DNA from: Lepidodermella squamata
Lineage: Eukaryota > Animalia > Gastrotricha
DNA length: 64,000 nucleotides
Reading direction: 5' to 3'
NCBI GenBank assembly: GCA_047495785.1
Contig: JBLDXI010000001.1
Span: 1,612,001 to 1,676,000, forward strand
The notes beneath the pieces are model-generated. The model was given only the letters and a program-made list of their open reading frames with translations, made no database searches and had not been told where the DNA came from. Shown here one piece after another: positions 1 to 64,000 of this stretch. Position 1 is the stretch's first letter; each line of letters starts with the position of its first letter. The translations under genes were made by a program, and so were the position numbers.

Positions 1-2448
1 GCTAGCTCATGATTCTTTCCTTGGCCAACAAGGTCGGTGGCACTGTTTTAATTTCGCTTATTTCTCATCTGCTCGTATTATTAATAGAACCAAGCGACAT
101 TGCATCTCTTCCAGACATTGATAACCACGGCATAATCAATGATGGTGATGGGGGTGTTGACTATGACCATGCTGAAAGGGCTCCCAGTAACTCGTTCGAT
201 GCCGATGATCATCTCATTGACCTTGGTATTTACTTTGTAAATGTCTTGTGTTGTTTATACATCGTAACTTTAGGAAATGGATCGGCTAATTTTGCTGAAG
301 ATCTGGACGCCATCCATTTTGACATGGTTGAGTTTTTTGCAGAGCACCTATCACTGCTGACTGGCATGTCAACGGGGTGCAGAATTTTTCAGTCTTACTG
401 TCGAAATTTCGGCGTTGATTCTGGATTTGTGAGCGATTTGCGCAAGATTCTGCGACGTGATGGCATCATCGTACCTGACTGTGCCGAGGAAGCTCGTCGA
501 ATCGGCCGTTTGCTAAATTCGGAAGTGTTAACTCACTGCATCGAATGCAGCTGCGCAGCTGATGGTGACATTTGTCGAAATGGCGATTGCTGCTATCGGG
601 GCGAAGATCACGCGAACAATTCGAAGAAAATTCGGATTGTTTACTGTCACGTCTCCCATCAATTGGGCATGGTCATTCGTCGAAATCGTCATCTTTTCGA
701 CGAAAAAGATCAATCAATCTCAATCAATCTCAACACAGATGGGGCACCTCTGGCGCGTAAGAATCGCCTGGCAGTTTGGCCTGTTCTTGCCACAATCAAT
801 ACAATTCCTACGCCGGCCCGCTTCAAGAAGCGTAACATGCTATTGCTCGGATTTTGGTCTGCAGTGAGAAAGCCGAAGGACGAGGTTGAATGGCGATTCT
901 ACCTGGAGCCAATCTTGAAGGCGATTCGGTCTACCTATGTTTTGCGAATCGAAGAAGAGGTCACGGTCACTGTTAGGATGAACATCAATGTTATAATTGG
1001 CGATCTTCCTGCATTGGCCGCGATTCTCAATTTCATTGCACACAACGGGCACTGGGGCTGCTTATTCTGCTATCAAAAAGGCGAGAAACTTACCGAGGCT
1101 GAGCTGAAAAAGGTACTAGTTCGCAAGTATCTTGCTGTGCCAGCCGAGCAAAGGACAGCGGAGTCGTTTGCGGAAGATCGGCGGTTACGCCGCCATGGAT
1201 GCAAAGGAGATTGCTGTTTCGACGATGATGAGGATGTTGTTCTTCCAAATCAAGTCGGCATTGATTACGTTCATCAATCTATCGAGGTTAGTTTTTTCGC
1301 CTATTTCTTTATTAATTTCTTAATAATTTTAATTCCAGGGTGTTTACAAAAATTTCATCGTCCGCTGGCTTCCTCCAAACCCTATGTTAGGACTCGAAAG
1401 CCGCACCGTACTCGAAGATTCCATTGCTAGAATGCAACTGCCCGTTTGTATGGAGTCTCTGCGTCTGCCCCTGTTGAGTCATTTCGACAGTTCGTATCGT
1501 GCGAAGCATACGAAGGTGCTAGTTCTTATCCTCGGTCCGCCCGCTTTGTACCGACTACTCTCTGACGCAGTCTACTTCCATTACATCAGCTACACTCTCG
1601 CCATTCGACTGTTGCTGAGTCCAGCACTGCCTGATACTTTCGAAGAGCGCGGCGAATACGCCGATCTTGCCTATCGCCTCTTACGACTGTACCAGAGAGA
1701 GCTAGGGAGTCTTTACGGCCGAGACAGCGAAGTCCAAAATCCTCACCTCGCCATGCACTTACCGGATCGCGCGCAGCTATTTGGTCGACTCTCGGAATTT
1801 TCCACTTTCACATTTGAAGGAATGATCGCCCATTTGAAAAAGTGCTATCATGGGACACGCTATCAAATCGAGCAAATGGCCCGCTTTGCCGGGTTGAAAA
1901 TGTTGCTTGAAGAAAAGCCTCTTCCTTCGAATTCAAAGCTGTCGACAGCTAAAATTCCTCGCGAGATCCGCAAGCTGCTCGAAAACAACCCGGGCGGCGA
2001 ATTCTATTCAAAAATAACTTTCAAATCGAACGTAATTTCCGCCCGTCTTCGATCGCGTGGTGCGAAACCGAAGTTACCCCGGTCCTACGCCCTCCGAGCT
2101 CACAATCGGCGCATATACGACGTCCATTGCTTCTATCAAGAAGCAAACGGCGGGTCTTTATTGGCTATCGTGCGGGAGATCCCAATAATTGTTGAAGACT
2201 ATTTGTTTTCAATCGTTCGCGCCGCTGCATTGTCTCCTTGGGCTTCGGAGCTGGTGAAGCAGCTGTACAGCTGTTGCTGCGATGACATCATGAGATCTGA
2301 AACTCAAAAATTCAGCTCAGTTGACTCGAATATTCAAACTCCTTTCGTATGCTTGAACATCGGTGCTGTGATCTGCCCGGTCGCCATCATTAACACGAAG
2401 AATTCCTCCATTGCTGTTGACATCGAGCTGGACGACGAAATTTTCTAG
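1..2448 (+). CDS. CACTA/EnSpm-type (Transposase_21-like) transposase, 5'-partial; exons <1-32, 88-225, 274-1286, 1339-2448
   Basis: Motifs LNTDGAPL..WPV, IIGDLPA..NFIAHNGHWGCLFC, GIDYVHQSIE|GVYK (joined across the GT-AG intron 1287-1338) and HLAMHLP..LFGRLSEFSTFTFEG. Splice phases are consistent. Confidence 0.85.
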
Positions 2449-3368
2449 CCTGGTTTGTTTAAAAATATCTGAATTTCCTTTTTCCACGTCGAAATATGTG
2501 CCAAAAAATTTCGCCACGAGCGCTAATTAAAATTTCAACAAGCCCCGCGCTGAAGTTAACGCATTTCATCGTTTTTGTTTTATTTTTTGAGGCGGAGAAA
2601 AATCCTTAAATAGCTGTGAAAAATCCCTCGTATGTTTCACGGTTTTAATCGCAAAAAATCATATTCAATTCCAATAAATTTGTTCTTAACAAGTGAAATT
2701 TCCCGAAATTTTTGAAAAATTCGAAAAATTCTTTGCGTTTTTGCTGTCTTTTATATTTTACGTTTTCGAACCGACTTAACGCCTTACCCATGGCTGCTAT
2801 AAGGGATTCTGCTTTTTTTAGCCGCTGGTCTACCGTCGAAAAAATACGATGATTAATTTTGCATTATAATATTGTTATAATGCATGATATCTTGGAAAAT
2901 GGCCTCGATTATATTTTTATCATTTTTTTCAGGTTGTCGGCCGATTGTAACAGGACGTTCGAAAATACAATTGATTAACATTCATCTGATTTTCTCTTAT
3001 CTGGTGGCGCAATAAAGATATAACTTTTTATTATGTTTTGTTTTTAATTAAACCGCGCGCGCTATTCACCTGAGTAGTTTTTCGCGCGCGCCCGCGCGCG
3101 CGCACTCTGCAGGGGCGCCGCCTATAATAACAGCTGTTGGACTCTCTTGTTCACGCTTTGTGACTTCACGCACGGTTCGGCTCGCAATGTCCGCGGTTTC
3201 TTTTCCGTAGTTTGCGCAGTTTTCTTAGAGGTATATCTATGCGCGCGATCTATTTTTGCGCGCCAAATCGCTGATTGGCCCGCCTAACGTATAAGAAGGA
3301 GTATGTTGGTAAGTTTAAATCATTCTTGCTCTCAGCTCGAATTTATTTCTCTGACATTGCTGATCATA

Positions 3369-4986
3369 ATGAAACATTTTCTCATTTTGTGGACCAAAGA
3401 TCGCACGCTCAGCATTATGCGGTCTGGTGACAACATGTTGCGAGGCTTTACAGCTGAGCAACTGGTTGTAGGCGGGCGTCTTCGCATCAACTGGCGAGAC
3501 GCCGGCAACTTGTACGACGCCGAAATCGCCGCCATCGGCTCCGAGGCCGAAATTCAAGTCGCGCACGACGCCATCCTTCGCATGAACGCACAGCCGCCGA
3601 CCAAGTCGAAGAAAGCGAAGCGCTCCGTGGTCATCAGCAGCGACACTGAGGACGACGATGTGCCTCTGCGACCATCTCGTTCTCCGTCTCCATCGCCGTC
3701 TCCATCTCCTTCACCTACACCGTCGAAGTCGGTTCCGGCCGACCTTGTTCGGATGCCGCCTCCGAAGCCCATGCAGCTGGGCCGAAAAGCAGCCACGTCG
3801 TCTCAGCAAGTCCGCCAGTCCGCCAGTCAGCCAGTCCGCCAGCTCTCGAGCGAGCCGCCGCGTCCGCGGTCTCAGCACGCCTCAGCTACGCCGACGTCGT
3901 CACCTGCCTCTTTTCGCCAGCTATTGAGCGAGCCGCTTCAACACGCGTCAACTACGCCGTCGTCGTCGTCGTCTGCACGCCCGCCATCATCATCCACTAT
4001 CGAAGAGACGCCATCGTCGCGCCCTGCTTCTACGCCAGCCGACAGCGGGTCGACTTCATCAGATGGCCGCGACTCAAGAGTAGGTCATTTTATTTGTTAT
4101 TCGGCTTATTTTCTTTCGGTTTTCGACTGCGAAAAAATCTTTCAAAAATTGAATAATTGCTTTTCCGTAGCTGAATTTTGTTAAAAATTATTGAGCTTTG
4201 CTTATTCCAAAATTGAATTTTAGGTGTTTTTTTGTTGGAATTCGTTGACTTTTTTAGTCAAATAATTTCAAACATTACGTTTAAAAATAATTGAATTCAA
4301 AATCCTCATTCTCAACTGTAAACCCTTTGCTCATTCTAAAATTTAATGTTTTAAGGTGGTTTTTTCGATGAAATTCTTTGACTTTTTTCTCTGTTATTAT
4401 AGCTCGAGACACTGATGGTCGAGCTGCGCCGGTTCCTTCGAGCCCAGCAAGGCGCTGCGAATTCGAACAACAACACCGGGCGCTTCATCTATGGCGATGT
4501 GGATCTTGCCATGCTTGGCGGCGTGCTGCACGGCCACACGAAGTGGGCCATCGAGGCGGCGATAGTAATTTTCGGAGCCGATGCCCTCGTCAGTTCGATA
4601 ATCGAGCCGAGAAGTACCCGCAGCCCGCGTCAGCCGATCACCGAGCGTACCCATGGTGACCAGTTGCGTTTGCTTAAGAGTACGTGATTTAATTGATCTA
4701 GTTTTTCGTTGCTCAACCATCGTTCTAATCATTTTTTTTATCTCATTAACTGTTTCTTTTTCTGTTTTTAGAAGCTCTCTACGGTCTATTCGGGGCCGAC
4801 AACGCGGCCTTGAAGTGGGCCCAGGTTCGGGACGCGGTAAACCAATGGGGCAACGACGAGGCCTCCCGGCGTGCTGGCCGCAAAGGCCGTCGCAGCAGTC
4901 AGCCGTCAACGTCTGACCTCGGCGCTCGAATTCGCGACATCGAAGAAGAAGAAGACAAGGAAAACAACGGCAGCAACGGCAACTGA
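3369..4986 (+). CDS. Transposon accessory protein: N-terminal Tudor/PWWP-like segment, Ser/Pro-rich linker, C-terminal BEN domain; exons 3369-4079, 4403-4679, 4772-4986
   Basis: GT-AG junctions are in phase (0 and 1). The spliced C-terminus WAIEAAIVIFGADALVSS..RQPI..QLRLLKKALYGLFG..KWAQVRDAVNQWG fits the BEN pattern. CCAAT (ATTGG) and TATAAG motifs lie at ~3274-3295. Confidence 0.7.
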
Positions 4987-5889
4987 GTTATATATTTTTT
5001 GTGTTAATTTGCGCTCAAAGCATAATTCAGGGTTCTAAATCTGGTTCAAAATTTCATAAAACCGTTTTTAGCTTATTCGTCACATTCGAGCATTGCTAGG
5101 GTTTTTTTGGGGCTTAGGAATTTCCTCAAATCATAATTTTAGCTTCATCAAATTCGATCCTGTCTGGTGTTTAGGGTGTTCAATAGGTTCTAAAATCGTA
5201 ATTTTTTCGTAATTTCGATTCAAATTAGATTGATTTGTTCTCGGTTTGTTTCTAGCTTTGGTGGACGAAAGGGGGTACAAAATTTTTCAAAATCCAATAG
5301 TTCGTGGTATTTTTAACTTCATCCGATTCCAAATCCTGTCTTGGTTTTTACATCTCACCATTATAGCTGGTGCTGAAAATTCTAGGAGCTAGTTTGCAGT
5401 GTTTGCCTAATTATTTTTTAGTTTTTTCTGGTTTTTAGTTTAAATATGCTTCCAAATATTTTAATATTGATTCGAAAATCATTTGTTCTCAACTCTTCAA
5501 ATTATATTATTGTGCTGTCTACTCGCGCAATAAATGTGTTTGTCTGCCCTGAAAATTTTCTATAATTATGTTATGCCTGTTATCTTGCCTTTTTATATCT
5601 ATTGCGTAATATGCTTTATAGCTCTCGGCTTGTTTGTCTGTTATACCTTCTGTCTTGTCCTTTTCTATATGTGTTTTTTAATATGCTTCATATGCTTTTG
5701 TACTTCGGTTCCTGCGTGATTTTGTATTTACGATATAAAATATTATAGTCGATTTGTCGTCATTTCCTGTGGCAAATAAAAGCGCAGTTGTCAGCTATGA
5801 ATTCGCTTGTTTCATCGAACGGTTTTATTGCAGCAATAAGGTCCCAGTTATAAAGAACAAAGACGTAGATAAAAGCAGCTGAGAAACTC

Positions 5890-6080
5890 ATCCAAGATAT
5901 TAATTTAGACGGCGAACATAAGTTAAGACCAACCAAGATCAGCCAAGATCATTGAAGGCGACCTAAGCTAAGATCTTCTAAGATTTTGCAAGATCGTGCA
6001 GGAACTTAGCTGATCTTGCTTGATCATTAAAGATAATTGCTGATCATCGCAGCTGCAGCGAAGAATCTTGCTAAGACCAA
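5890..6080. repeat. Subterminal AAGATC-type short repeats of the CACTA element
   Basis: Many AAGATC, TGATC and AAGACC copies in both orientations just inside the terminus. Confidence 0.6.
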
Positions 6081-6233
6081 TTCTCCTGGGATCATTCAGT
6101 GCTGCGTTTTTTTTGCCTGGTGCACGACTCGTGAACAGGCGCAATTAAAATGCTATATTTAGGCTCATATTATTTGACGGACACACTGTACATCAGATTT
6201 CGTCTCATGCTATGAAATGAATCTCTCTAACAG

Positions 6234-6760
6234 TCTCCGGATGTCTCCTCAAAGAAAGCAATTATAGATCTGTTTGATCAAGCTATTGCTGTCGCGAAAC
6301 CAATCGCTGATAAATATCAAAACATGGGTTGTCTTTCGTTCCTGAACTCAAGGCGAAGCAGCTTTGCTATTCTCGCCGCTGATTTTGGTATTTTCGCATG
6401 TACTACTAAAAAAACATGTGCGGATCTCCAAATTATTACCGTTCCGAAAGACGTCTGCGCATCTGAAATTGATGTGGATATTCTCGAAATATTAAAGCCA
6501 CTTAAAAATGTGAGTTTTGTTTTCTTACCAATATTCAATATTTTTCTAGCGATTTTCCCGAAAATTATCAGCTCAAAGTCGCGAAATGCTGCTCTTCCGA
6601 TTTGTGCAATGTCGCCGCAGCATTCAATCAGACGGTTCCTTCCAATGACACGCTGGGAATGAAACGTATTAGCGCTGCGAATGGCGTTCCGATATTCGTC
6701 CCAATAATATCACTCGCAGCCTCCTCTGCCTTGATCATGAACTTCACCCCAAATCTGTAA
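6234..6760 (+). CDS. Ly6/uPAR-like (helical-insert) gene X, exons 2-3 only (6234-6509, 6572-6760), probable GPI tail; exon 1 absent from the window
   Basis: Exon 2 SPDVSSKKAIIDLFDQAIA.. aligns with exon 2 of the gene at 10681. Exon 3 reads LKVAKCCSSDLCN..., then a hydrophobic C-terminus. Confidence 0.7.
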
Positions 6761-7206
6761 CGTCACTCGCCTTTCAAAAGGCGCAACTTGTAGGGCCGAT
6801 AAATTGCCGATAAAAAGCATGCAAAATGAAGGTCGAAAGCAATAAACATTGTCAATTGTTTTTTCCCTCGCAAATGTATAGTAACCACTATGTCCTATCA
6901 TCCTATCATCCTATCCTATCGGTTACGGAGAAATTCCAATGTCAAGTTGGTCACGTGACCTTAACTGACGTCACACCTGAGCGGTTTAATCTGGAGAGTG
7001 GTGACAGCTAGGAAGCGGCTTTCAAAGGAAAATTTCATCAGCATGAGTTTCAGGAAAGTTTACCGACGAATACACTCTTATAACAAATTCACGGTCAGAA
7101 AATGCGCCGCGAATTTTATTCACGAATTTAAGCGGTGGATATTCTGTGAGTACTATTGCGCTGAAGCATTTTGCAGTTAACAGTTTATTGTTTATTCGAA
7201 ATTTAT

Positions 7207-8769
7207 TCACATTTGGTCATATTCTTGCGTGATCTTCTGACAAGTCGCAAATACCTGCTTAACATCGTCCGTAGACAAAGTCGAGTTGTACACGGAAAGG
7301 CAGGCAATTGAGTTGCTTGGAGAAAACTGCAATTCGCCCTGATTCAAAGCCAACCCGGTTGAAACTTGGCTAACCTTAACCGTATATGGGAAATCTTTTG
7401 GGATAGGATGATTTTCGACCAAGTGATTGCCGTTGCTATCGAAAATGTTGATTGCCTGCAGCTGTTCGTCGAATTGAATAGCCACTGATAGCAAGCTCCA
7501 ACCATTCTGAACCATTATAGGAAAATCGCCAATAACGCTTTTATCGTTCTTGCTCTTGCTGCTTTCAATGCGAAGCAAGTTAGGCTGAATGAAGGAGAGG
7601 TAAACCGATTGGTAGAAAAGCTCAAAGTTGAAATAAGTCACAATGCTGCTGTTTTGCGAACCGTAAAAAGCGAAATTTGTTGTGTATTTCGTTCCAAGTG
7701 CTGAATCATATGAACCAAAGTCTGTCCAGGCGTTGAAAAGACCGCCCGCCGATGTTATTGATGTCTTAGTCACACCGAAGGGGCCTGTTATTTTTGATAC
7801 TTTGCCGTCATTACCCATGTATCCTCTTCTAGCGCTGCCCTGAGCTTGGCTGTTGTAGCCGAAGGCAGCGTCGAGAGGCCAGGAGGCAATTAAGGTGTCC
7901 TGTCGAGGCATCTGAGCTACCTGCACGTTGCTGCCAACCGTGAATGCTTGACATCCATCGAAAAATTGCTTGGCCTGTTCACCAGTTAGACTTGCGTTGT
8001 AAATACCCAAGCATGCCATGGAGCCTGTTGCAACAGGAAAACCTTGAATGTAGATAGAGTTGCACCAACCCCACGGGTTCCAATCCCCACAAAGCCAGTT
8101 ACCCATGGTGACTTGCTGGGTTGAACTCAAGGAACTGGCTAGTTGAGGTGCCGAGACCGGACCACCGATAAGGCTGCCATTGCGGTCGTAGACAGAAAAA
8201 GCCTTACCGTCATAAGCGACAGTGACAAAAGCCCATTTCATTGGCTGAAATATGCCAAATTTAGCCAGCATCACGAATCCATTAGTTCTAGAATATGTAG
8301 CAATAGTGAGGTTATTGGGATATTCGTAGCTGATCCAAATTCCAGTGTAGTCACCAACAGGCATGTTTATGTAGACCAAATTTGCCGTGACACCAGTGTT
8401 GCTGTCGTATTTGAAGGCGAAAGAAGCTGTAAACGAGTTGTTTGTCTGAAAAACAGGAACCTCCGACATGCCATCGCCGATTGATAACAGAGGGGTTTTC
8501 GTTCCGTCCACATTTGTCGGTAACATTAGCGAAAAAGAAGTGTTTGGCTGGCCGAAAGGGCCCAGTTGTGGGTTCGCCTTGCTGTATGCGCACGATGGCG
8601 TGACTCTGTTGTTTCCGCCAAAATCAACACAATCATGCTTCAGCGTCAATGGCCAGAAGCCGTACAAGTTTGCCATCAGTGGCAAATTCGGGCGATCGGC
8701 TGCTTCACATGGTGAACAGGCGAGGAAACCGATAGCAACGCAGGCTGCGAGAAAGTAAAAACCAGCCAT
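7207..8769 (-). CDS. Intronless secreted protein with two LamG/ConA-like (pentraxin-like) domains
   Basis: Signal peptide MAGFYFLAACVAIGFLACSPCEA. Two repeats of L..WPL..GPFG..FT..F..W..V.V..D..S.ACL..YN..L....KQ.F..CQ. Confidence 0.8.
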   Translation of the reverse strand: MAGFYFLAACVAIGFLACSPCEAADRPNLPLMANLYGFWPLTLKHDCVDFGGNNRVTPSCAYSKANPQLGPFGQPNTSFSLMLPTNVDGTKTPLLSIGDGMSEVPVFQTNNSFTASFAFKYDSNTGVTANLVYINMPVGDYTGIWISYEYPNNLTIATYSRTNGFVMLAKFGIFQPMKWAFVTVAYDGKAFSVYDRNGSLIGGPVSAPQLASSLSSTQQVTMGNWLCGDWNPWGWCNSIYIQGFPVATGSMACLGIYNASLTGEQAKQFFDGCQAFTVGSNVQVAQMPRQDTLIASWPLDAAFGYNSQAQGSARRGYMGNDGKVSKITGPFGVTKTSITSAGGLFNAWTDFGSYDSALGTKYTTNFAFYGSQNSSIVTYFNFELFYQSVYLSFIQPNLLRIESSKSKNDKSVIGDFPIMVQNGWSLLSVAIQFDEQLQAINIFDSNGNHLVENHPIPKDFPYTVKVSQVSTGLALNQGELQFSPSNSIACLSVYNSTLSTDDVKQVFATCQKITQEYDQM

Positions 8770-8864
8770 TATTAATAAATAGGTGAGAGAGCAATTGTTA
8801 TTGCTGAGTTGGGTATTTATAGGCATTTTATCTCCCGACGCTTTATCTTAATTACTCTACTTAG

Positions 8865-8923
8865 TAAGTACTTAAGAGTCCGTTATTTAAACTCGACTTT
8901 AATAACGGACCCTTAAGTACTTA
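8865..8923. repeat. 59-bp near-perfect inverted repeat (hairpin)
   Basis: TAAGTACTTAAGAGTCCGTTATTTAAA-ctcgac-TTTAATAACGGACCCTTAAGTACTTA, with one mismatch and one bulge. Confidence 0.85.
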
Positions 8924-9189
8924 ATGCACGGGGTCGCAGTGTGAGAGTAGGGTGAGAAATAACTCGTTTTAACAAGTCCAGGTGATACCAAAATGTGGGT
9001 TAATTAGGTGACCCTCCATACCAGCGCAAAGGCCAATAACTGAACCGCCAAAGTAGCCCCTCTTTAAATTCTTCTGACCTCACAAATCATAGAACAAAAA
9101 AGTCTCTGAAGTATTCGCTTTTCATGTTTTTATGACAAAAAATGACAAAATGATTTCCACGATATTCGGAATGACGAAGCAACGGCGCT

Positions 9190-9920
9190 ACTTGGTGACC
9201 TTCTCGTCTTGCTTGGGCGTGCATACAGGGGAGAACTTGGATATGAAAAGCGGAAGTTCTTGTTCAACTGGAGTAGGCCAACGCCGTTTTCGTATGTGCC
9301 GCCTTGAGTAACACTCGAGGTTAATTCTAGGGATTAAAAGACTCGTTTACTCTTGTATTTGCCGTGGACGACCATGGGGGCCTCAATAGTCAATAGTGAA
9401 TGGAGTAACAGCGCCTTCGTCGGTGCGACCGCTGTACATTTTGTTGGCGAAGACCTTGATGAGGCGGATGTTTCGGTTCTTGAAGCACTGCGCACTGGCG
9501 GCGATGTAGCGTTGCCGATGATGGCTCCGCTGCAGACTTGCCTCGACGTTCGATGTTCGTAGCTTGAAGTTCGTTATGAGCCGAGGAAACACAGCGGAAT
9601 CTGCAAAAACCAGATTTCAACAAAAGAGGATGAACATTTTGAAAGAATTTTACCGTTTTCTTGACCACCAACCAGGCGAACGGCATCAGTCTCGCTTGCA
9701 CTCTCAGACTCGACATGTTGATCGGCTGCGGCAACTTCCTCTTCGCCTCCAGTGATTACACAGCGCTCGCGGACGAGGTATTAGCGTTATCAGCAGCCTC
9801 GGTTTTATCAGCTTCAGCGTTATCAAAATGCCCATTCAGTTATTTCCATACGAACTGTGTCTTCAGCATGGCCTTGCAGCGGCGGCCGCATTGATACTTG
9901 GCGTAGTCCTTGATACCCGC
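9190..9920 (-). pseudogene. Degenerate trypsin-like (S1) serine protease homolog
   Basis: Minus-strand pieces in different frames: YQCGRR, ITGGEEE, MPFAWLVV, CSGAIIG/RYIAASAQCF (cf. CGGxII..W.LTAAHC), MVVHGKY..GTYENGVGLLQL and FSPVCTP. Frameshifts and intron remnants (9602-9653) are present. Confidence 0.55.
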
Positions 9921-10680
9921 AAGCGTTCGGAATCAGCAACAGATTCAGGGGCGATGAAAAGCCGCTAGATTCATTGTCGATCTTAGTAGCATCTGTTTCC
10001 TCGGCTTAAAGAATAGAAAAAAAAAATAAAATCGGTTCGACTTCAGATTCACGCTAACCTAAAGCTTTCTATGCCTGCTAAACCGTGGTGTTTATTTTTA
10101 AAATGAATGGAATAATATCAGTTTGGTGGCTTAATGATGAAAGTATTATCGTGAAACGCTGAATTTCAGCAAAGGAGTCGCAGCTGAACTCGGACGAGTC
10201 GTAGCTGATTGCTGATTTGAATGCGTAATTCAATCAGGGCTTGTGACGTGGCTCATGCTCTAGCCAGGAATCCGAATTAAACTTATTTTGTTTGTTTATT
10301 TAGTAAATTTACAAGGAATCGAGAGACTTTGAATTCGTTATTATTAATGTTGGTCATTTTATTTCATTTCCAGTCGATCCAATTACTCCACAAACAACTT
10401 ATTGCTAGATAGAAACCTACAGCGGCTAAAGACTTAAGTTTCCCTTTCTTGTGAAGCGTGACGGAGCGGAAAAATGGAAATGAAACGAGACAGTCTTTCC
10501 AGTCTTCCATCATGTTCCCAAACTTCCAAGCCATTAAAAGAGCAGACAATTGTTACCAGGAAATGCGAGTTCAGACTAGTTTTATGTCCATTTTATGCTT
10601 ACGATTTTATAAGTCTGTTGAAAAAACGGCTCTTCTGCATTTCAATATATTGGGGTTTCAATATTAGGTACCACGAAAAA

Positions 10681-11508
10681 ATGTTGAGGCTGATTTTCAC
10701 TTTTGCCACTGCCTGGTTGTTTTTACATGAATGCAAGGTTTCAGCCTTGGAATGCGCCGCCTGCCCTCAACACCCTGACATTTCAAGAACGACTTGCAAG
10801 CGAGAAGAAACATTACCTATCACATGCAACCTTGGTTTGCAAAGCAGATGTGTGGTTTGTCTTTACATTTTTAAGGCGGGCGTTCTCTTATGATTTGAAT
10901 ATTACAGTCTTCAGACAGGAGTGCTAAATTGACCGCTATCGAACTCTATGATCGAGCCATCGCCGCCGCTATCCCTATCTCCACCCGGCTGGGGAATACT
11001 GATGGCTGTGTCCCCTCTCTACAAGCGTATCGGGATACCATGAAGAGCATGATAGCACCGGCGGGTTCGGCTTATTTTGGATGTGGAACGCCTCGGCATT
11101 GCAGCAGCTCAATGCCAGAATATTTTTTCTTTAACAGAGATGCCTGTCCATACAAAAGTTACAAATCAATTTTGAGAATACTGCGGCCGTTAGCAGACGT
11201 AAGTGATTCATTTTCTGTGTTTTTTTCAAGTTTGATGAAATTCGTTTTGCTAGCTAAAATTTGAGAAATGCTGCTCAACAAACATGTGCAACAGCGGTTT
11301 GGAGGTTTCTGGGCGCAAAACGGCTGATTCTCGTAAAATTTCGGACGAAATGACGCTGGAATCGTCGGAGGAAATGTCACCGGGGGAGGAGGATTACGAG
11401 GAAGATGGAAAAGAAGAGGCTGCCCAGGAAAATTCAGCTGGGAAGGCAGTCTGCTTCATCTCAGCAATTTCAAGCAGTCTTTTCTCGGCACTGCTTTTGA
11501 TTCTATAG
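10681..11508 (+). CDS. Ly6/uPAR-like (helical-insert) gene Y, GPI-type; exons 10681-10854, 10908-11198, 11254-11508
   Basis: Signal peptide, LECAAC...CCSTNMCN, an acidic stalk and a hydrophobic C-terminus. Both introns are phase 0. Confidence 0.8.
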
Positions 11509-11944
11509 CGGTATAATAGATACAGAATAACTGATGGATAACTTTCTTTGACGAGAGAGATGGAATAAATTTATTAACTATCGAACACATTTTTAACTGG
11601 CGAACAAGGTGCATACAGTATTTGTTCCTATAGCATCCCGGGATACTAAAATTTCAACCTCGAAATGTTGATAAGTTTGACAACATGTTTGGCGTTCATT
11701 TATGATGTTTTTGAACCGACTTGGCCTCTCAACCTGGGCAAATATTGAAAACATACGCGGTAATGCTAAGAAAATTTATTTCCAAGAATTAAACACCTTA
11801 ACTGCTCATCATCAGTTGCGTTGATTTGGCGGTACTTCTGTTATAAAATAAAGAGCACTAGTAGGGGAGATGTAAAAACTGGTCACGAGATCAAGAAAAC
11901 AAAAACTATATTGATGAATCAGTTCGGCGCAGATACGCACTTTA

Positions 11945-11978
11945 ATGAATGAGCAGCACGCGATTCGTTCCACGCGAT
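11945..11978 (+). promoter_or_regulatory. Conserved upstream block of LU genes A/B/C (also at ~14053 and ~16341)
   Basis: ATGAATGAG(A/C)AGCACGCGATTCG(T/A)TCCACG(C/T)GAT lies 60-140 bp upstream of each ATG. Confidence 0.5.
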
Positions 11979-12035
11979 CAACATTTTCTATTATTCTACC
12001 GAATGATTTTCTACAAATCAATTTACAATAAAACT

Positions 12036-13191
12036 ATGCGGACGTTGCTTGTCTTGGCTGTTATTGCAGCGCTGTTATTCAGAGGACAAGTGATGTCCGT
12101 ACGATGCCTTGCCTGCGCACCCGCCGCTGTGGACCATTTGGGTAGGTGCCGCGAACACGAAACCACCACTGTCACATGCCCATCTTCGGCCGACCAATGT
12201 GGGGTAAGAAAGCTGTAAAATGCTTGAAAATTACTACAACCGGAACTCTATTTACAGCTATCACACGATGTGGAAGATTTGTTCAAAAAAGCCTATCAAG
12301 AAGCCTCTGGGAATTGTGCTGAAATCCTCCGCAAGGCGAGCAAGCAAATTCGCTCCATGTTTCCTTCCGATCTGAAGTCGTTCAAATGTGCCAACGCTCA
12401 GCTTTGTAATGGCGGAACGAATTCCGCATCTATACTGTCGACAGTGCTCGGAGGTCATTGTCCTAATGATGTCATCCGAATTTTAGAACCACTCGAAAAG
12501 GGCGTAAGTTTACTTGCTGATTTAATGACGTGCGCGCCAAGAAAAGGTAATAAAACAGGCCAATAATAAAAACTTTCCCATCTGCTGTCAGTTTCATCAT
12601 ATTATAAATCGTCAAATGTTAACTTTTCTTGGCGTGCATGCAATTTTGTCGACCGGGTGGGTTTGATTTGAAAAGCTTTGAAAAAATATTTCTTCTGCCA
12701 AGTTTATTTATACCATATTGTACAGCAGTGAGTCTTTTTTCATGTTGATTTCCGTTTTCATCTTTTGAAGGGCTTGAAGTGTCGCGGAAGTGATTTCTGT
12801 AATGCTCCCAACAATGCTGTTATTGAAGGATCCTCTTTCGGCGGCGTTACCTATCCAAGCCCCCAGCGCGAAGTGGGCCTCGTGCATGATCGGCAAGTAG
12901 TGTTTAAAGTTTGGTTTTAGCTTAGATACGCAAGTGGGAAATACGCAAGTGGGGGTAATTCGACAGGGACAGGATGAAGGATGGCGAGATTACTTGCCAA
13001 AAAGAGAAGAAATCGAACAATTTCTGAAATACCGCGTTCTCAAATACATCACTCCCGAAATTCGCACCCAGCTTTATATATTTATGCTTGCTCGACTTGT
13101 GATTTTTGGTGTCTTAATGCTGCTATTAGGCTTATGGATGACGAAGAGGATTCAGTGCCTCGAGATTGTGCGTCGTGGATTGTCATTTTAA
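12036..13191 (+). CDS. Ly6/uPAR-like gene A, TM-type; exons 12036-12203, 12258-12503, 12771-?; 3' splicing uncertain, possibly degenerating
   Basis: Near-identical to genes B and C in exons 1-2. CC is changed to CR (CRGSDFCN), and an in-frame stop at 12918-12920 precedes the TM-coding segment unless it is spliced out. Confidence 0.65.
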
Positions 13192-13360
13192 AGTCAGTTA
13201 TGATCGAAGCCAAATAAAAAGTGCTCTTCAAAGCTGGTTAATAACTGTCACGGGAAAAACCCGTCTGCTTTTGTGTTCAGTTAAGAAGAATTTTGTGAAA
13301 AAGGGTAGCTCAATAAAAATTAGTTTAATGATTCTCCAGTTAACTGAACCTTTCTTGTCA

Positions 13361-13556
13361 GCTGAAAATTAAATAAGCTGCCTGACAAAAATGTGCGAAA
13401 GCATGCACGTTGAAGGCCTCAAGCTGAGAAATTGCTGGATCTAATGCAATTTTGGACGAAAGGACGAAGGAATCGGAGGAAGACAAATATTAGAGGCTGC
13501 CCGGAACGATTCAGCTAGGAAAGCTAGCTGTTTCATCTCAACAATTTAATTCAGTC
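13361..13556 (+). pseudogene. Decayed copy of exon 3 of LU gene Y
   Basis: Aligns with 11254-11480 (e.g. gaggctgccc.g.a..attcagct.ggaa.gc...ctg.ttcatctca.caattt) and contains stops and indels. Confidence 0.65.
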
Positions 13557-14190
13557 GTGAATAAATAAAATTTGGTGAAATGTTTTGTGAATTTTGTGAT
13601 TGATATTTCGCATAAATTCGTGGCTTTGTGAAGCTCCTCTGAAGGTTCCAGTTGCTTCCAGTTACAACTTGCTACACTGGAATTCGTTTTTGCATAAGAC
13701 AGTCATTTCTTAATTATTAAAATTATTTTTAAACTATTTTACACCTGGAGCGGATTTTACCTACTAACCGGTCTTCGTTCTTTCTCTCAAAACCGTAGTT
13801 CAAAGCACACCCGCTTCTGTCATGTGACGCTTTCTGCCTGAAAATATTTCGTTCGAATTATCATTTCTTAAATGCTTCATGCAGGCTTTGAGGTTGAATT
13901 TCCGAATATTCGTGTTTTGTGTCTATGGCAAAAAATGGAGGCAATACATCGTCCGCCAAAATCTATACGTCACATTTCTTCGTTTTTCAAGGCTCAAAGA
14001 TTCAAGTAATAATCACTGCGCGAAAAATAAGGGGTCTCTTTTCCATTCATCTATGAATGAGAAGCACGCGATTCGTTCCACGTGATTTGCAAAACTCTCG
14101 CGCTCTCACAGTTTTTGCAATCACAATTCGCGATTAATATCAGTTTTTTATTCCGCCGAAAGAGTTTCGAATTCGATGTACAATAAAAAC

Positions 14191-15310
14191 ATGTGGACGT
14201 TGCTTGTCTTGGCTGTTGCTGCCACGCTGTTATTCAGCGGCCAAGTGATGTCCTTACAATGCCTTGCCTGCAAACCCGCCGCTGTGGATTCTCTGGGTAG
14301 GTGTCGCAAAAACGAAACCACCACTGTCACATGCCCATCTTCGGCTGACCGATGTGGGGTAAGAAAGCTGTAAAATGCTTGAAAATTACTACAACCGGAA
14401 CTCTATTTACAGCTATCACACGATGTGGAAGATTTGTTCAACGATGCCTATCAAAAAGCCTCTAGGAATTGTGCTGGAATCCTCCAAAAGGCGAGCAAGC
14501 AAATTCGTTCCATGTTTCCTTCCGATCTGAAGTCGTTTAAATGTGCCAACGCTCAGCTATGTAACGGCGGAATCAATTCCGCATCTCTACTGTCGACAGT
14601 GCTCGGAGGTCATTGTCCTAATGACGTCATCCGAATTTTAGAACCACTCGAAAAAGGCGTAAGTTTACTCACTTATTTGATGACGCCAAGAAAAGGTAAT
14701 AAAACAGGCCAATAATAAAAACTTGCCCAGCTGCTGTCAATTTCATCAGATGAATCCTCAAATTGTACAATTTCTTGGCGTGCATTCAAATTAGTCGAAC
14801 TGATTGGTTTCGACGAGGATTGAACAAGCAATTTTTAGTTTAAAATTCTACAGCTATGAAAAACATTTCTTCGGGTAACTTACTCAATACCATCTATATG
14901 TGATTTTCAGAGTTGAATTAAACGTCTATTTTCTTGTTTTGCAGGACTTGAGATGCTGCGGATGGGATTTATGTAATACTCCAATTACTTTATTCAGTTA
15001 TCCGTCTTCGGCAAAGACTGGCGAAGGATTCGGCGAAGGATCCGTCTTCGGCGGAAGCTTGATAACACCCCAGAGCGCAACAGCACTGGTCCTCGGGCAA
15101 CATGATGAAGAAAGCGAAGGAGATCACGTCCAACTTCTCCCATCGAGAAACCGAAAATTACAATTCGAGCAATTAGAAATTCTACTAATTGCTCGAATTG
15201 TGATTTTCGGTGTCTTAATGCTGATATTTGGCTTATGGATGACGAAGAGGATTCCGTGCCTGGAGTTTGTGCGTCGTCGGTTCCCGTTTTTGAGCCAGTT
15301 AACCTGTTAA
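14191..15310 (+). CDS. Ly6/uPAR-like gene B, type I TM; exons 14191-14358, 14413-14658, 14945-15310
   Basis: Signal peptide, LQCLAC...LRCCGWDLCN, stalk, TM helix and a basic cytoplasmic tail. Confidence 0.85.
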
Positions 15311-15483
15311 AGGCCATCATTACTGCTTGACGCTAACTATGACTTGCTCATCAAAACCGGTTAATAAATGTCAGAGTGAATTCCAGTCTGGTTTTGTGTT
15401 CAATGTTGAAAAATTTTGTGAAGAGTCGCGCAATAAAAATTAGTTTATTGTTGTTCTCAATTAAATGAAATTTGTTTCGCCAG

Positions 15484-15565
15484 CTGGGAAATTACGAAAT
15501 GCTGCTCGACAAACATGTGCAACAGTAGGTTTGAGGCTTCAAGGCGGAAAATTGCTGGACCCAGT
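15484..15565 (+). pseudogene. Second decayed copy of the 5' part of exon 3 of LU gene Y
   Basis: cag|ctg..gaaatgctgctcgacaaacatgtgcaacag matches 11254-11294 (KCCSTNMCNS). Confidence 0.65.
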
Positions 15566-16477
15566 GAAGTAACAAATAATTACGAAGTAGTGAGCAAGAT
15601 GCATAGCGCTGATTAATTTTCATTGCAAAAATCAAGGCCCTATGAATTTATTACTTAACCGGTAAAAAATTTGTGAAAAAAGTTTGGGAATTTTTGGGAA
15701 TTTTGTGATTTATTTCACATGAATTCCTGTATTTCTGAATTTTCGTGAACCTCCTCTGAAGGTTCAAGTTGCTGTTTACAGCTAGACCCTGAGAAGCTAG
15801 GATTCATCATATCGAGCTGCAGCATTCAATGAGAGGCCTTGGCAGGAAGTTGCAGCAGATATCAGATGAGGTTAGATTCCGTTTATCACAACATTTTGTT
15901 AACGATTGATTGGCCTCCTGCGCCTGCGCCCTTTTTTCGATTAAGCTGAAATGGGACCTTTTCGCAATTTTTGAATGCATTTCATATCTATGTTGAAGAT
16001 GATCAACGATCAGAGATCAGAAATATTTTGAAATTCAAGCTTCGTTTCCAGTCAATTCTTTGCTTGCTGCCAAATCAACGCAACTGATGAGGCTATAGTT
16101 CGCTCAATTTCTCTCTAATCGTAGCTCATAAAACACACCCCCTCGTTCATGTGACGTTTTTATCTGGTTCGATTTATCATTGCTTTGATGCAGAGGTCGG
16201 GCTGAATTTCCGAATATTCGTGTTTGTGTCTACGACGAAAGATCGGGGCAGTCCTGCGTCCGTCAAAACCTACGTCGCTTGCCTTCGTTATTAAAAATAC
16301 GTAATAATCCCTTTGCGAAAACGTGTTCTCTCATTCATCCATGAATGAGAAGCACGCGATTCGATCCACGCGATCTTCAAAAATTACGCGTTCTCGCAGA
16401 TTTTGCAATAATTCGCGATCAACAACAGTCTTTTATTTTGGCGGAAGAGTTTCTATAATTCAAGTTACAATAAAACG

Positions 16478-17744
16478 ATGCGGACGCTGCTTGTGTTGAC
16501 TATTGTTGCCGTGCTGTCATACAGCGGCCAAGTCATGTCATTGCAGTGTTCTGTCTGCAAACCCGCCGCTGAGGATTCTCTGGGTAGGTGCCGCGAACCC
16601 GAAACCACCACTGTCACATGCCCATCTTCCAATGACCAGTGTGGGGTAAGAAAGCTGTAAAATGTTGGAAAATTACAACCGGAACTCTATTTACAGGTAT
16701 CACACGATGTGGATGATTTGTTCAAAAAGGCCTACCAAGAAGCCTCTGGGAATTGTGCTGAAATCCTCCGCATTCTGAGAGAGCAAATCCGTCCCGTGTT
16801 TCCTCCCGATCTGAAGTCATTAAAATGCGCCAACACTCAGCTATGTAATGGCGGAACGAATTCCGAATCTCTACTGTCGAAAGCGCTCGGAGGTCATTGT
16901 CCTAATGATGTCATCCGAATTTTAGAACCACTCGAAAAGGGCGTAAGTTTACTTGCTGATTTAATGACTTGCGCGCCAAGAAAAGGTAATAAAGTAGGCA
17001 AAAAAAATAAAATATTTCCCAGTCGTCGTCGCTCGCATCATTGAAATCCTCAAATTTTTACTTTTCTTGGCGAGCATGCGCAATTTTATCGACCTGTCGA
17101 TGGCATCTAATTAAACGAGGAATTTAATAAAAAATTTAAAGCTGTGCAAAATGATTTCTTCGGCCTAATTACTTTATCCATTAAATACAACACCAGAAAA
17201 GAATGGGTGACAAAAAATCGGACTTTTAGCTTGTGAAATCCTCTCAATCAGGGCCCTGTGAGTATCCTAATTCACGGATTTTCAAAATGTATCTGAATTC
17301 ATGCCCAAAATCACCCTAAAATTCATCTACAAAAATGCAGGTATTTCTACTGAAAGCATGAATTCAGATACCGAAACTAAATTCATGCTTTCGGTAGATA
17401 AATTAGGGTGTCTATTTTCTGGTGAACAGTTTTTGCTTTTCAGAGTTAATTAAACCGCCCATTTTCCTATTTTGCAGGGCTTGAGGTGTTGCGGAAAAGA
17501 TTTCTGCAATGCTCCTACGGGCAATATACCCCAAGTTTCCCTAGCAGAAATAGCTCGAACAGAACAACCGCCAAGAAACGACTCTATCGAACGACGAAGA
17601 GGTGTCTTCGACGAATATTTCTCTCCCGAAATTCGCGCCCAACTTTTCCCATTTTTATTTGCTGGACTTGCGATTTTCGGTGTCTTGATGGTGACATGTT
17701 GTTTATGGAAGACGGAGAGTATTCCGTGCCTGCGTCGTCGGTAG
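16478..17744 (+). CDS. Ly6/uPAR-like gene C, type I TM; exons 16478-16645, 16697-16942, 17478-17744
   Basis: Paralog of A and B. LRCCGKDFCN, then a TM helix and a tail ending CLRRR. Confidence 0.85.
17191..17424. mobile_element. Non-autonomous CACTA-like MITE in intron 2 of LU gene C
   Basis: TIR CACCAGAAAA...TTTTCTGGTG with AA on both sides (2-bp TSD). Absent from the equivalent intron of paralogs A and B. Internal hairpin at 17346-17398. Confidence 0.75.
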
Positions 17745-17979
17745 CGCAAGTTAAATGCCATTTTTGCTCGAAGCTGAATGAAAATTGCTCACTTGGAAAC
17801 TAGCTAATAATAATTTTCAGTGTCAAATCTATTGCGTTCAGTGTGTTGAAGAATTGTGTGAGAGGTTGCGCAATAAAATTCAGATTATTTAGGTGACGTA
17901 ACAAAAAATGTGTGTTCTTGCAGTTTGATGCGAAAACTCTCATTCGAATTCAATTTGCAATTTTAATCTAAAATTTAAA

Positions 17980-18752
17980 ATGCTTTTTTCAATCTGCACA
18001 GTCTTTCTGTTGTCGGGAATGGCCAGCGGAGTTTCGGCTCTGAACTGCCTCGCCTGCAAAGCCGGAGCGCTTAACGATGTTTCCTATTGCAAGCAAATCG
18101 AAACGTTTCAAGTCACCTGTCCTGATCACCTGCATCATTGTGGGGTTGGCTGGAATTTTTCTGTAATTTTTAAAAATTTAAAAATTTATTTTAACAGGTA
18201 TCAGAGAGCCCGAGCAGAGTCGATATTAGGCGGAGTTTCACCTTGGCCGCCGAATCAGCCTCTAAATCGCCAGCTCAAACCTGCGCCAATGCTTTGACTT
18301 CAGTCCGCGATCACATGGACGCCTTCATTCCGGCCAACGTTCACTGGTTCGGCTGTGCGTCGGCTCAAATTTGCGAGGGAAAATCCGGAGCAAAGGTGCC
18401 TATTTCGAGTTTAATCGCCCCGATTTGCCCGGCTCGTGAGTTTCCTGAGGTTCTGAAAATCTTACACGAACTCCAATCAAAGGTTCGTTATGATTGAATC
18501 TAATTATATTTTTAATCTGATTTTTTAATTCGATAGGCTTCGATCAAGTGTTGCTCTTCTGGCTTGTGTAATTCTGTGGCCGGTAATCCAAGCGAAGAAG
18601 TTGGTCCGATAATTATTGTTGATACGAACGAAAATCCAAATTTTGATGATGATAAACCAACCAAAAATTGTTCTCTGAGGATCGCGCCTTATTTCTTTAC
18701 TTCAATGTTGTCCTTCGTGCTCGTCGGTATGGTATCACTGTTTTTTCAATAA
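17980..18752 (+). CDS. Ly6/uPAR-like gene D, GPI-type; exons 17980-18144, 18198-18482, 18537-18752
   Basis: Signal peptide, LNCLAC...IKCCSSGLCN and a hydrophobic C-terminus. Confidence 0.85.
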
Positions 18753-18923
18753 ATAATAAATGGGTGACTTATAATTACAATCCTTCGCCTTTTTCGCATG
18801 GGTGGATTCAATGCGAGTTGAATGAGTGGGATGTACTCCGTATTTCACGCAATATTTCGTTGAAAAATGGCAATTATTTTATTCATTCTAAAAGCAATAA
18901 TTATCGTAAATTTCTTGTTATAC

Positions 18924-19169
18924 ATGGCAGCTTTCGGTCGTTTTCTTCAACTGCTGGTAATTTCAGCAATAGTCCACTTTCAAGTTTCAGACTCTATGCC
19001 GATGATTTTATCCGAGTCGGAAATCGATAGAAATTTGGCGAGAATCACGTCAAACAACGAAGCAGCCTACTTGAATTCGCTCGGTACGGACGGGGAGGTC
19101 GAGAAAGGATGGTGGGAACTGCGGCAAGACCTAGCTGAATCTCAGCTGATTGCTGATTTGATTGCATAA
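18924..19169 (+). CDS. Small putative secreted acidic peptide (81 aa)
   Basis: Signal-like N-terminus MAAFGRFLQLLVISAIVHFQVSDS, coding-like composition, AATAAA at ~19228. Confidence 0.45.
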   Translation: MAAFGRFLQLLVISAIVHFQVSDSMPMILSESEIDRNLARITSNNEAAYLNSLGTDGEVEKGWWELRQDLAESQLIADLIA

Positions 19170-19615
19170 CTAATATATGAGCCTCTGGAATATGTCCCTT
19201 ATCCCTTATATGCTTTTGCATCACAAATAATAAAATTGGAAGTTGGAAATGTCACTTTCGGATTTTTCGGAATTTTTCACGCATGGATGAATTCGCGTGA
19301 TATTCGCAGACACTTAATTTTTGTTTCATTTTTTTGGGGATAATGCCAAAATGCCACCTTGCGCAGTGTCTTGGGCTATGAATTAATGTTGGTGTGCCAA
19401 CAATTTCGCTTGAGTGAGTCTTCTTCATCTTTCCCACGAGGTCGATTACATAATTAGCGCCCTCAGGTGCGCTTTGAGGTCGCACAGCAAAAATTGACCA
19501 TTAAGTAGGACTGGGTTATAAATTCGTCCGTTAGCTCTGCGCAACGTGATCTTACCTTTTTTCATAATTTTTTGTTATCAAATTTCCAACTTTGGCCGCA
19601 TTTTGCAACGAAAGA

Positions 19616-19983
19616 ATGAGAGCAGTTGTGGTTACCTTGCTCATCGCTGCCTGTTTCGTGGCGGCATTTGCGAACCCCAGGAGCGCTGGAGCGAGGTATG
19701 GCGATGAAGGAGCTGGTCTTCAGGCGAGACAAGGTTAGCATTTAGCATCGTATTTTATTCGAAAATCTCTGATTCTGCATCTCTAATTTTTCCAGCATTT
19801 GTCGGTACCTGGAATCAGGATTTGTTGGCAGCTCAATTGCGCGGCCAAGAGCAGCGTCAACGTGCCAAGAACAAGCGTGGCAACGTGGAACGCGATGATT
19901 TTGCGGGCGAATGGCGTTTCGACGACACTTTCCGCTACGACAAAACGCATGCCCATGAAGCTGGTGTAGATAATCAGTGGTGA
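19616..19983 (+). CDS. Small secreted prepropeptide (101 aa), missed by the ORF track; exons 19616-19733, 19796-19983
   Basis: Signal peptide MRAVVVTLLIAACFVAAFA, phase-1 GT-AG intron, dibasic site RAKNKR, TATAAA at ~19518 and AATAAA at ~20091. Confidence 0.7.
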
Positions 19984-20404
19984 CCTGTAATACCACAAAT
20001 GCCGCCATCACCTGTTCAAAAAGAAACAATTCGAAAATTAATATGACATGATTCATTGTAGACATGATTCTAAATAACGAAATTTCAAGGAATAAAAAAT
20101 TTAATTAGCAAAATCCGAAATTTTTCACGAATTCAGGAAGGGAAAATGTGGCCTCGCCTTATTTTAGGATTTTCCGATTATTTTTTTATCCCTTTCGGTT
20201 TCATTCATTGAACGCGAAATTCAGCTGAACCGAACGTGAAAGTAAAAAATAAGCGGCATGAATAAAAAAGGTGCAAAATCCTCCGCGCCCTCGGATAGTC
20301 CTTAATTTGCCCGCATTATCTTGTGCATAAGTAATCTTCTGTCCTAATAATGTGGGAACGCGAAAATTTTTTCCTAGATATTCTTATATTAGCAATTAGC
20401 AACA

Positions 20405-22429
20405 ATGCTTCAGAACTTAGCCCGATATGCTACGGTTTATTTTCTGCTACTGTCTCCATGTTTGTCGAAGATTTCCCGAAGATCTTCTGGCGATTATTTA
20501 AATAAATTCGATGAAGAAATTGTTGGTCGAGACGGCTCTATTCGCGCCTCGAAACGGTGGGACTTGTTAACTTTCTTCCGGCAAAAGCTCGATGAAAAGC
20601 GAACGCGAGATGACAACACTTTGGACAAATGCCGGCATGACCTTAATGAAATCTTCCCAGAATCAAGCCAAAACGACTGTCTAGAACCAGACCCAGTGAA
20701 AACGTACAAAAACCCTGTAACGGGTGAACAAATTTGGCGGGCAATTCAGTATCATAAAGGATTACGCATTTGGGGCGGTAAAAGTAAGTATAATATTTTC
20801 TATTTTTGAAAAAAAATTCAATTATTTTTCCTGTATTTAAGCCACGGCTACATTTAGCGTTGACCCTTTTGGCAATAAAAAGAAATTAACCAGCGCTCGA
20901 TCAAATTTGGATGTTAAATCATCTTCAGCCCAAGGGTTCGATACTGATCCTATTTCAAGTCAAAAAGCATGCGCAGACTTTTGGGGCTATACCAGCGATT
21001 CGATAATCCGGCATACCCTGGAACGAGTTTGGTTTGTTGCTTTTGAAACCGAAACTAACCCTTTAGAATACCATGATTTGATATTTATCGACGGATTCGA
21101 GTCAGCTATCCGCCATTCTTTCAGCGTAGCTTGCCTAGTCAAATTGCCTACGTTGGAAATCGTTGCATCTTGGCGAGTTTTTGATGGTCTATACGGCGAG
21201 GGTGGGAATGAAAAATCGGGGATGACGATATATGGCGTGAATTACCCGGATTTACCTGCTGTCGTGGTTGATGGAGATCGGTGCGAAATGACGTCATCGT
21301 TCGGAATTTTATCAGTCTACCACGCCCAATCGACCCAAAATCGAGACTGGTCTACATTGTCCCCAATTCAATACAAATGTAACGAAGGATATCCGGTAAA
21401 AAAATCATTAATTTTGGAATATTGGAAAGCCGAAAAATCCATTTTAGGACTCGGTTAACGGAGCTTACGGTGTAGCGAGCGATTGTTTTTACAATGCTGA
21501 TCGAATTCTCGCCATGTTTTTCGATGAAAAGTGGTTCGGTTTCGATTCTCGGTTCAAAATAAACGAATGCGGCCGAATCAATGTGATCGCCCACTACGGC
21601 AATTCATTCGAAAATGCGTTCTGGAGTTCTAGCGATTGCGGTTTGTACATTGGGGATGGAAACACAGAGGTATAAAAGTGTGATTTATAATATCAAGCTC
21701 AAAAATTGATTATTTCCACCCAGTTTTACCCGCTATGTGGCTGCATTGATGTAATAGGTAGGGATTTTTTCACCAATTTTCGCCCATTTTATTTATTCAA
21801 TTTCAGGTCATGAAATGGGTCATTCCTTGACCTCTGTTCGGTCGAAATTGATTTCAAGTGGCGAATCTGGTTGTATAAATGAAGCTTTTTCTGACATGGT
21901 CGCTGAAGCTGCTGAATACTACGCCTACGGCTCCAACGATTGGCTGATTGCCCGTAACTGCGTGAAAAATGGCGAGTTCACGCGAAATTTAACCCAATTC
22001 GCGTCATATTTGGATTATCGACCAGAAATGGGTATAGGTTCATCACTTTTTTCTAGATTATATTGATGGATTTCTTTTACCCATAGCTCCCCATGAATGC
22101 AGTTCGATATTTAGCTACGGTTTCTATCGCTTGGCTACCTTACCCAGATGGGACGTGAATCATGCGATGCTGGTATTTTTCGTCGCGAATTCAGTCGCTT
22201 GGACTGAGGTGAAAATGTTTTTTTTTTAATTTTTCAATGTTTGTTTAATATTTTTTATTTACAGACAACTGACATGCGGAATGGCTGGTGTTTATCAATT
22301 TTAGCAGCTCATAAAATCTCGAATTTGAATCCTATCTCAGACGCTTGCGATGTGCAATACATCGGAACAATTATCGGAATTGACTGCTCGTCGCACGATT
22401 CCGTTGCCGATATTGTGAAAAATTGCTGA
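20405..22429 (+). CDS. Secreted peptidase M4 (thermolysin family; pseudolysin/vibriolysin-like) preproenzyme; exons 20405-20783, 20842-21395, 21448-21669, 21724-21757, 21807-22031, 22087-22208, 22265-22429
   Basis: Signal peptide and propeptide, then GEGGNEKSG..YG, VNGAY, HYGNSFENAFW, GDG..FYPL, GHEMGH, SGCINEAFSD, APHECS and FYRLA...WD. All six introns are in phase. Confidence 0.9.
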
Positions 22430-22749
22430 ATGAAAGAATAATATAATATTACCCATTGGTTCCAAAAAGTGTTTTTTTGCATAAAAAATCCCTCTCTTCC
22501 ATGAATACCTGTAATTGCTGAGTGCGAAGGAATAAAACTCATTAGTTTCCGCTTATCGCGAACACTTACTGAGGTTGCTCGCATTGATCAACACTAAATC
22601 TTCCATTTTCCGTGCGGAAAGGTCAGAACTAATTGAATTTGAATGACTTCCATACTACGCTCTTAGAATTATTAATGATTTTCAACTCAGTTTAACACAA
22701 ACCACGGCCGACAATATCAGGCAGTACTCTGTAATCTATGTAAAAAAAA

Positions 22750-23451
22750 ATGAATTTTTCCTTCATTTTCGTGCTTTTATTTTGGTATTATGACCAAGTT
22801 ACGAGCTTGCAGTGCTACTCCTGCGAATCAATCGGGGCGGCAAATTCGACAGAAACCTGCCAGCAACATGAAGCCATTCAAGTCACTTGTCAAACCTCTG
22901 ACAGCCTTTGCTCGGCTTCGAAAATACTCTCTGATGAGCTAGTGAGAAAAAAATTGGACGAAGCGATCGCGATTGCTACGGCTGTTGGAGCCACAATTGG
23001 AAACTCGACTTGCGAGAAGGTTTTATCAATTTCGAGGGATAAAATACGCGAATATTTCAGCCCAATCAACGCCAGTAGCTATTCATTTGGCTGCGCGTCT
23101 AAAGTCTTATGTGACAGCTTCCTATTATCGACAATCATCTCGCCAGTTTGCCCCGCCGAACACTACCCGGGAGTGGCGAGAATTATGCAGGATATCGAAA
23201 GCTCGGTACAGTTAGACTCAAAAGGTAACGCTACGATTGTTTCATTACTTTTTACTATTATACAGGCCGAGTTGATTTGCTGTTCGACTGATTTTTGCAA
23301 CAAGTACGGAATCCCGACGCAAATACCGTTTTACTTACTGATAATGCTCCTTTCGTTCCTAATTTTTGTCTATCTAAAAATCGCAGCCTCGAAAGTATGC
23401 CTTCAGAGAACAATTTTGAGAACTGATTCGATACTTCGACAAAGCATTTAA
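22750..23451 (+). CDS. Ly6/uPAR-like gene E, TM-type; probable in-frame intron 23206-23265
   Basis: Signal peptide, LQCYSC...LICCSTDFCN, TM helix and tail. It lacks the first intron found in its paralogs. Confidence 0.85.
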   Translation: MNFSFIFVLLFWYYDQVTSLQCYSCESIGAANSTETCQQHEAIQVTCQTSDSLCSASKILSDELVRKKLDEAIAIATAVGATIGNSTCEKVLSISRDKIREYFSPINASSYSFGCASKVLCDSFLLSTIISPVCPAEHYPGVARIMQDIESSVQLDSKGNATIVSLLFTIIQAELICCSTDFCNKYGIPTQIPFYLLIMLLSFLIFVYLKIAASKVCLQRTILRTDSILRQSI

Positions 23452-23720
23452 TGAATACAATTTTCGATCATTTGTTTCGCCATTTTCGAATTTTAATTGT
23501 GTCAATAAAATAATCGAAATCGCAAATTTTTTAATCTTATAACCTAACCTTATAACCTAAATGGAGCATCCTTTTTATCATTTCATGATAAGTTATCAGC
23601 AATGAGAAAGGTCTTCAGTTATAGATAGCCCCAAAATGCTACGCAATACCCATTAAAAAAGGTTGATAAGGTCTTCTAAAATTGCGGTTCTCTCCACCCG
23701 GTTTTCCCACTCACGAAAAA

Positions 23721-24269
23721 ATGACCCGCAACGGTTTTTTCAAATTCGCGATTTTAGCAGCAATTTATGCCGCTTCAACCTTAACGGTGTCTGTTGAAGC
23801 AGTTGGTTGTTACATCTGTAGCAACAACAAGTTAGGTTGCAACTTCCACGCTGCTATCTACGACGCGAATGGCTGCAATCAGAACGTAACTCGTTACGCG
23901 AGATGCATGTACGGCCCAGCTCCGGATATCGACGAAGCTACAATTGTTATAAAGCAGACCCTAATTACCACTGAAGCCCTGAAGTCTGATGATCATAATG
24001 TCACAGATTGCGTCAAAGCCCTTACCCAGGCTCAATTTTACTTCTTCTCCGAACATTTCCGCAAATTGCCGCTTTTCACCTGTGGACCTTCAGCGCTATG
24101 CGGAACCTCCCCGATTTTCGACTCTATGTGGGCAATGGTGGAAATGTCCTGCCCGCTGCCTTATTTCCAACCAACCTATGACAGCCTTACCCTTATTGAC
24201 GCAGTTATGAAACTTGAATGCTGTAATGAAGACGGGTGCAACCGCGATCCTAACGCTTGCATTGGTTAA
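23721..24269 (+). CDS. Ly6/uPAR-like gene F, intronless, soluble (no anchor)
   Basis: Signal peptide, VGCYIC...LECCNEDGCN, and a stop 9 codons later. Confidence 0.8.
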   Translation: MTRNGFFKFAILAAIYAASTLTVSVEAVGCYICSNNKLGCNFHAAIYDANGCNQNVTRYARCMYGPAPDIDEATIVIKQTLITTEALKSDDHNVTDCVKALTQAQFYFFSEHFRKLPLFTCGPSALCGTSPIFDSMWAMVEMSCPLPYFQPTYDSLTLIDAVMKLECCNEDGCNRDPNACIG

Positions 24270-24312
24270 GAAAAAATTCATGCGCCTTAATTGATTTTTT
24301 AATTAGGGAAAA

Positions 24313-24962
24313 ATGATTGCGAATTTGATTATTTTTCTCGCATCAATTTCGGCCTCAGCTTCTTTGGTATGCAACGTGTGCCCGGAAAATTCTGGGACAT
24401 TGGGCTGTGCCAGGATTGACACTACCCCTATACCATGCGAGACTAAGGCAGAAAAAAGCGATTGGCCTCGATGTGCTGTGAGTCGAATAATTTTTAAGGA
24501 GGAATAATCAACAAATATTTTTATTAGTACATGCCGCATCCTGACCTACAAAAAATCAACGACGTGTTTGAAAGCATTAAAACTGTACTACAAGCATCGC
24601 CAGCTAATCAAAGCAGCATTTCAATGTGCATCGGAGCTTTGGACGTTGCCGAGAATAGTGTCCTAATTCCTAGCCTGCCCACCCAAAATTTGTACCGATG
24701 CGTCAGTGGCCTGATGGAATGCAATGAGAATGGCTTTATTCGCAAGGTTCAAGAGGCTGTTTCCGAGCCGTGCAACGACCCGGCCCTGCCGAGTATTACC
24801 GACCAGCTCGATAGGCTTGATCCGCATCTTAAACAAATGTGTTGTAATTACGATTTCTGCAACCACGAGACTAACCCGGCTCCACCGTGCAGCGCGTCGA
24901 GCACGATTTTCGCCAGTTTTTCACTCATTTTTCTGGCATTCATGTTCATTGCAAATAATTGA
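24313..24962 (+). CDS. Ly6/uPAR-like gene G, GPI-type; exons 24313-24477, 24528-24962
   Basis: Signal peptide, LVCNVC...MCCNYDFCN, then SASS and a hydrophobic tail. Confidence 0.85.
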
Positions 24963-25151
24963 AACCAAAATAAAATATACCGGTATTAATTTATTCAAAA
25001 ATTATTGACTGATATTTTGAGACAGACTTATGCTTAAAGAACGAGAGGGTGAAACAATGTTGTGAAGTTTTTACGAAAAAATACGTGCAATTTGGCAAAG
25101 ATTAAAAGAACTATACCAAAATTGGAATGAGAAAATATTTTAGTCATGGAT

Positions 25152-28004
25152 TTATCTAACTTTCTGCTTCGGCTCTCGAAATTTGATCTGAAAAAAAACA
25201 TAAACATTAGGCTTGTATTTTCGAAATAGACTAATTGAATACCATTTCCCCATCGGTATAAGCTCTTGAAATGAGGTCAAGGGCTTCGAAACCAGCCGTT
25301 GGCCGGATTCTACGCTTTACCAACTCGTAGACGCCCAAGAACATTGACAGCCAACGAAGCGGAACAATGTAAAGAACAAAGGCGATGATAAGGAAAAGTA
25401 ACATCGCGGCGGCTGATACCCATGGAGATCGCCATAGAACAATGTTTTTCAGCCGTTCATACAGCGAAGTTATGCTATCGATCGTTCGATGTACCCCGAG
25501 ACAGATTTCTTGCAATTTATTCAATTTGTCAGCTAATGAGAATTTCACCTCCTTAATATAATTTTTAAATTTGTTATCAAAGTTTTCATTCGAAAATTAC
25601 CTCTGTATGCGGTTGATCCTTAGACTCTTTAGGGGGCGAATCCTCTTCTGGAAGAGAAGGCTCTGGAGAGGCAAGGAAGCATGTGAAACCGAACAGTACA
25701 GCCAGGCCGAAGGGCGTCATCCAAGGCTCGTAAATGAAGCACAGAACGACCCAAAAACCGATCGCACACATTGTAGTCGGAGGGTGCGCCCAACTTGTCA
25801 GATCGCTCAAAGTATCAATAGCTCGGTAGTACTTGGCCACTAATTTGTTCACCTTGGCAATGTCTTTCTGCAACATCTTGATGCTGACTTTCTCCTCCTT
25901 GGCCAGGTAGTATCCCTCTTTCGGGTCTAAAGCGCGTAAAATAGCGCGAGGTTTGTTGTAGAACAAATAGGCTTCGAGTTCGATTGAACCACGTGGCGTT
26001 GCTGGTTCCTTCAGACGACTTGTCCTTAAAGCGTACCATTTCCGCTCACCCTGGGCCTTATGGAGCTATAAATTCGAAAAATTCGTCAAATTAAAATAAA
26101 ATTACGGAATAAATTGCTCACTCGAAGAAGAGGAATGACCATTTTTCCAAGAAATTCAGGCTTGCCATCGTTATCATCGTCGAATATAGTTACTGAAATA
26201 ATAATGCTTTGAAAAGTTTAGAAAAATTTTCAAAATACTCACGAGTCATAATAGAATGGATGTCATCGATCGGACTGAAAATAAAAAATAATAAAAAAAA
26301 AATAATAGAGCGGCAAAAATTGAGACTGACATGATAAAAGTACGATTCCATTTGGGATGTAAAGTTTTGTGCTCGGTATGCGTGCGAAGTCGAACATTTA
26401 CTATATCAATGCAGGCGAATGGGTCACTTTTCCCGCCAACATCAGCCACTAGCAAGTTTTTCGCTTGAATGACTTTGAGGACTAAAACACCGGCCGCTTG
26501 GCCTGGCAATTGTTGCGTTTTCGGAATCGACTGGATGGAATTAAATTAAAAATTGATGAATGATGAATGATGAGTTCCGCTTACGAAAGTGTCAGCCAGC
26601 TCTTTCATCCAAGTTACTTCATCGGCTTTAAGGAATTCAGGCGATATAATCGGCTGACCACCAGGAGACCAAGTCGGAACTGGCAGAGATCCATTCGCGG
26701 CTATCACATCCGGCCGACTACCGGTTATCGTCACCGTCATTAAAACCCGCCCGCTGTTATCTGACAATCGCTTGTCCAACTTATGCGTTTGTTCGATGGC
26801 CAAAGACTTCAAATTAACCGTCAGTCGGCCGATAATTTCCCCACTTCGACTCATCTCGACGTGAAGATCGCCGAAATTTTCGTCTTTTATGAAAAAATCG
26901 AACAGCTCCCCGATTGGAATGGCATGCCCTCGGCCTTCAGCATCAGCGCTGGTGAACTGGACCGATTTAGTTCGCTGCCATTCAGAATTGTAGCCGATTT
27001 TAAGGTGGAATTCCGACTGCTCGCCGGTTTTGCTGCTCGCTTGCGTTGAGCTGAACATAGGAATTCGAGGATCGGTAACTTGGGCTACCACCACCTCCAA
27101 CATGTGCCGCCACATTTGATTATTGAAGGTCAACTTTTTGACAAATTCTGGTTTGGAAATCTGAAAAATTTGAAAATTAAATTTAATTCTATCCTTGAAA
27201 TTTGGAAAATTTAACCAGACGCATGCATAAAAATCAAAGTCAGCAAATACGAAGGTATAGCCGAACAGTTAGTTGCAATTCGTGAATTTTCCATTTTACG
27301 GAAAAATTCAGGAAAATGTTTGGAAAAAAATCTAACTTAGCCGGATTTACTTTTAAGGAGCGCCTTTCAAAGGTCTGAAAAGATGGTCAAAAAGAGGTTG
27401 AAAAAAACGCGAGTATTTTAATAAGCCGTGGAAAAGTTCGACAGAACAATTAATGAAAATTACCTTGACTTCATTCGATCCGAGTTTTTGTAGAAAAGTC
27501 GTAACGATTAGATACCCTCGATAGCCGCCACTTCCACTGTTGTTGAGGATCGCCAATTTATCGGTTAATATTAATTTGTGTTCAGTCACCCTAAAACAAA
27601 AAGCAATTAATTTCCCTCGAATTTTTTTTAATAATGAAATCAAACTTGTCATATTCGAGTTTTAACAAATCGAGATCAACCCGGCCAAGGAAATCGTCCG
27701 AAATGCTGCCTCGGTCGTAGTCGTAAACGGCAAAGTAAATTTTCTGGCCGAGATGGTCGAGGATAATTTCACAGGTCTCGTTCCAAACTGGGTCAAGCTC
27801 TTTCATTATAGTTTTCGTTCGATAAGCCGTCTGCGAGTCGAGCTTCACCTTGACGTAAGGATCACTTGTCCCACATTTATCCATGGCAATCAGCTCGTGG
27901 GCCTCTTTCAGGCCTATTGTTAATTTAAATTGCGTTTTACTAGGCTGTTGTTCGGCAGATTTTCGCCGCTCATCCTTTTCCTTCCCTGAAGAATCAGCGT
28001 CCAT
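25152..28004 (-). CDS. MCTP: Multiple C2 and transmembrane domain protein (MCTP-like), copy 1, multi-exon
   Basis: C2A (LIAMDKCGTSDPYVKV..VYDYDRGSISDDFLG), degenerate C2B, C2C (ADVGGKSDPF..RLRTHTEHKTLHPKWN), and a PRT_C-like TM region (ERLKNIVLWRSPWVS..PLRWL). Confidence 0.85.
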
Positions 28005-29268
28005 TGTTAAATTTTTGTTAAATATCTAAAAATAATTATTTTCGCACGAAGGATTTATATAAGGTAGGTGGTGTTGTTGATTTTTAAGGGTGCGGAATAA
28101 ATTATCTACCTCATCACAACCTCATGATGAGTATTATTTTTATTTTATGCTAAATACAAAATAATGCCATCATTTCATGGTCTAGCGCCATATTCTGTAA
28201 GGCTTGACGCCTCAATGGGTCTCTTTTACATAATATCAGTTGGCAAAAAAAGGCGCGACAAATAGAAAAAACTCAATGCGCGAGACAAACAGAATACGAC
28301 TGGGAGCTTTTGAATAAGTGCCTGTAATTTGCAATAGGAAAAAAGAAAATAATGCAACCGCGACTTGTGTTATACAAACTCGCGCAGTTGGAGGTTAGCG
28401 CCGCACTATTTCTTTCCTATTTTTTGCCTTTTTCATAGCATAGTAGCGCGTGCGTAAAAAATACAAGCAGAATAATATACTTTTCTGAAGCTTTTTCCTG
28501 CGGATGAGATAAATGCGATAAAAGCGGCTGCTTCACCGAAAGCCGTATACAAAAGAAAGAAAGAACCTGTATTTGGCAAGCTTGAGATGCGAAGGGCAAT
28601 GCAATTTCGGCCCGAGAAAACAATCTTCACGCATTATTTTATTAGGATCCGTTGCTCTTGTAAAAAACTTGCGAAACAATCCTTCGAACATGGATATGTT
28701 GTTTAATCGCCAGAGGGCATTAACCCGATATATCGACGTATGCAACGAACCTATGATGATCTAAAGACATGAAGCATGTATTTACCTATATATTATATGT
28801 AAAAAGTGGTTTTGCAACACTCCTGTTATATCGTGGTAATAATGATAATAGTAAAAAAATACTCAGACCGTATTATCGTTTATAATCCAACTGCGCGTCA
28901 AAAACTACCCCAAGTCAGGGAATTTGCTTACCCTTCAATCTTCGCTGGGTGAACACGTCATATACTGGAGTGTTAGGTAGTTTTTTTCATGCTCAGCTTG
29001 AACGCCGCCTAGATGGGGTTAGCACGTATTTAGGGGTTATAAATAACTGGAAATTATTCTGATTTTTCGGATAATTTTATTCAACTTTGAAATATGAGCC
29101 TTTTGGCACTACAGGCTAAAGATTACCGAAAACAACGTCGGAAAAATCGATATATTGCTGGAACTCACAGGGATTTCAATTATTCATTGTTTTTATTAGT
29201 GATCAATACTACACCACGGATATTATTGAAGCAGATAAGATATTCAGCTTCAGTTTTCATCGCTTGCT

Positions 29269-31864
29269 TTACTTTTCAACTGCCGGTTTTGGATCTTGGA
29301 ATTTAAGCTGGAAAAATCACAAAAAATCATTAAAAAAATTGGCTATAAAGGAAATTCTTACCAATTCTTTGTCAGTATAAGCTCGCGATATTAAATCGAA
29401 TAATTCAATACCAGCAGCTGGCCGAACTTTTTTCTTGCTGAGTTCATAGACGCCGAACGCCATAGCCAGCCATCGGAATGGTATGACGTAGCACAAGAAG
29501 GCAATCATGACGAACAAAAGAGTTGTAACAGCTGAAACCCAGGGTGCTTGCCAAAGAGCCATATTCTTGACACGTTCGAACGTTGACAGGGCTTTATCAA
29601 TCGAGTAATGCATAGCAATGCCCATTTCCTCCATTTTTCGCAGCTTGTCTGTTAACGAGGTCGCCTCGTCCTGAAGAAAATTATAGCAATAAATCAGCGA
29701 AAATTGATAAAATTACTTCAAAAGGCGTGTCATCATCTTGCAGTTCAATTTCTGTCATTTCAACATCGTCAGGGGTTGTGATGAAATAGGTAACCATAAG
29801 TAGGGTGGCCAAACCAAAGGGAATCATCCATAATTCAAACACGAGGCACAGTAAGATCCAGCCGCCAATAACGCACATGGTCGTTTGTTGATTTTTCCAC
29901 TCGAAGATATCGAGCAAAAGTTCGCGCGATTTGGCTGCTTTCGCGGCTAATTTCTTCATTTTCTTGGCGTCTTTTTGCAGCATTCTTACGGTTATCTTCT
30001 TATTGTCCCTCGGCAGGTAAGACTCTTCTTTAGGATCCAGAGCGTGGAGAACAGCTAACGGCTTGTTGTAGAAAAGATGCGCTTCGAGTTCGATTGAGCC
30101 TCGCTGTACCCCGTCATCTTTCAGCCTATCGCCGCGTAATGCATACCAAGCTCGTTCACCTTGAATTTGGTGGAGCTATATAAATTTACTTCAAATAACG
30201 GCCTAAACTTGGATTTGATATTTTACGTTCAACACGGGTATAGCCATTCTGCCTAGAAATTCCGGCCTGCTATCCAAGCCATCGTCATCGAAAACCGAAA
30301 CTGAAATCGAATTTCAATTAAAACTGAAAAATTTCAATTTTTTTTTTAAATTACCAGATAATATGGAATTAACATCCTCAATTGGTCTGTTGAACAAAAT
30401 TATCGAATTATATAAAGATTTTGAAGAAAAATTAATCACCAACATAATAAAGGTGCGGTGCCATTGCGGGTAAAGATTTTTGAATTCGGTATGGGTTCGA
30501 AGTCGGGTGTTGACAATCTCAATGCAAGCAAACGGGTCGCTTTTGCCATTCATATCGGAACTCAACAGATTTCGAGCCTGAATAACCTTGAGAATCAACA
30601 CCCCAACAGCATCTCCAGACACTTGCTTCGTGTTAACGATAGACTAAAGGCAGTAATTAAATTTTTAATTAATTTTTTTCTAAATATTTTACGAAAGCCT
30701 CGCCGAATTGTGCTATCCAATTAGCTTCATCGTTATCTTTCACGGCCTTTGCTGGAATCATTGTTTGACCACCTGGGATCCATGTTGGTACCGGAAGGCC
30801 ACCATTCGCCGCGATAATATCCGGTCTTGTCCCTGTTATCGAAACGGTCATTAGAACCTTCCCGGCTGAATTTGACAGTCGTCGATCGAATCGATGCGTC
30901 TGCTCGATGGTTAGCGATTTCATATCGATGGAAAACTGGCCGATCGTCTCGCCATTGCAAACCATCTCGACGCTCATGTCGCCGAATTTGATATCATCTC
31001 GAATCGGATAATGAAAAACATCGCCGATTTCAACCAAGTTGCGACTTCCGTCGTGATCTGCCGGGAATTTCAACGGCTTGGTCCGCTGCCATGCCGAGCC
31101 GTGGCCGACTTTGATGTAAAAATCAGGCTGTTGGTCGTCGGGTTTCACCGCGGATTTGACGCCAAAAACGGGCACGCGCGGGCTTTTAATGCTGGCTACG
31201 ACAATCTCAACTACATGGCGCCAAGTTTGGTTGGAAAATGTCAAGGATTTGACAAAGTCAGGAGTTGTAATCTGAAATTTTCCAGTAAAAAATTAAGGAA
31301 ATTTCTGTATTATATTCTTACTTTCATCGACCTCCTTTCGACCGCCTAAAAATTGTAAAATTTTTACCTGTTTTTTTAAATAGGGCAAACCTACCTTTAC
31401 TTCATTTTCTCCCACATTTTCAATCAGGGCTGTGATGATAATAGACCCACGGGATCTAGTTCCAGCTTTAGTTTGACCTTTTTCCGTTAGCGGGATTGTT
31501 TTCTCGGTCAGTCTTGAATGAACATTTGTGATTTTTCAAAATCGAATCTATAGCAATTTCCTTACTTCCCAACTTCGATACTCAAGATATCGATATCTGC
31601 CCGTCCCAAAAAGTCGTCGGCAATGCTGCACATGTCGTAGTCGTACAATCCCAGGTAGATCTTTTGGCTGAGGTGGTCGAGAATAATTTCACAGGTCTCA
31701 TTCCAAACCGGGTTCAACTGGGCCATGATAGTTTTACTCTTGAAAACCGTCTCATTATCGACCTTGACCTTAACGTAAGGATCCGAAGTCCCACATCGAT
31801 CCATAGCGATCAAATCGCGTGCCTCTTTAAGGCATAACGTCAGTTTGAATTTAGGTTGATTCAT
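29269..31864 (-). CDS. MCTP: MCTP-like protein, copy 2 (tandem paralog), multi-exon
   Basis: Same domain order and a similar exon layout to copy 1 (DLIAMDRCGTSDPYV, SDMNGKSDPF, ERVKNMALWQAPW). Confidence 0.85.
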
Positions 31865-32429
31865 TTCTGTGTAGAAGCGATAGAAATTCGAAATAAAAGC
31901 TACAAATAGCAAATATTGACAGAGGGTTCAGGAAAGCTTCAATTTCCACACGTAGCGTTAACACTCAAGTGAGACCGCAGCTTGTTGGCAGAGCTATGTG
32001 TTAAAAATCTTATCACAAAAACTGTGTTTTTTTCTCCAACATTTGGAAAAAAGTGTTGAAAGAGTACCTAAGAACTTGATATATACAAAGGCTCCGTGTT
32101 TTTATTTTGTAGAGTCTTTTAAAAAAAGTACAACGTGTGACCTGTTGGGAGGCATTTGTGTGGAATTTTCGTAAAATTAATGTTATGAAAATACTTTTTT
32201 TTAGAATAAAGCGCATCCTCGGCTTCGCAGATGATCCAGCTAAATAATATGTAAATGAGGTTTTATACCGCAAACAACTGGACAAGTTTTTCCATAATTT
32301 TCTGGCTGCCGGCTAAAATATGTTTTATATCTATATATACTCGTCTGATATTTCACGCATAAAAAATTATGCACACATCCGCCTTATTAGAGATTGTAGC
32401 CTTTTTAGCAGACTCCGAAGTAACATTTC

Positions 32430-32629
32430 ACCGAATTAATTGGCCATTTTTTTAAATTTCCCAAAAACACCAAAATATGTCAGAAATGTAAATTTAAAAA
32501 TATCTAAAAACTCTCAGAAAATATCGATTTTTTTGAATATTTGGGATTTTTTATATTTTCATAGGTATGCACATTTTTGACATAATTCGGGGTTTTTGGG
32601 GAATTTCAAAAATTTTCAAATAATTCGGT
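32430..32629. mobile_element. Decayed foldback/MITE-like inverted repeat
   Basis: accgaattaatt..aaatttcccaaaaacacc..atatgtcagaaatgt is an imperfect reverse complement of 32571-32629. Confidence 0.55.
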
Positions 32630-33167
32630 TAATTTTTGGTTGAGTTGGGACTTTTAACTTCCATTTTCCGCACATTTTTGAAAAGCTGAAATGAGAGATA
32701 ATTGATATCAATAAATCAAGCAATCAGGAATTCGGGAATTTTCCTTTGATTAAGTGCTTTGTCGTTCAAAGCCGTAATACAGGTTTCGGATGCACCGGCG
32801 CCATCGAGAAGACACGCCGTGAGTGTTTACTCGAAACGACTCATCATCGTCGCTACAAAAATTGCGCGCATGCATGCATGTCGCGCGGGCGTTAAGTTAA
32901 AAGTTGCCTAATCCGATTACCTATTATCTGTAAAGCAAATTGTAATGGTTGTGATATTAATGATTATTGTTGACGTCGACCAGCAAGCAACAAAGCGACG
33001 TATTATAATAAAAACAATAAAACAAAAATAATAAGTCCGAGACGTGTGTGAAACTTTTTTGACACCTATCATCTTATTAGGTACATGTTACGTGTTATTT
33101 TTCCATCCTCTAATTAGGTCTAACGAACCGGTTTTGGTACCTTTTTTTGTTCGCGATTTAGGCAGTT

Positions 33168-35379
33168 ATGCTTCGATACGTTGTGTGCCTACTCGGCGTA
33201 GTAGACACCCTACTCGCCGCCCCGCCCAATTTATCGCCGCCTGTCTATACAAAAAATGGCATTTTAATCGGCCATCGCGTCAGTGTTGGTGGCTTAGAAG
33301 CTTACGAATTCGACGGCGTGCCTTTCGCCGAGCCGCCTGTTGGGACGTTACGCTTCAAAAAAACGCAGCCGAAACAGCGCTGGCCCAATGCGTTGCTATG
33401 CATGACCCCGCCGCCCGCCTGTCCTCAGGTCATTCCGACCCCGTTCGGGCCAAATTTTTCCGGCACCCTCCAGATGCGCCTCAACACCACAATGTCTGAG
33501 GATTGCCTCTACCTTAACATCTGGGTGCCTAGAGCTGGCTTGGACCAGTTGTACTACTCCCAAATGAACCCGCCATCTTTCGGCGCAACCACCCCACCGC
33601 CCCGCCAGCTACCCTTATTACCAGTTTTGGTCTACTTCCACGGCGGAGGGTTCGTCATGGGCTCTGGTAACAGCGATCTGTTGAATGGGACCGTTCTATC
33701 AGCCTTTAATAACATCATCGTTGTGACGGTTCAGTACCGTCTCGGTCCGCTTGGTTTCCTGTACACTGGTACCGACGACGCCCCGGGTAACCAGGGTCTT
33801 TGGGACCAACTTGAAGCTTTGAAATGGATTTGCGATAACATTGCAAATTTCGGCGGAAACTGCAACCAAATGACAATTGCTGGCCATAGCGCTGGTGGAG
33901 TTTCAGCGAGTTACCACTTGCTGTCACCCTACAGCCGGCAATATTTCCAACGAGCGATTTTACAGTCAGGAACCGCGTTGAGCGACTGGGGCGTTTTGAC
34001 TCAGACCGAGGCGAAGGCAAGGTCGAACCGACTCGCCCAACTTTTATCGGCTGATTGCTCAGACGGCGCGACTGTAGACCAGGAAACTACAGCCGCGTCA
34101 CGCATGACCTGTTTACGCTCGCTTGATGGCATGAAATTCGCGCAGAGGCAAAACGAGGTTCTGCAGGTTGATGACACCGGATCGCCTGGTCTATTCGCCT
34201 TCGCCTTCACCCCGGTTATCGACGGAGATTTCGTCCCGCGAAATCCTAGGGACATGTTGCAAGTCGGCGATTTCTACAACGTATCGATTCTTGTTGGATT
34301 AACCAAGGAGGAAGGCTCGATTCCAGTTCAACTTTCCCTTCAGGTAAGCAAATTTTTCTAGACTCAGCATTCAGCTGAAAATGTCTGAATTTCAGGGGTT
34401 GAAACTTTTGCCGAATCCACTAGTTCCTAATCGAACTATGGATAATTTTGACCAAGTCGCTTATGAAGGATTTATTCAAAGCTACTTCCTGTACTACCCT
34501 CGAAACGGAATTCTTTCGTATCCAGTCATTCAGGAGGGCATTCGCCTCATTTATTCAGCCCTGAGTAATAACGGCGAAATTATGATGGGCCGAAGCGTTA
34601 TTGATCGGGTCGTTCAGGCTGTTGGCGATTGGGCCCTGGCTTGTCCTACAATTCTATGGGCTGACTACTACTCAGATTCGCCTGATGATTACAAAATCAG
34701 GGTGAGTAATTCGCTGATAACTTCGATTTCCTTACTTCGAATTTGATTTCAGACTTTTATGTATTATTTCACCCAACGATCGAGTCAAAATCCGTGGCCA
34801 GCGTGGACTGGGGTGGTACATGGTGAAGAACTGCCTTATTTATTCGGTGAGCCTTTCGCGAATTACGCCGCGAAAATGTCCTACACCGAAGAAGAAAAGC
34901 TGCTCAGCCGTGTTTTGATGGCGTATTTTGTCAATTTCGCCAAGTTTGGCGACCCCAACCGGGCTGATCCGACGAGTAAAAGCCAGGCGAACTCGCTATC
35001 TCTGAGACCGTGGCCTGAGTACAAGGACTCGTTGGGTAGAATGGCTGCTCATATCAATATTCAGACCAGAGTTCGGCAAGAAGGGGATGGTGGTGTCTAT
35101 GGCCTGAAGAGGCGAGAATGCGCGGTACGAAAATTTTCTGAAATTTCGGGAATTTTTTATTTGTTTCCAAATTTGAATAGTTCTGGAATTTCCTGTCCAG
35201 GGTGCACACAGCAATTACTGTCGGTACGTTACGATTTTTTTACGATAATAAAGTGGTTATGATCCTCTCAATTTACAGCCGGACAATGTGGTCGTGAAAG
35301 TGCCGATCTAGTTATGCTAAATCCTTGGAAACCGCCGACTACAACGCCCAAATCAGACGCTGCAGCTGGTCGCCGCTAA
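33168..35379 (+). CDS. Secreted acetylcholinesterase-like carboxylesterase CCE1; exons 33168-34343, 34396-34701, 34753-35124, 35181-35223, 35279-35379
   Basis: Signal peptide, GVPFAEPP, SEDCLYLNIW, HGGGF, GHSAG (Ser), EEG (Glu) and HGEE (His). Confidence 0.9.
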
Positions 35380-37537
35380 CACTCTCTCGCGGCAATCGCC
35401 GCTTTCTAATCTAAAAATTTCCCAATATATTTATATATAGTTTCGACTCAAGTTTACAGCTGCGTTTCACGTTTCCAAAATCGTTATATTTTGACAGTTA
35501 TCAATAAGAAATAAATCGGCTTATTTTTTCAACGTGAAGTGCGAAGTGTTTTTACTCGATTATGGCTCGATCGATGCAAAACAAAGATCGTTATAGTTTA
35601 ACTCAATTTCTTACACGCATCTGATGTTTTATTGACGTTAGCCGCCCGACAATATATTATTATATCGGTCGCGCGAAAGGTAAAAAGTAAATAAAGCGCT
35701 GAATTAAGGCCGCAGAGCGCTTCCGCTAAAAATGGCCATTCGCTTTAATATTTCGCGTTTAAACACTAGTAAATATTCTATAAACCGCCGGTTCGTCCCA
35801 GCCACCAGTCGAGTATGAGTTAATTGAAGTACGCGTTTGTATTATATACCTATTATTTTTAAATAATATTACAGAACGCGGCATGTCCCGTAGAAAAATT
35901 GCGTTGCATGGTATAAAAAGTAAATAACAACAAGGACTATAAAATTTGCATTGATTGAATGCCGCGTGCTCCTATGTATGGATGCGCCGCACCTTAAGAG
36001 CCATGGCCGTAATAATAAAACGAGCAGGCCGCGCCTTGTCGTTGTCGTTTCGCCGCGCGCAATCAACACGTGTCATGTTGCGCGCAAAATATGTTTTGCG
36101 AAAAATAACGCCTCGCTTTGAACGAAAGATGCGCAATAGCAGGTATTTATTTTTTACACACATGCTGCGATTTTTGGTGTTTTTGTTTATTTTATACAAT
36201 AAACGTGTTTTGAGCAGCAGAGTGCACTCGCGTATTCGATCCTCCTCAAAAAAGGAGGGCTCTCTTACATCCAGTAGAGCGAAGTACAGGTAAATAATAA
36301 ATTATTCCGAATTAGGACAAATACTACTATCATTCGCTCCCCTTTTATTGATAGAATGGGCATAAGGTATTTTTACTGCAAATTAATTCTTTGCAAATAT
36401 GCAAAGGACTTGCGCGATGATTCTATTTTACGATAATTTTCTTGATAAATGGGAAATAAAAATTGTCCACTTACATTTTTGCCATTTTACAGGATATTTG
36501 TTGTCCTTTTTTTTAATTGCGCATTGTTTATTTACCTAATTTTCAGCGGACTGTTTTGCAAGTTTTTACACGCTCCTGTTTGTGTTTTACCTGTCATCAC
36601 TAATTAGTCACCGTAAGCGTTACAAGTATATCAAGATGAATGTTTGCCCCGCTTTTGTCAAAATATGCCGACTATACTGGACAACTGCGAGTTGGATATG
36701 AAATGCATAATTTTAGCAAACATTCGCTCACGAAATTAGGTGTCATGAAAAACGGAAACTTGGGTTTTGAAATTTCAATTTTTTTAAACCGGAACTTTGA
36801 AAATATTTAGATTTGTTGTTAGCGATTTCACGTGTTATAAGCGGATTACTAACGAAACATTTGTGAAAAATTAAGGATTAGGGCAATTTATTACCTTTTA
36901 ATGACCCTAAAATAATGAATACACTTCAGAGTTGAAATTTTTTATTCCTAAGGATTGAGTTCAGGCATGTGTTTACTAAGGCGCGATGATTGCGCGAGGA
37001 GATGGGATCCCATCAATCTCATAATTTGCTCACATGTTTTTCATTCAACGTTCTCATTTCAAAGAAAGAATTTATTGCTTTCAATAATTGCAACGTGAGA
37101 GTTAAGGAAGTGCATTTTCACCCGACCAAAGTAGGGCAGAAAAATAGCACATCGCGGTACAGTTTTATTTGTCAACAAAATATATAGGAAATGCTTATTA
37201 AAGTCGAACTAATTGGCCGATAATATTACGTTTGCTGATATTTTGTTGCAATTTTTAGAAGTTTTCAATGGTGTTATTTTGTGGCGGCCTGTAATCGAAT
37301 ATTTCCTCAGTATCGCCGAACTGCTAGCTAATACCTGGCCCTCGATAATAATGCGCCGGAAAAGGTGAGGCCATTTCTTTGAGTTGTTATTCAACCTCAA
37401 TCTTAGTTCATGTATCAGTGCGAAAAAATATTCTAAAATGGCGATTATATTCTAGAAAAATTATTCCATTTTCATGATTTTAATTTCTTTCTTTTAATTT
37501 TCACAGAGCATTTTGATATGCCACATAATTTGTGACA

Positions 37538-39683
37538 ATGGGCTGGATTTTACTCGTTTCACTTGGCTTCGCATGTCTGGTTAGCGATTCCTTAGGACAA
37601 CGAACCAGTCTTGTTGTTCAAACAAAAACCGGCCCAATCAGAGGCCGTTTGGTATCGCTATCGCCAACACTTGAAGTCTACGAATTTCTCGGCATTCCTT
37701 TCGCTGAGCCGCCAATAGGCGAGCGCAGATTCCGTAAACCGGTACCCAAAACGCGATGGCAATCAACCCTAGAAGCGAATCGATGGCCGAATATTTGCAT
37801 GCAAACCGATTTAACTGCCTTAATGCCCAACATGCAAAATTTCTCTGCTGTAATAGCTCAATACCCGGTAAAGAATTTTTTATTTCAATTCCTTCGAATC
37901 ATTTTTTTAATTTTAGAAAGCGAAACAATCAGAAGATTGTTTATACCTGAATATTTGGACTCCGAAGGCGATGTTGGACAAACTTGAGACCACGGCTGAC
38001 GAGCCGCCTAAAACTCTAGCCGTCTTTACTTTCATTCACGGTGGCGGTTTCAGTGCCGGCGGGACATCTATGGACCTTCATAACGGCTCGGTTTTAGCCG
38101 CCTATAACAACATAGTAGTCGCAACAATCCAATACCGCCTCGGCTCGCTCGGTTTCGGCTACTACGGCACGGAAAAAATGCCGGGAAATATGGGTTTATG
38201 GGACCAGCTAGAGGCGCTGAAGTGGTTATGTGAAAATCTCGGCGTTTTCGGCGGAAATTGCAGTGAGCATACAATAGCCGGGCAAAGTGCTGGTGGTGCC
38301 TCGGTGACTTATCATCTGCTGTCTCCCCAAAGCCGGCGATACTTTAAACGCGCCATTGTCGAATCTGGCTCGGCTTTAGCCCCGTGGGCCTTTCATAAAC
38401 GCGACGTAGCAACCCTTGTAACAGACATGATTGCGGCTATTCACTGCAATCGAAGCGTTAATCGGCTTCCAGTCGATGAGAAAATCGATTGTTTGAGTCG
38501 AGCCCCGGCCCTTGCCTTCCCGAAAATCGACTTTGTCCCGGCGATGAGAGGATACGGCTTCGCGTTTGGTCCGGTTGTAGACGGCGAATTTTTACCCCGA
38601 GATCCGATGGATATGATCAAAAGCGGCGATTTTTACCAATGCCCTCTAATGATTGGCTTCAATAAGGATGAAGGGTCCATGTTTCTGATGATGGCTCCCT
38701 CTGTTATGCAGTTATTCCCAGTCCCGCCTTATGGCAATGACCGAAATTTGCTGAACCAGCTAAATTTCACGCATTATAAGGCTATATTAAAAGATGGCTT
38801 TTCAATGTTCGGCAGCGGGTCGAATCCTAATCCGATTTTCGATAACGCCGTACAACTTCATTACTGGCCGTCTTCGCACCCTGGTTACCCGTTCGGGCCG
38901 GAGGTTGCAACTGCCACAGTCCAGGCTTCGGGTGACTTTGCAATTACTTGCCCGACTGTCACGTGGCTGGAAACGGTGGCGCAGTTCGGTAAAATGGGCT
39001 CGCGCATCTACGCGTATTATTTCTCGCATCGGCGGTCAAACCACCCGTGGCCGCAATGGATGGGCGTGCCTCATGGAGACGAACTTCCGTAAATTTCCAT
39101 TTAATTTTTTAATTTGCTGAAAACTAAGAATCTTGAACTTCGATCAAAATTTAAAATTTAAAATTTTAATTCTTAAATTATAATTTTTAATTTTTTTATA
39201 CAGATTTGTTTTCGGTGAGCCCGTGGCATCTTACGCTCGAAGTTACGGGTATTCCTATGACGACAAAGTCTTCAGCCGAGTGATTATGGCTTTCTGGTCC
39301 AATTTTGTTAAAACTGGGTAGGTTCTTCAAAATTCACGTGGGTAACATTAATTATTCTGATTCTTTATCAGAGATCCAAACCTTCGAGACATTAGCACAA
39401 TGAACATTGGCTACGGCCCTCTACAGCATCGCCCATGGCCAGCTTTCACTGGGGACGAGTGCCAATCCCAGATAATGGAAATGAGCGCCCTAACGCAGGT
39501 ATACAACTACGGGCCAGGAATTATTTGCGGGCTGAAAGCTCGCGACTGCATGGTAAGGCGGAATAATTTTTTATCAAAAGATTTGAAATTTTTTGAAATT
39601 TTCAGTTCTGGTCAGAATTTGTGCCGAAAATGGAGCAAATTATGCCGAAGAAGATGAGCCGACCCTCTGACGACTACAGTTGA
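37538..39683 (+). CDS. Secreted AChE-like carboxylesterase CCE2 (5 exons)
   Basis: Signal peptide, SEDCLYLN across a splice, GQSAG, DEG, HGDE, and a terminal FWSEF exon. Confidence 0.9.
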
Positions 39684-40073
39684 ACTCGAAATCGACATCT
39701 AAACTATGAAAAAATCTCTGAATCTTCGCAAAGCTTTCTGCCGCACTCAGTTCGATAACAGTACAATGAAATGTGCCAAAAAATCATTTATTTTTCCTCC
39801 TGCGCGCGATATCTGTGAATGAGATCTACCTGTTTAATTTTCCTTCTTCATAATTATTTCTGTCCAACAGCTACATTATATAATAGCTATATTTTTCTAT
39901 CACTCACATGAAAAAAAAACTGCTTGTAAATATAATAAAGCGAGTAAAATTGAACTCTGTCAGTGCAAACGAGCGCGAATTCCGGAATTTTAATTAGCCC
40001 AGCTTAATAATTATACTCATGTACAACATATAACGTGATCACTATACAACGCTACACAGCATTCACCGGAACC

Positions 40074-41198
40074 ATGCCAGAAAATTTCAGTTTACTGATA
40101 CTTTTTTTCCTATTAACTGGATCATTCGCCTGCTTCAAAAAAGAAGACAAGGTAGGAATAGGTTTTCAATGATCAACAGGTGATTTTTCGATATTTTATT
40201 TCAAGAGGGATGATCGAAGACCTCCAGCTCCTTATGTTCCGGTGAGATTCGATTTTTTTATCATGATCAGTTCTCAATACCCCATTTTTATTTAGCCAGC
40301 GCCTGATAACAATGTGCCTCCTGTTACCAATTTAAACGTAGCAGATTTATACATGCAATTAAGCCGGGTGATTACAGAAAATCCGAATTACGAAGACGCC
40401 AGGCGATTGATTCAACAAATCGATCTAAGAACAGGCGGGCGATTCGATGCCAACTGGCATATGCCCGGTGTTTTCCAGTATTGCGATCACGAATTGAAAG
40501 ACGGAACCCTTCTTCATTTATCCGTACCCTGTCCTAGCAATCAGGCCGATCGGCTGAATATCGCGAAATTGTTCATCGAAAGAGGCGCTGATGTGAATCT
40601 TAAAGACGGAAAAGGCAACACGCCGCTGATTTTAAGCGCGAAGAAGGGCTATCTCCGTGGGTCGCAACTTTTGGTAGAACACGGCGCCGATCCTGATGAG
40701 AAGGACGAGGCGAGTTGGACACCCATACTACACGCCGCTAATTTGAATCACGTCGATTTAGTTCGATACCTTGCTAAGGTGTCTGCTAATGTGGATCATG
40801 GTGATTTCTACGGGACAACTGCTCTGATGTTTGCAGCATCTAACGGGCATATCGACAGCGTTCAAATTCTTGTCGATAGCTCGGCTGATGTCAATAAGCT
40901 GGATGCTAATCGTAAAACAGCCCTAATGTGGGCCGCGGCTATGGGACATTCAAGTATTGTTCGGTATTTAGCGAACAAAGGCGCTGATGTCAACGTGAAG
41001 GACGGCGCTGGTCGAAATGCTTTCCTGTTATCGGCGAAATACCTCGATCTAGTGCGATTTTTCATCGAAGAACTTGGCTTCGATCCAAATCAGACCGACA
41101 ATTACAAGCAGAATATAGCTTACATGGCAACTGCTAATGGCTATAAAGACGTTATGGACTATCTTGTTGACAAGGGCTACGTTGATAGAGAATATTAA
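40074..41198 (+). CDS. Signal-peptide ankyrin-repeat protein ANK1; exons 40074-40151, 40206-40241, 40296-41198
   Basis: Exon 1 MPENFSLLILFFLLTGSFACFKKEDK joins in phase 0 to ~7 ankyrin repeats (GNTPLI, WTPILHAA, GTTALMFAA, KTALMWAA). Confidence 0.8.
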
Positions 41199-41720
41199 AT
41201 CATCCTGCTAATTTTTATTCTCCTTAGCTGATTTCATCTTTCAGATGCACTGAGCGTGAAAAAAATCAAAATAAAGCAGGCGAATTTGTTGCCTTGACAA
41301 CGGCCCGAATGAGTGCACTTCGAGTAGAGACGCCGAGGACCCTTGAGGTTAGGCGAACAAAAGATTGGGTATCCAGGTAATAAATATCAGAGATCTCTTA
41401 TGAATGAATAAAGGCCAGGAAGTGCATGGTCCTTATGCTGTCGCCTGGTACACAAACTATTCTACTGCTAATGTAGATCATTTTATTATTTCAAATTGAT
41501 TTCGCGGATTTTTAACTTTTGCTACTTCACCTATTTTTCGGGTATAGACCGGAAAAAGCAGGACCCACAAATAATTTGGCCAATCACTATAATATTTTGC
41601 TATTTTTGTTTGCGCGCACATAAGGGCGACTTCCTGCAAAACTTCACGCCGTTATTCGATACATACATGAGCTATTTTTCCTATATTATAGACCAATGAT
41701 TTTTTGATTTGACGACCAGC

Positions 41721-44444
41721 ATGATTTTATCAGTAGTTTTGGTCGCATGTTGCGCGGTCTTGATCCAAGCCCAAGACAGCCCTGTTGTTAGGACAAAATC
41801 AGGACCAGTCCGGGGTAGAATTGTTCAACTTCGAGATGCTCGCCAGGACGTTTACGAATTCATCGGAATTCCTTTCGCTGAACCGCCGACTGGAGATCGG
41901 CGCCTTAGGAAACCCGTACCTAAAGCAGCCTGGTCTTCTACGTTAAACGCAACTCAACCTCCAAATGCTTGTATGCAAAAGCAGTACGGCAATATTTTCT
42001 TCAATTCAACCTCAGACACCCTGCGACCAGGGGTGTCCCGCTCGGAGGATTGCCTCTACCTTAATATCTGGGTCCCAAAACCCGCAATGGACGCGTTTGC
42101 TGGAAACACCTCGAAGAAACTCCTGCCAGTATTCACCTTTATCCATGGCGGGGCTTTCATATCCGGAGCTTCCATGATCACTACCTACAACGGGACGATG
42201 TTGAGTGGCTATAACAACATTATAGTCGCTACAATCCAATACCGACTTGGCCGATTTGGGTTCACGTACATTAACGGCGCTGGGAATGAATCAGTCAGCA
42301 ATCTAGGTCTATGGGACCAGTTGGAGGCTATGAAGTGGATCTCTGAGAATATCGCTTCATTCGTCGGAAATTCGAGTGAAATCACGTTGGGTGGCGAAAG
42401 TGCCGGGGCAGCTTCAGTCTCGTTTCATGTTCTATCACCTTATTCGAGGCGATTCTTCCAACGAGCCATAATGCAATCAGGCTCGGCTTTGTCTCCCTGG
42501 GCGTATCAAATGCCGAAAGATGCGGATGACATGAATAACTTGGTCCTGCAAAAACTGGTTAGCATGAAAAAATGCAACGGTACTTTCAATAACCGAACTA
42601 CTCCAGCGGTTAAATTACGATGCTTGAGGAGCGTTGCGGCAACTGACCTTCTCGACATGGACGACATGCTGATTGCAGAAGGCTATGGGTATGGATCGTC
42701 TCCTGTGATTGACGGGGACTTCATTCCTATGCAGCCTGATGACATGCTTTCGGCTGGCAATTTTTCTAAAATTCCTATTCTCGTTGGAGCTAATAGGGAG
42801 GAAGGTTCTTGGTTGCTTCTCATGAATGATGATGTAGGTTTCAATAGAAGAAAAAGTGTAAAAATTAAAGTTTAACGAAAGTAATTATAGGACATAGGAT
42901 GTCTAAGTATACTGAATACGTTCATTGTTCGGGCTCATAATTTTCGAAATTTTTACCGAATTTCACTTTTGAATTTCCAATTTGTAAATGCGCTGAGTGG
43001 TCAATTCATTTATGATTTGAAAAATTAAAAAATTGAAATTAAAAAAAATTTGAAATTTTGAAAAAAATGGATTTTTTTGAATTTTTGCCCTAGTTTATAG
43101 GTATATAGGATATAGTATATAGGAGAAACACGCCAAGGGACCATTTAAAAGCTGCCCGAACGAAAATGTATACATTATTTCTCGGGTATTTCTGCCATTA
43201 ATTTGACATTTCCAAAAAATCCCTGAACAGTATCAGTAAAAAACCCTAAAATAAAAATAGCCAGAAATCTCTAAACATGTCCGAGGCTATCGAGTTCAGG
43301 GCGTTTTTAGGGGTTTTTGATTATTTTTCAGGGATTTTTGGGAAATTTCAAATTAATGGCAGAAATACCCGGAAATTTTTTTGAGAATTTTCGCAAAAAC
43401 GGAATTTAAATTGGTTTTCTTGGGTGGCGTCTAATATTATTACCATGATCGTTCCAGTTTCTTCAGAAAAATGATGAAAAAATGCACAAATCCTTACCGA
43501 TTGTTTCACAGATTTTGCTATTTTCCCTGCAGCTAAAGGAATTTTATTATATTCAATATCTAATTTCAGGTAGGAGACATGCTTCCAACCCAGGACAATC
43601 CTGACATGAGCCTTGACGGGTTAAACTCAACGCACTACAACCAGCTTCTAGCAATGGCTTACGATGTTTCAAGCGGTTTCGACACCAGCAACGTCAGCGC
43701 CATGGTCCCTGAAGCAATCGGAATCACCTACTGGCCGATGAAACACGAAGGCTACCCTGTCGGGCGAGAAGTCATAGATGCAGTGGTTCAGGCTTCAGGC
43801 GACTACGCTTTCACATGCCCGACCTTCTCATTCGTTGATATGGCGACAGATTTTTTGGACAACAACACGACTAAAGCTTTTGCGTACCATTTCACGCAAC
43901 GAACTTCGATTTCACCCTTCCCGCAATGGTTTGGGGTTATGCATGGCGACGAACTGCCCTACATTTTCGGCGACCTATTCCAGCCCTACTCTCAGGATGT
44001 CGGCTTTTCTTCTGACGAAAAGCTTCTCAGCAAAGTTATGATGGATTTCTGGGGCAAATTTATCAAGTTTGGGTGAGTGCCGAATTTTTTTAATAAAAAT
44101 TGGACTGATCCTGGTTTTCAGGGATCCTAATGTTCGAGATCCATCTTGGGGCTGCGATTTGACGATGCGAGCACCTATGGGCCCAAGTGCCTGCCACAGG
44201 CGGCCTTGGCCAACCTATTCAGGATCGAAAGATTGCTCATCGCAGATTTTCGAGCTGAACGTCCTAACACAAGTTTTCAACTACGGAAATCCAGTTGGGT
44301 GTAACTTGAAAGCGCGAAATTGCTTGGTAATATTTTCGAGTAAAATAAATATGCAAAAAACTCGAATTTTTCTCTGTTTAGTTTTGGTCCGATTTCCTGC
44401 CAAAGTTGCTCGCATCCACTTATGATGACAACAATGACGATTGA
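41721..44444 (+). CDS. Secreted AChE-like carboxylesterase CCE3; exons 41721-42833, 43570-44072, 44122-44326, 44382-44444
   Basis: Signal peptide, SEDCLYLNIW, HGGAF, GESAG, EEG and HGDE. Confidence 0.9.
43129..43426. mobile_element. MITE with long imperfect TIRs (CAC...GTG ends) in intron 1 of CCE3
   Basis: CACGCCAAG..cgggtatttctgccattaatttga..aaaaatccctgaa is mirrored by ttcagggattttt..tcaaattaatggcagaaatacccg..CTTGGGTG. Confidence 0.75.
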
Positions 44445-44623
44445 ACAAAAACTGCCGAAGAAAATTAAAAATCACTCATTAACACCTCACCAAGCTTAGC
44501 AACAATAATTAGTGAATGTTATTATAGCATTTATTTTGTCTGGAAATTGAATAAAATAGAGACGAATTTTCTCGTAATATTATTTTTCTGTACCCTGACC
44601 ACTACCTGTCATTATTATTTTAG

Positions 44624-44837
44624 GTTATTTTAGGAAAAAAATACCGTAAATGCCCTGACACACATACCTATAGCTCTTTCAGAATTAATAGGACAGGAAT
44701 TAATCTGACAAAAAATTTCGCCGCCACTGTGAATTTAGTGCTTTTAACCGGCACTAATTTACATTCCTGTCCTATAAATTCTGAAAGGGCTAGGAATGTG
44801 TGTCAGGGCATTTACGGTATTTAGTTCCTAAAATAAC
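44624..44837. mobile_element. Foldback/MITE-like element with ~75-bp inverted arms, just upstream of ANK2
   Basis: gttattttaggaa..aaataccgtaaatgccctgacacaca..ctttcagaatt.ataggacaggaat is mirrored at 44763-44837. Confidence 0.8.
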
Positions 44838-44853
44838 TTTTATCTAAAGAGAA

Positions 44854-45901
44854 ATGGCAAAAAACTTGTTCTATACTGCTGTTCTCGTGCTCGCCTACGC
44901 TGGTTCAGCTGCCGCATGCTTTAAGAATTCTGTAAGAATTTTATTATTTACCTTTTTCTCTCACATTTTTTGTCTAAGAAATGACTGACACACAGGCTAA
45001 GCGAGGCGACCAAATTGAATCCCTATACCTGTCGCTTTTCGATGCCCTGGGCAAAAATCTCGATGCGACCAGTGCCAAGCTGATAATAGCCGAGATCGAT
45101 CAGGTCAGCGGTGGCAATTTCGACCCGAATTGGCGAAAACCCGGCGATGAAGAGTGGGAGTGGTGCTACTCCGGCCCTGATGATGGGTTCGCTATTATGG
45201 TCAAAAATGGCACCCTCCTCCACCGAGCCGTTCAATGCAAGGAGAAACCAGTTGATCGGCTCGAGATTACGAAACTTTTCCTTGGAAGAGGAGCCTCAAT
45301 TGACGCTAAAGAAAGCATGCACGAAAAGACTCCTTATATGACGGCGGTTCAAGCCGGAATTTTGGATGTTGTGAAAGAGCTTGTTGCACGTGGCTCCAAT
45401 CCAAATCAAGTTGATGGCCAGGGGAAAAACGCGTTGCTACACGCCTCTCAAAGAGCGAATCTCGACCTTGTGAAATATTTGGTTAGTTTGAAGGTGGATG
45501 TCAACCCGAAAGCAATCACTGAAGAAGCACCCCTTGATCCCGCGGCAACCTATGGCTATTTGGATGTTGTCAAGTTCCTAGTTGAAAATGGGGCTGTCAT
45601 CGACCGGAAAGATGAATACGGTAGCCGTGCCATCGGACGTGCAGTTATGAATGAACGCCTGGACGTGGTCAAATATTTGGTTCAGAAGGGTTCCAACGTT
45701 AACGGAGATAAGGCCTTGGGCATTGATCCTCTGCTCACGACGGCCATTCGCTACTTGGATATTACCAAGTACCTGGTGGAGGAAGCTGGAGCCGACATTA
45801 ACGCCAAAGATTCTGAGGGCAGATCGATCTTGCAAATGGCAATTATTTGGGACCGCAAAGGCGTCGTTGATTACCTGCGCGGAAAAGGAGCTAAGGAGTA
45901 A
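44854..45901 (+). CDS. Signal-peptide ankyrin-repeat protein ANK2; exons 44854-44931, 44996-45901
   Basis: Exon 1 MAKNLFYTAVLVLAYAGSAAACFKNS. The in-frame acceptor is at 44995 (the AG at 44978 would give a stop). It is paralogous to ANK1 (GGxFDxNW..PG..K.GTLLH). Confidence 0.8.
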
Positions 45902-46494
45902 AAACGCACTCCAGTAAAAAATGACCTCAGCTTATTCAGAAATAGCAATTTTTGTCTGTAATATTTTACAAAAAACCCAGCTTAATGAATTTAAAATCAT
46001 TATTTTTCCTGCCATTAAAACTAGTATAGCCGGTGCGGTTGCTTGAAAAATGAGTACTTTTCGATTATTTGTTATTGTTTACTTCTTCGAATCACTCTTA
46101 TGCGGGTTGAAACAGCTCCCAGTGAGACCTGCTGTCAAGGCACTCGAAATTTGCATTCGGAAAATCACCTGTAAACAATGTATAATATTATTGTCCGCGC
46201 GGCGCGGAATGAGGAAAAGCGACTTGAACCCGCCAGGGTATAATCACGACCTCGATAGGGCGGCGAAAAAAAAACAACCAGCCATACAATGGCGATCATC
46301 CGTGAAAAGTCGCTTATTTGATTGAGATGTCGTGACTCTTAGTCAAAATAAACAACGTGCGCGCATTTAGATGAGAGAGGTCAAAGCTATAAAAACTTGC
46401 TAAAAATCAATGCCCTGGATTATTACATTCACGCACACGATTATTTGATCCCGGTTAGCCTGTAGAACTCAAATTCAGGTTATCAGAACTAGTT

Positions 46495-48526
46495 ATGAAT
46501 TTCGCGACTTTCTTCATTGTTGTAGCCTTAGCTCTAGTCATAGAGGCTCAACGACCTGTGGTCCAGACTAAAAGTGGCCCGGTCAGAGGTCGAAAGATTG
46601 CCGTCACGCCGTCTCAGTTCGTCTACGAATTTCTCGGCATACCATTTGCTGAGCCACCAACAGGCGATCGTCGGTACAAAAAAACCGTGGCGAAATCTCC
46701 ATGGACTGAAACATTCGAAGCAAATCGCTGGCCAAAAGCTTGCATTCAACCTAAAGCTACCGGAGGGTCCATTTTCGATTCTCTCATGAACCCAGTAAGG
46801 CCATTAATCCCGTGTGCCTATCATTTTAATTGATTTGTAATTAGAATACTGAGCTGTCAGAAGACTGTTTGTACTTGAACATCTGGGTGCCTGTGGCTGC
46901 GTTAGACAAGCTATCTAATCCAAGCAACGATCCTATCCCGAAAAAGCAAGCGGCTCTCACTTTTATCCATGGAGGTGCATTTTCAGCCGGGGCTACCTCG
47001 ATTGACATGTACAATGGAAGCGTCTTAGCCGCTTACAACAACCTCATCGTGTCGACAGTCCAGTACCGCCTCGGCTCACTCGGTTTCGCATATGACGGCA
47101 CTGAGAACATGCCAGGCAACATGGGTCTGTGGGACCAGATGGAGGGATTGAAATGGGTCTGCGAAAATCTCCCAGTTTTCGGCGGGAACTGCAGCGATCA
47201 TGCTATTTCTGGCGAAAGTGCTGGCGCTGCGTCGGTCTCGTTACACCTGCTGTCCCCGCAAAGTCGTCGCTACTTCAAAAGAGCGATAATTGAGTCTGGC
47301 ACTGGTATGGCTGCTTGGGCAATCCATGCACCGGAGGTAGCTCGAGCTGTTACAGACATCGCTGCATCTGTTCTTTGCAATCAAACTTCGAATAGACTCA
47401 ACTGCTTGCGACGAGCTGCGGCTACTTCGATCCCATTGGCGGATATGGTCCCAATGGCTCGCGGGTTCGGCATACCCTTTGTCCCTGTCATCGACGGCGA
47501 CTTTGTCCCTCGCAACCCCTTAGATATGGTCAAATCAGGCGATTTCTACCGTTGCCCTCTTCTAATCGGGGCGAATAAGGATGAAGGATCGATTTTTCTG
47601 CTATCAAGCCCAGGCGTTTCAGATATCCTATCTTTCAGTCTCAACGATAAAGCTCTGGACGATTTAAACTATACCCATTACCAAACGTTGATAAAAGCTG
47701 GTACAGGGTCAATCACCCCAGCTGTGAACAATCCATTACTTAGCACTGCTGTCGAGCTTCACTACTGGCCGACTACTCACGACGGGTTTCCAGCTGGTAA
47801 AGAAATCGTGAATGCTGTTTCTCAAGCCGTTGGAGACTTTTCACTGTTGTGTCCTACCTACAGTTGGGCAAAGTTAGCCTCGAAGTTCGGAGATATGGGA
47901 TCACAGATCTACGCCTATTTCTTCACTCAACGTAACATGGGCCTCCCCTTACCAGCTTGGATGGGCGTTATCCATGGTGCAGAACTTCCTTACGTTTTCG
48001 GTCATCCTTTCCTTGGTAATACCAGCATGTTTGGCTATTCCTATGACGACAAAGTCTTCAGTCGGGTTCTGATGACTCAGGTGGCGAATTTCGTTAAATA
48101 TGGGTTTGAAGAGTGTTTTAGCTATTGAGCGATTTGACCTAGTTTTTGGACATTTCAGAGATCCTAATGCGCGCGATGTTGATACTATCAATATTGGTTA
48201 CGGCTATTTCTCCGGGCCCTTGCAACAACGCCCATGGCCTAGTTTTGTCGATGTCCCTAATGACTGCTACAACCAAATCGCTGAGTTGAATTCCCGAGCT
48301 CAAGTTTACGCCCATGGCCCGGGCACGATTTGCAACTTGAAAGCTCGCGATTGCATGGTAAAAGAAAGAATGTCCATTTTCCAACTTAATGACCCACTTT
48401 TCCTTTCAGTTTTGGGATGAGTTTGCGCCGAAAATCGTGGCTGCTACCACTAGAACCACAGGTAAGGCATTCAATGTTTAGCCTGACAATTACTTACCTC
48501 AATTTTCCATTGCAGGAGACCAATAG
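46495..48526 (+). CDS. Secreted AChE-like carboxylesterase CCE4
   Basis: Signal peptide, SEDCLYLN, GESAG, DEG and HGAE. Confidence 0.9.
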
Positions 48527-48820
48527 ATGGTGAAACCTGAAAATGACCTATGCTGTGTAGTTTCGCGTTAATTTTCACTGCCTATTTAAATGTTGTGATC
48601 AAAAGAAATGATATCGCTTTTAGAAAGCTGTGATAGCCTAAAGTGCAATTCACTGGTGTTTCAGGAGTAGTTCTGAATAAAAGCTTTGCATTCACCTTTC
48701 CCTTTCCGATATAGCCAAAAAGCTCCCCAGATTCCCTATCGAATTTCGGACGATAAAGATAAGGCACAGCTGATAAGACAGTGCTGTGGCCATATCAAAA
48801 TATTAGTGCCGGATGTAAGA

Positions 48821-50750
48821 ATGATTACTTTAATATTTTTCGCCCTGCTAACCAAAGGATTGGTCAACTGTGATCAATCCGATGTTTTGAGTCCTACTTT
48901 TGTGACTGGGACAGGGCCTGTTGTAGGCCGAGTCCTGACTCTACCTAATGGCGTGGAGGTCTACGAATTCCTGGGAATTCCATTCGCAGAGCCACCGATT
49001 GGAGAGCTGAGATTTCAAAAAACTGTCTCGAAGATACCATGGTCTTCAATTCTCACGGCTACAGAATGGCCCCCTACTTGCACACATTCACCACTGTTAA
49101 CCTCCGAAACTCCCGAATTCGGAAAAATATGGACACCGGTAATCATTTTGCATAGTAAAATGTTCGTGAAATTCAAGGTCGTATACAGCTAACAGATAAG
49201 CAATCCGAGGAGTGTCTATACTTAAATCTGTGGGTCCCCACGACAACGCTTCAAGGCAAACTCGCAACTTTTACTTGGATTCATGGTGGCGGCTTCATGG
49301 ATGGATCAACTTCCTACAACACCTATAACGGGAGCATATTAGCTGGGTTCAACAACATCATCGTCGCTAGCATTCAATACCGCCTTGGCTCTTTAGGTTT
49401 CGCTTATGACGGAAGCGAAGGTAGAATTCCGGGAAATATGGGTCTATGGGACCAGCTCGAAGCTATAAAATGGATTTGCGAAAACATCCATGTCTTCGGT
49501 GGGACTTGCGAGGACCATACAATAGCGGGTGAAAGCGCTGGGGGTGGTTCAGTTACGTTCCATCTGCTATCCCCTCATAGTAGAAAATACTTTAGCCGGG
49601 CGATTTCTCAGTCGGGTACAGCCCTTATCCCCTGGTTTCTGAGCTCAACGGATAGATCGAAGACGGTTACAACTCTACTCAGCGAACAGCTTAATTGTTC
49701 AGATTTCGATTGTCTGACCAAAGCTGATTCATCGCTATTTCCCGTTGCAGAGTCAGAAGTGATGCAGAAGGGATTCTTCCTTCCGTTTAGGCCGGTGATA
49801 GATGGTGATTTTCTTCCAAGCGATCCCCGAGAGATGATTCAAGCTGGTGAATTCTACCAAGTCCCTTTGTTGATTGGCTTCAACAGCGAGGAAGGGTCGA
49901 GAATCCTTACCATGACTGGTGAAGGAAGACAACTTCTGTTAGGCAAATCTGTTGAAGAGCTTTCGAAACTAAACGAAACTGCTTACAAGTCATTGATAAA
50001 ATCAGGCTTGTACTTGACTAAGATCGAAGAAATCGTTAAGCCACTTGCTGGGCAAGCTACCGCCCTGCACTATTGGCCTCGAAAGGAGCATCCAAATGGT
50101 CATGATTTCTTGCAAAGGGCGATCGATGCGGCTAGCGATGCAGCATTTATTTGCCCAATCGTCGAATGGGCTGAGTTGGCTTCGAAGCAGGACGCGCTGA
50201 AATCAAAGATTTTTGCATATCGGTTTAGTCGTCATAGGGCTGAATCACCTCTGCCAGACTGGATGGGTGCATATCACGGAGAAGAAATAGGGTAAAGAAA
50301 CATTCACGCGTCTCTGATCATCCTTTATCGGAATTGTTATAGATTTGTCTTTGGAGAGCCTTTTGCGGCCTACGCAACTGGTTATTCGGAAAGTGACAAA
50401 TTGCTAAGCATGGAAATGATGAAAAAATGGGCGAATTTCGTCAAAAGTGGGGACCCTAACTTTCAAGCCAACTCCTGCGAAGCGAACAGTGACTACTGCT
50501 CGGTAAGTTCTGATTATACAATGGACTCCCAGGAAATCGCTCCATTTCTAGGTTAAATGGTTGCCGTTTTTCGACAGTCAATGTGACAATCAGTATTTGG
50601 ACATTTCGCAGGGGTTCAGTAGCCAATGCGCTTTGAAAAAACTCGATTGCACGGTAAAGTTTACCTTTTAACTGTACATTTATTGTGAGTCATTCATTAT
50701 TCATTCAGTTTTGGCGCGATTTGTTTCCTCTGATGCAGAAATGCGGTTGA
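48821..50750 (+). CDS. Secreted AChE-like carboxylesterase CCE5 (the only copy retaining the Trp84-equivalent)
   Basis: Signal peptide, FGKIWTP|LTDKQSEECLYLN, HGGGF, GESAG, EEG and HGEE. Confidence 0.9.
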
Positions 50751-51097
50751 AATGACGCTATCCTCTTCCTGAATACTGTTTACATAGCGTGGTGTCTGCT
50801 ATTTTAAAAAGAATAAAATATATATAGATAATGCTAACCTTAATCTATGAATTCGGTCGTCTGGACTGATCCTATGTCGGGTATATTATATTTTGTGGTT
50901 GAAGTGCGACCAAGTGTTAGAATTCCCCAAGACGTATTGAACCTCCGTTGAACCAGTACTTTTTTTACCTCATCAGCCTCACAGGACTTCGATAAGGCCG
51001 ATACCGCCTTCGTTTACAGGACATAAAATGGTCACATGATCCATAATAATTGCACTGTTTCAATTGTTACAGAAATTATCTATTTTAAAGACGAATA

Positions 51098-53129
51098 ATG
51101 TATTCATTCGCGTTATCCCTAACTTTGGTCGCAGGTGTCTATTGCCACGAGACTGTAGTGCAAACCTCAACAGGCCCTGTTAGGGGCAGGCTGATAACAA
51201 TAGATGGTGGCCATCAAGTCTATGAATATCTTGGAATTCCGTTCGCTGAGCCTCCGATCGGTGACAAACGTTTTCGTAAAACAGTGGCAAAAGAACCTTG
51301 GACAGAAGTAATTGAGGCGACAAAATGGCCAAACGCTTGTCCTCAAATAAGCAGACTAGACCCAGGAATGATCATTAGAAAAATTATGTCTCCGGTAAGT
51401 AACTCAATTTTGCAGCATGTGACTTTTATTGGAACTCTTTTCATGTCTAGCTAGCCGAAAAAATGGATGAAGATTGCCTGTACCTCAACTTGTGGGTTCC
51501 AGCTGATTCACCCACCAACCAAACTTTAGCCGCCTTCACTTGGATCCACGGAGGAGTATACGCAGAGGGGGCTACTTCACTAAATCTTTACAATGGCAGC
51601 ATCTTAGCTGGATTCAACCACGTCATCGTCGCCTCAATTCAGTACCGGCTGGGGTCCCTCGGTTTTCTGTACGATGGTACTGAAGATTTGCCTGGAAACC
51701 AAGGCCTGTGGGATCAATTGGAGGCTATGAAATGGATATGCAAGAACTTACCTGCTTTCGGCGGATCATGTGACAAACACACGTTGGCAGGGGAGAGCGC
51801 TGGGTCTTCCTCCTTAACTTACCACCTACTGTCACCTCATAGCAAGCCCTACTTCTCACGGGGTATTGGGGAGTCTGGATCGGCTTTTTCTCCATGGGCT
51901 TTCCAAGATGGAAATCTCCTGAAAGGCTTGTATTTTGATAAATGGCTCGAGTCTACACCGTGTAAAGAGGCAGTTAGCAAGGCGGAGTGTTTGCGGACAA
52001 TTGAAGGCAGCGCTTTCACTATGTTGGATACTCAAGTGAGGAGAAAAGGTATCATCCTGCCGTTTAGACCGATAGTCGACGGAGATTTCCTGCCGAAACA
52101 TCCCCTTGAGATGATAAAGAACGGCGAATTCAGCCAAGTTCCTCTCCTCATGGGCAGTAATACTCATGAAGGCTCGATATTAATGAGGCTGTCACCCCTC
52201 GGGCAGCAGTTACTTCCAATCGTTCCCAACGAAGAGGAATTAATGGCAAACCTGACAATGGCTAATCTTGAAGACTTATTGAAAGCGGGTTTGGGAGGTT
52301 CTCTTAGCCAGATTCTTGTCAATCCGCTCGTGCCGAAGTCTTTAGTTTTGAACTACTGGCCTAAAGATAGCAGTGGCGCCGAGGTTCTTGCGTCGGCGAT
52401 TGATGCAGTCGGAGATTACTCGTTCGTTTGTCCGGTTAATCTGTGGACGCAGATTACGTCAAAAGCAGGAGACATGGGTTCAAAGATGTTTTCTTATCGG
52501 TACCGCCATCGCCGCGCTAACTTCGCCATACCCAAGTATATGGGCGTGCCGCATTTGGAAGAAATCGGGTACCATTGACGGATAATTGACGGATATAGTT
52601 GACACGTTGTTCATCTTTTACTTTACCGACTATTAGTTTTGTATTCGGCCAACCATTCCAACCTAATGCGAACAAGATCGGCTATGGGCCAGGTGATAAG
52701 GAAGTGAGTTTGACTGTCATGAAGTTTTGGAGCAATTTCATCAAATACGGGTAAGAAATTTCGAATTCGGTTCATCTAATATTTTATCTACTGAAGGGAC
52801 CCAAATGGCGATAATAATACCTGTGTAGCGCTCGATGGCTGTGAGGTACTTGATAGATCTTATCAAAATAATTGACAAATTGTCTATGCATATGATCTTG
52901 AAAAAGAGGTCATGGCCATCAATGGTAAATGAAAAATGCCAAGACCAAGCAATTGACATCGCGGACGCGGGAGTACCGAAACTCATATGTGGCTGGAAGA
53001 CTCGGGAATGTCTGGTGAGTTTCGCTGTAGAGAGATTTGAAGATAACCTAAATTCCTCACTTTTTCAATCAGTTTTGGAACGATTTCCTACCTAAACTGA
53101 TTAGCCTGAGCGCTGGAAATGAAGCTTGA
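51098..53129 (+). CDS. Secreted AChE-like carboxylesterase CCE6
   Basis: Signal peptide, DEDCLYLN, HGGVY, GESAG, HEG and HLEE. Confidence 0.9.
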
Positions 53130-53942
53130 TGGAGCTGTACAAGAACAAAGGACAATGAATCATATATAAATAGAAGTTTATTTATACCTGAAAATAACCG
53201 AAACATAGGTAGGAAATAAACTCATAGCGCTCAATGTCATCAATCGTAAAGTAAAAACAATGCTTATTTATCGTGTTTAAAGTTGTACTGGTGTTCAAAG
53301 TTATACCAGCTACCCTTGCAACTTTGGGCGCATGTCACGCGAAACCACTCCATCGATGGGCGTGCCTTTCTGGCTACTGCTTTAGAAAACTATAAGCTTG
53401 AATTCGCCAAGTTGGACCGCGCGGATATCTGCTACGGTTATCGCAGGGCAACACTTCAAAGTAGACAAAAAACGATGTTTTCGCGAAATTTTTCAAAGGA
53501 GAGACCGTGGGGGCTGTGTTGATGAAACTTGGCTAAAAGTTAGATCACAACGATATCTGTATTCAGTAAAATTCCCAAGTGGTAGATCCCCATGGTTTCA
53601 GAGAAAAGCTGATAAGCTTGAAATTTTCAAACTTTTATCTGTTCAAAGTTGTACTGGATTACGGTATAGATAAAGCTAACACTTATCTATGAAGTCCGGC
53701 CCTGTGACTGATTCCATTTGCAGATTATTTTTTTTGTGGTTAAAGAGCGACATTGCTCGAGTGTTCGCATTCACCGAGACGTTCTCCGTGCTTTCTTAAA
53801 CCAGTGCCCTTTTAACCTTATCAGCGAATAAGGACTTCGATAAGGCCGATACCGCATTCGGAATGGTCACGTGAACCCAAAAACATTGCGAGAGCTCTGC
53901 ATCCTTGCAGTTACAACAGAAATATCTATTTCAAGTTGAATA

Positions 53943-55977
53943 ATGTGTTCATTCGTGGTGCTATTCTTATCAGTGGTAGCAGGTGTATATTGCCAAGAGC
54001 ATAGCCCTGTATTTCAAACATCAACTGGTCCTATCAGGGGCAGGCTAATTACTGTGGACGGTGGTCATCAAGTCTATGAATTTCTCGGCATTCCTTATGC
54101 TGAACCCCCGATTGGCGACAAACGTTTTCGTAAAACAGTTGCAAAACAACCTTGGACAGAAGTAATTGAGGCGACAAAATGGCCAAACGCTTGTCCTCAA
54201 ATTAGCACGCTAGATCCAGGAATGATTATAAAGAAAATTATGTCACCGGTCAGTAACTAAATTTCGCAGCATGTCATCCTTATTCAGGTTTCATGTCTAG
54301 CTAGCCGAAAAGATGGACGAAGATTGCTTGTACCTCAACTTGTGGGTTCCGGCTGATGCACCAACAAATAATGCCAACCAAACGACTTTATCCGCTTTCA
54401 CTTGGATCCACGGAGGCGTATTCGCCGAGGGAGCTACTTCACTAAATCTTTACAATGGCAGCATCTTAGCTGGATTCAACCACGTCATCGTCGCCTCAAT
54501 TCAGTACCGGCTGGGGTCCCTCGGTTTTCTGTACGATGGTACTGAATATTTGCCTGGAAACCAAGGCCTGTGGGATCAATTGGAGGCTATGAAATGGATA
54601 TGCAAGAACTTAGATGCTTTCGGCGGATCATGTGACAAACACACGTTGGCAGGGGAGAGCGCTGGGTCTTCCTCCTTAACTTACCACCTACTGTCACCTC
54701 ATAGCAAGCCCTACTTCTCACGGGGTATTGGGGAGTCTGGATCGGCTTTTTCTCCATGGGCTTTCCAAGATGGAAATCTCCTGAAAGGCTTGTATTTTGA
54801 TAAATGGCTCGAGTCTACACCGTGTAAAGAGGCAGTTAGCAAGGCGGAGTGTTTGCGGACAATTGAAGGCAGCGCTTTTCCTATGTTTGACATTCAAGTT
54901 ATGATGAATGGCATCATCCTGCCGTTTAGACCGATTGTTGACGGAGATTTCTTGCCAAAACATCCCCTCCAAATGATAAAGAGTGGCGAGTTCAGTCAAG
55001 TTCCCCTCCTAATGGGCAGTAATACCCATGAAGGCTCGATACTAATGAGGATGTCACCTTTTGGACAACAACTGCTTCCAATCGTTCCCAATGAAGAGGA
55101 ATTAATGGCAAACCTGACTATGGCTAATCATGAAGACTTATTGAAAGCGGGCCTGGGAGGTTTTCTCAGCCAAATCTTTGTCAATCCGCTCGTGCTGCAG
55201 TCTGTAGTTTTGAACTACTGGCCTAAAGATAGCAGTGGCGCCGAGGTTCTTGCGTCGGCGATTGATGCAGTCGGAGATTACTCGTTCGTCTGTTCGGTCA
55301 ATCTGTGGACGCAAATTACGTCGAAAGCAGGAGATATGGGTTCAAAAATGTTTTCATATCGCTACAGCCATCGCCGAGCTCACTTCGACATCCCGAAATA
55401 TATGGGCGTGTTGCATTTGGAAGAAGTCGGGTACGGATATAATTGCTACTTTGTAATCTCATATTCTATCGGATATTTAGCTTTGTCTTCGGTCAACCAT
55501 TCCAGCCTAATGCGCACGAGATCGGTTACGGACCAGGTGATAAGGAAGTGAGTTTGACAGTTATGAAGCTATGGAGTAATTTCATCAAATACGGGTAAGA
55601 AATTTTGAATTCTGTGGCTCGGGCATTTCTACAATATACTGAAGGGACCCAAATGGCGAAACGAATACCTGTGTAGCGCTCGATGGCTGTGAGGTACTTG
55701 ATAGATCTTATCAAAATAATTGACAAATTGTCTATGCATATGATCTTGAAAAAGAGGTCATGGCCATCAATGGTAAATGAAAAATGCCAAGACCAAGCAA
55801 TTGACATCGCGGACGCGGGAGTACCGAAACTCATATGTGGCTGGAAGACTCGGGAATGTCTGGTGAGTTTCGCTGTAGAGAGATTTGAAGATAACCTAAA
55901 TTCCTCACTTTTTCAATCAGTTTTGGAACGATTTCCTACCTAAACTGATTAGCCTGAGCGCTGGAAATGAAGCTTGA
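53943..55977 (+). CDS. Secreted AChE-like carboxylesterase CCE7 (recent paralog of CCE6)
   Basis: Same motifs as CCE6, with long tracts nearly identical to it. Confidence 0.9.
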
Positions 55978-56708
55978 TGGAGCTGTACAAGAACAAAAGA
56001 CAATGAAATTGTAATTTTACAATTACGCTTTTAAAGCAAAATCATAATTGTAATACGAATACATAGTAAAACTTTGCCTTCTATGAAATCATTTGAGTCC
56101 GGATTTCACTCAAGGCACATAAAAGTAAATGTGCTTTACGGAAAGCTTGGATAAAATCTAACGGCGACAGCCAGGCTTTTTTACGCTCTATCTCGATTTT
56201 AATCTCGAGGTTTTCAAGCGCTTCAAAGGGCTTAGTGACGCCAAAATTGTGTCTCAAGGAAAAATCTAACAATAGAGCAGCCTGCAGAAATAGGTTTTAC
56301 GGCTGAATTTTGGTATTCGAGGATGGTTCATTGTCATTTTTGCTGGAAAGGTGGAACGTGCTATCGGCAGCGCATTGCTTTATTCTGAAGAAACATACAT
56401 GTTGACATAATTTTTGACATAATGCATAAGCCGTTAACATTGGTCTTGTTATCCAACGTTAAGTTTTCAACTCCATTTACAGTCGCCATGAAGCCGTTGG
56501 CGTCATTGGTGCCGATTCTTTTTGCTGATTTTTATGGTCTTTCGTCTGTCATGTTATCAGTATGCTCGGGTTTTTCCGGCTTACACAGATGGGCGCAGTT
56601 GAACGGCCGCCTTATCAGTGAAAGTCGCCACATTACGATACCGCAGCCACAGCAGCTGAAAGCTGTATAGTTCCAGCTATTCAACAACTATCTCTGATCC
56701 ACAGCTAA

Positions 56709-58736
56709 ATGATGTATTCCCTTGCAGTTGTGGTACTGTTGGCGACAGCATATAGCGTCCATTGCATAGAGTCTAGCCCTGTAATACAGACACAGAGTGG
56801 CCCTGTTAGGGGCAGGCTAATTACTGTGGACGGTGGTCATCAAGTCTATGAATTTCTTGGGATTCCGTTCGCTGAACCTCCAATCGGCGACAGACGTTTT
56901 CGTAAAACAGTGGCTAAAGAACCGTGGACAGAAATAGTTGACGCTGCAAAATGGCCGAATTCTTGCCCTCATATCAGCACGCTGGATCCAGAAATGGCAA
57001 TGATGAAAAAAGTAGTGACACCGGTATGTAACAATTATTCTATAAACTACTCCAGTTAAACTTCTTCACGCTTTTAGTTATCCGAAAAAATGGACGAAGA
57101 TTGCTTGTACCTTAACCTGTGGGTTCCAGCGCACCATGAAGGCGAATCTCTATCAGCTTTCACATGGATCCATGGCGGGGCATTTGCAGAGGGAACTTCT
57201 TCTCTTAATCTTTACAATGGCAGCGTCCTAGCTGGATTAAACCACATCATTGTCGCCTCAATTCAGTACCGTCTTGGATCCCTCGGATTCATGTATGACG
57301 GTAGTGAAAACATGCCAGGAAACATGGGCCTCTGGGATCAGCTGGAAGCTATCAAATGGATATGCAATAATCTGCCCGCTTTCGGAGGGTCCTGTGACAA
57401 ACACACAATTGCTGGTGAGAGTGCCGGTTCTGCATCTGTGACGTATCATCTACTTTCACCGCATAGCAAGCCGTACTTCACACGGGCTATTTTGCCGAGT
57501 CTGGTACAGCTTTATGCCCATGGGCCCTCGGTGATGCTAACCTACTGAAAGGCTTGTATTTTGAAAAATGGCTCCAGTCTACACCGTGTCAGCAATCGGA
57601 CAACGTGTTGGACTGCCTGATAAAGCTCGAAGGCAGTGCCTTCCCTATGTTAGACATTCAGCTGATGATGAAAGGCTTTATCCTTCCTTTTCGACCAGTT
57701 GTCGATGGGGATTTTCTACCGAAGCATCCTCTGGAACTGATCAAAAGCGGCGAGTTCAACCAAGTTCCGTTACTCATCGGCAGTAATCTTCATGAAGGCT
57801 CAATGATGGTTCGTATGACGCCGCTCGGAAAAGAATTGCTTCCTGCTTTGCCCAACGAGGGTGAAATTGTAGCGAATCTATCAATGGCTAATCACGAAGA
57901 CTTGTTAAAAGCGAGTTTAGCGGCTTTTCTTGGCCAAATTTTTGTCGATCCAACCCTGCGACAGTCAGTTGTTCTGAATTATTGGCCTAAAGATGGCAGT
58001 GGGGCTGAAGTTCTAGCCTCCGCCATAGATGCCGCTGGTGACTATGCGTTTGTCTGCCCGATCAATCTATGGACTCAGATCACGTCAAAAACAAGCGGGT
58101 TAGGATCTAAGATTTTTTCATACCGATATGGCCATCGCCGTGCCAACTTTGCCATACCAAAATACATGGGCGTTTTTCATGCCGAAGAAATCGGGTACGT
58201 AATAATTCCTTTACACTTTATGTCACATTGATAGCTTGTCACAAATTAAGGTTTGTTTTTGGCGAGCCCTTTCAGCCAAATGCTCTTGAGTTCGGCTATG
58301 GACCAGGGGATAAGGAAGTGAGTTTGACGGTGATGAAGCTTTGGAGCAATTTCGTCAAATACGGGTGGGAAATTTTCTCGGGCGGTGTCCATTTTAAGCT
58401 TTTTTATTTCTGAAGAGACCCGAATGGCAAGACTGATACCTGCGATGCGATCACTGGCTGTGAGGTAGGTGGAATTTTAGGTTTATAATGATTCTTCAAT
58501 TCTGTAAAAGAGATCATGGCTACCATTGGTAAATGAAAATTGTAACAACCAAGCTGCGGATATCTCTGATGCCTCAGGCCCGAAACCTCTATGCGGCTGG
58601 AAAACCCGCGACTGTTTGGTGAGTTTCTCCTTACAGGATCACTTAAAAGCTGACTCATTTCTTAATCCAAATTTCCCAGTTTTGGAACGAATTCATACCG
58701 GAGCTATTACGCCGAAACACGGGAAATCGCGCTTGA
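56709..58736 (+). pseudogene. AChE-like carboxylesterase CCE8 with a single +2 frameshift at ~57490 (pseudogene or sequence error)
   Basis: gct att TT gcc gag tct versus ggt att ggg gag tct in the paralogs. The ORFs and splice sites are otherwise intact, and GESAG, HEG and HAEE are retained. Confidence 0.75.
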
Positions 58737-59065
58737 AGAAGCACCAAACAACTCTGGCAACCTGATTTTAAATTCCTATAATCTAATGTTGGTAATGAAA
58801 TAAAGGGAAGAAATTATTGTTATAGCCATCGTGCATCCTCGCATTATTAAAAATGACTCGCCTACGGCTGAAATCTGAGTACGCATGAATAAGCCCATAA
58901 AAAGTTGACCGTTGCTCTTTGCTCGTCATGCCGCGAGTCAGTCGTGCGGCAATAAAAATGCGCACCCGTTGATGGCCACCGGTTATAACCCGTTTCGCTA
59001 CCCTTAAATATGCAAATATTAGGGTATGTATCATTACGAAAGTTTCTACGGACTAATCATTAAAC

Positions 59066-60694
59066 ATGACGTCGTGTCAAGCTGACGAGCCACTCAACTT
59101 GTCTCACGAGGGGCATTTGCTTGAAAAAATTGAGCACCTCCTCACTGCGGGAGCGCTTTGTGATGTCACCTTTAAGGTGGAAAACAAACTCTTTCACGCT
59201 CATCGGTTAATTCTAGCAGTCCAGTCGGAATACTTTCGAATCCTGCTGTTCGGCAGAGGTTTTCAAGAGGCGGAGCGATTAAATGAAGAAATTACGCTGC
59301 CGAGCAAACGGGCGCTACCATTCAGCCATTTGCTGTTCTATCTATATACTGGACGATTCGAGGAGAGCCTCGATTCTCTGAATCTGGAGACTCTCGTCGA
59401 AATCCTGCAAATGGCACATGAGTATCAAGTCGATAGTCTAGTCGCGGGCCTCATCGATTATGTTACTGAGCACCGAATCGATGTCGACAACGTTTTATTC
59501 CTATATTTTGATGTCGCCGCGATGTATACTTCGGACAAGCTATCAGAAGCCTGTATTGAATTTATATACGAAAGAGCTGGGCAGTTGGTGGAACACGAAA
59601 CATTCCTCTGCCTTCCAGCGGCTTGTCTCGCGGAACTTCTCTGCCGGGACGAGTTTAGCCTCGATGAATGGACCATCGTAATGTCTGTCTTAAAATGGGC
59701 ACGCCTTAGTCGACCCACCCAAGATGATGCTAGGATGGTGGTCAAACAGATCCGATTCAATTTGATCGATTTCGGCGATGGCAGGATGAGTTTTTCGTCT
59801 TTGAATCCGGTTTACGACTTGGTCACTTCTTGCGGTTTGGATCTAGCTGATTTAGCTGCAATACCATGGCCGGAGAGGAAAAGAATTTTCTGTGAGTTTA
59901 ATTAATTCCTGAAATATTTTATGATAGAACATCATTTTAGTGGCCGTTGAAAACGTGGCAACACGGGAGCGGAAAGCACGTGTGTTACGCGATGGTAACG
60001 TTAACAATCGTCGTGCGCTAATTTCAGGCCGTTATCGGTCGCTGAATAGCCGTGAAAATCCTGACTTGTCACTCAACACTCACCACCCTTTGCTGCCGAA
60101 CAACGAAATCCATGGAAACTGCTTCGTTACGATCAAATTCAGCGAGCCGTGTCTTGTCTCATCAATGTTAATCGACCTGCCTTTGATCAAATCACTCCAT
60201 ACTATCACGTGGAATTTCAAGATTGAGACGTCGTTGGATAATGTTGATTGGCAACTGCTGGCTGACTGCCAAAACTGCGCCGGTTCGCAGTTGATGCTGT
60301 TTGAGCATCGGAAATTGCAATATGGTAAGATATTATAAATGTCAAATTTTCCACATGCAAAAATTCTGTTTTTCCAGTTAAAATAACCGGTTATATTGGA
60401 AACGGTCGTCACAATTCGAATTCCGTTGATTCTTTCTGCGTTTTAAACTTTGAATGCCCTGCCACTGGGATTCGTGATGAAGAGATCGCAAAGCTTGAAA
60501 AGACTAAGCAATATTGGGACGATGTTGACATCGAGGAGCGATTTATTTTGATTCAAAGAGACTCTAGATATTTTTGTTACCCTGAAGCTAAGCAATCTAA
60601 ACGTCAAAATGTTAACATTTCCCGGTCTCGTGACCGTTTTTCGCTTACTGGAACTCTCTCAAAGGCCTTTCGTAAATTGCTTCTATCGCGTTGA
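59066..60694 (+). CDS. BTB-BACK protein with a C-terminal discoidin/F5-8C-like domain (BTBD9-like); exons 59066-59891, 59941-60324, 60378-60694
   Basis: CDVTFKVE..FHAHRLILAVQSEYFR (BTB), then a BACK region, ENVAT, FKIETSLDNVDW and VKITG..F.V..FEC. Confidence 0.8.
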
Positions 60695-60795
60695 TGATTC
60701 ATCGCATTTTAATGAATAAAGATTATTATTGCGTATCACGGCAACTTTTGAGCTAATAACACAGTTCCATTGACCAAAGTCAAGTTTTTAAAAGC

Positions 60796-62906
60796 ATGTT
60801 GCAATATAGTCTGGTACGTTGGCTGGGTGCCATCAAATTTACCAAATTTTCTCCTACATATCTACAGCTCATTGTCTTCGTGATCTCCTTGCCGAGGCAA
60901 CTAGCTGCACAAGACAACAACTTCTGTACTCGTAATGCAGATTGCGATTTCAATAAGCTATGCAAAATGCCGGATTTTTTCGATATGCCAAGCATGTGGC
61001 CGCCATGCTTGCATTACGGCGGATGCGCCTGTACAAATGGCTTAGTCCTAGCCAAAAACAACACCTGCGTCCCATGTGAGTCTTATCACGCAAAAATCAC
61101 ACTTGTAGCGAGCCATTTATCTAACAGATTTGGATTTGGACCTGGATTCACCATGTTCGAATCAGCCGTTCGAGCGATACAACGCGAGTTTGCGATGCAA
61201 TGGAACGAGAGTCATATGCAACACTCCAACCTATACAGTAGACTAAAACGAGGTGATCTGCTAATTTTCTGTATTTTTTCAAGTTGCAGGCTAACAAGTG
61301 CTCTTGCGTCCTGACTCCCGTTCCAGTTGTGCCAATCGTACCAATTATTTCCGGCGCATGGAATAACTCGGACTTGGGATTTGTGACTGTTCCTTACCTT
61401 GGAATATGTGATTTAAAACTACGATTTTGCGATTTTTCAAAAGGACTCACTTGCCAGGCAAGAAGTCGCAACGCGAGTCAGTGCCTTTGCGCAAAAAAAT
61501 ATCACATTTACGCTGATGGAAGTTGCAGACCGCGTGAGTCACGATTATTTTCTAGCTCTTTGTGTGTTTAAACATCGGATTCCAGGGTTGTATGGAGATT
61601 CGTGTTGGGACGATGCTGAATGCTCGAGTATTTCAGCCACTGGGACTGAATGCCGCCTGGGCAGATGTCGCTGTGCAAACGGATACGAACCAGTCACGAA
61701 TCGTTACTTCAACGCCACAGCCAAGTCGACATACACTCAACGCATTTGCGTTTCGAGCTCCGCTGTTACATGGGTTCCAACAGGCCAGGCCTGTACGATT
61801 GCTCCAGAATTGTTCATGATTTTAGGCAACTTCACGCGAGTTTGCCATCCGCGAGCGTTCTGCCATCGCTGTTCTTCGACCGTGAGTTTTGATGGGGTGT
61901 GCCGTGAGTTGACGTGTTCGGCGGATCAGGATTGTGGCGATGGTTATAGATGTAATAATTGGGCTGGTATGGTCGACCCTCCCTGCGAGCTTGGAATGTG
62001 CGATTGCCCTGGAAATGGACGGTATTTGGACCGATTCAGCCGCTGCTCTGAATGTAAAAATCACTGTTTGACATTTGTGAATTCTACATCAAATTGTTTA
62101 GATCGGAAATTGCAATTAGGAGATAGGTGTTTCCCGAGAAACGCCGGGCTTCATCCTTGGTTCACGACTAACGAAATTATGGATGACACCATGGAATGCG
62201 TCGAGCAGCCGCCCACCTCTTTCGGCATCGTCAAGTGTAAACTGCCCTTAGTCGAAGATATCGACGGTCGATGCGTCCACAACGACGATACTCAGGCCGA
62301 ATACGTCCGGCTACCCTACGAATCTCCTTGCGATGACACTAATCTCATCATTCCCATAGCGAGATGCGACGCTTCTCTAGAGCTGTTTTGCACAGCCCAG
62401 AACAAGTGCGGGTGCCTGTCGTACATGATTTGGGACGGTAGGAAATGCCGAGTTCGAACCCTGGGCGATCAGTGCAAGGAAACAATCGACTGCCAGAATG
62501 AACCCTTCGGCGTTACGGCAATTTGCCTCCTGGGCGTCTGCTCATGCTCGACCGGCTACAGGCGTGTTGATGTCAATTCGATCAATTTGATATCGATCAA
62601 TTTCGGCATAGATAAGGCTCTGCGACTTGTCACTTCTTACTGCCTACAATTGGTCAAGGTAGTCGGCAAGGCGTCGATTTGCCACCTGGATCCGTTCAGC
62701 ACCGCGTCGACAGTTCAGAGTTTGGTACTGGTTTGCGATGTTGGGCTCTATTGCTTGCGATGTCCGGCTGATTTCAACCCGGACGATACAAATCTCGGCT
62801 ATTGTCGTAAGCACTTTTTTGCCTAAGGCTTCCGCTGATGTTTGGCTTTTTTGCAGGAACATTCACCACTCCTGTGCGATCAGCCAGTGAACTTATAGGA
62901 GATTAA
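60796..62906 (+). CDS. Secreted Cys-rich protein with EB/EGF-like modules, multi-exon, internally duplicated
   Basis: Signal peptide after removing the in-frame intron 60814-60867. Repeated GDxCxxxxxC..CxxGxCxCxxGY modules and two CxRC-containing units. Confidence 0.7.
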
Positions 62907-63036
62907 TTTGCTGCATATCATTTTTTGAATTCATATGCATATCTTCAGCACTTCTAAATTTTAAGAAATAATAAAGAAAGATGTAAAAAAAGAAGTTGTA
63001 GGGCATCGGTCGAAGGCTATAAGCAGATATCTCTAT

Positions 63037-63480
63037 TTAGCATTTGTCCAAGATGATGCCGAGGAATCTCAGACACACTGAGGGGGCTGAGCGGGACGTA
63101 CGATGGTAGACGAGAGAAAGCTGCAGTAACTTCACTGCTACATTAGCTGAACTGTCGTCACAAGAGACAAGCCAAGGCAGCGATCTGATCGCTTTCATCT
63201 TGAGCAAGGAAAGTGAAGGACGAGTAAACCATAGAGCGAAGTAGGAACTGGTAGGGATTCGCTCTCTGGAGTAAACACATTTTCGTTTTGTTGAGCCGTC
63301 GACTCTGCCGCCGAGAAGGTAGCTGATGAGGGAAAATTCATCGGCTAACAAATACAGGGACTTAGGGGGAACGGGGGACATCACATTGTTTTGGTGTCTT
63401 GGCAGCCCACTCGGCGAGACGGCGGGGCAAACAACAAAGACCATGCAATAGATCGATAAAATAGCTCCTTATATAACAGC
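63037..63480 (-). mobile_element. Highly decayed non-LTR (LINE) reverse transcriptase fragment
   Basis: Ordered degenerate motifs IRSYFID (cf. WIxSYLxDR), SGLP..NVMSP..LY..AD (cf. SGVPQGSVLSP.LF.LY..D) and LRFLGIILDK (cf. KFLGxxLDxKL). The YADD motif is lost. Confidence 0.45.
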
Positions 63481-63557
63481 TGTTAACAGTCATTTCAATT
63501 AAGCGTTCATCAACTTTTTTAATTATTATACTTCGCACAACTTTCTTATAAAATACC

Positions 63558-63765
63558 ATGAACAAGCTTTTGTCTGTTACCTTGCTTTTGGTTAGTTTAA
63601 ATGATTAAGATGAAGAATCTTGATACATATCAAAACATTTTTCAGGTTTTTGTTGCTGTTTGTTCGAGCACAGATCTGTCAAGCGGAGCTAAGGATGTCG
63701 TCAACAAACCATCCGCGCCTGCGGCATCTATCCCGCCAGCCCAGATAAGCGGAGCTAAGGGCTAA
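63558..63765 (+). CDS. Small secreted Pro/Ala-rich repeat peptide; exons 63558-63590, 63646-63765 (ancestral frame runs to 63862)
   Basis: MNKLLSVTLLL|VFVAVCSS signal peptide. Two copies of SGAKD(V/I)VNKP.APA.SIPPAQI, with a 7-nt duplication (GCTAAGG) creating a stop between them. Confidence 0.65.
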
Positions 63766-64000
63766 GGACATCGTCAATAAACCAGGCGCGCCTGCTTCCA
63801 TCCCACCAGCCCAGATTAGTGGAATAATGAAGCAACCTCGCAAACCAGTCTCAAGACGATGAAGAATTCAAGTGCAGTTTAAGACTTTGGCGAAGTCTGG
63901 CCACGGTAATGCATAACACTTTGCGGTATTAGGTTTTGGGCAGTATATGAATGCAATTTTACCCTGTGCCTCATGAATTCTGTATATTATAACCAAATAA

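Follow-up and report, generated by a model that had tools for sequence, protein, structure and literature searches.

The three-finger domain of the Ly6/uPAR (LU) clan is among the most reused small binding scaffolds of animals and occurs in snake toxins, complement control, nicotinic receptor modulators, sperm-egg recognition and TGF-beta receptors. Its ten canonical cysteines are connected 1-5, 2-3, 4-6, 7-8 and 9-10 and, to our knowledge, all its variation so far is found in length and sequence of the beta loops. Here we explore a window of 64,000 nucleotides from Lepidodermella squamata, a member of the gastrotrichs, a phylum on which, as far as we know, hardly any molecular work has been done. 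An initial annotation of the window had described a cluster of LU-like genes with long, apparently helical insertions in fingers II and III, each with an extra cysteine. This raises the question whether a fixed cystine frame can carry helices in place of its beta fingers. We hold it moderately probable that the family is a lineage-restricted Ly6/uPAR subfamily in which fingers II and III have become a disulfide-tied four-helix bundle on an LU base. The arrangement of this domain variant is absent from every sequence and structure library searched.

Gene models and a family profile place exactly nine paralogous genes, X, M2, A, B, C, D, E, F and G, at 6234-24962 (Table 1), the number and place that had been claimed. 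The same profile, run against the window translated in all six frames, identified no further family copies in the remaining 39 kb. Introns of the family are short, in phase 0 and bounded by GT..AG. Gene C is transcribed, and both its introns are matched to the base by RNA-derived contigs (joints 16645/16697 and 16942/17478, GT..AG; run X1). Member X is probably a truncated copy of which exon 1 is missing or decayed; as had been noted, exon 1 is lacking here, and no C-x2-C exon-1 pattern was recognisable upstream. Near 6100-6160 lies a doubtful, possibly decayed remnant of that exon. The loss of one cysteine in A, also correctly described before, results from a single-base change (TGT CGC at 12780-12785). 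In this haplotype the frame of A ends ahead of a transmembrane-tail reading frame at 12934-13191. The former reading of finger III in A, B and C has to be revised: the stretch past '...EPLEKG' (GVSLLADLMTCAPRKGNK...) is intron, so that finger III is shorter than the raw frame suggests. As judged by reading the sequences, the proteins have signal peptides and, at the C-terminus, either a hydrophobic tail or a transmembrane helix followed by a basic tail. Since F lacks a hydrophobic tail it is probably secreted.

Table 1. Gene models of the nine family members, with positions in the window.
Member	Span	Strand	Exons	Cysteines	Other features
X	6234..6760	+	6234-6509, 6572-6760	7, including both extras	GPI-like hydrophobic tail; profile E 4e-25
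M2	10681..11508	+	10681-10854, 10908-11198, 11254-11508	12	cysteines followed by long acidic spacer, then GPI-like tail
A	12036..12920	+	12036-12203, 12258-12503, 12771-12920	11	CC changed to CR
B	14191..15310	+	14191-14358, 14413-14658, 14945-15310	12	one transmembrane helix, short basic tail
C	16478..17744	+	16478-16645, 16697-16942, 17478-17744	12	transmembrane helix and tail; splicing RNA-confirmed
D	17980..18752	+	17980-18144, 18198-18482, 18537-18752	12	GPI-like tail
E	22750..23451	+	one open frame; probable in-frame 60-nt intron 23206-23265	12	tail transmembrane or GPI-like
F	23721..24269	+	single exon	12, and a 13th near the C-terminus	signal peptide
G	24313..24962	+	24313-24477, 24528-24962	12, and one more near the likely GPI attachment site	GPI-like tail

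In complete copies 12 cysteines stand at nearly constant spacing, namely the ten canonical Ly6/uPAR positions and two extras. The first half of the skeleton reads C-x2-C, about x10, C, x9, C, x6-12, C, x20-35 and the first extra cysteine; the second half continues with x23-26, C, x5-6, C, x12-17, the second extra cysteine, x17-22, CC, x4 and CN. Hence 23-26 residues separate the first extra from the next canonical cysteine and either 17 or 22 separate the second, which usually lies within 'CP', from the CC pair. The LU cysteine order, with the C-x2-C start, the CC-x4-CN end and all ten canonical cysteines, is found in seven members (M2, B, C, D, E, F and G), which bears out the LU-type skeleton proposed initially; the exceptions are A, with CR for CC, and X, which is without its N-terminal part. 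Both extras occur in all nine window copies, just as had been stated, as well as in three relatives from metagenomes and in at least six more copies of the genome. Across 14 aligned copies no columns are invariant other than those of the four exon-2 cysteines, and the extra cysteines were always gained as a pair, never one alone.

AlphaFold2 models were obtained for two members, the single-exon F (m5aa68f3cfe77) and the open frame of E (m3ced06c33f2d). The alignments behind both are shallow, with 24-26 rows of which many are exon fragments. The model of F has pLDDT 85.1 and pTM 0.75; it is the one of five that reached 85, the other four having 70-72. It displays strands at 3-5, 19-21, 33-38, 91-96 and 138-141 and helices at 43-58, 67-84, 104-113, 123-129 and 132-135. 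The model of E has its elements in the same order, with helices at 44-65, 69-84, 100-112 and 122-133, a pTM of 0.62 and a poor beta base (pLDDT 46-65). The helices of both long inserts are predicted with pLDDT 92-98 in either protein. Fingers II and III are therefore predicted to be helical in F and E rather than LU-type beta hairpins, in agreement with the helical inserts that had been proposed, and the inserts are predicted to pack together as one four-helix bundle, which is the kind of bundle of two fingers envisaged there. The five predicted strands stand in LU order, that of E being read from a poorly modelled base, and from this order and the motifs we infer a putative three-finger core, with a two-stranded sheet for finger I and a three-stranded central sheet. 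Two details of the inserts need adjustment. The lengths formerly given (45-55 and 30-35 aa) are those of whole fingers, the net gain over canonical LU being about 30-45 and about 20 residues. Their amphipathic periodicity is seen as spectrum peaks at 90-110 degrees in eight of the nine members, but it is modest, with z between -0.3 and 3.7 against shuffles.

The extra cysteines, F70 and F117 or E70 and E116, map to the start of helix 2 and to the loop that joins helix 3 to helix 4, both at the far end of the predicted bundle as seen from the base. Based on parity (12 cysteines of which ten are canonical), invariance and this shared distal location in the predicted bundle, we consider a sixth disulfide between the two extras most likely; it would tie both helical hairpins. 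The helices could also be real with bundle or disulfide misassigned: the extras would then pair with canonical cysteines, be free or form inter-chain bonds, or the inserts would be mobile helical arms. We regard this as unlikely. It would suit the pLDDT of only 70-72 in four of the five F models, the pTM of the E model, the middling Z of the bundle matches in the fold comparison and the odd cysteine that follows the domain in F/G-type members, which makes inter-chain bonds conceivable. It is however difficult to combine with an even number of 12 cysteines in complete members that keep all ten canonical positions, with an extra pair never gained singly, with the constant spacing around both extras and with their location at the same bundle end in two separately predicted members. 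The disulfide-tied bundle hence remains the preferred reading of the two inserts.

Whether the base indeed belongs to the LU clan was addressed by sequence profiles and by fold. None of the Pfam LU cut-offs (PF00021, PF00087, PF17064 and PF25152) was reached; the best score was 16.5 bits against the 24.8 required for UPAR_LY6, and the best E-value was 0.0087. Weak matches do recur, and exclusively within the LU clan: UPAR_LY6 in eight of the 32 pieces, Toxin_TOLIP in six, CD59 in three, and further QVR and Activin_recp. The Pfam comparison suggested at the outset thus yields recurrent LU matches, but all below threshold. The same genome contains dozens of canonical LU genes, which themselves score 15-27 bits and lie barely at the cut-off. 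Look-alikes identified by a language model are the ectodomain of TGF-beta receptor II, UPAR/Ly6, QVR and Activin_recp. In hhalign, an alignment of six such LU genes matched the family over no more than the two terminal motifs, CCxxDxCN (11 columns) and sLxCxxC (9 columns). As to fold, the AlphaFold and Foldseek check that had been suggested yielded the predicted helices but no three-finger structure: none was returned by Foldseek, VIA-align or ESM Atlas, with a best E of 0.28 for Foldseek against the PDB and a best TM of 0.44 for the ESM Atlas shape search.

Sub-threshold LU models, a profile-profile match confined to two short motifs and fold searches without any three-finger protein are what one might expect of an independent cysteine-rich alpha/beta domain, with a CxxC start and CCxxxxCN end that resemble Ly6 by convergence. 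We nevertheless deem convergence distinctly improbable, given ten canonical cysteines in canonical order, the retained local spacings C-x2-C, C-x5/6-C and CC-x4-CN, a signal peptide combined with a GPI or transmembrane tail, and predicted strands at the places of LU strands. Moreover, a single clan covers all weak family matches and the named language-model neighbours, and the genome's own canonical LU genes hardly reach the Pfam cut-off either. An LU origin of the base is retained as the more probable reading.

The family had been characterized as rapidly diversifying. Paralogs are indeed only 11-40% identical, but dN/dS, determined as had been proposed, stays below 1: for the recent copies A, B and C it is 0.4-0.95 with few substitutions, and the values as a whole extend from 0.19 to 0.95, most of them being 0.4-0.8 and the highest that of B versus C in exon 2. 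Positive selection among recent paralogs is not supported by these values. A, B and C also show signs of gene conversion. That the array consists mostly of decaying duplicates without maintained function, as the missing exon 1 of X, the lost cysteine and, in this haplotype, lost membrane tail of A and the dN/dS of up to 0.95 could suggest, is hardly credible: seven of the nine copies have their frames and splice sites intact and all 12 cysteines present, the transcript of C is correctly spliced, dN/dS values are mostly 0.4-0.8, and the cysteine frame persists in another organism and among paralogs of 11-40% identity.

The nine members first counted are not the whole family. Two genes are found upstream of the window, at a distance of 3-4.5 kb, and at least five elsewhere in the genome, on contig C19 and further along contig C1, which brings the total to about 16. 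For homology searches X, M2, A, B, C, D and G were used exon by exon; joined sequences served for the cysteine census and dN/dS only. An exhaustive profile search of 1.84 billion representative proteins identified only three true relatives, P0001, P0002 and P0006, all of them metagenome proteins from another organism with the same cysteine pattern. P0001 is an ortholog-like relative of F, whereas P0002 and P0006 are relatives of G. Four other profile matches correspond to TPR, LRR or PNGase proteins and were rejected as matching one helix only. A word-based search with E against 5.8 billion protein clusters gave no match. Neither did a word-based search with the family alignment against the same clusters, which missed P0001 although it is present there, so that this negative says little. 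Scanning JGI metagenome contigs with two patterns, one F-type and the other E-type, gave no confirmed relative, and a profile search of PDB sequences gave just chance chemokine matches with E 0.2-0.5. All in all, no full-length match to a described family was found in Pfam, PDB sequences, PDB folds, ESM Atlas or the 1.84 billion proteins, consistent with the earlier suggestion of a possibly undescribed scaffold.

Combining gene models and predictions, each protein would consist of a signal peptide and a cysteine-rich domain of 126-148 residues, followed by a GPI-type tail (X, M2, D and G), by a transmembrane helix that leads into a short cytoplasmic tail (B, C and probably E) or by no such end, in the putatively secreted F. 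The LU base, formed by finger I and three central strands with five canonical disulfides, would be kept. The tip of finger II would have become a helical hairpin and finger III a second one, and the four helices would form one bundle atop the beta base, with their variable surfaces as candidate binding face. By analogy with other Ly6 proteins, we infer a role in binding, at the cell surface or in secreted form; the proteins may for example trap ligands, serve as co-receptors or modulate membrane receptors. As a whole we propose, tentatively, a composite scaffold in which a Ly6 three-finger base has its beta fingers replaced by a four-helix bundle with a sixth disulfide, and which appears to have arisen and expanded in gastrotrichs, in tethered as well as secreted forms.

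If this model holds, it would present a natural swap of beta for alpha hairpins within one unchanged cystine frame and show to what extent a frame of this kind can be remodelled. The variant would also offer protein engineers a compact alpha/beta scaffold and add a lineage-specific family of surface proteins to the gastrotrich phylum.

The closest known systems are the Ly6/uPAR proteins. With these, for example CD59, Lynx1 and Drosophila Quiver/Sleepless, the family shares the signal peptide and the L-x-C-x-x-C start, the ten cysteines in canonical order that end in CC-x4-CN, the GPI-type or transmembrane tails and the organization in tandem gene clusters. It differs in domain length, 126-148 residues versus about 70-95, in fingers II and III, which are predicted helical hairpins of a four-helix bundle, and in a sixth cysteine pair at positions unused by known LU subfamilies. 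A short helix in finger III is already present in CD59. TGF-beta type II and activin receptor ectodomains (PF08917 and PF01064) are the top named language-model neighbours, and a weak Activin_recp match corresponds to the C-terminal motif of E. These receptors adopt a three-finger-toxin fold in which loops are elaborated in a lineage-specific way and disulfides have been added; they are however all-beta ectodomains of receptor kinases, whereas the family has no kinase and has helical inserts. The other near system is formed by the disulfide-braced four-helix bundles of plant pectin methylesterase/invertase inhibitors (PDB 1x8z, 1xg2_B and 1rj1).

Nine paralogous genes coding for Ly6/uPAR-like proteins (X, M2, A, B, C, D, E, F and G) were identified by three-frame reading and splice-site inspection. 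The DNA of the window is eukaryotic, with introns of 50-62 nt. The nine copies given in the initial annotation were confirmed, since a family profile screened against all six reading frames of the full 64 kb matched exactly these genes, as was the lack of exon 1 in X. Every family intron is GT..AG and phase 0, and two intron sites are conserved, one past the fifth cysteine and one immediately 5' of the CC motif. F is intronless, G lacks the second intron and E probably retains a 60-nt in-frame intron. Splicing of gene C was tested with contigs of a 2015 run consisting of exon sequence only, in which read depth is zero in bins within the long C intron. Contig joints with GT..AG ends correspond exactly to both modelled C introns, hence at least one family copy (C) is transcribed, and A, B and C are correctly modelled with three exons. 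The second C intron contains a high-copy repeat in DNA run X2 (depth ~4180, compared with ~150 on either side, and numerous loose ends).

Positions of the family, its neighbours and associated features (window coordinates unless stated otherwise)
Feature	Position	Strand
Nine Ly6/uPAR-like genes	6234-24962	+
Intronless open frame, 539 aa	7207-8826	-
Acidic spacer, M2 exon 3	11290-11450	
Intron 1 of A	12204-12257	
Intron 1 of B	14359-14412	
Intron 1 of C	16646-16696	
65 bases of A replaced in run X2	12903-12967	
Stop in assembled A haplotype	12918-12920	
Transmembrane-tail reading frame downstream of A exon 3	12934-13191	
Contig joints in C	16645->16697; 16942->17478	
Repeat in C intron 2	17201-17400	
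Multi-exon M4 peptidase gene	~19590-22430	
Single-exon F, as folded	23802-24266	
13th cysteine, F/G-type members	24240-24266; 24880-24900	
Member with Pro/Gly-rich insert (L030)	G000:C19:2783469-2783621 + flanks	
Small cysteine-rich gene on L031	9447-9854	
F model, strands (residues)	3-5, 19-21, 33-38, 91-96, 138-141	
F model, helices (residues)	43-58, 67-84, 104-113, 123-129, 132-135	

Two other genes lie among the paralogs. The 539-aa open frame, between X and M2, has a signal-like N-terminus and a Laminin_G_3 / concanavalin-like lectin match just below threshold (25.5 bits vs a cut-off of 27.6), and the multi-exon gene, which splits the cluster between D and E, codes for the C-terminal domain of a thermolysin-type M4 peptidase (PF02868, E 4e-7). 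No functional link of these flanking genes (LamG-type secreted protein, M4 metalloprotease) to the family was found.

The profile search of the genome (121.2 Mb, 151 contigs) extended the family to 16 matches: nine in the window, two upstream at 3-4.5 kb, one downstream at 65 kb and four on contig C19. L030, a member on C19, carries a Pro/Gly-rich low-complexity insert of ~50 residues (PPGGPPGG...MGPPPTG repeats) between the first extra and the next canonical cysteine, so that further residues can evidently be accommodated in the loop that follows helix 2. Only three true relatives, all metagenome-assembly proteins on eukaryotic contigs, emerged when 1.84 billion representative proteins were searched exhaustively with an HMMER profile, and no family relative turned up in two scans of JGI metagenome contigs. 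The three keep all 12 cysteines. Their contigs carry similar neighbouring genes (sushi-ankyrin, carboxylesterase, ANF-receptor) and have an F-like and a G-like gene adjacent, as in the window. On one metagenome contig carrying relatives (L031) the small cysteine-rich gene, Kunitz-like by eye only, directly precedes the F-like gene, and the E-type cluster is absent.

Complete members contain 12 domain cysteines with successive spacings of 2, ~10, 9, 6-12, 20-35, 23-26, 5-6, 12-17, 17-22, 0 and 4. Ten occupy canonical Ly6/uPAR positions (C-x2-C ... C ... C ... C, C-x5/6-C, CC-x4-CN); the sixth and ninth are the extras. In A, CC is replaced by CR, as previously noted. The proposed conservation of the extra pair despite low identity holds: the only invariant columns in an alignment of 14 copies (9-40% identity) are the four middle-exon cysteines, two of which are the extras.

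The family very probably derives from the Ly6/uPAR three-finger (LU) domain, as judged from its motifs, the order of its cysteines, the protein architecture and the predicted order of the strands. The Pfam LU clan was the sole clan matched repeatedly, always below cut-off (UPAR_LY6 with eight, Toxin_TOLIP with six and CD59 with three of 32 pieces), and canonical LU genes of the same genome themselves score just 15-27 bits. Comparison with six of these by hhalign aligned CCxxDxCN and sLxCxxC only. Named-family neighbours in language-model space all belong to the LU clan, their scores (0.76-0.85) being leads only. The family is not placed in any existing Pfam family and is a new, lineage-restricted LU-domain variant.

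Structures were predicted for F and the E open frame, using alignments of full-length relatives and exon-by-exon references. The F model has a mean pLDDT of 85.1 (other four models 70-72) and a pTM of 0.75. The E model (mean pLDDT 66, pTM 0.62) has strands and helices in the same order, with helices at pLDDT 92-98 and the 20 residues from the putative intron disordered (pLDDT below 50). Predicted strand order is LU-like, two strands of finger I followed by three central strands, and the helices appear to take the place of the finger II tip and most of finger III. The initial idea of helical insertions on a three-finger core, stapled by a sixth disulfide, is supported in part: the models contain the helices and the LU strand order, but fold searches with them (Foldseek, VIA-align, ESM Atlas) returned no three-finger protein. 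The helices would form an up-down-up-down four-helix bundle standing on a beta base. One extra cysteine (F70, E70) is modelled in the first turn of helix 2 and the other (F117, E116) in the loop joining helices 3 and 4, which would place both at the distal bundle end, compatible with a bond between them. This disulfide-locked helical bundle, the family's most interesting feature, is so far a prediction.

Among A, B and C, which arose by recent duplication, dN/dS is 0.41-0.95 for the helical exon and 0.41-0.78 for exon 1 (10-25 non-synonymous changes). The suggestion of rapid diversification holds insofar as their evolution is relaxed or fast, but positive selection is not demonstrated. The intron 1 sequences of A and B are 100% identical, and that of C matches them at 96%, whereas dS at the start of exon 3 is 0.5-2.0, which suggests that the 5' halves underwent gene conversion. 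Gene A seems to be polymorphic, with one haplotype intact and the other truncated, since a run X2 contig with a single C in place of 65 bases brings exon 3 in frame with the transmembrane tail, while the assembled haplotype has a stop.

Tails differ among members: X, M2, D and G have a GPI-like hydrophobic end, B, C and probably E a transmembrane helix with short basic tail, and F has none. A 13th cysteine, 6-9 residues past CN, occurs in F/G-type members and metagenome relatives (C-termini of P0001, F-like, and P0002, G-like); it adjoins the likely attachment site in GPI-type members and could form an inter-chain bond. Given the Ly6 analogy, together with the occurrence of secreted as well as membrane-tethered forms, the conservation of core positions and the variability of the helix surfaces, we infer that the proteins may be extracellular binding modules acting on other surface molecules. 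In M2, a strongly acidic spacer of ~50 residues separates the CN motif from the GPI-like tail; it is reminiscent of the GPIHBP1 acidic domain, although it lies on the opposite side of the LU domain.
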